From a virus, in the IMG/VR virus record IMGVR_UViG_3300020419_001178, positions 64,001-128,000 of that record: a stretch of DNA of 64,000 nt. One strand, given 5' to 3'. The number at the start of each line of letters is the position of its first letter. Within the stretch, counting starts at the first letter, position 1. The position numbers and the translations under genes were made by a program. The notes under the pieces are model-generated. The model had not been told where the DNA came from. It searched no databases and was given only the letters and a program-made list of their open reading frames with translations. Below, piece after piece: positions 1 to 64,000 of the stretch.

Positions 1-3000
1 ATACATTTGAGTTATCAAAACTTCCAATTGGTGTCTGCCAAATTTCTAAGAAATATTCTGACACACCAGTTTGTACTGTGTATTGCTGATTGTATCCAGC
101 GTTAAGTATTTTATTACCTACTTGAACTACAACATTATGCGTATGAGGAATAGAAGAGTAAGGTGTTTTTTCTAATGTAAAGTTAACCGTACTTCCGTCT
201 CCTGTAAATTCTTGTGTTTCTATTTTACTGTAGCTTTGTACCTTATCATATACAGCAAAATTAATAACGCTTCCGTCTCTAGGCGCTTGACCAAATACTA
301 TCACTGCTTTTGTATCTTGTACTGAACTATCTTCACTTGCTACTAATACAGAATCTACTTCTTTTCCATTCACAGTAGCAATGTAATCTAATTTCGTAGT
401 CCAATGAGCTTTTGTTCTAAACTGTGTTGTACATCCATCACCTATAAATTCATCGAACTCAACTACGCTTTCACCATTACCGCTTACACTAATTAAATTT
501 ACAGCAGTACCGTTACTAGGAGCAGTGGTAAATCTTACTTTCTTATTTTTATAATCTACAGTATATGAAGTAGGAGATTGAATTACTTTATTCAATCTAA
601 TATATAATCCATTTTCACTTTGTGGCTGTATTCCAAATCCAAATTCTGTCTGTATACCATCTGCGTTGTAACAATTACTACTTAATAAACTACCACCTTT
701 ATCTGGTCTATGAAATACTTTGATGTCCACAGTATCAAGTACCTGTCCAGGAACTTGTTCTTCAGGTCCTTTTGAAGTTGTAGGAGTAACAAAACCGTCA
801 CCATCAATTATTATTTCTTCCGGATTTATTCCTTTAGCTGTACTAAACTGTAAATCACCACCACTTAAAATTGTATCATAAGATCTAGGATCAGGTAAGA
901 AAGATCCATCTGATGTTGTTTTTCTAAATACTACAACATCGTTAGCAACAAATTTTTGTATATCATTTGTAATTGTAATTGTTGTTTGTGTTCCGTCACC
1001 TGTGATACTCTGTAAAACAGCATTTACATTATTTTGTGACGCTGTGCCAAAATTAGGATCATCTATTCTTTTTCCATTTAGGTAAACATTATATACTGCT
1101 CCGTTTTCTAAAGGTTTACTTAAAGTAAATACCTCAGTGCTACCATCCATTTGAAATATCTCGTCATCAAATGTAGTATCAAATGTGTCATAGGTTGTTG
1201 TAAACCATCCATCTGAATCCCAACCTGTACCTGTTCCAAAACTATAACTGCTTACTTCTACTCCACCGTAGTCTACACCGTCTAAGATTTGCCCTAAATC
1301 ATTTCCATACATACCTGTTACAGGATTATAGTAAAAATTAATTCTATCTTGTGCTTGTAATAATTCTGCTGACTTGTTATATTTTATTACAACACTTTTA
1401 CTTGCTGTTTGAGGTTCAGTAAAGAATATTCTTCCATACTTTCTCAAATAACCTTTTGTACTATCTGATTTATTTTCAAATGTATATTCGCTTCTCAAAG
1501 CTTCTAGCCCATCAACTGTAACAATTATTTGTGTGTTTTTAAGTTGCATTGGCCATTTCAAATCAAATATCTGCTGATTAGATCCAGTTGTAAATGTTTC
1601 AGTAGTAGATAGTTGTGTAAACAAATATGTTCCTGTAACTCTATCAAATTTACATCTTAAATGAGTAGATCTAGCTTTACCTCCACCTAGTACAGGACTT
1701 AATCTAGCTACAGTCCCGCCATCTTGTAAAGATCCTTCTAAAGTAATTGTTGGTTGTGAAAGATACCCTGATCCAGTATTTGTTACTTTTACAGCATTAA
1801 TTTTTCCATCACCGCCTAAAAATGCTACAGCTTTAGCTCCACTTCCTCCGCCGCCGGTAATTTTGATTATAGGAGCATCTAAGTATCCTGATCCTGTATC
1901 TGCTATGTTAAGACTTTGTAATTCAAATCCTACATTTTCTGCCCAATGCTTACTAGGATACTTTGTAATTTCTGAAAATCCAGAAACAATCTCATCATTT
2001 ACTACCTGTACGGATTGAGGAGTAATCTTTCCATCAGCTTCGTTATAAACAGTTGGTAGATCAAAGTCTGTGACCACAGTTGAAGTCGGATCTGTTTTTT
2101 CATATGAACTTAAATATTCTCTTACTTTGGTTCTATAAGGCTTCACTTCATTTATATAAGATTCGTAACTTGGAAGACTATCATTTTTAAAAGTAATACG
2201 TTGCTCTAATTCTCCAACGTTGTGTTTTGCTTTTATAAAGCTAGTTTTAAAAGCCCAGTCTACTGCTGGTTGTTCAGCAAATACATAACGTAAAGAAGCA
2301 AAGAAACATTCATTCCAATTTTTTAATAAATCTGCTACGAATATTTTATTTTCTAGTATGCCAATTATTAATCGCATCTCAGCAACAGGTTCTGTGTCGT
2401 AAAATATTTTGTCAAAACCGCTTCCGTCATAAGCAATATTTTCATTTGACACATCGTACAATGAATTTTTAAATTCTATGGTTCCGTTTTGCCTACCTAT
2501 AGTTTTGTAGTTTACTGTATAATCTTCTGTATCTTGATCATCTTCTTTTTCTAGTAATAACCATCCACCGGTTCCTACATTGTTAATTTTTACAACATCA
2601 CCTATTTTATCTTCAAGTCCATATAATTGGTAACTACTTGAAATAGTATAATTTATAGGTGTAAAAATATTGTAATTAGTTTCGTACCAATCTATATACT
2701 GCCAATAAGCATTTACATCATATGCTTGTGTAAGTGTTCTTAACCATTCTGTTCCGTCCCAAGCAAATACAGCCCATTTACCGCCTACAGTTTCATCTGT
2801 CTTAACTAATACGCTAAACTTTCTTACTTCGATAGTAGGTGCTACGTAGTTTGTTCCTCCGTTAATAATGTTTACAGAAGCAATACTACCATCAGCTCCT
2901 AGAACAAAACGTAACTCTGCTCCTGTTCCTGTAGTATCTGTTACTTTATATGTTGGAGGATTTATGTACCCTTTTCCAGCATCATTTATAAGAACATTTA

Positions 3001-6000
3001 TAATAGTTCCGTTTTCAATTTCTAATGTAAGATTAGCTTGTTTGACGTTAGCAACACTAATAAAACCTAATTCCGCAAAAGTATCAGATGTAGTGTCGTA
3101 AGTTCCTGAAACATTAGATGGTCTTGGATCAATTTGTGTAAGTCCTGATAGATCTTTGTTATCAACGATAAGTTGTGATTTGAGTATTTTGTTTACTCTT
3201 TCAATGAACTGTTTTCTAGCTTCTGTTCTGTTTACAAACCAACTTTGTCTTGGATCGTTTAAGTTTCCATATCTCTGTCTAATAGGCAAATCAACATCTG
3301 GAACTGGTCTATCGTTAACGTCAAATCCGACCAAACTGTCAATCCATTTTTGTTTAATAGTGTTGTTAGGAATACTAGTTTCTAATCCATCGGAAATAAT
3401 TTGATATTCATTATGAACGTTTTGTTCTTGGTTATCAATTGTCCACCAATTAAATGTTATTCCTACATCTTTATCTTTTATAAGACTAGCACAATTATAT
3501 AAAGAAAATCTATTATTTCCTAAAGGTGCTACAAATCTCACACCCTGTTGTGCCGGACTAGATATTAATCTAGCAACATCGAATGCCGAAGCTTTTCTTG
3601 TTGTATCAGTTGGCAATGTTGCTTTGTCTTTTACCCAATAATAATATTTGTTAGAAAATGTTTGTGAAGCACTATCATATAACCTTCTAGAACTATATGC
3701 TGTATCTCCGTATTTTGTAGTGCCACTTATTCCATCTGTGAGTCCTGCTTCTGTACCTGTCTGTGCGTCCCATTCGCTTGGTAATAATGTGCTTTCTACC
3801 CATTCATATACGTCTACAGTAGTACCTGAGAATAGTGTGTTGAAATTAGCAGTAGATTCTAATATGTCTCCTTGATGATGATTGATAAATCTAGCACTTC
3901 CGATATCCCACCAAATTTTTCCAACCCATTTTTCTGCTGTATAATCCAACGTATCAAGCGAAGTTCCTGTTGCTGTGCTAACACTATATTTCGCAGGATC
4001 ATAAGAAACTTTGAAAGTAATTTCCTGTTCAGCTGTTCCGGCTATTTTTCCTTGTAATGGATCTATGTAATCTAAATAAGTTACTAAACTATTAGTTGTT
4101 TTGTCAAAAAGATTAATACCTTTGAGTTTGCTTACATCAATTGGAATAATTGGTTGTCTACCAACTGACCAAGAAGTAGCATTGACCGGTTTTCTATATT
4201 CAGCAACAAGTCCTTTATCAATAGTATTATTAGAAAGTATTTGTTGTTTAGGTAAACCTAAATATACATGATTATCCTTGACCACCATAATACTTCCAAA
4301 GTCTTGTGTATCTTTATCGTAAGCAAAATCCTGTCCATATAATAATGTATCGTTTACTGTTTCATAAATGCTTACTAATCCGCTGTCGTTATCAATAACT
4401 TTAAATGGTGTGTTGCCATTATCAAAAATTGTTGTGTCTTTATCTAACGTAGTAACTCTTTCAAGGTCCCCACCTCTTGAAGCTATAGCTAGTGTATTAC
4501 CATCAAAGTCAAGTTTGCTTCCAAATCTTGTGTTAGAAGTTCTATCAATAGGTCTTAGTGTTTGATTTAAAGCAAAGTTACCGTCTGTACCTTGAATGTA
4601 AATATAAACTGCTCCGCCTCTAATATCTCTTGTGCTATTTTCAGGAGCACCTACAGCAATCTTCTTTCCATCATTTGAAATTGCTATTGATTGTCCCCAA
4701 TTTTCAGTTATATCTTGTGTTTCTATAATTTGTGAATATTGATAATGGTCGCCGCTCTTTCTATACACAACAATTTTTCTGTTAGGAACACTACTATCAT
4801 CTGCGTTTAAATATCTTGCTGTTGATATTAATACATTTCCGTCGGTACTAACATCAAAGTCACGTCCAAATTCTTCTAAGAATTTTTGTTCTAGCGTACT
4901 TTCAGTTATACTAAAGTTTGTATCATTTGGAACGTATCCTAGTAAATCAACTCCACTATTAATTGTTTCCCATAAATTAAGATTAAATGCTCCAGGAACA
5001 GTATTAGTTTTAGCTTTGTAAATTGTTTCGCCTACTCTTACTAAATCGTTTGTAAAGTATGTAGAAGCTGTACTAAAAGTTCCTCTATAATCATTATCAT
5101 TGGATAAGACAAAATCATCTGTGGCGGACTTATCAAATATATAAATTCTACCTTCATTCAGTTCTGTTTTATCACCTGCGGCTGAAACAAATAATTTGTA
5201 TGTATCAGTGCCTGTTTTTGTAAATCTTATTTTGCTTCCAAGCCTTCTGTTTGGTGCTGAATTTGGAACAGTATAGTAACCCTTTAAAGAAAACGTTAAT
5301 TCTTTTCTTTCATATATAGCAAACGTTCCTTCGTTATCAAACGTTGAACTATATCCAGAAGTGCTTAATGGTATATTATAAACTCTATTCCAATCTAAGT
5401 TTAATGGTCCTGGAGGATTAGCAGAATCCTCAACTCCGTTCACTACTTTTGTATTATAGATCCAATATTCTCTATCCTGTAAAAATATAGCAGTTCCTAC
5501 TTGTATGTTTTCTGACTTGTCTACAACTAACATTACTCCAGCTGTAGTATTTTCTAAATGCGAACTACTAATAGGACCTATTGTTCTAACAGTACTATCA
5601 TTCTCAACAAAAGTCATGTTAGAAGATTCATTAAAATCTACACCTTTACTGAAAGTTCCGTTTCTATTTTTTAAATATATTCTTATTGTCGCAAATTCTC
5701 TTTGAATATATGCAACCTCAGCTGTACTTCCTGTTGTTGAGCAAGTTACAGTATCGCCTATTTGTGGTAAGAAAGGATCACCATTAAGATCAAAGTTAGT
5801 AAGTCTTACGATACAGAAACCATTCCATATATCAGACACAGTATGTTCAGTATTATTTAGGTAACTAAAACTTAAATTTAAAACTGGTTCAGGATCTTGC
5901 CTAGTTCCACTATTATATAAAGTGTTAGCCCACATTCTAAATTTGTCCCCAACTTGGTAAGTGGATCCATGTTGTAATTCTGTTCTCACAAACCATCTTG

Positions 6001-9000
6001 TGTCAATTACATTTGATGATGTTGCGCCATTATAATAACTCAAAATACCATAAAAAGAATTCCTAGCAGGCTCTGTAGTTAATTGCTGTGTGCTAATATC
6101 AAGTATATTTGTAAAAGGACTAGGTGTACTTGGAGCACCTTCTTCTGCTAAAGTTAAATCTTGTATTACTAAATTAGGATTGGTTTCTATAAGATTCGTT
6201 GTGCTAAAATTACTACCAACTGCTATTTGCCACCAACCTGTATGATAATCATCTCCGATATGATTTACAGTTGTAAATGAACCAACAGTTACATTGTTTC
6301 TAGTGACTGTTCCTGAAGTTTGTAATTCTCCGTTTACATTATTTAAATACAGAATCATCTTATTATCAGAATCTATAAATCTATATGCTACTGTTGCTCT
6401 AGCTGTTTCTGTTGTAATTTCATCTCCTACATCAGGCACATCAAGGGCACTAATAACTTCTATAACCATCTTAACCTTGTTTACAATGACATGATTTCCA
6501 TTTATAAATGTTTCGTTTATTACATTGTCATTGTTAAATGGACCTATACCAGCTAATGCTCCAGTTTTGTATCTATTCCATTTTAAAGTTAATATATCTC
6601 CAGGTTTCGAAGCTTCCCATTGTTGTGTTTCTGCTCTTACTAAAATATGGTCTGTACTAGCATCAGGCATACTATGGTTACCACGCATCATGTAAACCAC
6701 TGTTGGATATCCTTGTGTGTTTACATCGTAATCATTCTCAGCGGCCTGAGCATTAGAAGCATGACTTATACAACTTTGTATTGCCTGTGATTCTATTACT
6801 CTATCTGCTTGCCAAAGCTGTTCCTTGTATAGTACAACATCACCTTTAATGTAAGCAGTTTGATTATTGTAATCACCTTTCAATAAACTTTTAGTGTTAG
6901 ACGCTTCTGGTGAACCAACAGCTAACCATTTACCGTCTGGACTTAATGCGGCACTGGTTCCAAATCCGCCGTTTTGATCAAAGTAAAAGGCATCTTCATC
7001 TATCTGTTGTAAAAGATTATAATCAGTAGCTTCACTTGGTCTATTGTAAATGTATACACTTCCGTTTAGATCTTTAGGAGCTGTTATAGACATTAAATTA
7101 TTTTGATCATTTACGCTTATACTTGATCCAAAGTCTTTTTGGGTACTATCTAATAATCCTGCTGTGGTGTTAACAATATTAGGTTTTAATTCATAAACTT
7201 GTTTATAATTTAAGACAAGCCAGTTACCGTTATCATCGTCGTCTATCCATATTCTATCAGTATTAAGATTTTCACTACCTATTGAAAATGATCTTGAACC
7301 TTCACCTTTGATATTATTGTTAGCCTCACTTAATTTACTTAACCTAACGTTTTTAAATCTAGTAACAAATCCGTTTGCTGAAGCTGTAGCTGTTATATTC
7401 TTAGTAGATGGATGTTCTAAAGTAATTACGTTTAAAGATGTTGATTTTACTTTGTAATATCCGTCAGTATCTGTATCTATATCGTTTACAGCAATTATAT
7501 CTCCTGCTTCAAAATCAGTAGCTACGTTTAGAGTAATAGTAAAACTATTATCAGTAGTATCAGTTGTGCTTTTAATTTTATAATCTGTAGGAATGTATTT
7601 GTATACTCCCCAAGTTTTTTGTGACTTGTCTATCGCTGTCCAAACATAATCGCCACCTTTTAAATTTCCTAAAGTCTGTGTGCTTAGGTCTGTGTAATTT
7701 AATATTTGTAAATTAACATCTAATGGATTAACATATCCTGCGGATTTAACAAACATAGTTTCGTCTGAATAATATTTTGTAGGAAACGGCTTATGATCAT
7801 AATTTTTTGATTTAGCGTATACACCATTTCTGTTTAATCTATAAACTAAACTAGTGTCTTTTGGATTTACTTCATCAACCAATTCTACAGGTTGGGGTTC
7901 TAATCTATATTTCTCTTCATCAAAAAGTAATTCAAATTGATCGTTACCTTCTGTTGCTCCATAACGCCCAGTCCTGATTGCCCATTCTTCGTAATACTCA
8001 ATACTATCTTTGTTAGCACTACCTAATTTATCAAACAGTTTGTTAAGAACATTTCTGGTACCTTTGTCCTGTACCATTCCTTGATAGAATTTGTATTGAC
8101 TCACGTCATCTGGAATAATATTTTCTAAATATTTCCTCTTTTGATAACCAATCATATGTTGAGCAAGACGCTGTTGTTCAGAGTCAAAATTATCACTATC
8201 TAAATCGTAAAAATCTGCAAACTGTCTAGCTTTGTAATCAAGATTAGGAAGTAAAGTTTGTTCAGGTTTTTCATCTAACAAAACAAAATCTTTAGCATTA
8301 AACGTTTGTGTGCCTGACACATTAGACTTTGCTACATAATAAAATTCTTTGTGTTGTATTATGTCTCCTATCTTATAATCTTGATAGGAAGTCCATACAT
8401 TAACAAAAGCATCATCAAAAACAAATCCAGGAACATTTAACGATCCATTCCATTCATCTGATCGATAACCTTTTACTTTTAATCTTTCTTGTCTATATCC
8501 TTGTGGTCGGTTATAAATTACATCATTAAATACTGTAGAATTATCCAAAACTAATGCATGTTCTGTTTGAACTACAGGAACCTTTAGATGATATATTCCT
8601 TGGTCTGTGTTTTTGACATATATACCAAACTCATTTGTGTTATCTCTTTCTGTTGTTGCAAAGTCAGCAAGTAGTCTTTTGCCGTCTGCTTGTAACAAAC
8701 TGTAATCATAAAAGTTGTCATATATGTCATCTACTACTGTATAAGGTTTTTCAAAGTATACTTGTCTAGCCGAAGGACTTATAGTTAATACAGCACCATC
8801 TTCCCAATTTTGTGTTGACCAAAACATAAATTCTTTAGCACTTAACGCCCAGTTTTCTATTTCTTCTAAATCTTTGTTAAAAGTGTTAAACTTAAATCCA
8901 ACTGACATTAAATACTTTTCGTATCCTAGTATTAAATCTACTACGCCTTGGATGTCAGAATACACAGCACCATAATTAATTTTTTCTAGTGTTGTGTTAA

Positions 9001-12000
9001 AGGTTTTTGAGAAAAAGGCATCTGCTCCTCCTTCCGCAGGAAGTTTTTCTAATCTAGTAAAAAAGTCTAAATCAATTGCTCCGCCGGAAGTGTGACCAGT
9101 CTTAGTTCTAAAAAACACTCCAGCATTTTCTACAATTTGTCCGATACTATAAGTTTGTCCTGTATCAAATGTTACAAACTCTTCACTTATGCCTCCAACG
9201 TTTACTAAATTATCATTTTGTTTTCTAATTACTGGAAAAGTATTAAAGTAGGGTCTATCTTTATCATATCCCTTTACAATAAATCCTGATGGTATTTTTT
9301 CTATGACAATACCACTGTAAGAATATACCTCTAATGGTATACTTTTTGTAAGCACAAGATTATAGTTTTCTTCAGGAACAAATATATTTCCTTCATTATT
9401 CGGATTTCTACTATCAAGTATAAGTCTGAACTTATCTTTTTGTGTAAATCCTCCTATCTTGTGACCTAATTTATTTTCTAAATTAGCTAACCTACTTTTG
9501 TATGTTTTAAATGTAATATCTTCGTTACCTATCAAATAACCTTGCATATAGTTAACAAGTCCTGATGTAAACACTCTCGTTGTATCACTAGGTATGTTTG
9601 GAAATTTGATATCTGCTAAACTTATTCGTTTACTAGTTTCGGTATAAACTAATTGTCCTGCTAAATTTCTTGCTATTCTACTTCTATCAAACGCAACACC
9701 AAAAAGCTGTGCTGGTTGTCTTAGCATCCAAGCTCTTATAAATGCAAATGGATAGTGAGCACTTCTTCTCCACGCAGTTTCTACGGGACCTTCGTCACCG
9801 AACTTAAAATTGTCATCGTAATTACTAGCTATACCACCTCGTAAATATCCCGAAGATACAGGATCTAAAAGATTTCCTTGGCTGTCTACAGGAATATATT
9901 TTGTTAAATCTTGTATCTTAAATTTTCGTCTATATTCAATTTTTTTATTTGGTTCTCTTACTATACCTTTTTCTAAATCCTGCCAAAGTGAAAGGTTGTT
10001 ACTTGTATAAGGAGCAGGACCATATGTACTATCAAACCAAGCTGGCTTAATCTTTAAACCTAAACATTCCCAAGGATGTGTATGTGGTCTATCAGTATTA
10101 AGATAATCTTTATAAATTGCTCTCCAACTACCTGGCACAGTAATGTTATTAGGATCACCATGTTTGTAAAAATTAATACTAAAATTATTTCCTACTTTGT
10201 AGTAACTATTTGTAGTGTAATCTGGATTACCAACAGTTTCTAACCAACGGTTAAAATCAGCTATCATTACATCAGCTGTTTTAAATCTATCAAATGCTGT
10301 AGGTTGTGATTTGGTATTTAAAAAATCTTGTATATTGATTATTGATTCATCATACTCTATCTTAATATTATTGAAGATTCTTTTTTCAAGATCTAATAAA
10401 AGTTCGTCTCTATAATCTCCATAACAACGCCAAATTGATCCATCGTGTCCTTGTATTACAGGCTGTGCTGAAGGCCATTCTTCAAATTCATTTGGATCGT
10501 TAGTAGCATGGTTCATTGAATTTGACGGCATAAACCAAATTTTGTTGTCTCCAGCAAAGATATGTGTATGAGCTAACCCTGTTCCGCCATTAGCTTTATC
10601 ATATGCTTGGGCGGATACTTCGTCAGTAAATAAAGGAAAAAACCATCCTACTTTATTTTTATAAGACTTAGTTGTTGTTTCGTCTCTTCCATAAATTTTC
10701 CAAGGTCCTGTTGAATCAGGAATAGTAGAAACATAGGTTGTATCTAATGTTATTTCAGGAACATATTTTGGATATAAACCTAACTTGGTAGGTGTTGGTG
10801 ATATCCAACAACCATCTGTTGTTTCGTATTCGTAAATTTTTAAAACTTGATCAGCAACAACGGCAATTTTTAATTCTACAAAAGATTCAGTACTAATAGT
10901 ATAATCAATATCTTTAATTAATTGTTTATCATCCAGATATACTAAAATAGCCTTTTCATTCAAAGTACTAAAACTTACTGGTCTTGTAATTGGAAATATA
11001 GTTTGTGATGAATCTTCTATTTTAAATTCAGCTAAAGTATCTCCACCGAAGGGGACCATATCACTAAAATAGAAAGGATCTTGCTTTGTATTTGTTTCAA
11101 AAATTTTATCTAAAATTTTATCAACATGTATTTTTGTTTCCCCATTAAATCCTAATTCATTAGCGACTTTTAAAAACTCTCTTTTAAATTTTATGTATTC
11201 TAAACCAGCATAATTAACAGCTCTACTCATGTCATACTCTTTAGCAGTAAGATTAAACATAGGAAGATTAATAGGTCCTGAGTGTTGGACAAATTTCAAA
11301 CCATATTGTGATTGAGGTCCAAGGTCACGTAAGTTTCCTACTCCTGGATAAACTCCTGCGAAGTCGTTTACGTTGCTTACAATACTATCTACATGGTCAA
11401 TTACTTCTCCTAATGTAAATGTCACAACATTTTCGTTCATAGGATTTTTTTCTAAATTAATAGGAAATTTATAATGTCCTCTTTGATTCTTAGGAGCACT
11501 AGAATTTGCTTCTATAACTACTTTTTTATTATCGGCTAAATTTGTATAAAATCTTACATAGGCATAATTGTTTATTCTATCAATTGTATAGGTAATATTT
11601 TCTTTTTGTAAGGCATTATCAACAAAAACTTTAATTTTTAAATCATTAAGATTTCCACTGTTATCAAATACATCAACAATAAAATTATTGTTCCTAGGCC
11701 CTGTTGTATATTGTTTTACAACAGGTTGAGTTGAAAGAGCTTTTGCCTTTATCCAACCTGTTACATTAGTATATGCATCTATAGCTGAATACTTTCGTAA
11801 TATACCTGTATCTGTACTTGCTGTTATTACATCAGCTACCTGATCATAGTTGTAAGTATCACTTAATAAATTAAAGTCAAATGTAATATCGCCACTATTT
11901 TCTATTGTTCTGTATGATAAAGGAAATCCTAACTCTGTATCGTTTGTACCAGTACCTTGTTTATAGGAAAATAATTTGTTACCTCTAAATGTACTTCCTT

Positions 12001-13705
12001 CAAGTGTGCTTAATGCTGTACCTGTATCGTTATAAAGATCAAATAACGGAGTTTGATTAATTTCTGTTTTATTTTGTCCTAGTTTCCAAGTCGTCCCATT
12101 ATAATAATAAATTTTACCTTTGTTTTTGTCTCCTGACTTGACTAAAACTGTTTCATTTGTTATTGGAGCTGTGTCTGTAGTTTCAACCAAAGTAATCTGA
12201 TTATTTGAATTCTGACTAATAAACTTTACTTCATAAATTTTGCCGCTTACAAAACTATCTGGATCAGCTGTAAACAATACACGCATACCTTGAACAAGTT
12301 CTGTTCCATCAACAAAATAACCAGGACTTCCTTCTATATTTGAGAATACATCTATACTTACTGTATCAATTAAGTCAACTGATTTTTTAGCAAACGTTCC
12401 AAAATCATATAATTTTAATCCTGCGTCAAATTCAATAATAGGTCTAGTTGCTCTAAAGTTTTGATCCAGTGTAGTAGCTACTTCATTTATTTTAGCTGTA
12501 ATATCAATTACATCTTTGTGAGTCCACTTGTTGTACCGTGACCATTGATTCCTATCTTTTGATGCTCTATTGATTACGATATAATCTTTTTTGTCCGCAT
12601 ATGATACAGCATCATCAAAAGGAAAATCATCAAAGCCGCCTTCATCAAATTGTATATCTTGATCTTGTAGATATCCTGCTGTAATTAATATATCTGATTC
12701 TGATATAAGTTGAATGGAATCTCCAACTCCTTCTACGTACCAATAACCTTCTGCGTATTTTGACGGTGTAAGGTTACCATAAAATTTTAATTTCATTCCA
12801 TTTGACAAAGGATTACCGTTTGTCATTGTATATGTTTTTTTACCTACAATATCGTTATCTACATCTAAGAAAGTATTATCAATTATGTCTTTTATAATTA
12901 TTAGTCCGGATGCTTCTATATTATTAGAATCAACATAGTATAATATAGGAGGTGATTCTAAGTCTATCTTTAATTCTAAGACTCCGTCTTCTACTTTTTG
13001 TCCAGTAATGCCTTTTGTATATAAATTTGAATCAGAAGTAATATCCACTGACGTCCTAATTGAAAATGGCATATCGATAGTATCAACTTCAAATCTATAT
13101 GTTTGTCCTTTGTAAAGTGTTAGTGTAGGATTTCCTGTAGGATTATCTTGATTGAATACATAAGCATCGTTATCAAGGTTAACTTGTTTTGTAACTTTAT
13201 ATGTGCTTTGAACGTCTCTAAAAGACCCGTACACGGGAATAGCATCAGGACCACTTGGCAACCAATAGTATTCTCTAAAGTTTGTAAACTTGTCCCAATT
13301 TATATGCGGATTCCAAGCATAGTATTCTTGTGAAAACATTGAATCGTGATTGGAAGTATCCACACCACGTATTTTTATGCTATTATATAAATCTCTATAA
13401 TCTCTGTAAAATATATTATTTCCAGCTGAATCATTTATAACAGATACAGGTTCTAATTGATACTGATCTCTATCTAAACTTATTTCTGAAACATAGTTAT
13501 CACTGGCTTTAAATGCTTTGGCATCTTTCCTTCCAATGAATCCGTCAACTTTTTCTACAGAACCTGGTTGTACTAACTGATCAAGTGTGCTTGATAAAAA
13601 CTTTTTATTAGCAACTGTTCGATAATAACGAGGTAATAAATCGGAAGAATTTCTTTTATTCTTATCCGCATCATTTACTGGAATAGCATTTTCATCTTGA
13701 GCCAT
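1..13705 (-). CDS. Giant virion/baseplate protein (>4,568 aa, 3' end beyond the window); gp7-like wedge position; FG-GAP-type beta-propeller repeats
   Basis: ATG at 13705 overlaps the TAA of the gp6-like gene (TAATG) and reads MAQDENAIPVNDADKNKRNSSDLLPRYYRTVANKKFLSSTLDQLVQPG. The same frame is still open at position 2 (...TGVSEYFLEIWQTPIGSFDNSNV). The ORF track lists no minus-strand ORF in 1-13705, as expected for one ORF with no stop inside the window. FG-GAP-like repeats lie at ~4250-7140 (DFGSSISVND, GFGTSAALSPDGKWLAVGSP, EFGRDFDVSTDG, WGQSIAISNDGKKIAVGAP, RFGSKLDFDG), plus GSGY..P repeats and F.GDG....F repeats. Confidence 0.88.
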   Translation of the reverse strand, partial: MAQDENAIPVNDADKNKRNSSDLLPRYYRTVANKKFLSSTLDQLVQPGSVEKVDGFIGRKDAKAFKASDNYVSEISLDRDQYQLEPVSVINDSAGNNIFYRDYRDLYNSIKIRGVDTSNHDSMFSQEYYAWNPHINWDKFTNFREYYWLPSGPDAIPVYGSFRDVQSTYKVTKQVNLDNDAYVFNQDNPTGNPTLTLYKGQTYRFEVDTIDMPFSIRTSVDITSDSNLYTKGITGQKVEDGVLELKIDLESPPILYYVDSNNIEASGLIIIKDIIDNTFLDVDNDIVGKKTYTMTNGNPLSNGMKLKFYGNLTPSKYAEGYWYVEGVGDSIQLISESDILITAGYLQDQDIQFDEGGFDDFPFDDAVSYADKKDYIVINRASKDRNQWSRYNKWTHKDVIDITAKINEVATTLDQNFRATRPIIEFDAGLKLYDFGTFAKKSVDLIDTVSIDVFSNIEGSPGYFVDGTELVQGMRVLFTADPDSFVSGKIYEVKFISQNSNNQITLVETTDTAPITNETVLVKSGDKNKGKIYYYNGTTWKLGQNKTEINQTPLFDLYNDTGTALSTLEGSTFRGNKLFSYKQGTGTNDTELGFPLSYRTIENSGDITFDFNLLSDTYNYDQVADVITASTDTGILRKYSAIDAYTNVTGWIKAKALSTQPVVKQYTTGPRNNNFIVDVFDNSGNLNDLKIKVFVDNALQKENITYTIDRINNYAYVRFYTNLADNKKVVIEANSSAPKNQRGHYKFPINLEKNPMNENVVTFTLGEVIDHVDSIVSNVNDFAGVYPGVGNLRDLGPQSQYGLKFVQHSGPINLPMFNLTAKEYDMSRAVNYAGLEYIKFKREFLKVANELGFNGETKIHVDKILDKIFETNTKQDPFYFSDMVPFGGDTLAEFKIEDSSQTIFPITRPVSFSTLNEKAILVYLDDKQLIKDIDYTISTESFVELKIAVVADQVLKIYEYETTDGCWISPTPTKLGLYPKYVPEITLDTTYVSTIPDSTGPWKIYGRDETTTKSYKNKVGWFFPLFTDEVSAQAYDKANGGTGLAHTHIFAGDNKIWFMPSNSMNHATNDPNEFEEWPSAQPVIQGHDGSIWRCYGDYRDELLLDLEKRIFNNIKIEYDESIINIQDFLNTKSQPTAFDRFKTADVMIADFNRWLETVGNPDYTTNSYYKVGNNFSINFYKHGDPNNITVPGSWRAIYKDYLNTDRPHTHPWECLGLKIKPAWFDSTYGPAPYTSNNLSLWQDLEKGIVREPNKKIEYRRKFKIQDLTKYIPVDSQGNLLDPVSSGYLRGGIASNYDDNFKFGDEGPVETAWRRSAHYPFAFIRAWMLRQPAQLFGVAFDRSRIARNLAGQLVYTETSKRISLADIKFPNIPSDTTRVFTSGLVNYMQGYLIGNEDITFKTYKSRLANLENKLGHKIGGFTQKDKFRLILDSRNPNNEGNIFVPEENYNLVLTKSIPLEVYSYSGIVIEKIPSGFIVKGYDKDRPYFNTFPVIRKQNDNLVNVGGISEEFVTFDTGQTYSIGQIVENAGVFFRTKTGHTSGGAIDLDFFTRLEKLPAEGGADAFFSKTFNTTLEKINYGAVYSDIQGVVDLILGYEKYLMSVGFKFNTFNKDLEEIENWALSAKEFMFWSTQNWEDGAVLTISPSARQVYFEKPYTVVDDIYDNFYDYSLLQADGKRLLADFATTERDNTNEFGIYVKNTDQGIYHLKVPVVQTEHALVLDNSTVFNDVIYNRPQGYRQERLKVKGYRSDEWNGSLNVPGFVFDDAFVNVWTSYQDYKIGDIIQHKEFYYVAKSNVSGTQTFNAKDFVLLDEKPEQTLLPNLDYKARQFADFYDLDSDNFDSEQQRLAQHMIGYQKRKYLENIIPDDVSQYKFYQGMVQDKGTRNVLNKLFDKLGSANKDSIEYYEEWAIRTGRYGATEGNDQFELLFDEEKYRLEPQPVELVDEVNPKDTSLVYRLNRNGVYAKSKNYDHKPFPTKYYSDETMFVKSAGYVNPLDVNLQILNYTDLSTQTLGNLKGGDYVWTAIDKSQKTWGVYKYIPTDYKIKSTTDTTDNSFTITLNVATDFEAGDIIAVNDIDTDTDGYYKVKSTSLNVITLEHPSTKNITATASANGFVTRFKNVRLSKLSEANNNIKGEGSRSFSIGSENLNTDRIWIDDDDNGNWLVLNYKQVYELKPNIVNTTAGLLDSTQKDFGSSISVNDQNNLMSITAPKDLNGSVYIYNRPSEATDYNLLQQIDEDAFYFDQNGGFGTSAALSPDGKWLAVGSPEASNTKSLLKGDYNNQTAYIKGDVVLYKEQLWQADRVIESQAIQSCISHASNAQAAENDYDVNTQGYPTVVYMMRGNHSMPDASTDHILVRAETQQWEASKPGDILTLKWNRYKTGALAGIGPFNNDNVINETFINGNHVIVNKVKMVIEVISALDVPDVGDEITTETARATVAYRFIDSDNKMILYLNNVNGELQTSGTVTRNNVTVGSFTTVNHIGDDYHTGWWQIAVGSNFSTTNLIETNPNLVIQDLTLAEEGAPSTPSPFTNILDISTQQLTTEPARNSFYGILSYYNGATSSNVIDTRWFVRTELQHGSTYQVGDKFRMWANTLYNSGTRQDPEPVLNLSFSYLNNTEHTVSDIWNGFCIVRLTNFDLNGDPFLPQIGDTVTCSTTGSTAEVAYIQREFATIRIYLKNRNGTFSKGVDFNESSNMTFVENDSTVRTIGPISSSHLENTTAGVMLVVDKSENIQVGTAIFLQDREYWIYNTKVVNGVEDSANPPGPLNLDWNRVYNIPLSTSGYSSTFDNEGTFAIYERKELTFSLKGYYTVPNSAPNRRLGSKIRFTKTGTDTYKLFVSAAGDKTELNEGRIYIFDKSATDDFVLSNDNDYRGTFSTASTYFTNDLVRVGETIYKAKTNTVPGAFNLNLWETINSGVDLLGYVPNDTNFSITESTLEQKFLEEFGRDFDVSTDGNVLISTARYLNADDSSVPNRKIVVYRKSGDHYQYSQIIETQDITENWGQSIAISNDGKKIAVGAPENSTRDIRGGAVYIYIQGTDGNFALNQTLRPIDRTSNTRFGSKLDFDGNTLAIASRGGDLERVTTLDKDTTIFDNGNTPFKVIDNDSGLVSIYETVNDTLLYGQDFAYDKDTQDFGSIMVVKDNHVYLGLPKQQILSNNTIDKGLVAEYRKPVNATSWSVGRQPIIPIDVSKLKGINLFDKTTNSLVTYLDYIDPLQGKIAGTAEQEITFKVSYDPAKYSVSTATGTSLDTLDYTAEKWVGKIWWDIGSARFINHHQGDILESTANFNTLFSGTTVDVYEWVESTLLPSEWDAQTGTEAGLTDGISGTTKYGDTAYSSRRLYDSASQTFSNKYYYWVKDKATLPTDTTRKASAFDVARLISSPAQQGVRFVAPLGNNRFSLYNCASLIKDKDVGITFNWWTIDNQEQNVHNEYQIISDGLETSIPNNTIKQKWIDSLVGFDVNDRPVPDVDLPIRQRYGNLNDPRQSWFVNRTEARKQFIERVNKILKSQLIVDNKDLSGLTQIDPRPSNVSGTYDTTSDTFAELGFISVANVKQANLTLEIENGTIINVLINDAGKGYINPPTYKVTDTTGTGAELRFVLGADGSIASVNIINGGTNYVAPTIEVRKFSVLVKTDETVGGKWAVFAWDGTEWLRTLTQAYDVNAYWQYIDWYETNYNIFTPINYTISSSYQLYGLEDKIGDVVKINNVGTGGWLLLEKEDDQDTEDYTVNYKTIGRQNGTIEFKNSLYDVSNENIAYDGSGFDKIFYDTEPVAEMRLIIGILENKIFVADLLKNWNECFFASLRYVFAEQPAVDWAFKTSFIKAKHNVGELEQRITFKNDSLPSYESYINEVKPYRTKVREYLSSYEKTDPTSTVVTDFDLPTVYNEADGKITPQSVQVVNDEIVSGFSEITKYPSKHWAENVGFELQSLNIADTGSGYLDAPIIKITGGGGSGAKAVAFLGGDGKINAVKVTNTGSGYLSQPTITLEGSLQDGGTVARLSPVLGGGKARSTHLRCKFDRVTGTYLFTQLSTTETFTTGSNQQIFDLKWPMQLKNTQIIVTVDGLEALRSEYTFENKSDSTKGYLRKYGRIFFTEPQTASKSVVIKYNKSAELLQAQDRINFYYNPVTGMYGNDLGQILDGVDYGGVEVSSYSFGTGTGWDSDGWFTTTYDTFDTTFDDEIFQMDGSTEVFTLSKPLENGAVYNVYLNGKRIDDPNFGTASQNNVNAVLQSITGDGTQTTITITNDIQKFVANDVVVFRKTTSDGSFLPDPRSYDTILSGGDLQFSTAKGINPEEIIIDGDGFVTPTTSKGPEEQVPGQVLDTVDIKVFHRPDKGGSLLSSNCYNADGIQTEFGFGIQPQSENGLYIRLNKVIQSPTSYTVDYKNKKVRFTTAPSNGTAVNLISVSGNGESVVEFDEFIGDGCTTQFRTKAHWTTKLDYIATVNGKEVDSVLVASEDSSVQDTKAVIVFGQAPRDGSVINFAVYDKVQSYSKIETQEFTGDGSTVNFTLEKTPYSSIPHTHNVVVQVGNKILNAGYNQQYTVQTGVSEYFLEIWQTPIGSFDNSNV

Positions 13706-16700
13706 TAGTATCCATAGCCTCCACCGCCGCCGGAGCTCCCGCCTCCGCCGCTTGAACCAGAACCGCTTGAGCTACTTGAGCTACTTGAGCTACTTGAGCT
13801 ACTACTTGTGGTTCCTGAACTTGCTGTTGTTGTCGTTGCTGTGCTTGTGGTGGTGCTAGTCAAAGCTGTACTTTGTATACCAGCATTAGTTGTACTGGTG
13901 CTTGTAGTTACTTTGCCTGACGCTTGAATTCTAGAAGCTGTGATAGAATCTATTATTTCAACGTCTTGAACAGTAGCATCACTTACAAATATTTCATCGT
14001 TTTCGCTTTTTATCTCAATCAGACTACCAAAAGCAAGTGTTCCTAATTTAGGTACAATTATTAAGTTGACCACGTCTGGTGCTAATTGGTTCATCACGTA
14101 AGTAGCTAACTCAGTAAAATGAAAAGTTTCTCCGAAGTCCCAATTTTGTAAAGAAAAATATCTATTAATTGCTGATATAATTCTAACTTTTACATCGTTA
14201 TCATTAATCACTGCTTCTGGATTTTTTACAACTTTGAAAATCGATTGTAGATTATCAACTGCTTTTGACCCAAATAGTATTTTATATTTTACTGGATGAT
14301 AAATGATTTCATCACTTATTGCTTTTACTTTATTAATATTAGTGCCATACTGTTGAAATAGCTCATCACTACTTGGCGGTAAAGGCATTGAACTTGTGTT
14401 ACCTGCTAGATATGATCTGAATTGTGTATCATAAGATCTTGTCAAAAGGTATATGTCTATGATATTTGAAGCACTAGGATCAATTCTATTACTATCGTTA
14501 GCACTATGTATGTAATGAAACTTAAGATCACTTCTACCTACGTATGCTTGGTAATCGCTTGATAGTGTTAACACATTATTATTAAGAACTTTAAAGTTTT
14601 TTTGATCAACTATGTAAAATACCTTACCGTCTGTATATTGAGAATAAGCACCTATTGCTGTTTCTGTAGCAACAATAGAAATGCTACTTCCTAAGGCATA
14701 ATAATTAAATTTACTAAACCCTTGATCGCTACTTGCTTTCTTTAAAAACACGTACTTGGTTGTTGGATTAACCAACGGATCTACAATCACATCAAAAATA
14801 TCAGGATCGTCTATAGACCCATCGTCATTAAGATCAAAAAATCCTACTTGTACTTTTTTATTATTTACATATCCGTCTTGGTTCCTGTAGTCTCCTACAA
14901 TTTCCCAATTGATGTCGTTGTTAAATTGTGTTAACGCATCAGGTTTAGTGTTAAAATTCATTACGGAAATTTTATCTTTTACTAATTGCCCTGTAGCAGA
15001 ATCATATATTTTATTTTGTCCATCATAATAGAAACTTAATTCTGTATCACTTTCGAAAATATATTTTAAGCCTCTATTTGTAACGGTATATTTTTCGCCA
15101 TCTGTTTCAAATAATACAAACCAACTACTGTCTAGTTGGTTACCGGTAACATCTCCAGTTTTACCATTACTAAATCCGTCACTTACATTTAAATTTTCCG
15201 CTATAATTACACGCCAAATTCTGTTTACTTGGTCATATCTCAAACCAAAAGTTTTGTAAGCAAAAACTTGATCTATAATTTGTGATCTTACATCAGCTGT
15301 GATATCTTTTACTAATTTAGGCTTTACTTCTTGTATTATACTATTAGCTGGTAATACAGCATTAACAGTAATTGGACCATCGCCGGTTGTAGTATCTTCT
15401 GCTGTACCTGATCCTGTTACACTTATTACTTTGACCCATTTGTAAGCCGTAGCACCTTTTTTTGTACTATCACTTGTTAGGTCTCCGTTACCTATAAAAT
15501 AAAACCCAGTAGGTGGAACAAATTTTAACAATGCGCCAGGTTCAACATATCTTAAAAATCCAGTAGTAAAAGATCCTACTTGGAAAGGTACGAGATTAAT
15601 ATTTTCTAATAATCCTGTTGAACTGTTAGACGCTTTAGTAGACTGTTTCCATGTAGCATTAAGATCACTTACAATAATTTTAGCAAAATTTCCTAGGTAA
15701 AAATTAGTTGTACTTCTTTTTTGTAAAATAGGAACAATTAAATTTTCAATATTTCCTTCTATATCTGTCTGATTATTAAAAGTGAATGATTGCTTTTCCT
15801 CAAATTGTTCTTTGTAAATTATTCCGTCGCTACCGTAAAGATTTGTGCTGGAATATTTTCCTGTCACATCCTTTAAATCAAAATATCTACTAATTCCGCT
15901 TGAAACTCTATTGGTTGATTTTACTTTAACTATTTCTTGATTAGTTGAAGAAGGATAAACGTTATAATCTTCTCCGGTAATCATTCTATTCTGCGTATAA
16001 TATGTTTGTGGAGCGTTTACTCTTATACTTGCGTCAGTCTCAGTAGGACTAGCATTTGTTACAGGTGTTTTTAATTCTAAACCTATAGTAAGAGTTTCTG
16101 TTGTACCTGATTTGCTCGTGTAATCTAAAGCTATTTGGACATCGGTAATCTCTTCTGGTCTTATTCTTAAACTTCTATTCACACTTGTTCTATAAAATAC
16201 TTGGAACTGTCCACTTGGTGCGTTTCCAAAAGTTCCATCAGCAAATACTAGACTAACTTGATCTTCTGCTCTAGTTTGTACTACATAAAAATCTCTGACT
16301 GCTTTGTTTATACTATTGTAGATAGCATTGTTTCCTTCTGTAGAATCAACTTTTGTCCAAATTTTATCAAGTGCTCCTGATGATGAAAGTTTTGTAAGCC
16401 AAACATCTGTGTCATTAATATTATCTGCTTCAATAGTGATTCTTTGGTTTGCTACAACATTAGCAATATCAAATACGCTGTTGTTTAAAGTACCTTGTCT
16501 AAAATGACAAAAGTATCCTGTATTAGAACTATTATTACCCCTACCATCTTCTCTATACATAAACTGTAAAGCATTTCCTGCTATAGGAGTTTCTTCAACT
16601 AAAGTTAAACTTGACTCGTCTATATCAGTAGAAACTATTTCAAATTGTGCCGGAATACCATTTACTGTTTTTGTAAATCCATACACAGGAACATTAGTAG

Positions 16701-17277
16701 TATTTTGATTTAATCTATATGCTTGGGTTAATACACCGTTTATTGTTTTTGTTTTTCTAGGTTTGCCTACTGTATTGTTGTTAGGTAAAGCAGAATTAAG
16801 CACTCTTCTAAACTGTTCAGCCCAGTTAGAGTTACTAGGATCGTTCCAAATAATAGTTTGATTTTGTAAGTTTGCTCCGTTGCTATCTACTACTGATTCA
16901 GTTGTGGAAATTGTATCAAATTTTAGTAAACCATTAGCGGCTCTGTTTCTTCTTGGATTATAAGAAAGTAATCTGGCTAGTCTTAATACAGATTCTCTTC
17001 TCTCAGCTAGTTCTAAAAAGTTTTCTCTTGCGTTAAGATCAACTCTGTAAGAAATATTTTGTCCTAAAAATGCTATAATATCAATTAAAGCTAAAAATTC
17101 TGAAGTTTCTATGTAATCATTAAAGTCCTCAGGATAATTATTTCTGAGGTATGTAATCATGACTCTTCTTAGAGAGTCAAAATCATAACTTTTAAATTCT
17201 GCGTTGCGAAAACTTTGGTAGACTTTGGTCCAATCTTCAGCAAGTAACAGTCTATTTTGTCTATCTGTAGACGACAT
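13705..17277 (-). CDS. gp6: Baseplate wedge subunit, T4 gp6-like (1190 aa) with Ser/Thr/Gly low-complexity C-terminal tail
   Basis: Motifs YDFDSLR..MITYLR, FNDYIETSEFLALIDIIAF, ENFLELAERRESVLRLARLLSYNP, FADGTFG..P and QNRMITGEDY; located downstream of gp25. Confidence 0.85.
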   Translation of the reverse strand: MSSTDRQNRLLLAEDWTKVYQSFRNAEFKSYDFDSLRRVMITYLRNNYPEDFNDYIETSEFLALIDIIAFLGQNISYRVDLNARENFLELAERRESVLRLARLLSYNPRRNRAANGLLKFDTISTTESVVDSNGANLQNQTIIWNDPSNSNWAEQFRRVLNSALPNNNTVGKPRKTKTINGVLTQAYRLNQNTTNVPVYGFTKTVNGIPAQFEIVSTDIDESSLTLVEETPIAGNALQFMYREDGRGNNSSNTGYFCHFRQGTLNNSVFDIANVVANQRITIEADNINDTDVWLTKLSSSGALDKIWTKVDSTEGNNAIYNSINKAVRDFYVVQTRAEDQVSLVFADGTFGNAPSGQFQVFYRTSVNRSLRIRPEEITDVQIALDYTSKSGTTETLTIGLELKTPVTNASPTETDASIRVNAPQTYYTQNRMITGEDYNVYPSSTNQEIVKVKSTNRVSSGISRYFDLKDVTGKYSSTNLYGSDGIIYKEQFEEKQSFTFNNQTDIEGNIENLIVPILQKRSTTNFYLGNFAKIIVSDLNATWKQSTKASNSSTGLLENINLVPFQVGSFTTGFLRYVEPGALLKFVPPTGFYFIGNGDLTSDSTKKGATAYKWVKVISVTGSGTAEDTTTGDGPITVNAVLPANSIIQEVKPKLVKDITADVRSQIIDQVFAYKTFGLRYDQVNRIWRVIIAENLNVSDGFSNGKTGDVTGNQLDSSWFVLFETDGEKYTVTNRGLKYIFESDTELSFYYDGQNKIYDSATGQLVKDKISVMNFNTKPDALTQFNNDINWEIVGDYRNQDGYVNNKKVQVGFFDLNDDGSIDDPDIFDVIVDPLVNPTTKYVFLKKASSDQGFSKFNYYALGSSISIVATETAIGAYSQYTDGKVFYIVDQKNFKVLNNNVLTLSSDYQAYVGRSDLKFHYIHSANDSNRIDPSASNIIDIYLLTRSYDTQFRSYLAGNTSSMPLPPSSDELFQQYGTNINKVKAISDEIIYHPVKYKILFGSKAVDNLQSIFKVVKNPEAVINDNDVKVRIISAINRYFSLQNWDFGETFHFTELATYVMNQLAPDVVNLIIVPKLGTLAFGSLIEIKSENDEIFVSDATVQDVEIIDSITASRIQASGKVTTSTSTTNAGIQSTALTSTTTSTATTTTASSGTTSSSSSSSSSSSSSSGSGSSGGGGSSGGGGGYGY
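13766..13801. repeat. Four tandem copies of the 9-mer CTTGAGCTA encoding poly-Ser in the gp6 C-terminal tail
   Basis: Read directly from the sequence. Confidence 0.9.
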
Positions 17278-17303
17278 TTGGTTTCCTTTAATCCTTATAA
17301 ATG

Positions 17304-17311
17304 TATTTATT
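17304..17311 (-). promoter_or_regulatory. Late promoter motif AATAAATA upstream of gp6
   Basis: Resembles the T4 late consensus TATAAATA; intergenic. Confidence 0.65.
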
Positions 17312-17339
17312 ATATAGAATTAACCGACCACTTAATTCT

Positions 17340-17774
17340 CTAACTAGTAAGGCCGTTTAGCTTGTCAAATTGTAACCGAAGCTGTTCACTGATACTATAT
17401 GTGAGATATGTAAGAGTACATTCTATCTGTAATCCACTCTCAAATTCTGTCACTTGTACACCACTAGCACTAACTCTTGGATCATAATTAACTATATTTG
17501 TTACATTTTTTGTTATTGCGTCTTTCAATTCAATTGTAAGAGGTTCGTATAAGGCATCCCATATAATACATCCAAATGTTGGATCTGATATTTTTTCGCC
17601 CTGTCTTATATTGAAATGATTCAACAAATCTTGTTTAATTAAACTTAGATCATATTGCTGAAAACTTGTATTTTCTGGATTGACCGTACTAAATCCCCTA
17701 TAGGCTTTTTGCCTAACAGGTAATTTGGGTGCTTTTGCTGTTTTTATCTTTATTTCTTTATATAAGTCTGCCAT
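17340..17774 (-). CDS. gp25: Baseplate wedge/sheath initiator, gp25-like
   Basis: LIKQDLLNHFNIRQGEK...PTFGCIIWDALYEP and YDPRV motifs of the GPW/gp25 family. Confidence 0.9.
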   Translation of the reverse strand: MADLYKEIKIKTAKAPKLPVRQKAYRGFSTVNPENTSFQQYDLSLIKQDLLNHFNIRQGEKISDPTFGCIIWDALYEPLTIELKDAITKNVTNIVNYDPRVSASGVQVTEFESGLQIECTLTYLTYSISEQLRLQFDKLNGLTS

Positions 17775-17779
17775 AATAA

Positions 17780-17787
17780 TATTTATT
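17780..17787 (-). promoter_or_regulatory. Late promoter motif AATAAATA, 5 nt before the gp25 ATG (probable leaderless mRNA)
   Basis: AATAAATA-TTATT-ATG, with no SD between motif and ATG. Confidence 0.6.
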
Positions 17788-18094
17788 CGTTTGCGTATAC
17801 CGTGGTTTGCGTTGTACTTTTAATCTCAGCACTACAATCATAGGTATCCCCTATTCTGCCAACTTCTAAATCTTCAGCAAAAACATTTGGACTATGTGTT
17901 ACTAAAGGTGTGCCGTAAACAGGTGGACAATGTGTGTGTGGTTCATTGAGATCTGTCTTTCTATGTATACCGTGACCAGCAACAAATACTGTCGCACTAC
18001 CCGTGTCTGTAAGTATGTCTCCAGGCGCAACACAGATTGGGTGTACTGTGTTTACTATATCTCCTGATCCTACTTTTCTAGCTATCAATGGCAT
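17783..18094 (-). CDS. PAAR-like spike tip protein (gp5.4-like)
   Basis: 103 aa directly after gp5; GS.TVFV.G, HTHC, SPNVFA, GRIGD..DC motifs with His/Cys metal ligands. Confidence 0.85.
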   Translation of the reverse strand: MPLIARKVGSGDIVNTVHPICVAPGDILTDTGSATVFVAGHGIHRKTDLNEPHTHCPPVYGTPLVTHSPNVFAEDLEVGRIGDTYDCSAEIKSTTQTTVYANE

Positions 18095-20844
18095 TATTGT
18101 ACCTGCATCACTCCTCCGCCATGTGCTATCGGTGTTGGCGGTGTTACGGAAGCTAACGGAGTCAACTCCCCTTTCTTAATACTTAACCAATAGCTTTGTC
18201 CTGATTCAATTCTTACTTGAGTTTTAGTCTTACCTTTATCTCTTCCTTCTTTTATTGTTGAATTGACATATCCAATAGCATTTAAAAATTGATTACCTAA
18301 TGAAGTAAAATTAGTAGTCGTCCAAGTAATGAATCCGGCCTTTTCTCCTTTTGTCAAATACGCTACTGCTAACTTACAAGCAACAGCTGGATCATTTGCC
18401 AATTCAGGATTGTTGTAAATGTCCACCCCTATCATTCCACCGTATGCTTTATAGTTGTCTGTGCCTGTCAATTGTATCAAACCTCTTCCTCGATATGTCC
18501 AACCATCGCCCGTTTCCGGACCACCGTTACCCATTCTATTTCCATATACCACACTTGCTATTTGAACAGGTTTTCTAGATAACTGTTGTGCTAATGCTGT
18601 TCCTCCTGGCTTTTTAAACATTTTAAATGTGTCAATTAATCCTTGAGCATTATAGTTCATGTTTTCACTCTTAGGTATAAAACTGCTTTCAGCAAATATA
18701 TTAGCACAGGCCATTGCTATGGCTTCGCCGGCTCCTCCAGGAGTAGCTCCACTATTAAGTGCTTTGGCTGGATCAAGTCCTAATCCTTTAATAAGTTCAC
18801 TTATAAAAAATCTTGTACTCTCTTCATAGTTGACAGGATCGTTTGGTTGTGTACCCTTGGTTCCATCATTATTATTTTGGAATATTTTTCCAGTATCTAT
18901 ACTTTCAGGTTCAGCATCTCCTGCCCTGAATACTCCTGATGTACTGTTTCGTTCTGGCATATCAGATTCTTTTGTTAATGGAGAATTTTGTGTTCGTACT
19001 TCAGGTGCTGGTGAATTTATACTGTCTGTTTCTCCTGGTGTATGAGCAGAAGGATTAAAACTTTCATGTGAGTTCCACGGCTCATGTTGCGGAGTTCTTC
19101 TTGGTAGTAATGCTATAGCGGCGTCTGATGCTCTTGAAGCATCTGCTGTAACCCTTAAAGGGCTTCCAGAAGAGTCATTTATAATAACTCCGTCTTTATC
19201 TAAAACTTGATCATCATCGTCAACTACTTGATTTGTAGCAGGTTTAGTAAATGTATCACCTATAGAGTCTGATGTATCTGAAGGATCTGGAACTTGTGCC
19301 GGACTGTTCATGTGTATTTGTAAAGCCTGCTCTCGGTGTACATCAACTGATAAAATTTGCGTTTTACCTCCAGCGTCTAATTTATTATCAGTAGCACTTT
19401 TAATTTGTGTATTAGCGCCACTTGTAAATTTATTATCGCCTACAGTATTTAAATTAAACGCCCCATTGACCGTCTGTCTGTAATCGCCAACAACCTTTGA
19501 ATGGAAGTTTTGATTAATTGCTATATGTCCATCTAATGTAACCTGTAGATTATAGTCGCCCGTAATTGTAGTCCTATGTGTTCCTTCTATTTGGACATCT
19601 TCATCAATACCAATTGCTTTTGCTCTATTACCACCAATTTTTAAATCTTGATCAATAGCAACATATTTTGTATCATTTTGTAAAATTCTCACATCATTGT
19701 TCTGTGCTACCTTAACTTTTTTATCACGCAAAGCTGTAAGGTTAAAATCTCTTCCAGCAAGTATATTGATATCTCTGTCAGCAGTAATGTTTAAGTCTGT
19801 TTCTGTTCTTATGTTTATACTATCACTTGCGTAGATATCAATTTTTCCATTAGAGGTCATTTCTAACCAAGCACTACCTGTTGCGTTTCCTATATAGATT
19901 ATGTCTTCAGAATTATGTAAAAGTATCTGATGGCCTGTTCTAGTTCTCAAACGCACATGGTCATTAAACGGTATAGTCTGATCACCCTTTGACACATTCT
20001 CTGGAATTGCTTCTATGTCATAGTATTTTGCTCCTGTATTTCCTGCTTGACCTGCTCTAATTATTGAAGGATCTCCGTCGTCCATAACAAAACTAGAACC
20101 ACCTAGTCTACTTCTAAAAAATTCAATAGACTGACCTTTTTCTCCGTAACTTCCTTTAGGTGCTCCGTCCCTCTTATCTAATGGTCCTGGAGTATTCCAA
20201 CCGTATACAGTATTAGGAGTATCTCGTCTAGCACTAGAAGTAGTTTGACCTCTAATTGGATCTTTTAACAAACCTTGTGTAGAAAGAGCTCCTGCGAATA
20301 ACGGATTATGGGGTCTTTTAAAACGATCAGGATCATAACCTTTATGTGTTTGTTTTTTATTATATTCGCCTGTAGGAAGTCTTCTACCTTTTAAATCATT
20401 TGTTAGGCCGTCCTGGTAAATTAAATCCGCAGACGACGTTGGATTACTCCCCGGAACCATGCTATTCATATATTGGTCTTGAACACATCCTATCCAAAAA
20501 CATTGATTAGGTTTGTTTTCAACAAACATAACCAAAACCTTAGTACCCGGATCAGGTGGTACTGCCCAGAAGCCATAACTTTGTTGTGTGCCAGCATATT
20601 GTTCATTACGTGTATTTGACTGTGCGTCATTTACTCCGTAAAAAGGCATACAATAATGTGCTGTAAATTGTTGTCCTGCGGGAAACTGTTCTTGCCCACT
20701 TGGATTAGCAAATGATAAAAGTTCAACTCTCAGTGATCCCATTCGGTGTGAATCAAGATGATTCACAACTCTTGCTAGAAAGGGCCCACTTGTAAAATTC
20801 TTTTCGGGTTTTGCTCCCTCACTTCTTTTTATTTCCCCTGCCAT
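18094..20844 (-). CDS. gp5: Central baseplate spike, gp5/VgrG-like: OB fold, beta-helix and C-terminal GH19 lysozyme/chitinase domain
   Basis: N-terminal GSLRV...YGFWAVPPDPGTKVLVMF (gp5 OB fold); LRTRTGHQILL and 8-residue VxG-type repeats; RxPxHEPWxxH; C-terminal AES...YGNRMGN..GDGWTYRGRGLIQLTG..NY (GH19). Confidence 0.85.
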   Translation of the reverse strand: MAGEIKRSEGAKPEKNFTSGPFLARVVNHLDSHRMGSLRVELLSFANPSGQEQFPAGQQFTAHYCMPFYGVNDAQSNTRNEQYAGTQQSYGFWAVPPDPGTKVLVMFVENKPNQCFWIGCVQDQYMNSMVPGSNPTSSADLIYQDGLTNDLKGRRLPTGEYNKKQTHKGYDPDRFKRPHNPLFAGALSTQGLLKDPIRGQTTSSARRDTPNTVYGWNTPGPLDKRDGAPKGSYGEKGQSIEFFRSRLGGSSFVMDDGDPSIIRAGQAGNTGAKYYDIEAIPENVSKGDQTIPFNDHVRLRTRTGHQILLHNSEDIIYIGNATGSAWLEMTSNGKIDIYASDSINIRTETDLNITADRDINILAGRDFNLTALRDKKVKVAQNNDVRILQNDTKYVAIDQDLKIGGNRAKAIGIDEDVQIEGTHRTTITGDYNLQVTLDGHIAINQNFHSKVVGDYRQTVNGAFNLNTVGDNKFTSGANTQIKSATDNKLDAGGKTQILSVDVHREQALQIHMNSPAQVPDPSDTSDSIGDTFTKPATNQVVDDDDQVLDKDGVIINDSSGSPLRVTADASRASDAAIALLPRRTPQHEPWNSHESFNPSAHTPGETDSINSPAPEVRTQNSPLTKESDMPERNSTSGVFRAGDAEPESIDTGKIFQNNNDGTKGTQPNDPVNYEESTRFFISELIKGLGLDPAKALNSGATPGGAGEAIAMACANIFAESSFIPKSENMNYNAQGLIDTFKMFKKPGGTALAQQLSRKPVQIASVVYGNRMGNGGPETGDGWTYRGRGLIQLTGTDNYKAYGGMIGVDIYNNPELANDPAVACKLAVAYLTKGEKAGFITWTTTNFTSLGNQFLNAIGYVNSTIKEGRDKGKTKTQVRIESGQSYWLSIKKGELTPLASVTPPTPIAHGGGVMQVQ

Positions 20845-23636
20845 TACAATCCGCCTCGTATTCTACCAGCTTGATCAACATCATCTAATTTTTTCTTTAC
20901 TGCGTAATCTGCCTTACGCATTTCAAATTGGGCAAGATCAGCTTTTGTATTTTGTAGATACTTTTCATAAGCCTGCGTTTCTGTACCAGCATTCAATTTA
21001 CCATCTTCGTTAAAATCAGCTAATGCTCTTGCTAATTCATCAGCATTTCCTGACGCTATGGCAGTATCAATTCTGGCTTGTCTTGCGTCTCTTTGGTTGA
21101 ATATTTGCTCTTTTATTTTCTCAGCATTGTCGTATGATTCTTTAGCATATTGATTAAGTCTTCTTACAAGAGTCAATTCGTTGGTATATGTATTTCCTCT
21201 GAAACTGTTAGTGACAGTAATCACTTTGTATAAACCACTAAATTGAGCAACATCCTCTAATCCTTTTGCTGTTGGACTACCTTCACCTATGTCAACTGGT
21301 GTCTTAAAGTTAATTATTATATCAACCTCTCCGTTTTGGTGATTCATGGTTCCGTCAGCATTTATGTTTATAAAAGGTGTGGGTGCTGAAAAATAGTTTC
21401 CTAGTCCGCTGTCCGACATGAAATACAGATCTCCAAGGATAGTCAAATCCGCTGATATAAGATCAGCAGGACTGTTTATTAAAGAATCTTGGAAAGCTCT
21501 AGCTACTCTCACAGAAGGTGTCTCAGCTACAGCACCATTTGTCTGTTCATCTTGTTGGGTTTCATTTAATGAAGCAACGATATCTGCTGTTTTTAAAATA
21601 TTATTGTTTCTTGTTCCTGATGCCGCTTTCATATCTGTAGCTGGGTCTTGGTTGTCACGACCACTACTGGATAAATCATTGCTTGTGGAACTATTCATAA
21701 AATCTTTAGCAATAGCTGTAAAAAATGCTGTTCGGAAATTAATATCAAAGCTAAGAACATCCGTATTTTTTCCAGTATAGATATAATTGTAATGTTTTAC
21801 TGCTTGTTGTTTAAGAAATCCATAACCTACAGGAGGATCATTTGGCATCATGAATACTGAACAATGTACCTTAGCTGGCACTACGTTGTATACAAAAATT
21901 TTAGGAAACTTATTAAACTTTCCTTTATTTACAGGAGCATCAAGCACATAGGTTTGTACTTCAATTCTAAACCAATCAACGAATCCTGTATTTGAGTCAG
22001 TTACCAGTTGTCCTTTCTTTAAAAGTCCTTTTCCCCAATCACTAATTAAAACCAATTCTTCTATAATTCTTTGAATTTTTGTGCCTTGTTTAAATTGAAT
22101 ATTTTTACTGGTTGGATTAATTGTTGTTCCGTTCCTATGAACTACTTTAGCCTTTGGATCGTAAACAAAATTTGGATATCCAAAATTACTTGAGCCAGGA
22201 TCTAAACTTCCATCTGTAAACATTTGTGTAGAACCAATTTTATTAGTAAAATTACTAGCAGTGAATTCGTTTTTAATTTTTTCACTTAGATTGTTTCTTT
22301 TAATACTGTATCCTAGTTTATTATCAACAAAAGTTTTTACCTGACTTTCTATCGAACCTCCAAATTGAGGTCTTGGATCTATAAAGTCTACACCAACAGC
22401 AGATCCTAGCACTTCCTCTTGATCATATTCTCTTTTATCTTTTGTAAAATCACCAAATAATGCTGTGTTGTCTACATCAGCAAGTGTATCTTTCATTATA
22501 TTCTGTGCCATGTCTGTAGGAAATAAGATTATTATTTCATCCGGCTCATGTGGTTGTTTTCCTTTTGTAGCTGTTGTAAGTTTGCTACTATTCACTGCGG
22601 TAGCTAAACTATTCACTCCTGTTTGTAAAATTTCCTGTATTGTTCTACCACTTATAGATACGTTATCAGGTATGCTTTGATTTTGGTCTGTCAACGCATT
22701 TTCATTGAACGGGGTTGCTTTTACTGTATATCTAGATCCTCCGCCGTTAACGTCAAATTCAACACTGAAAATCTTGACACACATTTGTCGTTTAGGTTCT
22801 CTAGCAGGGAAAAGTTTATGTAAGTCTCCCTCGACGTCTTTGTATCCTACAACATCTAATTGAAGTAGATATGGGCATTCTAGATAATTAGAATATCCAG
22901 CTTTCATCGCACATAATTGTAAATGTTGTAAAAACTGTCCCATACTATAAGGTTCAGTGACTTCAAATTCTATAGCAAAAGCCGTGGTCACTCTAGTTTT
23001 TTTGTTAGGAGCAACTACAGATTTAATGGAAACATTATCTATATAATATTCTGTGTTAGGTATTTTTTGTTTCTTTTCTAGCTCAGTCATAGGTCTAGCA
23101 GGCATTGGGCCTGCCGCTGAAACTGATCCCGGAAAGCCACCCATCTTAATTACAGTCTGCTGAGCCTTTGGACCTTTCAATCTATAAGTCTTATGGGGGA
23201 AATTACACTCATCGTTACTTAAAGCGGCTAATGTCCAAAGATAATTCTTGCTGGCATACGCATCTAAGCTGTTTGGTTTTCTTGCTGATCCAAAATGGAA
23301 ATTCCTAAAAGTATCCATTGTGTCTTGACTAATAGCTGATCTTTCGGCGGCCATTTCTTCTTCTTCAGATATTTCACCTAAATCCGTGCTATATCCATTA
23401 GCTACAAATTTAGGAGCATTAGGATCAGCATCTCCTACTGTAGCAGATTCTGATTTTGCTCCTGAAGTATCTTTCTTAATATTATTATTGTCAGGTTTTA
23501 CTTTATTTTCTTTTTTTCTTTCAGCTACTTCAAGGTCTTCATCGGTTTGTTCGCCTACAAGTTTTTCACCTTCGGGTGTAAAAAACTTTTTTTTACCTAC
23601 TACTATATCAGCGTAGGTATAAGGTTGTTCAGCCAT
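20844..23636 (-). CDS. Baseplate hub protein (gp27-like/late control D-like)
   Basis: Located between gp53 and gp5; FEVTEPYS, LTILGD.YF and FSGLYKVITVTNSFRGNTYTNELTLVR motifs typical of hub proteins. Confidence 0.65.
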   Translation of the reverse strand: MAEQPYTYADIVVGKKKFFTPEGEKLVGEQTDEDLEVAERKKENKVKPDNNNIKKDTSGAKSESATVGDADPNAPKFVANGYSTDLGEISEEEEMAAERSAISQDTMDTFRNFHFGSARKPNSLDAYASKNYLWTLAALSNDECNFPHKTYRLKGPKAQQTVIKMGGFPGSVSAAGPMPARPMTELEKKQKIPNTEYYIDNVSIKSVVAPNKKTRVTTAFAIEFEVTEPYSMGQFLQHLQLCAMKAGYSNYLECPYLLQLDVVGYKDVEGDLHKLFPAREPKRQMCVKIFSVEFDVNGGGSRYTVKATPFNENALTDQNQSIPDNVSISGRTIQEILQTGVNSLATAVNSSKLTTATKGKQPHEPDEIIILFPTDMAQNIMKDTLADVDNTALFGDFTKDKREYDQEEVLGSAVGVDFIDPRPQFGGSIESQVKTFVDNKLGYSIKRNNLSEKIKNEFTASNFTNKIGSTQMFTDGSLDPGSSNFGYPNFVYDPKAKVVHRNGTTINPTSKNIQFKQGTKIQRIIEELVLISDWGKGLLKKGQLVTDSNTGFVDWFRIEVQTYVLDAPVNKGKFNKFPKIFVYNVVPAKVHCSVFMMPNDPPVGYGFLKQQAVKHYNYIYTGKNTDVLSFDINFRTAFFTAIAKDFMNSSTSNDLSSSGRDNQDPATDMKAASGTRNNNILKTADIVASLNETQQDEQTNGAVAETPSVRVARAFQDSLINSPADLISADLTILGDLYFMSDSGLGNYFSAPTPFININADGTMNHQNGEVDIIINFKTPVDIGEGSPTAKGLEDVAQFSGLYKVITVTNSFRGNTYTNELTLVRRLNQYAKESYDNAEKIKEQIFNQRDARQARIDTAIASGNADELARALADFNEDGKLNAGTETQAYEKYLQNTKADLAQFEMRKADYAVKKKLDDVDQAGRIRGGL

Positions 23637-23639
23637 GTA

Positions 23640-23924
23640 TTACTCCAATGCGTCACGAACCCTAGTAGGGTTTGGTAAAAAGATAGAAGTACCTGTAGTG
23701 ATATCATATACAAAATCTTCTATTACATCTAAATTTCTTTGACCAAATATCCACCATAGATCCTTATTACCATAATAATCATATGCTAGTAAATCGGGTC
23801 TATGATTGTACTGTGGTTCTATTGTATACAATTTGTCATCAGTGAAAGAAGGAATAGGTCGTATTGTCAAAAGATCTAACGTTCCGTTTCCTTTTAAATC
23901 TGTATTTTTATATGGACTACTCAT
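23640..23924 (-). CDS. gp53: Baseplate wedge protein, gp53-like (LysM-like)
   Basis: YTI....HRPDLLAYDYYG..DLWWIF..RN motif. Confidence 0.8.
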   Translation of the reverse strand: MSSPYKNTDLKGNGTLDLLTIRPIPSFTDDKLYTIEPQYNHRPDLLAYDYYGNKDLWWIFGQRNLDVIEDFVYDITTGTSIFLPNPTRVRDALE

Positions 23925-24859
23925 TAAATGTATCCTTTGCCTATATTATCTCCATTAACAAAGTCACTGTAACTAAATTTAGATACTTTAGCTCTGCTGT
24001 AGATCGGTTGTACTGTTACTGTAAATTGTGATTCCGCAGGTGCCCACGCAACTGACATTCTATCAGCTTGAGATTTTATAGAACCTCCAAAGTCTGAAAA
24101 ATCAATAGGATCAAAACCTGTGGCTATGTAATCAACTTCATTAGGCATGTCAACAGTAAAGTTAACAATTACACAAGGTACGTTGTTAAAAACATAATCA
24201 CCGTAACCATTTAAATTAATTACGGGAGGTGGATTACCTCTTCCGGTGTCGTCAACGCCATGTTGCATTTTTGTTACTGTTCTTAAATAATGTAAACATC
24301 CTATCCAATATTTTGCTTCAAGACCATTTTGATTATAAAACTGTCCTGTAATAACTAGTTGATCCACTTGTGAATTCTGATACGCAAAGAACGGATAATT
24401 ATTATGTATAGGAGCCACTTGGTTATAATTTGCTGAGTGACTTAATATAATAGTAGGAGTATAAGGAAACATCATTCCTCCTGTGTTAACCAAAGGCGAA
24501 ATAATCGGTGAATTTTCAAAATTTGTTGGCAAGCTCAATTTGACTCTCCAATCTCTATCTTCGACTGTAGACTGTCCCCAATATGCTTGTGACTTGGTAG
24601 TTCCTAGTTCAGAATCTCCACCTTTCAAACCTTTGGATCGCATGTTGCTTGCAAAGTTTTCAGCACCACCTGAAACACCATCATATATATCTTGTGCGGT
24701 ATTTTTCATTCCTTGGTACATTGGTGATTCTGTCAACCAACTTGGAGCATTGCCTCCCGCTGTGTTTTGTCCTTCACTAGCAAAAGCTGTTTTAGATTTA
24801 TCTACTGCTTGGCTTACGCCGTTTTTGCTAATTACGCCGTTTTTGAAATATGATGTCAT
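23924..24859 (-). CDS. Tail tube initiator/baseplate tube cap-like protein (gp48/gp54-like)
   Basis: FPYTP.I, GNPPPVI.LNGYG...FNNVPCVI.NFTVDMP motifs; first gene of the baseplate operon; AAGGAG SD. Confidence 0.6.
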   Translation of the reverse strand: MTSYFKNGVISKNGVSQAVDKSKTAFASEGQNTAGGNAPSWLTESPMYQGMKNTAQDIYDGVSGGAENFASNMRSKGLKGGDSELGTTKSQAYWGQSTVEDRDWRVKLSLPTNFENSPIISPLVNTGGMMFPYTPTIILSHSANYNQVAPIHNNYPFFAYQNSQVDQLVITGQFYNQNGLEAKYWIGCLHYLRTVTKMQHGVDDTGRGNPPPVINLNGYGDYVFNNVPCVIVNFTVDMPNEVDYIATGFDPIDFSDFGGSIKSQADRMSVAWAPAESQFTVTVQPIYSRAKVSKFSYSDFVNGDNIGKGYI

Positions 24860-24878
24860 TTGGTAAACTCCTTACTAT

Positions 24879-24886
24879 TATTTAGT
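24879..24886 (-). promoter_or_regulatory. Late promoter motif ACTAAATA for the baseplate operon
   Basis: About 20 nt upstream of the ATG at 24859; abuts the -35 of the divergent sigma70 promoter. Confidence 0.6.
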
Positions 24887-24914
24887 TGACAAAATTAACA
24901 GAGTATATTATAAT
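24886..24914 (+). promoter_or_regulatory. Consensus sigma70 promoter for gp55
   Basis: TTGACA (24886-24891), 17 nt, TATAAT (24909-24914). Confidence 0.9.
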
Positions 24915-24937
24915 GTGGTATAAACCTTGGAGAAAAG

Positions 24938-25777
24938 ATGAAAAGAATCAATTATTTAAACAACAAAGACATACTATCAGAGATACACAAGTCTAAGTCG
25001 TCGTTTTGTAGCTTTACAGACAATGATTTTGCTGACTTTGATATAATCTTACCTAGTATAGCTAAAATAAATGTCCGAACAGTGGCAGAAGCAAAAAGGA
25101 ACAAGGCAAAAAAATTACAGCAAAGAGCATTCGAAAAGGCAAAAGAAAGTGGAAAGAGAGTTAAATTAGCAGAATTTGCTATTGATTACAGAAAAATTGA
25201 GAAAACAGACGTAATATTTAGAATTATGATGTATGATCATATTCCTGAGGAACCTGGCAGGAAAAAGAATCCAAAGACTATAGCAGACACAAAAACAAAA
25301 GTAAATTTTCCTCCATTCCAACACTTTAAATACAATGACCAAGGTGATCTAATTATTGTAGGGAAAAGTCATTGGGAAGGCGGTATGGAAAATGGTAATT
25401 TTACCAAAGAAGGCGGTAAGGTAACAAACAAACTGGCTTTAATGTGGATGAAACTTTGTGATAGATATGCTACTAGAGGTAATGTTAGAGGCTACACATA
25501 TAATGACGAAATGCGTGGACAAGCTATATTACAGTTATCACAAATTGGATTACAGTTTGACGAGTCAAAATCTAATAATCCGTTTGCTTATTATACTGCG
25601 GCAGTAACCAATTCATTTGTAAGAGTAATTAACATAGAAAAACGTAATCAAAACATACGTGATGATATTTTAGAAATGAATCACATGAACCCTAGTTACA
25701 CAAGACAAGCTAAAGGTGAATGGGAAAGACAACAGCGTGATCATGTGGCTAGCCAAAAAACCACAAAAAGTGATTGA
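24938..25777 (+). CDS. gp55: Late-transcription sigma factor, gp55-like, with a large internal insertion
   Basis: NYLNNKDIL at the N-terminus; RGYTYNDEM...AILQL....LQFDESKSNNPFAYYT....NSF.R.I..EK motif; upstream of gp47/gp46 as in T4-like phages. Confidence 0.85.
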   Translation: MKRINYLNNKDILSEIHKSKSSFCSFTDNDFADFDIILPSIAKINVRTVAEAKRNKAKKLQQRAFEKAKESGKRVKLAEFAIDYRKIEKTDVIFRIMMYDHIPEEPGRKKNPKTIADTKTKVNFPPFQHFKYNDQGDLIIVGKSHWEGGMENGNFTKEGGKVTNKLALMWMKLCDRYATRGNVRGYTYNDEMRGQAILQLSQIGLQFDESKSNNPFAYYTAAVTNSFVRVINIEKRNQNIRDDILEMNHMNPSYTRQAKGEWERQQRDHVASQKTTKSD

Positions 25778-25802
25778 CAAACTGTAGATTTTCTATTATA
25801 AT
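25774..25802 (+). promoter_or_regulatory. Consensus sigma70 promoter for gp47/gp46
   Basis: TTGACA (25774-25779), 17 nt, TATAAT (25797-25802). Confidence 0.9.
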
Positions 25803-25822
25803 ACTAGAGGAAGGATTGTAAT

Positions 25823-26833
25823 TTGTTTAAAAAAGCGGCTGTCTTTACTGATATCCACCTTGGATTAAAGTCTAACAGTAAAGTACACTTACAAGATTGC
25901 GAAGAGTTCGTAGATTGGTTTATTGAACAGGCAAAAGCCAACGGTTGTGAAACCGGAATCTTCTGCGGTGACTGGCATCATAATCGAAATACTATCAACG
26001 TACAAACATTAGACACAACAACAAGATGTTTAGAAAAATTAGGTGCGGCATTTGAAAAGTTTTATTTCTTTGCTGGTAACCACGACTTATACTACAAAGA
26101 TAAACGTGATGTGTATAGTGTTGAATTTGGTAAGCATATCCCTGGTATCACTTATGTTGACGATATACTAGTTGAAGATGATGTAGCACTAATTCCTTGG
26201 TTGGTTGGAGAGGAATGGAAAAAGATTTCTAGTATAAAGACAAAGTATATGTTTGGTCATTTTGAACTTCCAAACTTTTACATGAATGCTATGGTACAGA
26301 TGCCTGACACTGGTGAACTTAAAGCTGAACATTTTAAACATCAAGAATATGTTTTTTCAGGACACTTTCATAAAAGACAGATTCAAGGAAGAATACATTA
26401 CTTAGGAAATGCTTTTCCACACAACTACGCAGACGCATGGGACGACAAGCGTGGTATGATGATACTTGACAAAGAAAATAACAAAGAACCACATTACATT
26501 GACTGGGACGATTGTCCAAAATATAGAACAGTTAAACTTTCACAACTGTTGGACGAAAAAGACAAATTATTAAAAAGTAAAATGTACTTAAGAGTAACAC
26601 TTGACTTACCTATTTCATACGAAGAAGCAAGTTTTATTAAAGAAACATTTGTAAACGATTATGACTGTAGAGAAATAACACTTATTCCAAGTCAAAAAGA
26701 TGAAGAAATTCATACAGATATAGATATCAGTACCTTTGAAAGTGTAGATCAAATTGTTACTAAAGAGATTACTGCTATTGATACTGAACAGTACGATAAA
26801 AATACATTGTTAAGGATATATGACGAACTATGA
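25823..26833 (+). CDS. gp47: Recombination endonuclease subunit (Mre11/SbcD-like); TTG start
   Basis: Metallophosphoesterase motifs DIH, GDWHH, GNHD and GHFH. Confidence 0.93.
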   Translation: MFKKAAVFTDIHLGLKSNSKVHLQDCEEFVDWFIEQAKANGCETGIFCGDWHHNRNTINVQTLDTTTRCLEKLGAAFEKFYFFAGNHDLYYKDKRDVYSVEFGKHIPGITYVDDILVEDDVALIPWLVGEEWKKISSIKTKYMFGHFELPNFYMNAMVQMPDTGELKAEHFKHQEYVFSGHFHKRQIQGRIHYLGNAFPHNYADAWDDKRGMMILDKENNKEPHYIDWDDCPKYRTVKLSQLLDEKDKLLKSKMYLRVTLDLPISYEEASFIKETFVNDYDCREITLIPSQKDEEIHTDIDISTFESVDQIVTKEITAIDTEQYDKNTLLRIYDEL

Positions 26834-28608
26834 TTAAGATAAAAAGCCTTACAGTAAAAAACTTTATGAGTGTGGGTAATCAAACCCAAGCAGTTGACTT
26901 TGATAAACAACAATTAACACTAGTTCTAGGAGAGAATCTTGATCAGGGTGGTGATGACATGGGATCAAGGAACGGCACTGGTAAGACAACTATTATAAAT
27001 GCCTTAAGCTATGCTCTATACGGACTAGCACTCACTAATATAAGAAGAAACAATCTAATCAATAAGACTAATAATAAAGGAATGTTGGTTACATTAACTT
27101 TTGAGAAAGATGGCACTAGCTATAAAGTAGAAAGAGGACGTGGTCCTAACTTATTGAAGTTTTTTATCAATGACCAAGAACAAGAATTAGTAGATGAAAG
27201 CCAAGGTGACAGTAGAAAAACACAAGAAACAATAAATGAATTGTTAGGCATGAGTCATAATATGTTTAAGCACATACTTGCTTTAAACACATATACAGAG
27301 CCTTTTTTAAGTATGAAGGTAAATGATCAAAAAGATATAATTGAACAACTTCTTGGTATTACTATTCTATCTGAAAAAGCAGAAACACTGAAAGAGAAAA
27401 TAAAACAAACAAGAGATTCGATTACTGAAGAAAACGCAAATATAAATGCTAGACAACAAAGCAATGACAGAATAAAAGAAACCATCGACAGTCTTAAAAT
27501 AAAACAAAGTGCCTGGGAGAGTAATAAAAAGACAAATCTTAAAAAACTTGAAAAAGGTATATCTGAATTAGAACATCTTGATGTAGATAGCGAACTTGAT
27601 AAACATGAAAAATTACAATCGTGGGAAGAATTAAATACAAAAATTACTACATTGAGAAAAGAAACAGCAACTCTTGATTCGACACTCTTAAGGGCAAATA
27701 AGTCTGTAGACAAAGTTAAAAAGGATATAGAAGAACTTGACAATGCTGTTTGTTATGCGTGTGGTCAGGAGCTACAGGAAGATAAAGTCAAAGAGATTGA
27801 AAACAAAAAAGCCAAAGAGCTTGAAGATGCTGAGACATATCAAAAAGAAATAAATGATAAACTAATTGAAGTTAATACAGAGTTGACAAATATCGGAGAT
27901 ATAAACGGTAGGCCGGATACGTTTTATGAAACGATAAAAGAAGTATATGATCACAAACAAAATGTAGCACAATTAAAACAGGCATTAGAAAATAGTAATA
28001 ACGAAACTGATCCTTATCAGGAACAAATAGAAGATCTAACTAAAACTGGAATCCAAGAAGTTGATTGGACTACAATCAACGCACTCAATGATCTAAAAGA
28101 ACATCAAGAGTTCTTACTAAAACTGTTAACAAACAAAGATAGTTTTATACGTAAAAAGATCATAGATCAAAACTTGGCATACTTGAACAACAGGCTCACT
28201 CATTATCTTGATAAGCTAGGACTTCCACATCAGGTTGTATTTCAAAATGACTTGAATGTTGAAATTACACAGCTTGGACAAGATCTTGATTTCGACAATC
28301 TTTCCAGAGGCGAGCGTAATAGATTAATACTTGGTATGAGTTTTGCTTTCAGAGATGTCTGGGAGAGCTTGTATCAAAATATTAACCTACTGTTCATCGA
28401 CGAGCTTGTTGATTCAGGTATGGATACTAGTGGTGTAGAGAATAGTTTAGCAATACTTAAAAAGATGGGTAGAGAACGTCATAAAAACGTTTATCTAATA
28501 TCGCACAAAGACGAACTTGTTGGTAGAGTTACACACGTATTAAAAGTAATTAAGGAAAACGGCTTTACATCATATGAAAATGACGTGGAAATATTTAATG
28601 AAAGATGA
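26830..28608 (+). CDS. gp46: Recombination ATPase subunit (Rad50/SbcC-like)
   Basis: Walker A NGTGKTT, CYAC zinc hook, LSRGE signature, Walker B LLFIDE, ISH. Confidence 0.93.
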   Translation: MIKIKSLTVKNFMSVGNQTQAVDFDKQQLTLVLGENLDQGGDDMGSRNGTGKTTIINALSYALYGLALTNIRRNNLINKTNNKGMLVTLTFEKDGTSYKVERGRGPNLLKFFINDQEQELVDESQGDSRKTQETINELLGMSHNMFKHILALNTYTEPFLSMKVNDQKDIIEQLLGITILSEKAETLKEKIKQTRDSITEENANINARQQSNDRIKETIDSLKIKQSAWESNKKTNLKKLEKGISELEHLDVDSELDKHEKLQSWEELNTKITTLRKETATLDSTLLRANKSVDKVKKDIEELDNAVCYACGQELQEDKVKEIENKKAKELEDAETYQKEINDKLIEVNTELTNIGDINGRPDTFYETIKEVYDHKQNVAQLKQALENSNNETDPYQEQIEDLTKTGIQEVDWTTINALNDLKEHQEFLLKLLTNKDSFIRKKIIDQNLAYLNNRLTHYLDKLGLPHQVVFQNDLNVEITQLGQDLDFDNLSRGERNRLILGMSFAFRDVWESLYQNINLLFIDELVDSGMDTSGVENSLAILKKMGRERHKNVYLISHKDELVGRVTHVLKVIKENGFTSYENDVEIFNER

Positions 28609-29009
28609 TATTAGACAAGATTAAAAATCGTGGTGAAGAAATGGCTCCATTAGAAGGGCATGATAGATTACAGTATCTTATTGATATTGCTAGAGAAGTT
28701 CCTCCTTTAGGAGATGAAGATAAAATAGATGAAAATAAAATCAGAGGTTGTGCTAGTAATCTTTGGGTGCTAGGTAAAGTTAATAAAGATGGAACAATGT
28801 CATACAAACATGACGCAGATTCGTGGATAACAAAAGGAACTGCTAAAGTTTTAGTTGATTTGCTAGACGGTGAACATCGTAACGAAATAGCACAATTGAC
28901 TTTACAAAGTTTTGAAGGGTTAGGAATTAGAAATCTTTTAACAATGCAGAGACAAGTTGGTTTTGGCAGTTTAGTAGAACGTATGATAGGAATAGCAAAG
29001 AATGAATGA
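28605..29009 (+). CDS. sufE: SufE-family sulfur acceptor (Fe-S cluster assembly), auxiliary metabolic gene
   Basis: DRLQYLID...NKIRGCASNLW with the conserved Cys, DADSWITKG and LLTMQRQVGF (LSxxRxNG-like); 134 aa. Confidence 0.85.
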   Translation: MILDKIKNRGEEMAPLEGHDRLQYLIDIAREVPPLGDEDKIDENKIRGCASNLWVLGKVNKDGTMSYKHDADSWITKGTAKVLVDLLDGEHRNEIAQLTLQSFEGLGIRNLLTMQRQVGFGSLVERMIGIAKNE

Positions 29010-29202
29010 TGACATACATGACAAGCTAACCAAGGCCTATATGGCGTATTTTAAGGCTAATGAGGCATTTGAAGCAAGAAATTCAGTACGTACCCATAGA
29101 GAAACTAGAAAGTGGCTCCGTGAGATTCGATCTTTAGCAAAACAACGTATGGATGAAGTACATTATAAGCATAATTCCAAGAACGAGACACCAGAAGAAT
29201 AG
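29002..29202 (+). CDS. Small helical basic protein, possibly related to the Hc1 histone-like N-terminal family
   Basis: 66 aa, overlaps the sufE stop; F...N.......RKWL.EIR.LAK.R..E pattern. Confidence 0.55.
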   Translation: MNDDIHDKLTKAYMAYFKANEAFEARNSVRTHRETRKWLREIRSLAKQRMDEVHYKHNSKNETPEE

Positions 29203-29207
29203 GCCAG

Positions 29208-29215
29208 GGTAAGTA
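29208..29215 (+). promoter_or_regulatory. Variant late promoter GGTAAGTA, 5 nt before the GIY-YIG ATG
   Basis: TAAGTA-TCCAT-ATG has the same geometry as the TAAATA-N5-ATG sites at 17780 and 36283; no clear SD. Confidence 0.45.
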
Positions 29216-29220
29216 TCCAT

Positions 29221-29652
29221 ATGCTGTGGACTTATCAAGGTAAAGAAATTACAAAACTGCCAGAAGATATAGAAGGATTTGTATATCTAATTACAAATAA
29301 GACTAACAACAAAAAATATATAGGCAAAAAACTAGCCAAATTTAAGAAAACACGCCCACCACTCAAAGGCAAGAAGAACAAAAGACGAAGCAAAGTTGAA
29401 AGCGATTGGAAAGATTACTGGGGTTCCTCAGATCATCTTATCGCAGACGTACAACAACTAGGTGAAGAAAATTTTACTAGAGAAATATTATATCTATGTC
29501 AAACAAGAGGCTTAATGAGCTATTTAGAGGCTAAGGAACAATTTGACCGCAAAGTTCTGGAAACAGACGAATACTATAATGGTATTATCAATGTGCGGGT
29601 AGGTGGTTCAAAAATTCTTAAAGAACATTTATCAAAACTTAAGGCAATATAA
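29221..29652 (+). CDS. Stand-alone GIY-YIG endonuclease (143 aa) with a Lys/Arg-rich arm
   Basis: GFVYLITN....KKYIGKK, YWGSS, FTREIL, E-containing helix SYLEAKEQ and YYN; no C-terminal NUMOD/HTH domain. Confidence 0.85.
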   Translation: MLWTYQGKEITKLPEDIEGFVYLITNKTNNKKYIGKKLAKFKKTRPPLKGKKNKRRSKVESDWKDYWGSSDHLIADVQQLGEENFTREILYLCQTRGLMSYLEAKEQFDRKVLETDEYYNGIINVRVGGSKILKEHLSKLKAI

Positions 29653-30056
29653 GGACGCTGTTTGATCGGGAAAGCTCGATCCGCTTTGAGGACATGGACA
29701 CCCATGTTCAGAATCTAGCGAGTCCACTAAACTGTTGCTCCAGAAAACTCCACGCAAAGGAACGAAGCGGGAGATAGCGGAGAATCCGCGAAGCGGTTGC
29801 GTTAGCAAAACCGGTTACGCAGATTTTACGTGATGTCGACGTAGGTTGGGAAAGGTCAGAGCCCATGGAGCAAGTCAAATACCTACTTCCGATCTCGGCT
29901 GTGCGAACTCACATGAAGCTTGGGATGATGGGACCTCGTGTAAGGTTCCGTCTGACTGAAACAATCTACATGAAACGTAAGTGCTTCGCACTTAATTCAA
30001 GTAAAATAACAGGTGTTTGAGCGAAAGCGATAACACGAATGATCGTTAGATCATTC
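29653..30056 (+). ncRNA. Putative large structured ncRNA (family not identified) starting at the GIY-YIG stop codon
   Basis: ORF-free, roughly 50% GC in an AT-rich genome. Many stems contain G-U pairs, and there are three or more long-range complementarities (29735-42/29866-73, 29841-46/29881-86, 29855-60/29951-56). Confidence 0.7.
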
Positions 30057-30106
30057 CAATCCAATGAGTACAATCATCACAGGGATCGTCACAAATGCCA
30101 AGACTG

Positions 30107-30292
30107 TTAATGAAGGTCAGGATCACGGCCAAATCCAGGTTTCACGCTACTAACTTCTACGGGAATGACTTTGAATTCAAAATGTGGTTCTGTATCACGT
30201 TTTGTGTTTATGTAGTAGTTGACTTCTTCCTGTGAATTAAGTTCCTCAATAACGTTACCCGCAGGGTCAACTATCTGATATCTAGTAATCAT
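30107..30292 (-). CDS. Small hypothetical protein (61 aa), probably late
   Basis: ATTAAATA motif at 30299-30306, 6 nt before the ATG; fills the gap and converges on the structured element. Confidence 0.65.
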   Translation of the reverse strand: MITRYQIVDPAGNVIEELNSQEEVNYYINTKRDTEPHFEFKVIPVEVSSVKPGFGRDPDLH

Positions 30293-30327
30293 ATAGATTA
30301 TTTAATAAGTAATTATGTCTTCAAATG

Positions 30328-30335
30328 TATAAATA
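30328..30335 (+). promoter_or_regulatory. T4-consensus late promoter TATAAATA
   Basis: Exact match; divergent partner ATTAAATA at 30299-30306 on the minus strand. Confidence 0.8.
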
Positions 30336-30355
30336 TAATGGAATAGGAGTTATTG

Positions 30356-31054
30356 ATGAAGGTTTTAGACGTTTTAACAGAGTCCAAAAAAGTTAATGAA
30401 GGACCATTACGGTTCTTAAAGCGTACATTGGGTAAAAACACAGCTATGGGCAAGTCCGCACAGCTGGATGTAGAAATTGACAAAGAAGTAAAAAACATAT
30501 ACAAGGACTATGTCGCAGTAAGTAAACAAGATCCTAAGAAACAAGGAATGACTGTTGACAGTTTAAGTAGGTTTTTAGCGGCCAAAGGTTTTGTAAATAG
30601 TCCTAAAGAAGTAGTTGCCTTTATCAAACAAGACACAAGCCTAGCTAAAAAATTAGGCAGAGGTGCTGTAGCAGGCGGTAAAAAAACTATTGATGCTACC
30701 AAGAAAGGCGCAACTGCAGTAATAGATGCTGGTAAGAAAATCAAGCAGAAGATGGCTAGCAAGTCTACAGGGCTAACACCTGATCAACCTAATCTTCCAG
30801 GCATTGAATCCATGAGTGAATCAGTGTTGTTGGAACAGTCCATGTCAGGCTCGGAAGTAAAGAAAGTTATCAAACGTTTCGTACAGCAAGGCTTTCAAAA
30901 GCAACTGGGCGGAAGAGTACGTAAGAGTGCCTACGCAACTGACACGGGTGATAACATGATGCCAACTGATGACATCCAAACTGCTCTTGATACTTTGAGA
31001 AACGCTGGCTTTACAATAGACGACGAAAAGAAAAAGATCAAAGCCCCAGCTTAG
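30356..31054 (+). CDS. Probable internal head protein (basic, with a capsid-targeting-like N-terminus)
   Basis: AGGAG SD at 30345-49 places the start at ATG 30356; MKVLDVLTE-SKKVNE-G resembles the T4 internal-protein CTS and L/V-x-E gp21 cleavage sites; late promoter. Confidence 0.55.
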   Translation: MKVLDVLTESKKVNEGPLRFLKRTLGKNTAMGKSAQLDVEIDKEVKNIYKDYVAVSKQDPKKQGMTVDSLSRFLAAKGFVNSPKEVVAFIKQDTSLAKKLGRGAVAGGKKTIDATKKGATAVIDAGKKIKQKMASKSTGLTPDQPNLPGIESMSESVLLEQSMSGSEVKKVIKRFVQQGFQKQLGGRVRKSAYATDTGDNMMPTDDIQTALDTLRNAGFTIDDEKKKIKAPA

Positions 31055-31287
31055 AAAAAAGGCTGTCCGGATTTTTTAGCAGTTTCTATATTTTCTTTAA
31101 TTAAATCATTTAACAGTTCTATGTCTTCTTTTGATAAGTCATAACTGTCTTCTACAGACAAGGATCCTCTCATCCACCAACACAGTCTATATAGACTGGC
31201 TTTAATTTGCTTTACCTCGCCTTCGAGGACCTTAACCTCGTTTTGGATTTTATCGAGTGACCATGTTAAGATCCGGAGCCGAAAAAA
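31051..31287 (-). CDS. -1 frame extension of the gp26-like gene (gp51-like/gpT-like segment); not in the ORF track
   Basis: Open frame FFRLRILTWSLDKIQNEVKVLEGEVKQIKASLYRLCWWMRGSLSVEDSYDLSKEDIELLNDLIKENIETAKKSGQPFF*. It begins at the slippery heptamer, and its stop overlaps the stop of the convergent gene. Confidence 0.75.
   Translation of the reverse strand, partial: FFRLRILTWSLDKIQNEVKVLEGEVKQIKASLYRLCWWMRGSLSVEDSYDLSKEDIELLNDLIKENIETAKKSGQPFF
31227..31287 (-). promoter_or_regulatory. Programmed -1 ribosomal frameshift signal (slippery site plus stimulatory stem-loop)
   Basis: T TTT TTC (31287-31281), 6-nt spacer GGCTCC, then GGAUCUUAAC (31274-31265) pairing with GUUAAGGUCC (31236-31227), with an inner CUCG/CGAG stem. 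Confidence 0.75.
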
Positions 31288-32186
31288 TTGCTCTGATCAA
31301 ATGTAATCGGAACTTCGAAAGTTTCTGGAGCACCTGCTTTTATTTCATCTTCATCTGCCTGTATTGTTACAGGTTTAATATCAAAATTTGTTTTTTGTGC
31401 TTTGATACGATCAGATATTTGATTGAAAACAACTGCTTCACAGTTTTCCAAGAAGTCTTTCAAGTATGCTGGATTTGTTACAGCTTCGGTTTCACCATCG
31501 GGTTGTATAGATACAACGCTGTCAATTAAAACATTGATATTGATCTCAGTCAATTTTGTAAATGCTTTTTGGAATCTTGCTAACTTTACTCCTTGATCTA
31601 TATCATCGTTGTCTATTATCGAAAACACTCTCTGTTCTTCAAATGCTTTTACAGCTTGTTCAGTCTGTGTCTTGTAACTGATAGGTTTAATACCTACTGT
31701 GAAACCATCTATCTTATGTGAAGTTTCAAAATGTGCTGATTGAAGATGATCGTATATAGTTTGTAAACTATAAGCAAAATCTCTTACAATCTTTGTATTC
31801 GGAACAGTTGCTGAAATTTCAATAGTCTCGCCATATGTTGCCATTCTGATAGCAACTAGTAAAGTATCAAGATCAATTGAAGGACATTGCCAAGCATTTT
31901 TTATGTTTGGGACACAACTTTGTATTACATCAACTGTAGCTTGTCCATTCAATAACGCATCAGGTGTCTTGAACGTAATTTCATCCCTGGCTGTCATCGC
32001 ATAAACAGGAAGTTCCCCAGACTCTGGCATTTCAATACTGCCCTGTGGCCAGTAAGTTCCTTTGCTAGGCAGTTTAATGTAGATTTTTGGTTGTCGTAGG
32101 TGTTTCTTTAATGGGTTAACCTGAGGTTGCCCCATAGGAACACCAGTACCGCCGGGTGTCATTGGCGGAATAGTATTATCTACCAT
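31266..32186 (-). CDS. gp26: gp26-like baseplate hub/tail assembly chaperone
   Basis: IYIKLPSKG, PVYAMTARDE and DLDTLLVAIR.ATYGE motifs; ends NFFGSGS; AGGAG SD. Confidence 0.75.
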   Translation of the reverse strand: MVDNTIPPMTPGGTGVPMGQPQVNPLKKHLRQPKIYIKLPSKGTYWPQGSIEMPESGELPVYAMTARDEITFKTPDALLNGQATVDVIQSCVPNIKNAWQCPSIDLDTLLVAIRMATYGETIEISATVPNTKIVRDFAYSLQTIYDHLQSAHFETSHKIDGFTVGIKPISYKTQTEQAVKAFEEQRVFSIIDNDDIDQGVKLARFQKAFTKLTEININVLIDSVVSIQPDGETEAVTNPAYLKDFLENCEAVVFNQISDRIKAQKTNFDIKPVTIQADEDEIKAGAPETFEVPITFDQSNFFGSGS

Positions 32187-32199
32187 GTTTATTTCTCCT

Positions 32200-32234
32200 G
32201 CTAAATAGTATGTAAGTCATACAGTATATTTATG
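32200..32234. promoter_or_regulatory. Face-to-face late promoters: GCTAAATA (+, 32200-07) and CATAAATA (-, 32227-34)
   Basis: Both motifs lie in the 75-nt gap between the divergent gp26-like and tape measure genes. Confidence 0.6.
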
Positions 32235-32261
32235 GCTATTAATAATGTGAGTATATAATTC

Positions 32262-34553
32262 ATGGCAATGGTAACAGTTGAAATACCCGGAATAGGCGAA
32301 GTTGAAGCAAAAAATGCCGCTTCTGAGCAGACTTTAAAGGAAATTTTAAAGGCTGTAGGAGGTAGACGCATAGGAGCAGGAGCTGGAGGCTCTGCGGGTG
32401 GTGGTTTAGATAGCAGATTATCAGATAAAGATGTCAAAAACGTAAAAGCTCTTGGAGATGCTTCTGAGTACGCAAGTGGAGAAGTAACTTCTTTTGGTAA
32501 ACGATTAAAAGGCGTAGCTGGTAGTATCCTAAATCTACTTAACGCAACAATAAGTGGTACAATAGGAGCCGCAGTAAATCTTACATCAGAACTGATATCA
32601 GGTGGAAATCAATTAACAGATTTCAGTAAACACTTACCTATTCCAGGACTACAACAGTTTACAGGACTGATAGACAATCAAATAGAGCTGTTTAGAGATT
32701 TATCTCAAACAGGTGCGACCTTTGGTAACAACATGTTTGAAATTGTTCGTGTAGCAGGAAACGCAAGTATTCCGCTACAGGACTTTGCTACGTTGTTAGG
32801 ATCCAATGCTACACAGCTTAGACTATTCGGACCGTCAGTAGAAAGTGGTGCGAGGTCATTTGCTTCTCTTTCAAAAGAACTTAGACAAGGACAGCTTGGA
32901 CAGAGATTGTTAGCAATGGGCTTTACAACACAAGAACTGAACGAAGGCTTACTTTCTTTTAATGAAATAGTACATGTAACAGGTAGAGGACAGCGTATGT
33001 CCCAAGCTGATTTAATAAAAGGTACCGCGGCATATAGCATGGAACTTGATAAGATAGCAAAACTTACAGGTCAAAGTAGAAAAGAAATGATGAACGAGGC
33101 TCAAGCAAGAAGGAGAGATGTTAATGTACAAAATGCTCTTAGAAGATTGGGACCAGAATTTGAAAATGTTTTAAATCAGGCGTCAGCAGGTAGTAAAGGA
33201 CTTGCGGCGGCCTTGGTTGATTATTCTACAGGTACAGGACAAGATCCGTTGACACAGGGTTTGATGGCTCTTAGTGATACGTTTAGAAACGAAGGTAAAA
33301 ATATACAAAATATGACAGCTGAACAAAGACAGAATTTTGCTGTTGCTGTTGGAAAAGAAATTGAAGAAATGGAAAATACAGTAGGTCCGAGTGGTGTTAA
33401 AGCTCTAACTATGCAAGGCGAACTGATAGGCGAAGCATTGAATGTTGGCGCAGAACTTAGATTCCTTAAACAAACTACTGAAGGAGCCTCTAGTGCTGTG
33501 GATAAGGAACAGAAAGCAGTGGACATGGCAACTGAGAAAGTAGCTCAGTTTGGGGAAGTAGTTAACAATGTAAGAGGCAGATTACAGGTTGAGCTGTTAG
33601 ACAGTAATATTTTCCAAGACTTGAAAAATGGATTAGCAAGTATGTTACCCAATGTAGAAGAATCCAATGATCTATATGATAAAGCCAAAAAAGCTCTGTT
33701 GCCTTTTATCGATGAACTGAATAATGTTTGGACATGGTTAAAGACAGAGGGATACGACATGATGGAAAATGCGTTTAAAAAGACTTGGGACTGGATGTCA
33801 GGACCTGGATTACAGATGGTTAAAGATTATTCTAAAATGGCTTATGATTGGTTTAGTGGAATTGATTTTGAAGGAATTAAAAACGACTTTTTAGCTGGAT
33901 GGGAAAAAGTTAAGAAATTCTTCGCAGGGTTTGATCTTGATGCTATAAAATTAAAGTTCGATAATGCCATGAAGAAGCTCGAGAACATGATGCCTGATAT
34001 TCCGTCCATAGACGAAATAAAAACATCAATGAAAGCGGCACTTAAAAAATTAACCGATGCTATCCCAGGACCGCAAGATATTAAAGACGCATTGACTGAC
34101 CTTAAAAATGAGTTTGTACAGGATATGAAAGAGCTAATTGATTATCTGTTTACTCAATTAAGGAAAGTGGTAGACGAGTATCTTGTAAATCCAGCCAAAG
34201 CAGTAATCGAAAAAGGCGAAGAAATAGTCCAAGACACCAAAGACCTAGCAATAGAAACTAAAGATAAAGTAGTTTCAGGAGTCGGGGCTTTAAAAGACAA
34301 AGCAGGAGAAACGTACCAAAATACCAAAAACGCAGTTAAAAACTTTTTAGGTTTTGGAGATAAAGATCCTGTTGTACCACCACCTACAGGTATGTCTCCA
34401 GGAGCAATGGGCGGAAAAGTCAATACGACGCCGGACGATGGTGCACTTCAGTTAAATATAACGATGGAGAAACAACTAAAAGTACTAACAGATATTGACA
34501 GACACGTCAAAGAAAATGGAAGATATGGTAATCTTTTGGATGGTATAAATTAA
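32262..34553 (+). CDS. Tape measure protein (763 aa)
   Basis: Ala/Gly/Leu/Gln-rich helical protein with Trp/Phe periodicity (VWTWL, TWDWM, AYDWF, GWEKV); N-terminal NAASEQTL; adjacent to the frameshifted chaperone-like gene. Confidence 0.7.
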   Translation: MAMVTVEIPGIGEVEAKNAASEQTLKEILKAVGGRRIGAGAGGSAGGGLDSRLSDKDVKNVKALGDASEYASGEVTSFGKRLKGVAGSILNLLNATISGTIGAAVNLTSELISGGNQLTDFSKHLPIPGLQQFTGLIDNQIELFRDLSQTGATFGNNMFEIVRVAGNASIPLQDFATLLGSNATQLRLFGPSVESGARSFASLSKELRQGQLGQRLLAMGFTTQELNEGLLSFNEIVHVTGRGQRMSQADLIKGTAAYSMELDKIAKLTGQSRKEMMNEAQARRRDVNVQNALRRLGPEFENVLNQASAGSKGLAAALVDYSTGTGQDPLTQGLMALSDTFRNEGKNIQNMTAEQRQNFAVAVGKEIEEMENTVGPSGVKALTMQGELIGEALNVGAELRFLKQTTEGASSAVDKEQKAVDMATEKVAQFGEVVNNVRGRLQVELLDSNIFQDLKNGLASMLPNVEESNDLYDKAKKALLPFIDELNNVWTWLKTEGYDMMENAFKKTWDWMSGPGLQMVKDYSKMAYDWFSGIDFEGIKNDFLAGWEKVKKFFAGFDLDAIKLKFDNAMKKLENMMPDIPSIDEIKTSMKAALKKLTDAIPGPQDIKDALTDLKNEFVQDMKELIDYLFTQLRKVVDEYLVNPAKAVIEKGEEIVQDTKDLAIETKDKVVSGVGALKDKAGETYQNTKNAVKNFLGFGDKDPVVPPPTGMSPGAMGGKVNTTPDDGALQLNITMEKQLKVLTDIDRHVKENGRYGNLLDGIN

Positions 34554-34562
34554 GGATTTAAT

Positions 34563-36287
34563 ATGAGCTGGAAAAGATATTTTAACACGTTGGATGCTGA
34601 TGGATCAAATAGTCCATTAAGTGTAGCCGGAAACCAACCAGGTCCAGCAAGAACCAATTATTCAAGTTTTTTACCTGACGTGTATACAGGAGCACCTAAC
34701 AGGGTAGAACGTTACGGACAATATAATGTAATGGATCAAGATTCTGAGGTAAATGGTGCTTTGGACATACTAGCAGAATTCTGTACGCAACTTAATACAC
34801 AAAACAAAACCTCATTTACAATAGATTTTAAACAAACAGCTACCGGTTCTGAAATAAAGATCATTGAACAATATTTACAGCAGTGGCATAGACAACAAAA
34901 TTTTGAAACTAGAATGTTCAAAATTGTTAGAAACGTATTTAAATTTGGAGATTCTTTTTTCATAAGAGATCCCGAAACAAAAACTTGGTACCATGTTGAT
35001 CCAGCAAAAGTTTCAAGCATAATTGTAAACGAGTCTGAAGGCAAAAAGCCTGAGCAGTATATTATTAGAGACATTAATCTAAACTTTGTTGATAAGGTTG
35101 CTACAACTCCTTACACTACAAACGGTAATGTTACAGGTGGTGGTGACGGTTACTTAACCGGCGGTGTTAGAGGTATGGTTGGTAACACACAAACTTCAGG
35201 ATCAAGTGCGGGTAGATTTGGTCACGACAAAACAAAAGAAATTGCTGTCAACGCTGAACACATGATACATTTAAGTTTGAGTGAAGGACTAGACAACAAC
35301 GCACCATTTGGAAACAGTTTATTAGAAGGTATATTTAAAGTATACAAACAAAAAGAATTACTTGAAGATGCTATTATTATTTACAGAACACAGAGAGCGC
35401 CGGAAAGAAGAGTCTTTTATGTTGATGTAGGTAACATGCCAAGTCACTTGGCAATGCAGTTCGTAGAACGTGTGAAAACGGAAATCCATCAAAGACGTAT
35501 ACCGTCAAAATCAGGTGGAGGCACAAGTGTAATCGATAGTGCTTATAATCCACTTTCAACAAATGAAGATTACTTCTTTCCGCAAACAGCAGAAGGACGT
35601 GGATCTAAAGTTGAAACATTACCAGGTGGTACTAACCTAGGTGAGATTGATGATCTAAAATACTTTACTAACAAACTTGTTAGAGGTTTACGTATTCCAA
35701 GTTCATACTTACCAGCCGCGGCACAGGATGAAGGACAAAGTTCATTTAACGATGGTAGAGTTGGTACAGCTTTTATTCAAGAACTAAGATTTAACAAATA
35801 CTGTGAGCGTTTACAAAACTTGCTAGTAGAAGTTTTTAACCAAGAATTTAAAAGATATCTAATGGAAAAGGGCATTAATATAGATTTAGCTATGTTTGAT
35901 ATTATGTTCCAACCTCCACAAAACTTTGCTAGTTACAGACAAAGTGAATTAGACAATCAACGTATTGGAACATTCACACAGATACAAGCTATTCCTTTTA
36001 TGAGTAATAGATATGCTATGAAACGTTTCCTAGGAATGTCAGAATCAGAACTTGCTGAAAATGAAAGACTATGGAAAGAAGAAAATGATGAAAATATTAC
36101 AACTCCAACTAATGCGAGTGGAGAAATGAGAGGCGCAGGTATAAGTGGCGCAGGAATAGAGGCCGATCTTGGAGGAGCAGAAGACACAGTTCCAGAAGAG
36201 GGAGGAGAGGACATAACAGTAGGTCAAGGAGACACAGCGGCTCCTGATCCAGCAACAGCAGGGGCACCGGATACACCTCCGGCATAA
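34563..36287 (+). CDS. gp20: Portal protein
   Basis: LLEDAIIIYR..RAPERRVFYVDVGNMP, EDYFFP, GRGSKVETLPGG.NLGEIDDLKYF and LRIPSS motifs. Confidence 0.95.
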   Translation: MSWKRYFNTLDADGSNSPLSVAGNQPGPARTNYSSFLPDVYTGAPNRVERYGQYNVMDQDSEVNGALDILAEFCTQLNTQNKTSFTIDFKQTATGSEIKIIEQYLQQWHRQQNFETRMFKIVRNVFKFGDSFFIRDPETKTWYHVDPAKVSSIIVNESEGKKPEQYIIRDINLNFVDKVATTPYTTNGNVTGGGDGYLTGGVRGMVGNTQTSGSSAGRFGHDKTKEIAVNAEHMIHLSLSEGLDNNAPFGNSLLEGIFKVYKQKELLEDAIIIYRTQRAPERRVFYVDVGNMPSHLAMQFVERVKTEIHQRRIPSKSGGGTSVIDSAYNPLSTNEDYFFPQTAEGRGSKVETLPGGTNLGEIDDLKYFTNKLVRGLRIPSSYLPAAAQDEGQSSFNDGRVGTAFIQELRFNKYCERLQNLLVEVFNQEFKRYLMEKGINIDLAMFDIMFQPPQNFASYRQSELDNQRIGTFTQIQAIPFMSNRYAMKRFLGMSESELAENERLWKEENDENITTPTNASGEMRGAGISGAGIEADLGGAEDTVPEEGGEDITVGQGDTAAPDPATAGAPDTPPA

Positions 36288-36290
36288 ATA
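36283..36290 (+). promoter_or_regulatory. Late promoter CATAAATA overlapping the portal stop, 5 nt before the next ATG
   Basis: CATAAATA-GTTAC-ATG. Confidence 0.65.
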
Positions 36291-36295
36291 GTTAC

Positions 36296-36538
36296 ATGAT
36301 ACTACGAGAATTTTTTTATTTTGATAAACAAACATTTGAACCTGTTGAAGACAAGTCCTATGATGCCGTTGATGACGAAAGTATTGTCAAACGTGACGAC
36401 ACGAGAAAAACTAGACTTTCATTAAAACAAATTAATAAAGCTCGTAAAGCGTCAGAATTCCATCAAGAAGAAAAAGATAAGGAACTAGACTTTATACGTC
36501 AGATGTACGGAATACAGGCACAACCAGAAGCCCTTTAG
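36296..36538 (+). CDS. Hypothetical head-module protein (80 aa)
   Basis: Clean ORF between the portal and transferase genes; MILRE N-terminus. Confidence 0.7.
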   Translation: MILREFFYFDKQTFEPVEDKSYDAVDDESIVKRDDTRKTRLSLKQINKARKASEFHQEEKDKELDFIRQMYGIQAQPEAL

Positions 36539-36547
36539 GAGTGTTTC

Positions 36548-37147
36548 ATGACCGTAGCTTTCGTGATAGGCAATGGCGAAAGTCGTAAAGACTTAGACTT
36601 ACATCCACTTAGAAATTACGGCAAAGTATATGCTTGTAATGCAGTTTTCCGACACTATCAACCCGATTATCTAGTAGCAGTAGACGTAAAAATGATACTG
36701 GAAATAAATCAACACAAATGGCAAATGGAAAACGAGGTATGGACTAACCCTAATAAACAGTACCACGGATTTCAAGGATTCAATTTTTTTCAACCTAGCA
36801 AGGGTTGGAGTAGTGGCCCTACAGCATTATGGTTGGCAAGCACCCATAAACATGATACAATTTACATATTAGGTTTTGATTTTCATGGTAAGGCTGACGA
36901 CAAAGGACAGCGTACTAAGGTAAATAATTTGTACGCAGGAACACACAATTACAAAAGATCAGGTGAACCAGCTACGTATTTTGGCAACTGGGAAAGGCAA
37001 ACTGCTTCTACTTGTGAAGCACACGCAGGAACTAAATACATTAGGATAGTTGAAGACGGTGACGATTTTGTACCTAAGCAATTGAAGAAAGTAAGTAATT
37101 TATCTCATATCACATTAAGTGAATTTAAGAGATATTATGATTTTTGA
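36548..37147 (+). CDS. Maf/DUF115 (CstII-like fold) putative glycosyltransferase
   Basis: AFVIGNGESR, YACNA, PDYLVAVD, SSGPTAL and IYILGFDF motifs; AGGAG SD. Confidence 0.65.
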   Translation: MTVAFVIGNGESRKDLDLHPLRNYGKVYACNAVFRHYQPDYLVAVDVKMILEINQHKWQMENEVWTNPNKQYHGFQGFNFFQPSKGWSSGPTALWLASTHKHDTIYILGFDFHGKADDKGQRTKVNNLYAGTHNYKRSGEPATYFGNWERQTASTCEAHAGTKYIRIVEDGDDFVPKQLKKVSNLSHITLSEFKRYYDF

Positions 37148-37172
37148 TACCAAGATGTCAAAAAACCCCGTT

Positions 37173-37214
37173 TTGACACCATTTTCCACGTATTTTATAA
37201 TAAAAGTGTAAATA
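37173..37214 (+). promoter_or_regulatory. Tandem consensus sigma70 promoter and late motif upstream of the prohead operon
   Basis: TTGACA (37173-78), 17 nt, TATAAT (37196-201); TGTAAATA at 37207-14. The -35 is one arm of the inverted repeat TGTCAAAA-N7-TTTTGACA (37156-37178). Confidence 0.7.
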
Positions 37215-37255
37215 TTACTGACAGCCTTACACCATTAACATGACAGGAGAAACAA

Positions 37256-38242
37256 ATGGCAGATCAATCAAAACTAGAGCAAATGCTCGAAAAATTAGTT
37301 AACAATGATCGCGATGGCGCGGATTCATTGTTTCACGAGTTTGTAATCGAAAAATCACGTGGCATTTATGAAAAAATGCTAGAAGATGATCTTAAAGATC
37401 TTGAAGTAGACGAAGCATCTAAGAAAAAAGATGACGAAAAAGATCACGATAAAAAAGACAAAAAAATGAAAGAAGAGTCAGACGAAGAAGTTGACGAAGC
37501 TTCAGATGATGAAGAAGTTGACGAAGCTTCAAATGATGACGAAGAAGTAGACGAAGCATCAGACGAAGAAACTGACGAAAATATGGAAATTACACCAGAA
37601 GCTGACCCAATGGGCGGCGATGCCTCTGACGATATGATGAAAGATATCGAAGCAGACGGCGATGATGGTGATATGGACGGCGACATGGGCGGCGATGAAG
37701 AAGAAATCGAAGACCGTGTAGTTGATCTAGAAGATGCTCTTGATGACCTAAAAGCTGAATTTGAAAAAATGATGGCTGATAAAGGTGGCGAAGACGACAT
37801 GGATGACATGGACGATGATGCCGCTGATATGGATATGGGTGATAAAGAGAAGGAAGATGAAGCATTTATGCCAACTTCCGAACTTAGCGGTGAAGAACTT
37901 CCAGTAGAAGACATGGAGCCAGCATACGAAGGCAAAAAGTCACAACAGGAAGTAATGCGTGAATATGTTAATAAAGTTGCTATGCCTAAAGGCGAAGACA
38001 ACAAAGCTAAAAGCCCAGTAGCAGGTGCTAATAATATGGGTGGAACAGCAAGTAACATAGCACAAGGCGGCGAAGGTGATACAAAAGGTTCAGGACAAAC
38101 TCCTAAAATTGAAGACATGGGGAATGTTAACAAACCAGGTAACACTAAAGCTCCAAGCATGAACAAAGCTAATGGCCACGGTGCTGAGAAAAAAGGCGCA
38201 GGCGAAACAGGTACTGATACTAAATCACCTATCGGTAGCTAA
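37256..38242 (+). CDS. Highly acidic prohead core protein (gp67/gp68 position)
   Basis: Asp/Glu-rich 328 aa immediately upstream of gp21; repeated VDE-A putative protease sites. Confidence 0.65.
   Translation: MADQSKLEQMLEKLVNNDRDGADSLFHEFVIEKSRGIYEKMLEDDLKDLEVDEASKKKDDEKDHDKKDKKMKEESDEEVDEASDDEEVDEASNDDEEVDEASDEETDENMEITPEADPMGGDASDDMMKDIEADGDDGDMDGDMGGDEEEIEDRVVDLEDALDDLKAEFEKMMADKGGEDDMDDMDDDAADMDMGDKEKEDEAFMPTSELSGEELPVEDMEPAYEGKKSQQEVMREYVNKVAMPKGEDNKAKSPVAGANNMGGTASNIAQGGEGDTKGSGQTPKIEDMGNVNKPGNTKAPSMNKANGHGAEKKGAGETGTDTKSPIGS
37478..37579 (+). repeat. Imperfect 24-30 nt tandem repeats encoding EEVDEAS(N)DD
   Basis: GAAGAAGT(T/A)GACGAAGC(T/A)TCA occurs three times, plus degenerate copies. 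Confidence 0.85.
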
Positions 38243-38260
38243 TTGAGGACTAAAGGGTAG

Positions 38261-38899
38261 ATGTTAAACTTAACTGAAACGCTATCATTCGACCAAGCAA
38301 AAATGGTCGTGGAGCAAACCGAAAATAAAGATACGGGTGGTAAGGACTTGTATCTTAAAGGTATTTGCATCCAAGGTGGTGTACGTAATGCTAATCAAAG
38401 AGTATATCCTGTGAATGAAATCGGTAGAGCTGTCAACACGCTCAACGATCAAATACAAGGCGGATATAGTGTACTTGGTGAAGTAGATCATCCAGACGGA
38501 CTCAACATTAACCTGGATCGTGTATCACACATGATAACTGAAATGTGGATGGACGGACCAAATGGTTACGGAAAACTTAAAGTAATTCCTACCCCGATGG
38601 GACAACTAGTAAAAACAATGCTGGAAAGCGGAGTTAAAATAGGTGTTTCATCTAGGGGTTCAGGAAATGTAAGTGAAGACGGAAGCGGAGAAGTTAGCGA
38701 GTTTGAAATTATAACTGTTGACTGTGTCGCACAACCAAGTGCTCCGGGAGCATATCCAACTCCCATTTATGAGCATTTGATGAATACAAAACATGGCTAC
38801 AAGGCATTCAATATGGCTCGTGAGTTAAAACACGATGAAAAGGCACAAAAGTATCTAAAGGACTCGTTGGTAAACATTATCAGCGGGCTCAGCAATTAG
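38261..38899 (+). CDS. gp21: Prohead protease
   Basis: NANQRVYP, LGEVDHP, RVSH, GVSSRGSG and D.VAQPSAPGAY motifs. Confidence 0.93.
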   Translation: MLNLTETLSFDQAKMVVEQTENKDTGGKDLYLKGICIQGGVRNANQRVYPVNEIGRAVNTLNDQIQGGYSVLGEVDHPDGLNINLDRVSHMITEMWMDGPNGYGKLKVIPTPMGQLVKTMLESGVKIGVSSRGSGNVSEDGSGEVSEFEIITVDCVAQPSAPGAYPTPIYEHLMNTKHGYKAFNMARELKHDEKAQKYLKDSLVNIISGLSN

Positions 38900-38909
38900 G
38901 AGAAACAAA

Positions 38910-40010
38910 ATGTTAGATGCACTGAAAAATCTCTTCGAAAACAACGCTATTTCAGAAGAAATCAGAGCAGAAATCGAAAAGGCTTGGAACGATAGGGTAA
39001 ATGAAAACCGATTACAGGCGACAGCAGAGCTACGTGAAGAGTTTGCTCAAAAGTATGAGCATGACAAGCAGACAATGGTGGAAGCTATTGATAAAATGCT
39101 TGAAGACAGACTAGGCGCGGAGATTACTGAGTTTGCGGACGATCGTCATAAACTAGCTGAAGCAAGAGCAAAGTATGCAGTAGCAATGCGTGAAAACGCA
39201 GATCTATTGAAGAACTTTGTTGTTGGCCAACTAGGTAAAGAAGTAGGCGAATTGCACGAAGACCAGAAGGCTATGGCAGGTAAGTTCCAAAAACTTGAAG
39301 ATTTCATTGTTGATTCTTTATCAAAAGAAATCGCAGAGTTCTACGAAGATAAAAGAGATTTGGCAGAAACAAAAGTACGTTTAGTACGTGAAGCCAAAAA
39401 TCATCTAGCTAAAGTTAAAGGCAAATTCATCAAGGATGCGACTACAGTTGTAGCAGAAACAGTTGAAAAAGGTCTAAAGAAAGAGATCGGACAACTTAAA
39501 GAAGATATAGATTCAGCTCGTAAGAATGACTTTGGTAGAAAGATTTTCGAATCTTTTGCTAATGAATACTCACAGAGCTATCTAAATGAGAAGTCAGAAA
39601 CTGCTAAACTACTTAAAGTTGTAGACTTGAAGGACAAGCAATTAGCAGAAGCTAAAGTTAAAGCTAGTGAACAGAAAGCACTAGTTGAATCTAAACAGCA
39701 AGAAATTGCTAAAGTAACTGATTCAGCTAAGAGAGCAGAAGTCATTGGCGAACTTATTGCTCCTTTGAATAAGAAGCAAAAAGAAATCATGACAGATTTG
39801 CTGGAATCTGTACAGACAGTTAAACTAAAGTCACAGTTTGACAAGTACATACCAAGCGTAATAGCAGGTGATAAACCAGCGAAGGACACCAAGGCGACGT
39901 TAACAGAAGGCACAGAAGTTACAGGCAATAAAGAAAATAATGACATAGATGCAGGTTCGTCTAACACAGATAATGTGATAGACATTAGAAGACTTGCAGG
40001 ATTAAACTAA
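38910..40010 (+). CDS. gp22: Prohead scaffold/core protein
   Basis: Coiled-coil protein between gp21 and gp23; GRKIFESF motif; AGGAG SD. Confidence 0.8.
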   Translation: MLDALKNLFENNAISEEIRAEIEKAWNDRVNENRLQATAELREEFAQKYEHDKQTMVEAIDKMLEDRLGAEITEFADDRHKLAEARAKYAVAMRENADLLKNFVVGQLGKEVGELHEDQKAMAGKFQKLEDFIVDSLSKEIAEFYEDKRDLAETKVRLVREAKNHLAKVKGKFIKDATTVVAETVEKGLKKEIGQLKEDIDSARKNDFGRKIFESFANEYSQSYLNEKSETAKLLKVVDLKDKQLAEAKVKASEQKALVESKQQEIAKVTDSAKRAEVIGELIAPLNKKQKEIMTDLLESVQTVKLKSQFDKYIPSVIAGDKPAKDTKATLTEGTEVTGNKENNDIDAGSSNTDNVIDIRRLAGLN

Positions 40011-40020
40011 GGAGAAAAAC

Positions 40021-41208
40021 ATGTCAGAACTACTAGAAAGTCGCTGGCAGGATACGAAAACTGCACTTCTAGAAGGCCTCGAAGGCAATAAAAAGTCAGT
40101 TATGGGTGTTACATTAGAAAACACTCGTAAGTACTTGGCTGAGGCCGCAACAGCAGGTGCATCTAGTGCAGGCAACGTTGCTACACTAAACAGAGTGATC
40201 CTTCCAGTAATAAGAAGGGTTATGCCTACGGTTATCGCTAACGAATTAGTTGGTGTACAACCTATGACAGGCCCTGTGGGACAAATCCACACACTAAGAG
40301 TAAGATATGCTGACAGTATGGCATCATCTGCAACAGCTACTACAGCAGGCGAAGAGGCATTAAGCCCATTCAAAATTGCTGAGGGCTATTCAGGTGCTGG
40401 CGATGCGGCTACTTACAACGACAAAACAGCTAACACAACAGCTTCTTTAGAAGGTGTAGCTGGTAAGAGATTGTCAATTCAGATCTTAAAGCAAACAGTC
40501 GAAGCAAAAACCAGAAAGCTATCAGCTAGATGGACTTTTGAAGCGGCTCAAGATGCTCAAGCTCAACAAGGTATTGATATCGAAGCAGAAATTATGGCGG
40601 CATTGGCGCAAGAAATTACTGCTGAAATTGACCAAGAGATTCTTTCATCTCTACGTACTTTGGCTGGAACAGTCGAAACTTACGATCAGGCGGCGGTAAG
40701 CGGTACAGCAACTTTCGTTGGTGACGAACATGCGGCATTAGCTGTTCAAATCAACAGAGTGGCAAACTTAATTGCGGCTAGAACAAGACGTGGTGCTGGT
40801 AACTACGCAGTGGTATCACCATTTGCGTTAACATTACTACAGTCTGCTACAACTTCAGCGTTTGCAAGAACAACTGAAGGTACTTTTGAAGCTCCAACTA
40901 ACACTAAAATGGTTGGTACACTTAACGGTGCGATGAAAGTATACGTAGACGCTTATGCGGCGGATAGTACAGAAGTATTGATTGGATACAAAGGTTCAAG
41001 TGAATCTGATGCTCCAGCATTCTACTGTCCATACATTCCGTTAATGTCAAGTGGCGTTGTATTAGATCCAAGCACATTTGAACCAGTAGTGTCATTTATG
41101 ACAAGATATGGTTACATTGAGCTATCTAATGTGGCATCATCACTTGGTAACGCGGCTGATTACCTTGGCGCAGTAGCAATTACTAACGGCAACGTATCAT
41201 TTAGCTAA
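40021..41208 (+). CDS. gp23: Major capsid protein
   Basis: RRVMP..IA.ELVGVQPMTGP.G, VEAKTRKLSARWT.EAAQD, EIDQEI, FYCPYIPL and TFEPVVSFMTRYG motifs; putative maturation site YLAE-A. Confidence 0.97.
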   Translation: MSELLESRWQDTKTALLEGLEGNKKSVMGVTLENTRKYLAEAATAGASSAGNVATLNRVILPVIRRVMPTVIANELVGVQPMTGPVGQIHTLRVRYADSMASSATATTAGEEALSPFKIAEGYSGAGDAATYNDKTANTTASLEGVAGKRLSIQILKQTVEAKTRKLSARWTFEAAQDAQAQQGIDIEAEIMAALAQEITAEIDQEILSSLRTLAGTVETYDQAAVSGTATFVGDEHAALAVQINRVANLIAARTRRGAGNYAVVSPFALTLLQSATTSAFARTTEGTFEAPTNTKMVGTLNGAMKVYVDAYAADSTEVLIGYKGSSESDAPAFYCPYIPLMSSGVVLDPSTFEPVVSFMTRYGYIELSNVASSLGNAADYLGAVAITNGNVSFS

Positions 41209-41229
41209 TACCTAAACGACGACAAATTT

Positions 41230-41258
41230 AAAAGGGCGGCTTATGTCGCCCTTTTTTT
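41230..41258 (+). terminator. Rho-independent terminator after gp23
   Basis: AAAAGGGCGGC-TTAT-GTCGCCC-T7. Confidence 0.9.
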
Positions 41259-41291
41259 ATGGATTTTGGTAAACAAAATACAAAAAAAGTG

Positions 41292-41320
41292 TTGACAAAT
41301 GCTTTTTTCTCTGTTATATT
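41292..41320 (+). promoter_or_regulatory. Sigma70 promoter (extended -10) driving an ORF-free transcript
   Basis: TTGACA (41292-97), 17 nt, TGtTATATT (-10 at 41315-20); A-rich UP-like tract upstream. Confidence 0.85.
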
Positions 41321-41326
41321 GTATAC

Positions 41327-41548
41327 ATAAGCTAGAAACTTGTAGCTAGAGTTTTTAAATAGTGCAAGGAAGAGGCGTTTACCAGAGCGTCGAACTTGAC
41401 TAGTTAGGGGTGGTACCCAGGCTTGGTAGTAGAAATACGCTGAGTCACATCGCTCTCCCGAGCGGAACTAGGTTCCCTGGTTATCAGAATGGCATCTGTG
41501 GCGAGGGGTTGTAGGTATAACCGAGTCCTACCTATTATTGCTTATTTT
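41327..41548 (+). ncRNA. Structured ncRNA with its own promoter and terminator (possibly manA-motif-like; unverified)
   Basis: No ORF; multi-stem fold at 41361-41531 with loop-loop complementarities (ACCA 41381-84/UGGU 41411-14; GGUU 41471-74/AACC 41519-22). Confidence 0.75.
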
Positions 41549-41581
41549 AAAAGGTGTGCAAGGAAACTTGTATACCTTTTT
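41549..41581 (+). terminator. Rho-independent terminator closing the ncRNA
   Basis: AAAAGGTGTGCAAG-GAAA-CTTGTATACCTTTTT. Confidence 0.85.
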
Positions 41582-41589
41582 CCTTTTGT

Positions 41590-41685
41590 GATAAATACAA
41601 TGTCTAAGAGAGAACCTCTAAGATGAGGACTTATGCTGTTTAACCCACAGCGTAGACCTAGAACGTCTAACATAAGGAGAAAAAA
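41590..41685 (+). promoter_or_regulatory. Late promoter GATAAATA (41590-97) followed by a structured 5' leader
   Basis: Stems CCTC/GAGG and TATGCTGT/ACAGCGTA; CTTATG (41630-35) is complementary to CATAAG (41671-76), which overlaps the SD. Confidence 0.55.
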
Positions 41686-42303
41686 ATGGGAAGACCTATT
41701 AATAAAAAGCACATTGGTGATGGAGCAGGTAAAATCCAAGTAACTGCGGTTAAATTCGCGGCTGGTGGAGAAATTACTACTGAGTCACATATTGTGTCAC
41801 AACGATCAACAAGAAAATTCATCGTTACTGATGGAACTAAAACAGAAACTTGTACACTTGTTAACAAATCAATCGGCGGCTTAGGTGCTAGTGAATTCTG
41901 CATCAACGTAACTGACAGTGATGGTGTTACAAAACAAGTTACCAAGTTAATGAACAGAAAAATGCAACTTGAAGGTGCTTCTAACCATAAATGGGCTAGA
42001 TCATCAACAGGTACATCTGAAGCAATTGAAAAAGTTATTTCAGGTGCTACAGCGGCAAATCCATGTGTTATTACAGCAACTGGACACGGCTTCAGCAACG
42101 GAGATAAAGTATCTATCCGTGGCGTAGTTGGAATGGTTGAGCTAAACACTGAAACTGCTTACACAGTAGCTGGTAAGACAACTAACAACTTCCAATTATC
42201 GGGTGTTAATAGTTCAGGCTTTACAGCATACGGTTCAGGTGGTGTAGTTACTAAAGCGGCGGCTGAAAGCGGCGGCATTGTAGTTGACGCACAGGCATCG
42301 TAA
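41686..42303 (+). CDS. Virion structural protein with a C-terminal E1-FCCH-like beta domain (head decoration candidate)
   Basis: ISGATAANPCVITATGHGFSNGDKVSIRGVVGMVELN motif; strong SD; first protein gene after gp23. Confidence 0.6.
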   Translation: MGRPINKKHIGDGAGKIQVTAVKFAAGGEITTESHIVSQRSTRKFIVTDGTKTETCTLVNKSIGGLGASEFCINVTDSDGVTKQVTKLMNRKMQLEGASNHKWARSSTGTSEAIEKVISGATAANPCVITATGHGFSNGDKVSIRGVVGMVELNTETAYTVAGKTTNNFQLSGVNSSGFTAYGSGGVVTKAAAESGGIVVDAQAS

Positions 42304-42316
42304 GATAAGATATAAA

Positions 42317-42343
42317 TGTTGTGGGGGCAAGTTCCCCACAACA
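42317..42343. terminator. Strong intergenic hairpin (weak terminator or processing/stability element)
   Basis: TGTTGTGGGG-GCAAGTT-CCCCACAACA with no long U tract. Confidence 0.55.
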
Positions 42344-42359
42344 ATTTAAGGAATTATAA

Positions 42360-43310
42360 ATGTCAAAGAATTTAAATGTAAACAGCGGTAATTATACCAT
42401 AAGAGTAGCAGACGGTAACACTATTACATTAGATACCGGAACTACTGGTACTACTACCCTAACCGGTAACTTGACTGTTTCTGGTACCACTACTACAGTA
42501 AATTCTTCTAATCTAGCACTAAAAGATAATATCATAAAAATTAATGATGGCGAAACAGGAAGTGGAATAACATTAAACACAGCTGGATTACAATTTGATA
42601 GAGGAACACAACAAGATGCGTTGTTCTTATTTGATGAACAAACATCACATAACGATCCTGTAACACAAACTGTAAGAGCAGGTACTTTTACGTTTAAAGA
42701 TAACGCAGGTGCCATTAGAGGAATACTTACAAACAGTATAACAACTGGCGGCGGAGATTTATATCTCATAAACAGCGGTACTGGAGTAATCAATGTTAGT
42801 GGAACAAACAATTACGAAACACAAGTAACAGCAGATGATGATATTCCAAACAAGAAATATGTAGATGATGCTATTACAACAGGTATTCAAACTATCCAAA
42901 TTACATCTGTAGCTAGAGGAAACACAGCAGTAAATCTTTTTGATGATAGTTTAGATGACAGCATTAGTGCTATTAGATTTACAGTAGACGGAAACGAAAG
43001 AGTCTTAATTAAAAATGATTCTACAGAAATTGAAAATGTTAGTTTTCAAGATAATTTAATTACAACAACATCTAGTGGAGCAGATCTTACTTTGAGTAGT
43101 AATGGTAGTCCATTTGTTAAAATTGACGGCTTACTTAGGTTACCTATACAAGACGATAGTTCAGCGGTAACTTATTCACCAACTCATGTTGCTGTATATG
43201 CTAAAGATCCTGATAAAGGAAAGACAGGAGTTTGGTACAAAAACAAGTACGATCATGAGGATGAATTGATAAGTACTAATAGATCACTACTTTATAGTAT
43301 GTTATTTTAA
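42360..43310 (+). CDS. Virion fibre/structural protein
   Basis: GNLTVSGTTTTVNS..L...DNII.IN and IPNKKYVDD fibre motifs. Confidence 0.7.
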   Translation: MSKNLNVNSGNYTIRVADGNTITLDTGTTGTTTLTGNLTVSGTTTTVNSSNLALKDNIIKINDGETGSGITLNTAGLQFDRGTQQDALFLFDEQTSHNDPVTQTVRAGTFTFKDNAGAIRGILTNSITTGGGDLYLINSGTGVINVSGTNNYETQVTADDDIPNKKYVDDAITTGIQTIQITSVARGNTAVNLFDDSLDDSISAIRFTVDGNERVLIKNDSTEIENVSFQDNLITTTSSGADLTLSSNGSPFVKIDGLLRLPIQDDSSAVTYSPTHVAVYAKDPDKGKTGVWYKNKYDHEDELISTNRSLLYSMLF

Positions 43311-43319
43311 GGAAAGAAT

Positions 43320-43664
43320 ATGGCGATTGTAAATAAACAAATAGGTTTAACAGATACAATAATTCATACAGTACCTAATGGAAGCAGACACGCAATTACT
43401 ACTTTGCTTATCTGTAATAAGGCGGCGGTAGATACAGGAGGATCAAATGATACTTCTGTGGACCTACATCTTATACCAAACGGACAAGCAAAAGGTAATG
43501 CTGACCCAAACGCTAACCAAATTTTGAATGATTTGGTAATAGCAGGAGCAGACACTTTTACTTTTGATACTGAAAAAATTGTTCTTGAAGGAGGAGATAA
43601 AATTGTTGCTGTAAGTCAATCTCCGGCTAACCTAATTGCTACAGTAAGTTATTTGGAAGTGTAA
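43320..43664 (+). CDS. Small beta-rich virion protein (paralog 1 of 3)
   Basis: HTVP......T..LICN and EKIVLE.GD motifs shared with 51320 and 62492. Confidence 0.7.
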   Translation: MAIVNKQIGLTDTIIHTVPNGSRHAITTLLICNKAAVDTGGSNDTSVDLHLIPNGQAKGNADPNANQILNDLVIAGADTFTFDTEKIVLEGGDKIVAVSQSPANLIATVSYLEV

Positions 43665-44182
43665 TGAGATTTATTAAAGCACAAAGAACATCTCGAGGAA
43701 TCAATGCCGATACAAAAGGCTTCAATATTGATGCTTTAGGATTGGCCACAGTTAATACTGACAAAGCAATTATTCCACCCAAAGGTGATCAAAATTCTAG
43801 ACCTTTTACACCTGTAGAAGGAATGTTAAGATATAACACTGATGTTACAAATTTTGAAGTATATCAAAATAGTGCTTGGAAACCTATTAGATTCAAAGAA
43901 CCTATTACTATTACACAACAAAACCTAGGTAACGGTAACGGAACAGAAACAACATTTGGCCCGTTAAATTCAGGAGATAGTTTTTATCCTGTACCTATTT
44001 CAGAAAATAATATACTAGTTACTATTGAAAACGTTTTTCAATTAGCAACAACAAACTACACTCTAGTACAAAATCCATCTTCAGGACCAGGTGCTCCATA
44101 TGCCGCAGGTTGGTACCTTGTGTTTGGTACTCCTGTACCTACAGGAAAGCCAGTACAAGTGCTACATAACTTCGACAAGTAA
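43664..44182 (+). CDS. Virion structural/adaptor protein
   Basis: IPPKG....RP....GMLRYNTD...FEVY....W motif. Confidence 0.7.
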   Translation: MRFIKAQRTSRGINADTKGFNIDALGLATVNTDKAIIPPKGDQNSRPFTPVEGMLRYNTDVTNFEVYQNSAWKPIRFKEPITITQQNLGNGNGTETTFGPLNSGDSFYPVPISENNILVTIENVFQLATTNYTLVQNPSSGPGAPYAAGWYLVFGTPVPTGKPVQVLHNFDK

Positions 44183-44185
44183 TAC

Positions 44186-44193
44186 AATAAATA
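44186..44193 (+). promoter_or_regulatory. Late promoter motif AATAAATA
   Basis: Intergenic, upstream of 44219. Confidence 0.6.
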
Positions 44194-44218
44194 CACTTGT
44201 TAATTCGAGGGAAATAAT

Positions 44219-47200
44219 ATGGTACAAGTAGCCCGTATAGCTGGTCAGCTTTTACAAGACAACTTACAACGTGAACTTGCCGATTTGGCATTTGACACTG
44301 ATCTATTGGTTGTAAAAAGAGATAATACTCTTGGAATTAATACAACAACAACTCCTAGAAATTTAACAATTAACGGTACAATGCGTACAGCATCCGGAAC
44401 ATCGGATCCAGATATTATATTTGGTAACAGTTTAAGTGTAGGAAATTTAACATTAGCTACTACGGGTATATCAACACCAAGTGGCAATGTAGAACTAAAA
44501 TCAACGCATCCATCAGGATATATTAAAACAAACGGAATAGGTAGTTATAACTTTGCTGTTAGAGATGACGGAATTAAAGCATTACAAACCAATGGTGGTG
44601 TAGGATTAAGATCAGAAGTTTATGACGGACAAACAGCAGTATGGAATGCCAATGGCAATTATGGAAACTATTGGTACCCAGGTCCAATTAATTCTGCTAG
44701 TTCACTACCAAACGATGGCACAAGGTTATACGATATCGCAGACTCTATTAGATTAAGAGGAGCTCCATTTACAGCAGAAGAACTTGAAGTATTTGACTGG
44801 GACAATGACGGAGATATTCAAGCTGATGATGTTTTAAAAACTGGCACATTAAATACAGCATATTCTAGTGGAACAGCATTTCCTGCTTCAAGAACACTTG
44901 CCGACCATCCTAGACCTGACAAATTAAAAGCATATATAGAATCTGTATTACCTAGAAGTGCTCCTAGAAAATTACAACTTACAACTGGTGGAACACTTAC
45001 AGTAACAGGTAACGTACATGCTACTGGCAATATTACATACGGTGGTACAAGTATTACTATTGGTGATGATTCAACAGATACAGCTAAATTTTTTAGTGAC
45101 TTTCATAATGATATAGAACCAGATCAAGATAATGTTTTTCATATAGGAAAAGATGATGACAGTACTGGTGGAGCAAAGAGATTTAGAATTAATGTTAATA
45201 CGTTGGTTGCTGACACAGTACAAGCGAACGGATTGATTTATCAAGGAATTGAAGTTTCTAAAAACGTTGGACTTATTTTTGTATCTAATGGTAATGGTAA
45301 AGATACCAATGAAGGAACAAGTCCAGGAGGACCTTTTGCTACAATCACTAAAGCGTTAAGCATAGCAAATGAAAATTCAATAATTTATATCTATCCTGGA
45401 ACGTACCAAGAAGCATTTCCAATGACAGTTCCAAGAGGAGTAACGATCCAAGGTGATAATATTAAAAATGTAGAAATTATTCCTACATCTGCTACACAAA
45501 GCAATGACTGTTTTAAACTCAATGCTGATGCTACAATAGAAAATATTACAATAAAAGATTTTTATTATGATTCAGGAAATGATAAAGGATACGCTTTTAG
45601 ACTAGCAGACAATTATACAATAGGTATTATTAATCAAGAAATAGGTAGATCTCCTTACATTAGAAATTGTACAGTGATTACAAAAGGTACTACAACATCC
45701 GCATCAGATCCTAGAGGATATGCTAGTGGTGACGCTGGTAGAGGAGCAATGATAGACGGTGGAGTTGTACAACAAACAAGTAGGTCAGCTAGTATGTTAT
45801 TCCACGCTGTAACCTTTATTACGCCAGGAGTTACAGGACTTGTAGCTAAAAGTGGAGTAAGAGTTGAATGGTTAAACAGCTTTACATATTTTGCTGAAAC
45901 AGGACTAAAATTAGAACAAGGCTCAGGAAGACTACAAGCTGATAATACAACTGCTTATGGTTGTGAACTTAGAAGTATTGCTAGTGCTAACGTATATGGT
46001 AACAAAGGATTAGTAGCAGACGGTGCCGCTAATCTTGCGTATTTGATAAATCATAATTTTGCGTACATAGGAGCAGGAAAAAATGTCACTAATGATAATA
46101 CACTTACTATACAAGCTAATGAGGTTATTACGACAAATAATGCTAAAGCGTATTACACAACACAAGATCAAAGAGGAAATTATAGAGTAGGAAATAACTT
46201 TTTAGTTGACTTAGAAAATGGTAGAACAAGTTTTGATATTGAAAGTATATTTGCTTCTAATTCTACAGTAAGAATAAAAGACGATAACGGAACAGTAACA
46301 TTGTCACCAGGTCAGATAGCAATGGATAATATATACATCCAAGGAAACACAATCGAAGCTACAAGGTCAGCTTTAGATTTTAATAGTACTGGTACAATTC
46401 AATTTCAAGACAATGTAACAATGCCGAGTACTACTATGACAGGTAATTTTACTATAGGTGGATCTTTAAATACAATTGGTAATTCACCAAGCGATACAGT
46501 TGACTTTAATACTCCTATTAGCCAAGCATTTATACCAGGAGATACCGAAGGTCAAAAATTAGGTACACCTACAAATAGATGGGCCGAATCAAACACGGTA
46601 TCTGCTAATATAAACACTATAACAATTGGAACAGGACAGATTAGCACAAATGAAACTAATGCTGATTTAAATTTACAAAGCACAGGTACAGGAAAAATTA
46701 AATTTGATAATGTTAGATTCAAAAGCAATATAGTTGATTCAAGCACAGGTGATCTTGTTTTTAAACCAACCACTGAATTAAAGATTGATGCTACAGGTGA
46801 ACTTAGATTACCAAAAGGAGAAACAGCCCAACGTCCTTCCACACAAGGTGGAGTAAGATTTAACACAAATTTCAACGGCTTTGAAGGAACATCCGTAAGC
46901 GGATCTGTTAGCTTACAAGGTATATATGATTCAGACAGAGATACTTATTTAGACTTGTCAAACAATCAATTTAATTTTGTAACAGCAGGACAAACTAATC
47001 ATACTCTTAACGGAACGTTACTTGAAAGTAAAGGATTTAGTTCAGATCATAAATTATCTATAGATGGAAATGTTGTGTCTACTGATCAACAAGATGGAAC
47101 ATTCCAACTTAAATCTAACGGCACAGGTAAAACAGTTATTGGCGATTTACAATTTCAAGAAAGTAATTTGTTTAACGATTCAAACAGTAATTTTATTTTT

Positions 47201-47449
47201 AATTTAACAAATAATAACAATCAAGCATATCTAAAATTTGATAATGTTAACGGATTAATTCCTCCATCAGGAAATACTGCCCAACGTCCAACAAGTCCAG
47301 AAGTTGGTAATACTAGATATAATCTACAACTAGAAAGAGTAGAAACTTGGAACGGAACTAGCTGGATAAATGCCGCAGGAGAGGTTGAAAGTATACTTTC
47401 CGGTGACGTTGAAGAATTAGCCTATTTATTCAACCTTATCTTAGATTAA
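44219..47449 (+). CDS. Large fibre/appendage protein with a pectin-lyase-like beta-helix (paralog of 47586)
   Basis: N-terminal RIAGQLL..NL.R...DLAFDTDLL; FVS..NG.D.N.G.....PFATI.KAL; C-terminal LPKG.TAQRP repeats; DWDNDGD insertion. Confidence 0.7.
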   Translation: MVQVARIAGQLLQDNLQRELADLAFDTDLLVVKRDNTLGINTTTTPRNLTINGTMRTASGTSDPDIIFGNSLSVGNLTLATTGISTPSGNVELKSTHPSGYIKTNGIGSYNFAVRDDGIKALQTNGGVGLRSEVYDGQTAVWNANGNYGNYWYPGPINSASSLPNDGTRLYDIADSIRLRGAPFTAEELEVFDWDNDGDIQADDVLKTGTLNTAYSSGTAFPASRTLADHPRPDKLKAYIESVLPRSAPRKLQLTTGGTLTVTGNVHATGNITYGGTSITIGDDSTDTAKFFSDFHNDIEPDQDNVFHIGKDDDSTGGAKRFRINVNTLVADTVQANGLIYQGIEVSKNVGLIFVSNGNGKDTNEGTSPGGPFATITKALSIANENSIIYIYPGTYQEAFPMTVPRGVTIQGDNIKNVEIIPTSATQSNDCFKLNADATIENITIKDFYYDSGNDKGYAFRLADNYTIGIINQEIGRSPYIRNCTVITKGTTTSASDPRGYASGDAGRGAMIDGGVVQQTSRSASMLFHAVTFITPGVTGLVAKSGVRVEWLNSFTYFAETGLKLEQGSGRLQADNTTAYGCELRSIASANVYGNKGLVADGAANLAYLINHNFAYIGAGKNVTNDNTLTIQANEVITTNNAKAYYTTQDQRGNYRVGNNFLVDLENGRTSFDIESIFASNSTVRIKDDNGTVTLSPGQIAMDNIYIQGNTIEATRSALDFNSTGTIQFQDNVTMPSTTMTGNFTIGGSLNTIGNSPSDTVDFNTPISQAFIPGDTEGQKLGTPTNRWAESNTVSANINTITIGTGQISTNETNADLNLQSTGTGKIKFDNVRFKSNIVDSSTGDLVFKPTTELKIDATGELRLPKGETAQRPSTQGGVRFNTNFNGFEGTSVSGSVSLQGIYDSDRDTYLDLSNNQFNFVTAGQTNHTLNGTLLESKGFSSDHKLSIDGNVVSTDQQDGTFQLKSNGTGKTVIGDLQFQESNLFNDSNSNFIFNLTNNNNQAYLKFDNVNGLIPPSGNTAQRPTSPEVGNTRYNLQLERVETWNGTSWINAAGEVESILSGDVEELAYLFNLILD

Positions 47450-47461
47450 TTACATAATTCA

Positions 47462-47585
47462 CATAAATAAGTATAATGCAACAATAGCAGGCCAAGCTGT
47501 TGCAGTACAAACTGTGGTTAGCCGGCAAAGAGCAAATGCTGAGAATCGGGCTAGTGGGACAGGATCCCCGTATTGAGGAGTAGAC
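47462..47585 (+). promoter_or_regulatory. Late promoter CATAAATA (47462-69) followed by a ~110-nt GC-rich structured leader
   Basis: Stems TGCAACA/TGTTGCA, TAGCCG/CGGGCTA, AGC/GCT and GGGA/TCCC before the GAGGAG SD. Confidence 0.55.
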
Positions 47586-50500
47586 ATGGCAATCGGTCGC
47601 ATATCCGGTCAGCTCTTGAAGTCAAATCTAACGCGAAATGGCGTAGATTTAGCTTTTGAGACAGACCTTTTATACTTAGATGTAACAAATCGCAGGATCG
47701 GCGTAAAGACAACATCACCTCAATATCCATTAGACATTCAAGGCGTAGCAAGAGTTACAGATCTTGAAATTACAAATAACACATTCCAAGTAGGTAATAT
47801 TACACTTGACGGTTCGTCAAACACAATTTCTACTTCGGCACAAGAATTTAACATCGCAACAGCTGATAATACTATTGTAGGAAATAGAGTATTAGTTGGT
47901 GACTTAGAAATTAATAACAACTTCATTGAAAATACAAACACAAACAGCGACTTGTTTATTAGAGCTAACGGTACAGGTACTGTTAATATAATTGGTAATA
48001 CACAAGTAAATGGTAATTTACATGCTACTGGAAATATTTCAGCAGATGGAAATATTACACTTGGAGATGCTGATACAGATAGTATTTTCCTTAACGCAGA
48101 TATTGCTAGTGATATTATGCCTGATGCTGACAACACTTATGATATAGGTAAAGCTGGTAAACGTTGGGCAACTGGTAGATTTGCTAACGTGACTACTAAC
48201 ACATTAACAACAAACGATCTTGACTTTGGAAGTATAGACTTAATTTCTGTACCAGGAAATATAATTTATGTTGCGGCAAATGGTAGTGATACTGCTACAG
48301 GAACTCATCCGCAAGATCCTGTTTTAACAATTTCGAAAGCATTACAACTTGCTTCACTAGGTGATACAGTATACATTTACCCTGGACAGTTCCAAGAAGC
48401 ATTTCCTTTAAACGTTCCTTTAGGAGTAACTGTAAGAGGACATAGTTTAAGATCAGTAGAAGTATCTCCTACAAGCGGAACGCAAAGTAATGATGCTTTT
48501 GTATTACAAGGTGATTCAGCTGTTGAAGATTTAACGATAAAAGATTTTTATTATAATTCAGGAAATGATACAGGTTACGGTTTTAAATTTGCTAGTAATT
48601 TTAGAGTATATTTAAGATCTCCTTATGTGAGAAACGTAACTGTAATTACAAAAGGTACAACTACTTCAAATACAGATCCAAGAGGATTTGCCGCAGGTGA
48701 CGCAGGAAGAGGTGCGTTAGTAGATGGTAGCGTAGCCAATGCTGATTCAAGAGAAGCTTCTATGTTGTTTCATGCTGTGACTTTTATTACTCCAGGGCAA
48801 ACAGGATTAAAAATTACAAACGGCTCAAGAGTAGAATGGTTAAACTGTTTTACATACTTTGCTGACAAAGGTATACATATTGTAGACGGTGCGGCAGGGT
48901 TAAAAGGTGATGGAAAAACAAAAATAAAATATAGTGGAATAAGTGGATCGGCTCCAGGAGCAGGTAACACTATTACTTTATTCAATGCGGCTGGTACACA
49001 GTTAGCAACAGCTACTATAGAATCTGTATCAACTAATGAAGTGATTATCGATGGCAAGCCTACTGGATTTATTACACCTCTAAGTAGAGCAAAGAAAACT
49101 ATAACAGCAATTGGAAATGCTCAAATAGTTACAACAGGTGCTATTAAGTTTGGCACAGGTATGGGATTACTAGACGGTACTGGAGATAGATTTAGCATTA
49201 CAACTTCGTCAGACTTTGGGTTTGGAACTGGAGACTTTGATGTTGAATCATGGATTTACATTTCAGATGATACAGGAACAGAAACATTATTCGACTTTAG
49301 AGCAGGAAGTGATACAGATAACGGACTACATGTTTACTTTGTTGATAGAAAACCAAAAGTATATATTGGTAACACAGAGATATTAGCACCAAATGTAACT
49401 CTTACAAACACAACTTTTTATCATGTAAGTGTAACAAGAGTTGGTACAACAATAAGTTTATTCATAGATGGATTATTACAACAAAATACTACTAACAGTA
49501 CAGACTTAGGAACTACAAAACCTTTAATTATTGGATCTAAGTTTGATGGTAGCTCAAGTGATTGGCAAGGTAGAGTCGACGATATAAGAATTAGAAAAGG
49601 CACAGGGGTAAGTTCAGCGCCTGGCTCAGCTCCAACTGCGGCAAAAGTTGTTGATCAATATACAGTTTTAAAACTAGACTTTGACGGAGATAACGGTAGC
49701 CAGTCTATTGTAGATAATGATACATTTATTCAAGATATAAGATTTAATAATGGTGCTACAGCAACAGCATTAACTTTAATTGATCAGTCCGACTTTGGAG
49801 GAGAAATTAGATCAATTGCTAGTGCAAGTGTTTACGGAAATTATGGACTATATGGTGACGGACCAGGATGTATTGTTTATGCGATTGGAATGAATTTAGC
49901 TTACATTGGTACAGGTAAAGACGTAACAAATGATACAACACAGGTCATACAAGCTAACGAAGTTACAGCATTAAACGGAGCAAACATTTATTTTAGTACA
50001 GTTGATCACAAAGGTGACTTTAGAGTTGGAGATTTATTTAGAGTCAATCAGTCAACAGGTGAAGTTACATTTACAAACGCAGAATTTTTATTTAATAATA
50101 ACCAAGGTATTACTTTTACTGACGGAGTAAACACTACAATTATTGACGGAACTAAAGTAGAATCTGGTGCTATAAGAATTACTGGCAATACAATATCAAG
50201 TACAAGTGGTGACATAAATTTAAACAGTTCGTCAGGAACTATCAACTTATTAGACAATGTTGCTATAACAGGAAATTTAGATGTTACTGGAAATGTTTCC
50301 GTTGGTGGAAACATAACATTAGGTGACGAAGCTACTGATACAATAGATATCCAAGCTAGAATAGCTAGTGATATTGTACCAAGTGTAGATAATACTTACA
50401 AATTAGGAACTAACTTATTAGCTTGGTCCGAATTAAATGTAGGTAAAGTTGTTGTTGACGATATTACAATAGATAACGACACAATCCAATCTACAGGAAG

Positions 50501-51308
50501 TGATGGAAGTATTAATCTTGTTCCAAACGGATCAGGAAAAGTTGTTATTGATAATTTAAAATTTGATTCTAATATTATTTCTAATGATGGCGGAGATATT
50601 GTTTTAGATCCTAGCAGTGAATCTGTACAGATTGACAGTACAGGAGCACTGGTTTTACCTAAAGGAACAACAGCTCAAAGACCAGGATCTGCTATTACTG
50701 GAATGATAAGATACAATACAGACACAAACGTCTTTGAAGCATATGACGGACAGTGGACTGAACTAGGTGGTGTATATGACGATGATAGAGATACTTATAT
50801 TACACCAGAATTAACACCTGGTGCTGATGACGATACAATACGCTTTTATGCTGGTGGATCTGTTGTAGCAGACGTAACAGCTAATAGATTTGATATTAAA
50901 AAATTAGAAGTAGATGATATATCTGTCTCAGGAAATACTCTACAAACTATTACAACCAATCAAAACTTGGTTCTGACAGCCAATGGTGGGGGTTATGTAT
51001 CCATAGAAAACTTCAGTTTTAATGGAAATCAGATAACTAATACTATAGACGGTGCTGTTACTACACTGAAACAGACAGGTACTGGATATTTTAAAATTGA
51101 CGGTACTGGTGGATTTGTGATACCTGTAGGCACAAACGCTAATAGACATCCAACTCCTGTAACAGGAATGATGAGATATAATAGTGTTGCTGACAGAGTT
51201 GAAATATATGACATCGGTGGTAACTGGGTATCAGTTGCTGGTTCAACTGGTGCTGTTTCGTTTAATGATGCGGAGGAAATAGCTATCAAACTTGCTTTGA
51301 CAATTTAG
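47586..51308 (+). CDS. Large fibre/appendage protein with a beta-helix and an inserted LamG/ConA-like lectin domain
   Basis: Paralog of 44219; insertion with FGTGDFDVESWIY...WQGRVDDIRIRKG. Confidence 0.72.
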   Translation: MAIGRISGQLLKSNLTRNGVDLAFETDLLYLDVTNRRIGVKTTSPQYPLDIQGVARVTDLEITNNTFQVGNITLDGSSNTISTSAQEFNIATADNTIVGNRVLVGDLEINNNFIENTNTNSDLFIRANGTGTVNIIGNTQVNGNLHATGNISADGNITLGDADTDSIFLNADIASDIMPDADNTYDIGKAGKRWATGRFANVTTNTLTTNDLDFGSIDLISVPGNIIYVAANGSDTATGTHPQDPVLTISKALQLASLGDTVYIYPGQFQEAFPLNVPLGVTVRGHSLRSVEVSPTSGTQSNDAFVLQGDSAVEDLTIKDFYYNSGNDTGYGFKFASNFRVYLRSPYVRNVTVITKGTTTSNTDPRGFAAGDAGRGALVDGSVANADSREASMLFHAVTFITPGQTGLKITNGSRVEWLNCFTYFADKGIHIVDGAAGLKGDGKTKIKYSGISGSAPGAGNTITLFNAAGTQLATATIESVSTNEVIIDGKPTGFITPLSRAKKTITAIGNAQIVTTGAIKFGTGMGLLDGTGDRFSITTSSDFGFGTGDFDVESWIYISDDTGTETLFDFRAGSDTDNGLHVYFVDRKPKVYIGNTEILAPNVTLTNTTFYHVSVTRVGTTISLFIDGLLQQNTTNSTDLGTTKPLIIGSKFDGSSSDWQGRVDDIRIRKGTGVSSAPGSAPTAAKVVDQYTVLKLDFDGDNGSQSIVDNDTFIQDIRFNNGATATALTLIDQSDFGGEIRSIASASVYGNYGLYGDGPGCIVYAIGMNLAYIGTGKDVTNDTTQVIQANEVTALNGANIYFSTVDHKGDFRVGDLFRVNQSTGEVTFTNAEFLFNNNQGITFTDGVNTTIIDGTKVESGAIRITGNTISSTSGDINLNSSSGTINLLDNVAITGNLDVTGNVSVGGNITLGDEATDTIDIQARIASDIVPSVDNTYKLGTNLLAWSELNVGKVVVDDITIDNDTIQSTGSDGSINLVPNGSGKVVIDNLKFDSNIISNDGGDIVLDPSSESVQIDSTGALVLPKGTTAQRPGSAITGMIRYNTDTNVFEAYDGQWTELGGVYDDDRDTYITPELTPGADDDTIRFYAGGSVVADVTANRFDIKKLEVDDISVSGNTLQTITTNQNLVLTANGGGYVSIENFSFNGNQITNTIDGAVTTLKQTGTGYFKIDGTGGFVIPVGTNANRHPTPVTGMMRYNSVADRVEIYDIGGNWVSVAGSTGAVSFNDAEEIAIKLALTI

Positions 51309-51319
51309 GATAAAAAGAT

Positions 51320-51649
51320 ATGGCAACAAATTTTAGAAATATAGTAGGAAAAGAAATAGGAACGCAGAGGGTAGCGGTATATACTACACCTTCAGCGACT
51401 AGTACTACAATTATAGGAATGAATATAGCAAACTTAACTGATTCAATGGTAAGTTGTACACTTGAATTAGGTGATGAAGCAAGTTCAATAGGAACATTAA
51501 TAAGGAATATGCCCATAGCACCAAACACGGCAATGAAACCAATAGGCAAAGGTGAAAAAATTGTTATGGACGCAAATAATGTTTTATATGTAACCGCTGA
51601 TCAGACAGCATCAATTGATGTTATCCTCAGCATAGTGGAGATAGTGTAA
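51320..51649 (+). CDS. Small beta-rich virion protein (paralog 2 of 3)
   Basis: VYTTP......IIGMNIAN and EKIVMD motifs. Confidence 0.7.
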   Translation: MATNFRNIVGKEIGTQRVAVYTTPSATSTTIIGMNIANLTDSMVSCTLELGDEASSIGTLIRNMPIAPNTAMKPIGKGEKIVMDANNVLYVTADQTASIDVILSIVEIV

Positions 51650-52008
51650 TGGCTGATACATTTTTAGGACAAAGCATTACTGATATGGTTGCCCAACTAG
51701 ATCAGAGATATTTTTATGGATTAAGAAGGACTGCTGACGGAGAATTATTTATTGCCAAAGTTGATCAACTTCAAGCAAACGACAGTATTACTATTAACAA
51801 AGAAGGTGATCCGGCACAAAATTATGAGGATTTCGAACAAGGGCAAGATTTTTACGAAGGAAAAAATGTAAATCATGAAGTGGTATACACAAATCTAAAT
51901 TATGAACAATTTAGATGGGATAACAGAAATATTAATTATTACGTAGACGATGGTGGTAATCTTGTTGCTAGAATTAACGAAGGGTATACTTACCCTACAG
52001 GAGTATAA
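51649..52008 (+). CDS. Hypothetical virion protein (119 aa)
   Basis: Coupled (TAATG) to the previous gene; YFYGLRR..DGEL and YYVD..GNLV.RIN motifs. Confidence 0.7.
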   Translation: MADTFLGQSITDMVAQLDQRYFYGLRRTADGELFIAKVDQLQANDSITINKEGDPAQNYEDFEQGQDFYEGKNVNHEVVYTNLNYEQFRWDNRNINYYVDDGGNLVARINEGYTYPTGV

Positions 52009-52014
52009 TAAATA
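52007..52014 (+). promoter_or_regulatory. Late promoter motif AATAAATA
   Basis: Upstream of 52032. Confidence 0.6.
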
Positions 52015-52031
52015 CATAAAAGGTTGAGAAA

Positions 52032-55000
52032 ATGGCAGATTTTAAGTTAAGTAGAATTAGATTTAATTGGAAGGGTAACTGGTCCGGCGGTGCTGATTAT
52101 ATCGTAGATGATATGATCCATTACAATGGATATACCTATGTAGCACTAAGAACACATACTTCAGCAGATTTTTATAATGATCTAGCAGGAACAGATAAAA
52201 CACCCGCTCAACCAAAATGGAAAAAACAATCAGAAGGCGTCAGCTGGAAAAAAGATTGGAGTACAAGTACACTTTACTCTGTAGGAAATATTGTAAAATA
52301 CGGTGCGTCAGTTTATCAATGTACTGAATCACATACTTCATCTGGTACACTAGCATCAGGTACAGACGGACTTGTTGCTGATATAACAAAATGGACATTA
52401 GTTGCTGTTTCGTCAGCTGATTGGAAATACAACTGGACAGTAAGCACACTATATAGAATTAATGACCTTGTTAGATACAACGGTAAAGTTTACAAATGTA
52501 CAGCCCAGCACGTATCTGCTGTAACTATATTACTAGGACTAGAAGCAGACCAAGCTAAATGGACAGTATTATCAGACTCGGATACTTGGAGAGCAACTTG
52601 GGCAATTGGAACAAGATATAAAGTTAATGATATTGTTAAGTATGGTGGTATTGTATATAAATGTATCACAGGACATACTTCAGCAGACAATACTGCTTTA
52701 GGCCTAGAAGAAGATCAAGCTAAATGGGAAATACAAATTTCCGGAATTGAATACAAAAGTTTATGGACCGGCGAAGTACGTTATAAAGTAAATGACATAG
52801 TCAAGCGTGGCGGAAACTTAATGAAATGTATTGTTGGTCATACAGCAACTGCAGGTGATAACGGATTTCAAACAGATTATGCTACAAGTAAGTGGAGCAT
52901 ATATCTTCCAGGAACTGAATACGATAGTGTTTGGGATAATGGTGTTTATTATCAGTCAGGTGACCTAGTTCTTTATGGCGGATATATTTACAAAGCAGTA
53001 ACTTTTAACACAAATAAACCACCAAGCCAATACACTGGTGACTGGAACTTAACTTTTGAAGGATACAAATTTAGAGGTGACTGGAACCTAGCAGGATCAG
53101 AAGATAGTGCTGATATTAATTACTTAACTGGTGATATTGTTAGACTTACAGGTACTTTATATATTGCTATTCAAGACAGCACAAACTTACAACCAGACCA
53201 GTGGCCAACATATTGGGAAAAACTTGTAGATGGTAGAAACTTTAGAAACTTCTGGGAAGATAACACAGAATATTATCAAGGCGATATTGTAACTTGGGCT
53301 GGTACAGCGTATGTTTCACTCAAATATCATCGTTCAACTGAATCAGCATCTAGACCAGATCTTGATGTAGAACAACCAGATAACGATTACTGGAAGTTAA
53401 TGATTCTAGGTAATAGAACAAACAAACTTGCGAGAAAAGGTGATCTTAAGACATTTGAAGATCAAGATTCTACAGCAATTGACACACAAAGATTAGCTAT
53501 TGGGCAAGACGGTGCCGCTTTAATTTCAACAGGTACAATGCCTGCTTGGGACTTAATTGATTTAGCAAACAATGTTTATTATGTATCTACTGATGGAATA
53601 GATGATCCAGATAGAGGTGGAACATTAAACGCACCATTTAGAACAGTGAGATACGCTACACAATATCTATTTTTAGACGAAGTGAATAGAGTAGGCACTG
53701 GAGCAACTATATCAGTTGCGGCAGGAGATTACAAAGAAGTACTGCCAATTAGCTTACCAGCAAAGGTAGCGTTAGTTGGAGCAGAACTAAGATCAACAAG
53801 TATTAGTCCAGCCCTTAACGGAATAGATGTTGTTTTAGGACCAAGAAATGCTAAAGGCGAACAGACAGCTTTAACAATTCCTACATTGAACGAAAGAAAC
53901 GATATGTTCTATGTAAGAAATAGTTGTGGTATAAGAAGACTTACTTTAAGAGGATTGACTGGCGTATTAAGTGTAGCAAATACTTACGGAACAAAACGCC
54001 CATCAGGTGGAGCATTTGTTTCTTTAGATCCAGGTACAGGTTCTTCAGATACTGATGTTTGGATTGCTAGTAAGTCAAAAGCATACTATACACCTTCTAC
54101 TGCTACATACAATCCAGCAGACGGTGTGTTTACAATGACATTACCTACACAACAATATACTGTTACAGATGCTACATATGATCCAAAGTCAGGAGTAATG
54201 GTAGCTACAATAGGAAATCACACACTAGACGTAGGAGAAACAATTAGAATAGCTACAGAAAGTGTTTCATTTACATGTTCTAAAGACAATTATACTTCAG
54301 TTCATGCTTATCCAAGAATAAGTGATCCAGCGGCTGGAGCAGACATAAGAATATTTGATAAATCTGCTACAACTATTTCAGTAAATGTTGGTAAGAGTAA
54401 AGATACAGATCAATATACACATAAATTTTCAAGTGCTACTAACAACGGTATAACTTGGAATCATAATTTAAAAGTTGGTAATTCAATAGCGATTGCCGGC
54501 AATGCTTTTACTTTTACTTGTACAATGGACGGAAACACAGCACAGAAAACATATCCAAGAGTAACAGACCCTGCTTACAATCAAAAATTAGCAATTACAG
54601 CGGTAACAACTACATCGTTCACAGTGAATGTAGGAAAGTCTAGTGCTAGTGATCAATATGCTCATACTTTTGTATCAGTTAATCCAGAATCAGTTAGCTT
54701 TGAAAGAATATCTGCGGGACGTTCACCTTACATTCAAGGTGTAACAACTATTGGAGATAATTGTGTTGGAATGAAAATTGACGGAGCATTACATAACGGC
54801 GGAAACAGATCAATCGTTGCTAACGACTTTACACAGGTATTAAGTGATGGAATTGGATACTGGGCAACAAATCTAGGACGTTCAGAGCTAGTGTCTGTGT
54901 TTACATATTACGCACACATAGGTTACCTTGCTGAAAACGGCGGAATAATGAGAGCTACAAACGGAAACAACTCTTACGGAGACTTTGGTTCAGTAGCAGA

Positions 55001-57578
55001 AGGATTTGATGCTAACGAAACACCACAAACTGCGACAGTAAACAACAGGGCAACGGAAGCACAAGTTGATAATATCTTTACAGATGGTTCACAAGTACTT
55101 GCCTTAGAATATACTAACGCAGGAGAAACATATAGCAACGCAACAGCGGCATTTACACAAGTTGCTGGAACAGGATTATCTGTATATTGGGAAGAATTTA
55201 GACAAGGAGCTGTTAACAAGATTGAATTAGAACTACCTGATGATAGTACAAACATTGGTGGTAGAGGATTTCAATTTGCTACAAACAATGCCCAAGCAGG
55301 AGATTTAACAAGTATTACATTATCTGCTTCAGAGTCAAGAACAGCATCGCAAATAAACGGTTCAAGAATAGTTATTACAGAAGGTCCAGGAGGCGGACAA
55401 TATGGTTATATTGTAAATTATAATGCGTCAACAAAAGTAGCACAGGTTTATAAAGACAGTACAGGTACACCAGGATTTGATAATTTACTTGCTGGTAAAG
55501 TTAATGCTACAGCATTAGGAGCAACAACAGTATATGCTATAGAACCAAGAGTGACTGTGTCAGCACCAACATTTACTGTTTCAAACAACAGTATTCAAGC
55601 AGGTGCTCCAGACGTAGGTTACAGTGATACTTTAGGACTTTGGTATTACGGAATAACTGGTACTGATGATTTTTATACATCAGCAGATGGAAGTGTTTGG
55701 ACACAAAGACCAACATCGGGTAGTAATATTACAGCAAAAAATTACACAGCATTTTCTAAGTCAGGTCCAATATTAGCGGCCGTGGCAAATGCTACCAATC
55801 AATTAGTATTTTCAAATGATGGAGCAACATTTGATACTTCAACATTACCAGCAACAAACAATTGGTCAAGAGTACAAATAGGCGGACTTAATGATGATGT
55901 AATTATGGCGACTGGAAATAACAATTCAGATATTTACGTTGGATCATTAGTTACAGCAAGTGATAGTACTGTCGTAACAGGAACTTGGTCAACCAAAGCA
56001 CTTGGAACAGGAAATAAAAATTGGGTAGGATTGGCTTACGGAGCAGGCAAATGGATTGCTATTGCTACTGACGGAACAACAGTTACATCAGCTGATAACG
56101 GAGTATCATGGAGTTCAGGAACAGCAGTAACACCAGGTGGATCAGAAGAATATACTGATTTAGTTTTTGGTAATAATGCTTGGGTAGCATCTATGAAAAA
56201 TTCAGATAGAGTTATATACAGCGCCGACGGATCAAACTGGTACGATGCGGCATTACTAGGAGACTCTACAGCTAACGCATGGAAAGTTGGTTACACTCAA
56301 GGAGCTTTTGTTTGTGTAAATGAAAATGGAAATGCTTTAGAATCAGGTGACGCACATAACTGGAATGTCATTACAACAGTAAACAATTTGACAGCTATAG
56401 TAGGTGGCGTTGCTTCTAATACTCCGACTTGGATAGGTGTAAGACAAAGCACAGGCACAGGAAATATTATTACGGGTGGTAAGAAAGCATTCGCAAGAGC
56501 TGTAGTTGCTACAAATAAAATTAGTCAGTTCTTACTATATGAAGTAGGTAGTGGATATGATACTTCAAGTCCTCCTACAGTAACAGTTTATGATCCAGAA
56601 GAAACAGGAGAACCTTATTATACAGTTACAGTAAGAAATGGCGTTATAGGACAACCTACTTTTTACAATAGAGGAACTGGATATGCGACAGCAGTTATAG
56701 CAATCACTGGTAACGGTTATGCTGAAGCAAAACAAACAGGAAATTCAATGGTAATTACTGGAATAGATCTTGTTCCAGGACCAGGAGCAAACGTTGTGTT
56801 TACAGGAGATGCGACAGTTTACAGATTAGTTAAAGTAACTAAGACAGAAGGATCTGCTCCTAATAGACAAATTACATTCCAAATATCTCCAATACTTACA
56901 AGAGCAACAGCACCATTACATGGTGTAACAGCTACTATAAGAGAAAGATATTCACAATGTAGATTAACAGGACACGACTTCCTAGATATTGGTACAGGTA
57001 ACTTTGCTAATACAAATTATCCAGCACTTTATATCGCTGGACAAACCAGTGTAAACGAAACTGAACAAGCAAATGAAGTACGTGAAGCCAATGGTGGTAG
57101 GGTGTTCTACACAAGTACAGACCAAGATGGTAACTATAGGGTAGGTGAACTATTTAAAGTTTCACAGGCACAAGGTGGTGTGACTCTAAGTGCTGACTTC
57201 TTTAACTTGGAAGGTTTAGACGAAATTAGATTAGGTGGTATTAGTGTAGGTGGTACACAAGCTGTTATTAGAGAATTTTCTACAGAAACTACTTTTGTAG
57301 CAAATAGTAACAATATTATACCAACAGAAAAAGCACTGAAATCATATATTGAGAATAGATTTACAGGAGGTGGATCTAATCTGTTTACAAACGCACTTAC
57401 AGCGGGACAGATTAAGCTAGAATCAAGGACTATATCCAACACAGCTGGATCAAATAATCCAAATGCGATGGCAACAATTTCACCTAACTTTGAAATTAGG
57501 GGGTCGTTAGGCGGAGGACTAGCGGCACTTAATATGTTCTTTTCATCAAGAACTGAAAGAGATGACTTTAACGGATAA
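52032..57578 (+). CDS. Very large fibre/appendage protein (1848 aa): CBM5/12-like Trp repeats, beta-helix and BNR-like propeller insertion
   Basis: About eight W....Y...D.V.Y.G..Y.C...H repeats; YYVS.DG.D...G; S.DG..W repeats; C-terminal GGRVFYTSTDQDGN. Confidence 0.72.
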   Translation: MADFKLSRIRFNWKGNWSGGADYIVDDMIHYNGYTYVALRTHTSADFYNDLAGTDKTPAQPKWKKQSEGVSWKKDWSTSTLYSVGNIVKYGASVYQCTESHTSSGTLASGTDGLVADITKWTLVAVSSADWKYNWTVSTLYRINDLVRYNGKVYKCTAQHVSAVTILLGLEADQAKWTVLSDSDTWRATWAIGTRYKVNDIVKYGGIVYKCITGHTSADNTALGLEEDQAKWEIQISGIEYKSLWTGEVRYKVNDIVKRGGNLMKCIVGHTATAGDNGFQTDYATSKWSIYLPGTEYDSVWDNGVYYQSGDLVLYGGYIYKAVTFNTNKPPSQYTGDWNLTFEGYKFRGDWNLAGSEDSADINYLTGDIVRLTGTLYIAIQDSTNLQPDQWPTYWEKLVDGRNFRNFWEDNTEYYQGDIVTWAGTAYVSLKYHRSTESASRPDLDVEQPDNDYWKLMILGNRTNKLARKGDLKTFEDQDSTAIDTQRLAIGQDGAALISTGTMPAWDLIDLANNVYYVSTDGIDDPDRGGTLNAPFRTVRYATQYLFLDEVNRVGTGATISVAAGDYKEVLPISLPAKVALVGAELRSTSISPALNGIDVVLGPRNAKGEQTALTIPTLNERNDMFYVRNSCGIRRLTLRGLTGVLSVANTYGTKRPSGGAFVSLDPGTGSSDTDVWIASKSKAYYTPSTATYNPADGVFTMTLPTQQYTVTDATYDPKSGVMVATIGNHTLDVGETIRIATESVSFTCSKDNYTSVHAYPRISDPAAGADIRIFDKSATTISVNVGKSKDTDQYTHKFSSATNNGITWNHNLKVGNSIAIAGNAFTFTCTMDGNTAQKTYPRVTDPAYNQKLAITAVTTTSFTVNVGKSSASDQYAHTFVSVNPESVSFERISAGRSPYIQGVTTIGDNCVGMKIDGALHNGGNRSIVANDFTQVLSDGIGYWATNLGRSELVSVFTYYAHIGYLAENGGIMRATNGNNSYGDFGSVAEGFDANETPQTATVNNRATEAQVDNIFTDGSQVLALEYTNAGETYSNATAAFTQVAGTGLSVYWEEFRQGAVNKIELELPDDSTNIGGRGFQFATNNAQAGDLTSITLSASESRTASQINGSRIVITEGPGGGQYGYIVNYNASTKVAQVYKDSTGTPGFDNLLAGKVNATALGATTVYAIEPRVTVSAPTFTVSNNSIQAGAPDVGYSDTLGLWYYGITGTDDFYTSADGSVWTQRPTSGSNITAKNYTAFSKSGPILAAVANATNQLVFSNDGATFDTSTLPATNNWSRVQIGGLNDDVIMATGNNNSDIYVGSLVTASDSTVVTGTWSTKALGTGNKNWVGLAYGAGKWIAIATDGTTVTSADNGVSWSSGTAVTPGGSEEYTDLVFGNNAWVASMKNSDRVIYSADGSNWYDAALLGDSTANAWKVGYTQGAFVCVNENGNALESGDAHNWNVITTVNNLTAIVGGVASNTPTWIGVRQSTGTGNIITGGKKAFARAVVATNKISQFLLYEVGSGYDTSSPPTVTVYDPEETGEPYYTVTVRNGVIGQPTFYNRGTGYATAVIAITGNGYAEAKQTGNSMVITGIDLVPGPGANVVFTGDATVYRLVKVTKTEGSAPNRQITFQISPILTRATAPLHGVTATIRERYSQCRLTGHDFLDIGTGNFANTNYPALYIAGQTSVNETEQANEVREANGGRVFYTSTDQDGNYRVGELFKVSQAQGGVTLSADFFNLEGLDEIRLGGISVGGTQAVIREFSTETTFVANSNNIIPTEKALKSYIENRFTGGGSNLFTNALTAGQIKLESRTISNTAGSNNPNAMATISPNFEIRGSLGGGLAALNMFFSSRTERDDFNG

Positions 57579-60500
57579 TGATAAATATGTATAATACCAA
57601 GAACGGAGCAAAAAATGGCAGAATTTAAACTAGGTAGAATTAGATTTATCTGGAAAGACAACTGGGTAGCTTCTACTGCATATCTAAAAGATGACGTAAT
57701 TAGATATGGTGGAAGAACTTATGTTTGTGTTACTGGACATACAGCAGGTTCTAATTTCTACACTGATATATCAAACTGGAACAATTTCAGTGACGGTACT
57801 CAATGGAAAAGTGATTGGAGTGCGGCAACATTTTACAAAATTAATGACATCGTAAGATACGGTGGTATCATTTACATTTGTAACAGTGGACACACAGCAC
57901 AATCAACACTAGAAGCTGATCAATCAAAATGGGATCAGTTTGCTACATCAATTGACTGGAAAGATAATTGGGTAGCTGGAACAGTTTATAAAGCAAACGA
58001 CTTGGTAAAATATGGTGGAAACATTTACATTTGTAACACTGGTCATACTGCCGCGGCCACTAATGCACTTGGACTTGAAGCTGATATTTTAAAATGGGAC
58101 CTATTCTCCGAAGGTCAAGATTGGAAACAGAACTGGGCTATAAACACAAGATATAAAATTAACGATATTGTAAAATATGGTGGAACTTTATATGTTTGTA
58201 ATACAGGACATACTTCAAATGCATCTGCGGCAAGCGGACTTGAAGCCGATCAAGCAAAATGGGATTATTTAAATAAAGGAATTGAATATTTAGGTGAGTG
58301 GGCAAATAGTTATAGATACAAAATTAATGATGTTGTATTATATGGTGCTACTCTTTGGATTTGTACAACACAACATACTTCAGTTGTTACAAATGCAGAT
58401 TCACAACTAGGTACACTTCAAGCAGATATTACAAACTGGGAAAAATTTGTTCCTGGATTGGAATTTGAAAATACATGGCAAGGTGATGAAAGATATCAAC
58501 CAGGTGACTTTGTAACTTATGGTGGTAATCAATACGTAGCAAATCAAAATGTATACGGTGATGTTCCTCCAGCAAGTGCTAAATGGGATCTTGTAACATC
58601 AGGATTTAATTTAAGAGGCGACTGGGGAGATGACTCAACAAACCAAGAATACAAAGTTGGTGATGTTGTAAGACTAGGTGGTTATACTTATCTTGCTACA
58701 GCTAACAGTACAGGACAACGTCCACCCAACGCAACTTATTGGTCAAGATTAAACCAAGGTATTGAGTGGAAAAATACTTGGACTACAGCTACATTATATG
58801 ATTTAGGTGATGCTGTCCGTTACGGATTAATCAGTTATGTTTGTGTACAAGCACATACTTCTGATACAGCAAAAAGACCAGACAACGACTCAGCAGGTGC
58901 TTTTTGGAATAACCTAGCGTCAGGTGCTGAGGAAAGCACAATTACAACACAAGGTGACTTATTATACTTTGGTGGATCAGGTCCAACTAGATTACCAATT
59001 GGAGCAGACGGTCAAGTATTAAGTGTATCAAGCGGTGGCATTCCAGAGTGGAAAGACTTTGGTGCTGTACCAGATGTATTTTATGTTTCAACAGGAGTTG
59101 GTACAGATAATCCTACTCCAACAAACGGAACTACATTAGATAGACCTTGGAAAACAATTAGATACGCATGTGATCAAATTGAAAAAGGTGCTAAGAATCC
59201 TAATGCTGTAGGATTGCTAGAAAAGAATAGAATGTTTATAGCATACGAAACTGCTAAATGGGCTAAGAGACAAATTATTACTCAAACAAGTCCGTTCTTT
59301 ATTGGATTTGCTTTTGATGAAGCCAAGTTCCAAAGACTAGCAGGATTTGCTTTAGATGCGATAACAGTTGATTTAAGAAGAGGCGGAAACGTAGAAACAC
59401 GTAGAGCCGGACAGGCAATGAAAGACAACATAAGTGGCGATTTCTTTGATACAGGATCAGAAACACAAAACGTTGCGGCATTGAATCATGTTATTTCTTT
59501 ATGTAGTGATGTTATTACAAGTGCTACACCATCCGCTGATTATCAAGCATTAGATGGAATAGCAGAAGCTGATAGATATTTACAAACAAAAGATGCTACA
59601 TTGACTGCAGAGTCAACTGCTTTATCTACATTAACAACAAATATGGCAGTAATTACTAGTTCTATTACACTTGGAGCAGGTTATGCTCTTCCAACGGAAG
59701 TAAAACTACACAAAGTATTACTTGTAAAAACAGGTACTTACAAAGAAGTTCTTCCAATTAGGGTTCCAGAAAGAGTTGCTATAGTTGGAGACGAATTACG
59801 TTCAACTAGAGTAGAACCAGCAGGACAATTAACTAATTCGGGTGATACTACGTATTCATTAGCTGGTATTCTTCATATGAAGAGTATACTAGATGATATC
59901 ATTGAAGGTACTGCTATTACACGTCAAACAGGAAATACACTTACACAAGATGTATCAAAACCAAATAGTACTTCAGCTGTATCAGCTATTGTAACAGAAT
60001 TATCACAAGAATTATATGATAAAATTGATTATGAAGTAAACGGTGCGTCAGGTGATTCTACTGCTCCTACTATTAGAGGATCAAATACAAGAGTAGATGA
60101 CCAAGATAAATTTGCTGGTGTAAGAGCTATAATGATGAATAAAGATTTTATAGCAAGAGATGTTACAAAATATATTGCTGTAAACTATCCTTCATATACT
60201 TTTGATACTGCTCAATGTGAGTCAGATGTTAAAAACTACTTGGATGGATTTATATTTGATTTAACATTTAGTTACAGCGAAGCTTCAAACTACGCTACAA
60301 TCTATAACGGATTATATTATGGAAACAGCGTAAATGGATCTTTATTGGAAAACATGTATCTATTAAGAGATGCTACAGGTATTAGAAACCAAACACTAGG
60401 TGGATTAAGCGGAACATTAGGATCAGCAAACGCATATGGAACTAAACGTCCAACAGCAGGAGCATATTGTTCATTAGATCCAGGATGGGGACCAGACGAT

Positions 60501-61947
60501 ACAAGAGTTTGGATTCAAACAAGATCTCCATATGTACAAGGTGTAACAAACTTTGGTACAGCATGTATTGGATTAAAGATTGATGGTGATTTACATAATG
60601 GTGGTAACGATTCAATTGTTGCTAACGACTTTACACAGGTGTTAAGTGATGGTATCGGAGCTTGGGTTACAAACTTAGGTAGAGCAGAACTTGTTTCTGT
60701 GTTCTCATACTATGGACACATTGGTTATCTATCAGAAAACGGCGGTAAGATACGTGGTACTAACGGAAACTGTTCATACGGTGACTTTGGTGCTGTATCA
60801 GAAGGCGTTGACGGAAGTGAAACTCCAATTACAGGTGGTGTGAATAATAGAAGACTTGAAGCACAAGTTGGTAGAGCTTTAACTGATGGAAGTGCTATTA
60901 TACATTTTGAATACACTAACGCAGGTAACAACTATACCAATGCTACTTACACAATCAGTGGTGCTGGATATGGTGCTGTTATAGCAAATGCTAACGCTGT
61001 AAACAATGGTATATTTGAAGTCAGACTTAGAAATCCAGACGATGGATCTACTTATAATACAACAGATGTTGATAACGACGGTTCATTAAATGATCCGGAT
61101 GTTATTGGTGGTAGAGGTTATGTATCAAGTGAGAATACAGCACAGGGCGGTAACGCAACAACTATTATCCTTTCAAACACTGAAACAGCTAACACATCTA
61201 AATATGTTGGCATGAGAGTTGTAATTACAGCGGGAACTGGTGCTGGACAATACGCACAAATTACTGCATACAATCCAGGAACGAAAGTTGCCAACGTTGC
61301 TAAAGAATCAGATGGAACAGCTGGATGGGATACATGGCACTATTCAAATGGTATTCAATCTACTTTAGATGCTACAACAACTTATTCAATAGAGCCAAGA
61401 TGTATAATTTCCGGCGGTGGAGGAACTGGAGCTCAGGTTAGAGCACAAGTTTCCAACGGTAGAATTACACAGTTTTATATTGTAAATCCAGGAAGCGGAT
61501 ATACAAGTGGTCCATCAATGTTAATTGTTGATAACAATGAAACTATTGAAGCACCATTTGAAATTAGAATTGGTAACGGAGTATTAACACAACCTACATG
61601 GACTAGTAGAGGTATTGACTTTGAAACAGCAGGTGCTACCTTAGTAGGTGACGGTTATGGAGATATATTCCAATCCAAGAACTTCTTAAATGTATACGGA
61701 ATGACTGATCAACCAGAAGAAGGTTCAAATCTTGTGTTAGACGGAGATAGCAGATTCTTCAAGGTAGTGTTTGTAAGAGAACTTACTGGAAGTGCTGGAA
61801 ACTACTCCGCAAACTTACAAGTTTCACCAAACTTAGGTGTAGAAAAAGCACCTATACATGGCACAAACATCAGTATAAGAAAACGTTTTAGTCAGGTTAG
61901 ATTAACAGGACACGACTTCCTAGACATTGGTACAGGTAACTTTGCTA
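56960..61947 (+). repeat. Near-identical DNA patches shared by the two paralogous fibre genes
   Basis: 56960-57009 vs 61898-61947 (49/50 identical); 54816-54850 vs 60618-60652 (34/35 identical). Confidence 0.85.
57580..57587 (+). promoter_or_regulatory. Late promoter motif GATAAATA
   Basis: Upstream of 57615. Confidence 0.6.
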
Positions 61948-62462
61948 GTACCAACTATCCAGGAACACCTGCTACGCCTAATGACGCAAACGACGAAGTT
62001 AAAGAGTTTGGCGGAGGAAGAGTATTTTACACTTCAACTGACCAAGATGGTAACTTTAGAGTAGGAAGATTGTTCAACGTTGAACAGTCAACTGGTTCTG
62101 CGAGTTTGAACACAAGTGCGTTTAGTTTAGCAGGACTACAAGAACTTTCATTAGGAGCTGTGGGTCTTGGTGAAAGTGGAGCAACTATTAACGAATTTAG
62201 TACAGACGGTACGTTTAGTGCTAATTCTAACAGCGTTGTTCCGACTCAGGCGGCTATTATAACTTACATCAATTCACAAATTGGTGGAGGTTCAAGTAGT
62301 CTAAACGTTAACGCAGTTACAGCTGGTAAAATAAATATCACTGGAAACACGATTGGTACAACTGACAATTCGCAGATTACTGTCACTACTGGAATGAATT
62401 TCAACGGTGGTGTATTAGGATCTCCGGTTGCCATGTCGTACTTTTTAACAAGTAAAACATAA
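57615..62462 (+). CDS. Very large fibre/appendage protein (1615 aa), paralog of 52032
   Basis: MAEFKLGRIRFIWK N-terminus, the same repeats and shared blocks (SIVANDFTQVLSDGIG, RLTGHDFLDIGTGNFA). Confidence 0.72.
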   Translation: MAEFKLGRIRFIWKDNWVASTAYLKDDVIRYGGRTYVCVTGHTAGSNFYTDISNWNNFSDGTQWKSDWSAATFYKINDIVRYGGIIYICNSGHTAQSTLEADQSKWDQFATSIDWKDNWVAGTVYKANDLVKYGGNIYICNTGHTAAATNALGLEADILKWDLFSEGQDWKQNWAINTRYKINDIVKYGGTLYVCNTGHTSNASAASGLEADQAKWDYLNKGIEYLGEWANSYRYKINDVVLYGATLWICTTQHTSVVTNADSQLGTLQADITNWEKFVPGLEFENTWQGDERYQPGDFVTYGGNQYVANQNVYGDVPPASAKWDLVTSGFNLRGDWGDDSTNQEYKVGDVVRLGGYTYLATANSTGQRPPNATYWSRLNQGIEWKNTWTTATLYDLGDAVRYGLISYVCVQAHTSDTAKRPDNDSAGAFWNNLASGAEESTITTQGDLLYFGGSGPTRLPIGADGQVLSVSSGGIPEWKDFGAVPDVFYVSTGVGTDNPTPTNGTTLDRPWKTIRYACDQIEKGAKNPNAVGLLEKNRMFIAYETAKWAKRQIITQTSPFFIGFAFDEAKFQRLAGFALDAITVDLRRGGNVETRRAGQAMKDNISGDFFDTGSETQNVAALNHVISLCSDVITSATPSADYQALDGIAEADRYLQTKDATLTAESTALSTLTTNMAVITSSITLGAGYALPTEVKLHKVLLVKTGTYKEVLPIRVPERVAIVGDELRSTRVEPAGQLTNSGDTTYSLAGILHMKSILDDIIEGTAITRQTGNTLTQDVSKPNSTSAVSAIVTELSQELYDKIDYEVNGASGDSTAPTIRGSNTRVDDQDKFAGVRAIMMNKDFIARDVTKYIAVNYPSYTFDTAQCESDVKNYLDGFIFDLTFSYSEASNYATIYNGLYYGNSVNGSLLENMYLLRDATGIRNQTLGGLSGTLGSANAYGTKRPTAGAYCSLDPGWGPDDTRVWIQTRSPYVQGVTNFGTACIGLKIDGDLHNGGNDSIVANDFTQVLSDGIGAWVTNLGRAELVSVFSYYGHIGYLSENGGKIRGTNGNCSYGDFGAVSEGVDGSETPITGGVNNRRLEAQVGRALTDGSAIIHFEYTNAGNNYTNATYTISGAGYGAVIANANAVNNGIFEVRLRNPDDGSTYNTTDVDNDGSLNDPDVIGGRGYVSSENTAQGGNATTIILSNTETANTSKYVGMRVVITAGTGAGQYAQITAYNPGTKVANVAKESDGTAGWDTWHYSNGIQSTLDATTTYSIEPRCIISGGGGTGAQVRAQVSNGRITQFYIVNPGSGYTSGPSMLIVDNNETIEAPFEIRIGNGVLTQPTWTSRGIDFETAGATLVGDGYGDIFQSKNFLNVYGMTDQPEEGSNLVLDGDSRFFKVVFVRELTGSAGNYSANLQVSPNLGVEKAPIHGTNISIRKRFSQVRLTGHDFLDIGTGNFASTNYPGTPATPNDANDEVKEFGGGRVFYTSTDQDGNFRVGRLFNVEQSTGSASLNTSAFSLAGLQELSLGAVGLGESGATINEFSTDGTFSANSNSVVPTQAAIITYINSQIGGGSSSLNVNAVTAGKINITGNTIGTTDNSQITVTTGMNFNGGVLGSPVAMSYFLTSKT

Positions 62463-62464
62463 TG

Positions 62465-62472
62465 GCTAAATA
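62465..62472 (+). promoter_or_regulatory. Late promoter motif GCTAAATA
   Basis: Upstream of 62492. Confidence 0.55.
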
Positions 62473-62491
62473 TAGAAAAGAGGAGTAATAA

Positions 62492-62818
62492 ATGGCAACA
62501 GGAGTATTAGGATCAAACGATTTATCAGCCGCAACTGATACAAGCGTTTACACGGTTCCGGCAGATACTTACAGCGTGGTAACTGTATCGTTTTGTAATA
62601 GAGGTGCTTCAACAGCTAGTATTAGATTAGCTGTAGCAGGCTCTGGTACACCAACGGCGGCAGAATATCTAGAATACGATGTATCTCTAGGACCAAACGG
62701 TGTATTAGAAAGAACTGGTATTGTGGCACAGGCTACTAAAATAATTGTTGCTCGATCATCAGCTACCAGCGTAAGTTGTGTAGTAATGGGTATCGAGACA
62801 GCTATACCGGCTACATAA
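62492..62818 (+). CDS. Small beta-rich virion protein (paralog 3 of 3)
   Basis: VYTVP......TVSFCNR and GVLERTGIV motifs; GAGGAG SD. Confidence 0.72.
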   Translation: MATGVLGSNDLSAATDTSVYTVPADTYSVVTVSFCNRGASTASIRLAVAGSGTPTAAEYLEYDVSLGPNGVLERTGIVAQATKIIVARSSATSVSCVVMGIETAIPAT

Positions 62819-62832
62819 GGATAGGAAAGAAA

Positions 62833-63282
62833 ATGGGAAGACGAATTTCACTAGGTTCACCAGGTTTAACTATACCTTTTGGGAACACGGCACAAAGGAC
62901 ATCAAACGCGGGAGCAGGTTCTATAAGATATAACACACAAGTAAATGTGTTAGAACTTTATAACGGAACAAACTGGATTCCTGTGGGTGTTTTAAATGCT
63001 AAAACAGTCACAACTACGTATACAGCGGCATCTGGAGAACAGTTGTTTGTTGATACTAATGGTGGAGGCTTTACTATTAACCTACCTGCTGGACCAGCAG
63101 TAGGAGATGTTGTTAGATTTTTCGATCTAAGAAAAACATTTGATAGTAATAACTTAACTATTGGTAGAAACGGCAAACCAATTCAAGGTGATGCGAGTAA
63201 CATGACTGTTAACTCAGAAGGCGCGGCGTTCGACCTCGTATACTCAGGTGATAGTTACGGTTGGCGTATCCTAACTGTATAA
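62833..63282 (+). CDS. Virion fibre-associated protein (149 aa; start re-assigned to ATG 62833)
   Basis: AGGA SD; IPFG.TAQR...G.IRYNT; VDT.GG.FTINLPA.PAVGD.V motif typical of T4-like fibre modules. Confidence 0.72.
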   Translation: MGRRISLGSPGLTIPFGNTAQRTSNAGAGSIRYNTQVNVLELYNGTNWIPVGVLNAKTVTTTYTAASGEQLFVDTNGGGFTINLPAGPAVGDVVRFFDLRKTFDSNNLTIGRNGKPIQGDASNMTVNSEGAAFDLVYSGDSYGWRILTV

Positions 63283-63303
63283 TATTATTGGAGAGAGAAC
63301 CAA

Positions 63304-64000
63304 ATGGCAAGTTACGCAAGTTATAAGAAGGTTACATCAGAAGGCATACCAAACGGTGCCATTACTAGGAGTAAATTACAGCCTGGTGCGGGTGCTTGTA
63401 GGAAAGTGCAATACATTTACAACGAACGTGGATTACGTTGCCACATGTGTGCGAGACAAAGTGGTTGTTGTGAACAAGCAAATGGTAAATGCTGTTATTG
63501 GTGCGTTCCTAGTAACGTATACAAAGTAACTTTTGAAATATGGAGTGGCGGAGGCGGAGGCCCCGGACACACCTGTTGTAATAACTGTTCATTTGCTATT
63601 GGCGGATCAGGTGGAAATTACGCATTAAAGACTATTGACACAAACCCAGGATGTCAATATACTGTATGTGCTGGCGGAAGTTGGCCATGTGGTAAATCAC
63701 ATACATGCGGAGCAGGTATGGGATGTCGTTCATATGTAAACGGTCACAATCTAAGTAACTTTTGTGTTACAGGAGCATGTGGCGGTTGGATGTGTAATGG
63801 TGACGCATGGGGTCAAAGACATATGACTCACAGTTGTGCTAACTGTTTAATATGCGGAGTCTTTGGAGCAGATTTTGGTGGAATGGGAGCTACTGGAAGA
63901 AAAGCAGGAACTACTACTTGTAGATGTCATGGACAAACAGGTTATAGTGGTGAAGCATTTGGAATGGGTGTAATAGGCGGAACAGCAACTAATGAAGCAT
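63304..64000 (+). CDS. Cys- and Gly-rich protein, adhesin-like (partial, >232 aa); not in the ORF track
   Basis: GGAG SD; MASYASYKKV...CCYWCVPSNVYKVTFEIWSGGGGGPGHTCCNNC...; 24 Cys in 232 codons; open to the window end. Confidence 0.85.
   Translation, partial: MASYASYKKVTSEGIPNGAITRSKLQPGAGACRKVQYIYNERGLRCHMCARQSGCCEQANGKCCYWCVPSNVYKVTFEIWSGGGGGPGHTCCNNCSFAIGGSGGNYALKTIDTNPGCQYTVCAGGSWPCGKSHTCGAGMGCRSYVNGHNLSNFCVTGACGGWMCNGDAWGQRHMTHSCANCLICGVFGADFGGMGATGRKAGTTTCRCHGQTGYSGEAFGMGVIGGTATNEA

What the first reader, a model, noticed from the sequence alone, without database searches (positions are those of the whole stretch)
29208..30056. Minimal GIY-YIG nuclease fused transcriptionally to a ~400-nt pseudoknotted element: candidate RNA-associated nuclease system
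Seen in sequence: starting at the nuclease stop is an ORF-free, GC-richer tract. Domain 1 is closed by GGACGCUG/UAGCGAGUCC (29653-29725) and holds hairpins GAUCGGG/CUCGAUC and GGACAUGG/CCAUGUUC. Long-range pairs are UUGCUCCA (29735-42)/UGGAGCAA (29866-73) crossing GUAGGU (29841-46)/ACCUAC (29881-86), GUCAGA (29855-60, in the loop of UGGG/CCCA)/UCUGAC (29951-56), and GAGAU/AUCUC. A 10-bp hairpin lies at 29927-52, and three terminal hairpins at 29978-30056. Frequent G-U pairs favour plus-strand RNA. The 143-aa protein has only the catalytic GIY-YIG domain plus a basic arm (KKLAKFKKTRPPLKGKKNKRRSK), without the DNA-binding domains Seg/I-TevI homing nucleases use. A late-type promoter precedes it. 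Inference: one late transcript yields a nuclease-RNA complex, by analogy with HEARO/OMEGA (IscB, TnpB) loci, or the element is a new large ribozyme-like RNA.
Basis: partly seen in the sequence, partly recalled or inferred. Interest (0 to 1): 0.85.

Follow-up and report, generated by a model that had tools for sequence, protein, structure and literature searches.

The report
Twin-box phage RNA behind nuclease gene
The gene-free stretch after a small GIY-YIG nuclease gene of this uncultured marine T4-like phage encodes a real, knotted, roughly 400-base RNA of a family missing from RNA databases. Nothing shows that it guides the nuclease, because each occurs without the other, and its job is unknown.

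Summary
Window 29653-30056 (+) is a genuine structured non-coding RNA. It is ORF-free, richer in G+C than its flanks, and folds better than shuffles (z -3.95). Base-pair covariation is strong in 56 close relatives (score 0.287 vs 0.124 shuffled) and in 47 distant ones (46 of 48 pairs change on both sides). G-U pairs outnumber A-C cells 279 to 60, which places the RNA on the nuclease strand.

The GUCAGA/UCUGAC pseudoknot does not hold outside the closest relatives.

No Rfam 15 family, tmRNA or group I intron matches. The family is found only in uncultured aquatic T4-like phage contigs, more than 250 of them.

It usually lies directly behind a small nuclease gene. That gene is either this SegE-type GIY-YIG or, in other lineages, an unrelated PDDEXK_15 nuclease. 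The partners are separable. One contig has the RNA with its own promoter and no nuclease. Phage Melnitz and two cyanophages have the GIY-YIG gene and no RNA.

Two single-stranded 10-nt boxes stay identical to each other while varying between lineages. No partner for them was found.

The RNA-guided-nuclease reading is therefore not supported. Earlier follow-ups in this scan reached the same family on other genomes.

The parts
29208..29215 (+). GGTAAGTA box, 5 nt before the GIY-YIG start codon. Candidate late-type promoter or start signal.
   Evidence: (G)GTAAGTA-N5/6-ATG is present in most of the 28 upstream sequences printed, out of 106 unique ones collected. Only 4 of the 106 match a TATAAATA-like late-promoter pattern. 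PDDEXK loci carry ATAACTA in the same place. Function not shown.
29221..29652 (+). 143-aa stand-alone GIY-YIG nuclease gene (SegE type, PHROG 447).
   Evidence: Pfam PF19835 E 2.9e-36 over residues 3-123. phrog_447 E 4.6e-40. GIY, YIG, E and N motifs are at least 98% conserved in 118 unique homologues. Single copy in the 145.7-kb record.
29642..29652 (+). Conserved AGGCAA leader that overlaps the last codons of the nuclease ORF.
   Evidence: An (A/U)GGCA(A/C) motif is kept upstream of the first helix in GIY loci, in PDDEXK loci of the L188/L206/L212 type, and in the nuclease-less L167.
29653..30056 (+). Whole twin-box RNA, about 404 nt.
29653..29725 (+). 5' domain: P1 29653-56/29722-25, P2 29664-70/29675-81, P3 29682-85/29717-20, P3a 29690-97/29702-09.
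   Evidence: All four helices covary in 59 unique sequences. Subclass A2 has a different, larger 5' domain.
29736..29742 (+). P4 5' strand (pseudoknot).
   Evidence: Pairs with 29866-72. The one-column-offset U29736-A29872 pair is weak (59.6% paired). 6 of 6 pairs of the main P4 helix (29737-42 with 29866-71) change on both sides.
29748..29773 (+). P5 hairpin with invariant loop GGAACGAAG.
   Evidence: helix 3. Invariant columns.
29777..29831 (+). P6 with a variable-length branched insert.
   Evidence: The base helix covaries, 3 of 3 pairs. The insert ranges from about 4 nt (a bare tetraloop) to about 70 nt between relatives.
29841..29886 (+). P7 (29841-46/29881-86), which encloses P8 (29847-50/29862-65) and the P4 3' strand (29866-72).
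   Evidence: Nearly invariant in class A. All pairs covary in the wider family (helices 1-3).
29892..29926 (+). P9 hairpin. Its loop carries box 1, CUCACAUGAAG, at 29908-29918.
29927..29952 (+). P10 hairpin GAUGGGACC/GGUUCCGUC.
   Evidence: 100% paired in class A. 7 of 9 pairs covary in the wider family.
29965..29975 (+). Box 2, UCUACAUGAAA, single-stranded between P10 and P11.
   Evidence: Its four variable positions match those of box 1 in about 40 distinct sequences. The highest mutual information of each box-1 position tested (x1-x3) is with its box-2 counterpart.
29980..29992 (+). P11 hairpin with UUCG loop.
30013..30036 (+). P12 hairpin: GUGUU/AACAC, tandem G.A, GC/GC, GAAA loop. The UGAGCGNNAGCGA core is conserved across the family.
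30037..30056 (+). P13 terminal hairpin: variable sequence, conserved structure. Probable 3' end.
   Evidence: 8 of 8 pairs covary. A U-tract follows in some relatives but not in the window.
30107..30292 (-). Convergent 61-aa ORF that bounds the RNA. It leaves no room for a plus-strand 3' exon.
   Evidence: Its C-terminal coding sequence is conserved downstream of the RNA in many loci.

Best explanation
WHAT IT IS. The tract is the gene for a plus-strand, roughly 400-nt pseudoknotted non-coding RNA. It belongs to a large uncatalogued family, here called twin-box RNA, found in uncultured aquatic T4-like myophages.

WHERE IT SITS. It is the last element of the rightward gp47-gp46-...-small-nuclease gene string. 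It begins at, or a few bases inside, the end of the nuclease ORF and ends at the P13 hairpin.

HOW IT IS MADE (inferred). Most likely it is transcribed together with the nuclease gene, perhaps from the conserved GTAAGTA box, and then stands as a stable RNA. In at least one relative it has a promoter-like site of its own.

HOW IT WORKS (inferred). It acts in trans and on its own. A rigid scaffold (P4 x P7 pseudoknot, P5, P10, P12) displays two identical single-stranded 10-nt boxes. These boxes probably bind two copies of one partner: a dimeric protein, or a nucleic acid that carries the matching word twice. This step is not shown.

THE NUCLEASE. It is a habitual neighbour, not a subunit. It is a Seg-type free-standing GIY-YIG nuclease parked next to a highly conserved RNA gene, as T4 SegB sits in the tRNA cluster. 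Other lineages have a PDDEXK_15 nuclease in its place. I cannot decide between a selfish homing-type nuclease (about 55%) and the lineage's resident recombination nuclease (about 45%).
For: REAL RNA ON THE PLUS STRAND
- Class A, 56 sequences: 89.7% of cells paired against 80.0% shuffled; 34 pairs change on both sides; covariation 0.287 against 0.124 (0 of 500 shuffles reach it); slid controls 0.05-0.07.
- Wider family, 47 distinct sequences aligned to model R1: 90.2% paired against 62.5%; 46 of 48 pairs change on both sides; covariation 0.526 against 0.151.
- The 5' domain covaries in 59 sequences.
- G-U 279 against A-C 60 cells.

NEW AND PHAGE-SPECIFIC
- No Rfam 15 match in the window region at E up to 10, nor in 12 diverse loci at E up to 1.
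- ARAGORN finds no tRNA or tmRNA in the window.
- blastn with three subtype queries finds nothing in 50,697 phage records.
- Among 185,579 prokaryote genomes there are two hits, both phage-like contigs in one MAG.

HABITUAL LINKAGE
- The RNA follows the GIY gene in about 70 of 80 GIY-selected loci.
- Of 105 loci found through an RNA motif, 87 have the GIY gene just upstream. Nearly all the rest are cut by a contig end.

SEPARABLE PARTNERS
- L167 has the RNA behind TTGACA-17-CATTAT and no nuclease.
- L188 and at least 52 further loci have the RNA behind PDDEXK_15 and no GIY.
- GIY homologues lie without the RNA after the ribonucleotide reductase genes in Melnitz, and elsewhere in P-HM1, S-SRM01 and several contigs.
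- Model R1 finds nothing in the whole genomes of Melnitz and S-SRM01, and only a 10.8-bit match (E 0.065) in P-HM1, which I treat as chance.

TWIN BOXES
- Identical at four variable positions in about 40 distinct sequences.
- Mutual information 0.71, 0.91 and 0.60, in each case the top-ranked column.

PRECEDENT
- SegB is a free-standing GIY-YIG inserted between tRNA genes and targets the tRNA region. mobE sits between nrdB and nrdA (PMC2988022, read).
Against: - The linkage is very tight: hundreds of loci against one clear nuclease-less case, and that case is an 11-kb contig.
- Two unrelated nuclease families hold exactly the same position, with the ORF end touching or overlapping the first RNA helix.
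- Each nuclease is single-copy, and the two exclude each other in the four large records checked. None of those records, nor Melnitz, has an endonuclease VII gene.
- The GIY protein has no DNA-binding domain, so the source of its specificity is open.
- No transcript data exist. RNA ends, co-transcription and trans action are all inferred.
- No partner for the boxes was found.
Confidence: 0.6

Rival explanations
1. Nuclease-RNA ribonucleoprotein. The RNA binds the small nuclease, whether GIY-YIG or PDDEXK, and directs or gates its cutting. The twin boxes act as the specificity element.
For: - Near-universal adjacency on one strand, with ORF and RNA overlapping.
- Two unrelated single-copy nucleases swap in place in front of the same RNA.
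- The GIY protein lacks any DNA-binding domain.
- The boxes are the only lineage-variable single-stranded words on a conserved scaffold.
Against: - GIY homologues of 72-76% identity work in genomes or loci that lack the RNA: Melnitz (complete genome), P-HM1, S-SRM01.
- The RNA exists without a nuclease (L167).
- In 13 PDDEXK loci the RNA lies about 1 kb downstream, and in the three inspected an unrelated 261-344-aa ORF fills the gap.
- The boxes vary at only four positions with about ten variants, and 93 of 138 unique RNAs share one. That is far from guide-like diversity.
- The box variant does not follow the nuclease type.
Confidence: 0.1
2. Looser functional link. Both small nucleases are the lineage's resident recombination or junction-resolving enzymes at the end of the gp47/gp46 operon. 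The RNA works in the same DNA recombination or replication pathway without being a guide.
For: - PDDEXK_15 matches PHROG 244, 'RusA-like Holliday junction resolvase', and is annotated as a resolvase in jumbo phages.
- No endonuclease VII gene in five records, including complete Melnitz.
- GIY and PDDEXK_15 are single-copy and mutually exclusive.
- Position after gp46 is conserved.
Against: - The family labels are untested annotations.
- The endonuclease VII search was not checked on a genome known to hold the gene. Its only control hit, in Corynebacterium glutamicum, fell below the family cut-off.
- Melnitz keeps the GIY gene at the ribonucleotide reductase locus and has no RNA.
- Cyanophage homologues sit in unrelated contexts.
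- Nothing ties the RNA itself to DNA transactions.
Confidence: 0.15
3. Cis-acting 3' untranslated element of the nuclease mRNA: a terminator, stabiliser or expression control.
For: - Same strand, directly 3' of the ORF.
- Ends in hairpins at a convergent gene junction.
- T4 homing-endonuclease transcripts are known to be regulated by RNA structures and processing (PMC2988022).
Against: - About 400 nt with a conserved pseudoknotted core and invariant single-stranded loops is far more than a terminator needs.
- The RNA stands alone behind a promoter-like site in L167.
- It is the same RNA behind two unrelated genes, and in some loci a further ORF separates it from them.
Confidence: 0.05
4. DNA-level signal (origin or single-strand hairpins), or an unrecognised protein-coding region.
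For: Both strands fold better than shuffles (z -3.95 and -3.84). Another first-stage note proposed a ssDNA signal.
Against: - G-U 279 against A-C 60 is strand-specific and fits RNA.
- Relatives differ by insertions and deletions that are not multiples of three, and no ORF exceeds 58 aa.
- The pseudoknot and the long-range helices covary.
Confidence: 0.03

Closest known systems
T4 SegB (free-standing GIY-YIG) in the phage tRNA / stable-RNA gene cluster; mobE at nrdA/nrdB (PMC2988022)
   Same: A Seg-type GIY-YIG gene sits in a T4-like phage, in an intergenic spot next to highly conserved structured-RNA genes. Its own promoter-like signal lies just upstream. The Melnitz homologue lies at the ribonucleotide reductase locus, a classic endonuclease site.
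   Different: - The RNA here is not a tRNA.
- The protein is only the catalytic domain (143 aa), with no C-terminal DNA-binding part.
- It is nearly fixed rather than patchy in this lineage.
- Cleavage and homing were not tested.
OMEGA systems (IscB/HEARO, TnpB omega RNA)
   Same: A nuclease ORF and a structured RNA of more than 200 nt lie on one strand, with the RNA overlapping an ORF end.
   Different: - Different nuclease folds (GIY-YIG or PD-(D/E)XK, not RuvC/HNH).
- No transposon ends, and the position is syntenic.
- No hypervariable guide.
- Each partner is found without the other.
- No Rfam HEARO match.
Large ornate non-coding RNAs of unknown function that are often phage-borne (GOLLD, ROOL). 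That they are often phage-borne is from my own knowledge; both are in Rfam.
   Same: Large, intricately folded, found in phage DNA, no known function, conserved single-stranded loops.
   Different: - No sequence or structure match.
- Smaller, about 400-550 nt.
- Defined by twin co-varying boxes.
- Has a nuclease gene as its upstream neighbour.
Two-piece tmRNA of phage Melnitz and pelagimyophages (PMC9004378)
   Same: A pseudoknotted RNA of about 350-400 nt encoded by close relatives of this phage.
   Different: - ARAGORN and Rfam find no tmRNA here.
- No tRNA-like domain.
- In Melnitz the tmRNA is gene 86, at another locus, and Melnitz lacks the twin-box RNA.
Polynucleobacter-1 RNA motif (RF01718), named as closest by earlier follow-ups in this scan
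   Same: An aquatic metagenome RNA motif of unknown function.
   Different: Not reproduced here. Rfam gave no match to it in the window region at E up to 10, nor in 12 diverse family members at E up to 1. The paper only lists it in a table.

Membership tests
Structured non-coding RNA (generic) | Conserved base pairs maintained by compensatory changes, beyond controls | tested here: met
   covariation 0.287 against 0.124 and 0.526 against 0.151. 0 of 500 shuffles reach the observed values. Slid controls are 0.05-0.08.
Structured non-coding RNA (generic) | Strand-specific wobble pairs | tested here: met
   G-U 279 against A-C 60 cells.
Any Rfam 15 family (including HEARO, GOLLD, ROOL, group I intron, tmRNA, RNase P, Polynucleobacter-1) | Covariance-model match | tested here: not met
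   No hit in the region at E up to 10 except a chance 20-bit snoRNA hit on the minus strand. No hit at E up to 1 in 12 diverse loci.
OMEGA / HEARO-type RNA-guided nuclease | RNA and nuclease obligately linked | tested here: not met
   RNA without nuclease in L167. GIY without RNA in Melnitz, P-HM1 and S-SRM01.
OMEGA / HEARO-type RNA-guided nuclease | Hypervariable guide segment next to a conserved scaffold | tested here: not met
   The only variable single-stranded words are the twin boxes: four variable positions and about ten variants, one of which is shared by 93 of 138 unique RNAs.
OMEGA / HEARO-type RNA-guided nuclease | Mobile-element (transposon) context | tested here: not met
   The locus is syntenic after gp47/gp46 in most contigs.
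OMEGA / HEARO-type RNA-guided nuclease | RNA-dependent target cleavage | not testable with these tools
   Needs biochemistry.
Free-standing Seg-type homing endonuclease | GIY-YIG catalytic domain of Seg type with intact motifs | tested here: met
   PF19835 E 2.9e-36. Motifs at least 98% conserved in 118 homologues.
Free-standing Seg-type homing endonuclease | Intergenic position next to conserved genes, at different sites in related phages | tested here: met
   Before the RNA here; after the ribonucleotide reductase genes in Melnitz, L076 and L072; other sites in L077/L080, P-HM1 and S-SRM01.
Free-standing Seg-type homing endonuclease | C-terminal DNA-binding domain that gives site specificity | tested here: not met
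   143 aa, of which the Pfam domain covers 3-123. No other domain. The PHROG 447 profile is 148 positions long.
Free-standing Seg-type homing endonuclease | Site-specific double-strand cut and preferential inheritance | not testable with these tools
   The distance-matrix test was not decisive. Spearman correlations: GIY-RNA 0.45, GIY-gp46 0.21, RNA-gp46 0.32.
Group I intron carrying an endonuclease ORF | Interrupted host gene with exons on both sides | tested here: not met
   A conserved convergent minus-strand ORF follows the RNA. Only 18 nt lie between the upstream ORF and the GIY start.
tmRNA (one- or two-piece) | tRNA-like domain and tag reading frame | tested here: not met
   ARAGORN finds 0 genes in the window. 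No Rfam tmRNA hit.

The most novel reading that the evidence does not exclude
The RNA is the programmable half of a new phage ribonucleoprotein. A 400-nt scaffold shows two identical, co-evolving 10-nt boxes. These boxes recruit or aim a minimal nuclease (GIY-YIG in some lineages, PD-(D/E)XK in others) at nucleic acid that carries the matching word twice. It would be an RNA-directed nuclease unrelated to CRISPR or OMEGA.
Probability: 0.08. Interest if true: 0.95.

Novelty: new variant of a known kind. Interest (0 to 1): 0.62.

Why it matters
Large, intricately folded RNAs with no assigned function are rare, and several have turned out to do unexpected things.

This one is abundant in uncultured ocean and freshwater T4-like phages, with more than 250 contigs here. 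It is absent from Rfam and from all 50,697 phage records searched.

It has a feature I know from no other family: two single-stranded boxes that stay identical to each other while drifting between lineages. That points to a specific dimeric or repeated partner, so the question can be tested directly.

Its constant neighbourhood with one of two unrelated small nucleases is also a clean case. It can be used to ask whether free-standing nucleases colonise conserved RNA genes, or whether a new kind of nuclease-RNA partnership exists.

Tried and rejected
TMRNA. This was my first lead, because the nearest named phage, Melnitz, has a two-piece tmRNA. ARAGORN and Rfam were negative, and the Melnitz tmRNA is at another locus.

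GROUP I INTRON WITH ENDONUCLEASE ORF. There is no Rfam hit and there are no exons.

PROTEIN-CODING. A 51-aa ORF spans part of the tract, but relatives differ by non-triplet insertions and deletions.

POLYNUCLEOBACTER-1, a lead from earlier notes. No match.

PK2 (GUCAGA/UCUGAC). Rejected outside class A.

A CIS PARTNER FOR THE TWIN BOXES.
- No consistently placed complementary 6-mer within -230 to +450 nt of box 1.
- No complementary co-varying column in the 3' core.
- Palindrome, kink-turn / C-D-box, start-codon and 'codon plus stop' readings were considered by eye. None fits all box variants.

TARGET-SITE-DUPLICATION-LIKE REPEATS around the nuclease cassette. TAGGC occurs at both ends of the GIY gene but not upstream of the PDDEXK genes.

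HOMING TEST BY DISTANCE CORRELATION. Weak correlations everywhere, not decisive.

ALIGNMENT AND FOLDING.
- RNAalifold on MAFFT alignments of all classes together gave no usable global fold.
- A simple pair scan was too noisy.
- MAFFT Q-INS-i is not installed.
- The twin-box alignment across all classes was too gappy for mutual information.

LITERATURE. Searches for a prior description found none.
Full report
THE LOCUS
The window is part of a 145,741-bp IMG/VR virus record. It comes from a marine T4-like myophage. The nearest named relatives, by the GIY protein, are the Methylophilales phages Melnitz, at 76% identity.

On the plus strand the gene order is:
- gp46-like, 592 aa;
- a SufE-domain ORF;
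- a 66-aa ORF;
- the 143-aa GIY-YIG ORF (29221-29652);
- a tract with no ORF above 58 aa, up to about 30056.

A conserved 61-aa ORF on the minus strand then converges on it.

The tract has G+C of 0.45-0.51 against about 0.33 around it. It folds to -135.9 kcal/mol, z -3.95.

IS IT CONSERVED AND LINKED TO THE NUCLEASE?
A protein-based scan of IMG/VR returned 80 loci with GIY homologues of 74-88% identity. An iterated nhmmer search finds the tract directly downstream in about 70 of them. Most of the others are cut by contig ends.

A reverse scan started from a 16-nt RNA word. It gave 105 loci with the element. Of these, 87 have the GIY gene immediately upstream on the same strand, and nearly all the rest are truncated. 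Most loci share the gp47/gp46 neighbourhood.

STRUCTURE
The sequences fall into three groups:
- class A1, to which the window belongs;
- class A2, with a different and larger 5' domain;
- class B, very divergent.

I mapped the helices from window coordinates onto a 56-sequence MAFFT alignment of class A. The result was 89.7% of cells paired against 80.0% in shuffles. 34 pairs change on both sides. The covariation score is 0.287 against 0.124, which no shuffle out of 500 reached, and slid controls gave 0.05-0.07.

The long-range helix P4 (29736-42 with 29866-72) has 6 of 6 pairs with double changes. It crosses P7 (29841-46 with 29881-86), so that pseudoknot is real.

P7, P8 and P10 are almost invariant in class A. 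I therefore built covariance model R1 for the 3' core, P7 to P13. It recovers full-length matches in 59 of 98 further loci. On that alignment 46 of 48 pairs change on both sides, and covariation is 0.526 against 0.151. This alignment is fitted to the model, so it leans towards the structure.

The 5' domain helices P1, P2, P3 and P3a covary in 59 unique sequences. G-U cells outnumber A-C cells 279 to 60, so the RNA is read from the nuclease strand.

WHAT DID NOT HOLD
- GUCAGA/UCUGAC. In relatives the P8 loop changes with no compensation while UCUGAC stays fixed. Across 40 family members the best complementarity equals that of shuffles, 4.4 against 4.3 nt.
- GAGAU/AUCUC. It is pairable in 95% of class-A cells but only through one-sided changes, and it competes with P5 and P9. 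In class B the segment after P7 pairs instead with the P6 hairpin loop. By eye this pairing covaries clearly: CUUAACA/UGUUAAG, CUAGUC/GACUAG, CUAUUC/GAAUAG, CUUGUAU/AUACAAG. I did not score it with the counting tool.
- Domain 1. It is closed by two short helices rather than one long stem.

WHAT IS IT NOT?
- Rfam 15 has no match.
- ARAGORN sees no tRNA or tmRNA.
- The Melnitz tmRNA is a different gene at a different place.
- There is no interrupted gene, so it is not an intron.
- blastn with three subtype queries finds nothing in 50,697 phage records.
- A scan of 185,579 prokaryote genomes finds two hits. Both are phage-like contigs binned into one MAG.

THE NUCLEASE RELATIONSHIP
Three observations separate the partners.

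1. L167 carries a complete RNA with no nuclease. The RNA follows a stem-loop and a TTGACA-17-CATTAT site.

2. L188 carries the RNA directly behind a 169-aa PDDEXK_15 nuclease (PF24608, E 1.1e-23).
   - A scan with that protein returned 80 loci at 53-100% identity.
   - nhmmer finds the RNA in 57 of them, and model R1 in 52. None has a GIY gene.
   - In 13 of them the RNA lies about 1 kb downstream, and in the three inspected an unannotatable ORF of 261-344 aa fills the gap.

3. GIY homologues occur without the RNA.
   - In Melnitz the gene follows the ribonucleotide reductase genes.
   - In P-HM1, S-SRM01 and several contigs it lies elsewhere.
   - Model R1 finds nothing in the complete genomes of Melnitz and S-SRM01. 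In P-HM1 it finds only a 10.8-bit match (E 0.065), which I treat as chance.

The GIY protein belongs to PHROG 447, a family of roughly 148-aa proteins mislabelled 'NAD synthetase'. Its catalytic motifs are almost invariant.

At genome level the pattern is as follows.
- The window's record has one SegE-type GIY and no PDDEXK_15.
- Three large PDDEXK records show the reverse.
- None of those four records, nor Melnitz, has an endonuclease VII gene. That search was not checked on a genome known to hold the gene, so it is weaker than the other two.

Two readings of the adjacency therefore remain open.
- A free-standing homing-type nuclease parked beside a very conserved RNA gene. T4 SegB is inserted between tRNA genes in this way, and mobE lies between nrdB and nrdA (PMC2988022).
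- A resident recombination nuclease at the end of the gp47/gp46 string.

Distance matrices for GIY, RNA and gp46 correlate only weakly (0.45, 0.21, 0.32) and do not decide between them. Neither reading needs the RNA to guide the enzyme.

TWIN BOXES
Two single-stranded words stand out:
- box 1, in the P9 loop (29908-18, CUCACAUGAAG);
- box 2, between P10 and P11 (29965-75, UCUACAUGAAA).

Both follow the pattern YYY-x1x2-AU-x3-A-x4. In an alignment made by the model, which does not require the boxes to be alike, x1 to x4 are the same in both boxes in about 40 distinct sequences. Variants include AC, AG, GG, GC and GA, and there are two or three single exceptions. For each box-1 position tested (x1-x3), the highest mutual information of any column is with its box-2 counterpart: 0.71, 0.91 and 0.60.

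I found no complementary segment within the RNA or its flanks. Identity kept through change argues for one partner that reads both boxes. This is inference, and the partner is unknown.

VERDICT
- The RNA is real and new.
- The guide-RNA interpretation is not supported.
- Earlier follow-ups in this scan reached the same family on other genomes, with the same conclusions. I saw those notes only after my own analysis of the boxes and the nuclease swap.
- Their 'closest known' Polynucleobacter-1 was not reproduced here.

Noticed in passing
window 41334-41541 (+): manA RNA (Rfam RF01745, 60.3 bits, above the gathering score). It is the only Rfam family in the window.
   Followed up: no
window 28605-29009 (+): SufE-domain ORF (PF02657, E 1.4e-28) between gp46 and the 66-aa ORF. 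It is present in some syntenic contigs and absent in others.
   Followed up: no
window 29208-29215; L206-L285 about 10 nt before the PDDEXK start: A conserved GTAAGTA box lies 5-6 nt before the GIY start codon. An ATAACTA box lies in the same place before PDDEXK genes. Together they read NTAA(G/C)TA. This may be this phage group's late-type promoter or a start signal for nearly leaderless mRNAs.
   Followed up: partly
G000, G002-G004 and Melnitz (whole records): Each record checked has either one SegE-type GIY or one PDDEXK_15 gene, never both. None has an endonuclease VII (PF02945) gene. The small nucleases may be alternative junction-resolving enzymes in these lineages. The PF02945 search had no positive control.
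   Followed up: partly
L079:3441-4040 and L245/L265/L267 downstream of the nuclease: More divergent, G+C-rich versions of the RNA. They are recognised only in part (L079 by model R1; L265 and L267 mainly by the P12 core). The family is therefore broader than sampled.
   Followed up: partly
L201, L202 (PBPT01000016.1 and PBPT01000082.1): Two contigs of 335 kb and 153 kb in a Candidatus Neomarinimicrobiota MAG carry gp46, GIY, the RNA and the gp26-like gene. They are probably phage contigs binned into a bacterial MAG.
   Followed up: partly
window 29777-29831 and relatives (alignment A1, columns 525-599): The P6 insert varies from a bare tetraloop hairpin to about 70 nt. In many relatives it holds repeated ACGGUNUAGCGU units.
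   Followed up: no
L232:3013-4047, L257:3004-3789, L240:3004-3966: ORFs of 261-344 aa with no Pfam or PHROG match lie between the PDDEXK gene and the RNA in a subset of contigs.
   Followed up: partly
L081:3441-3590, L076, L063 (downstream of the GIY gene at the ribonucleotide reductase locus): A conserved TATAAATA late-promoter-like box is followed by GUGCGAAUA-CCCCCC-AUAGGAG. This is a short conserved leader of the next gene in Melnitz-type phages.
   Followed up: no
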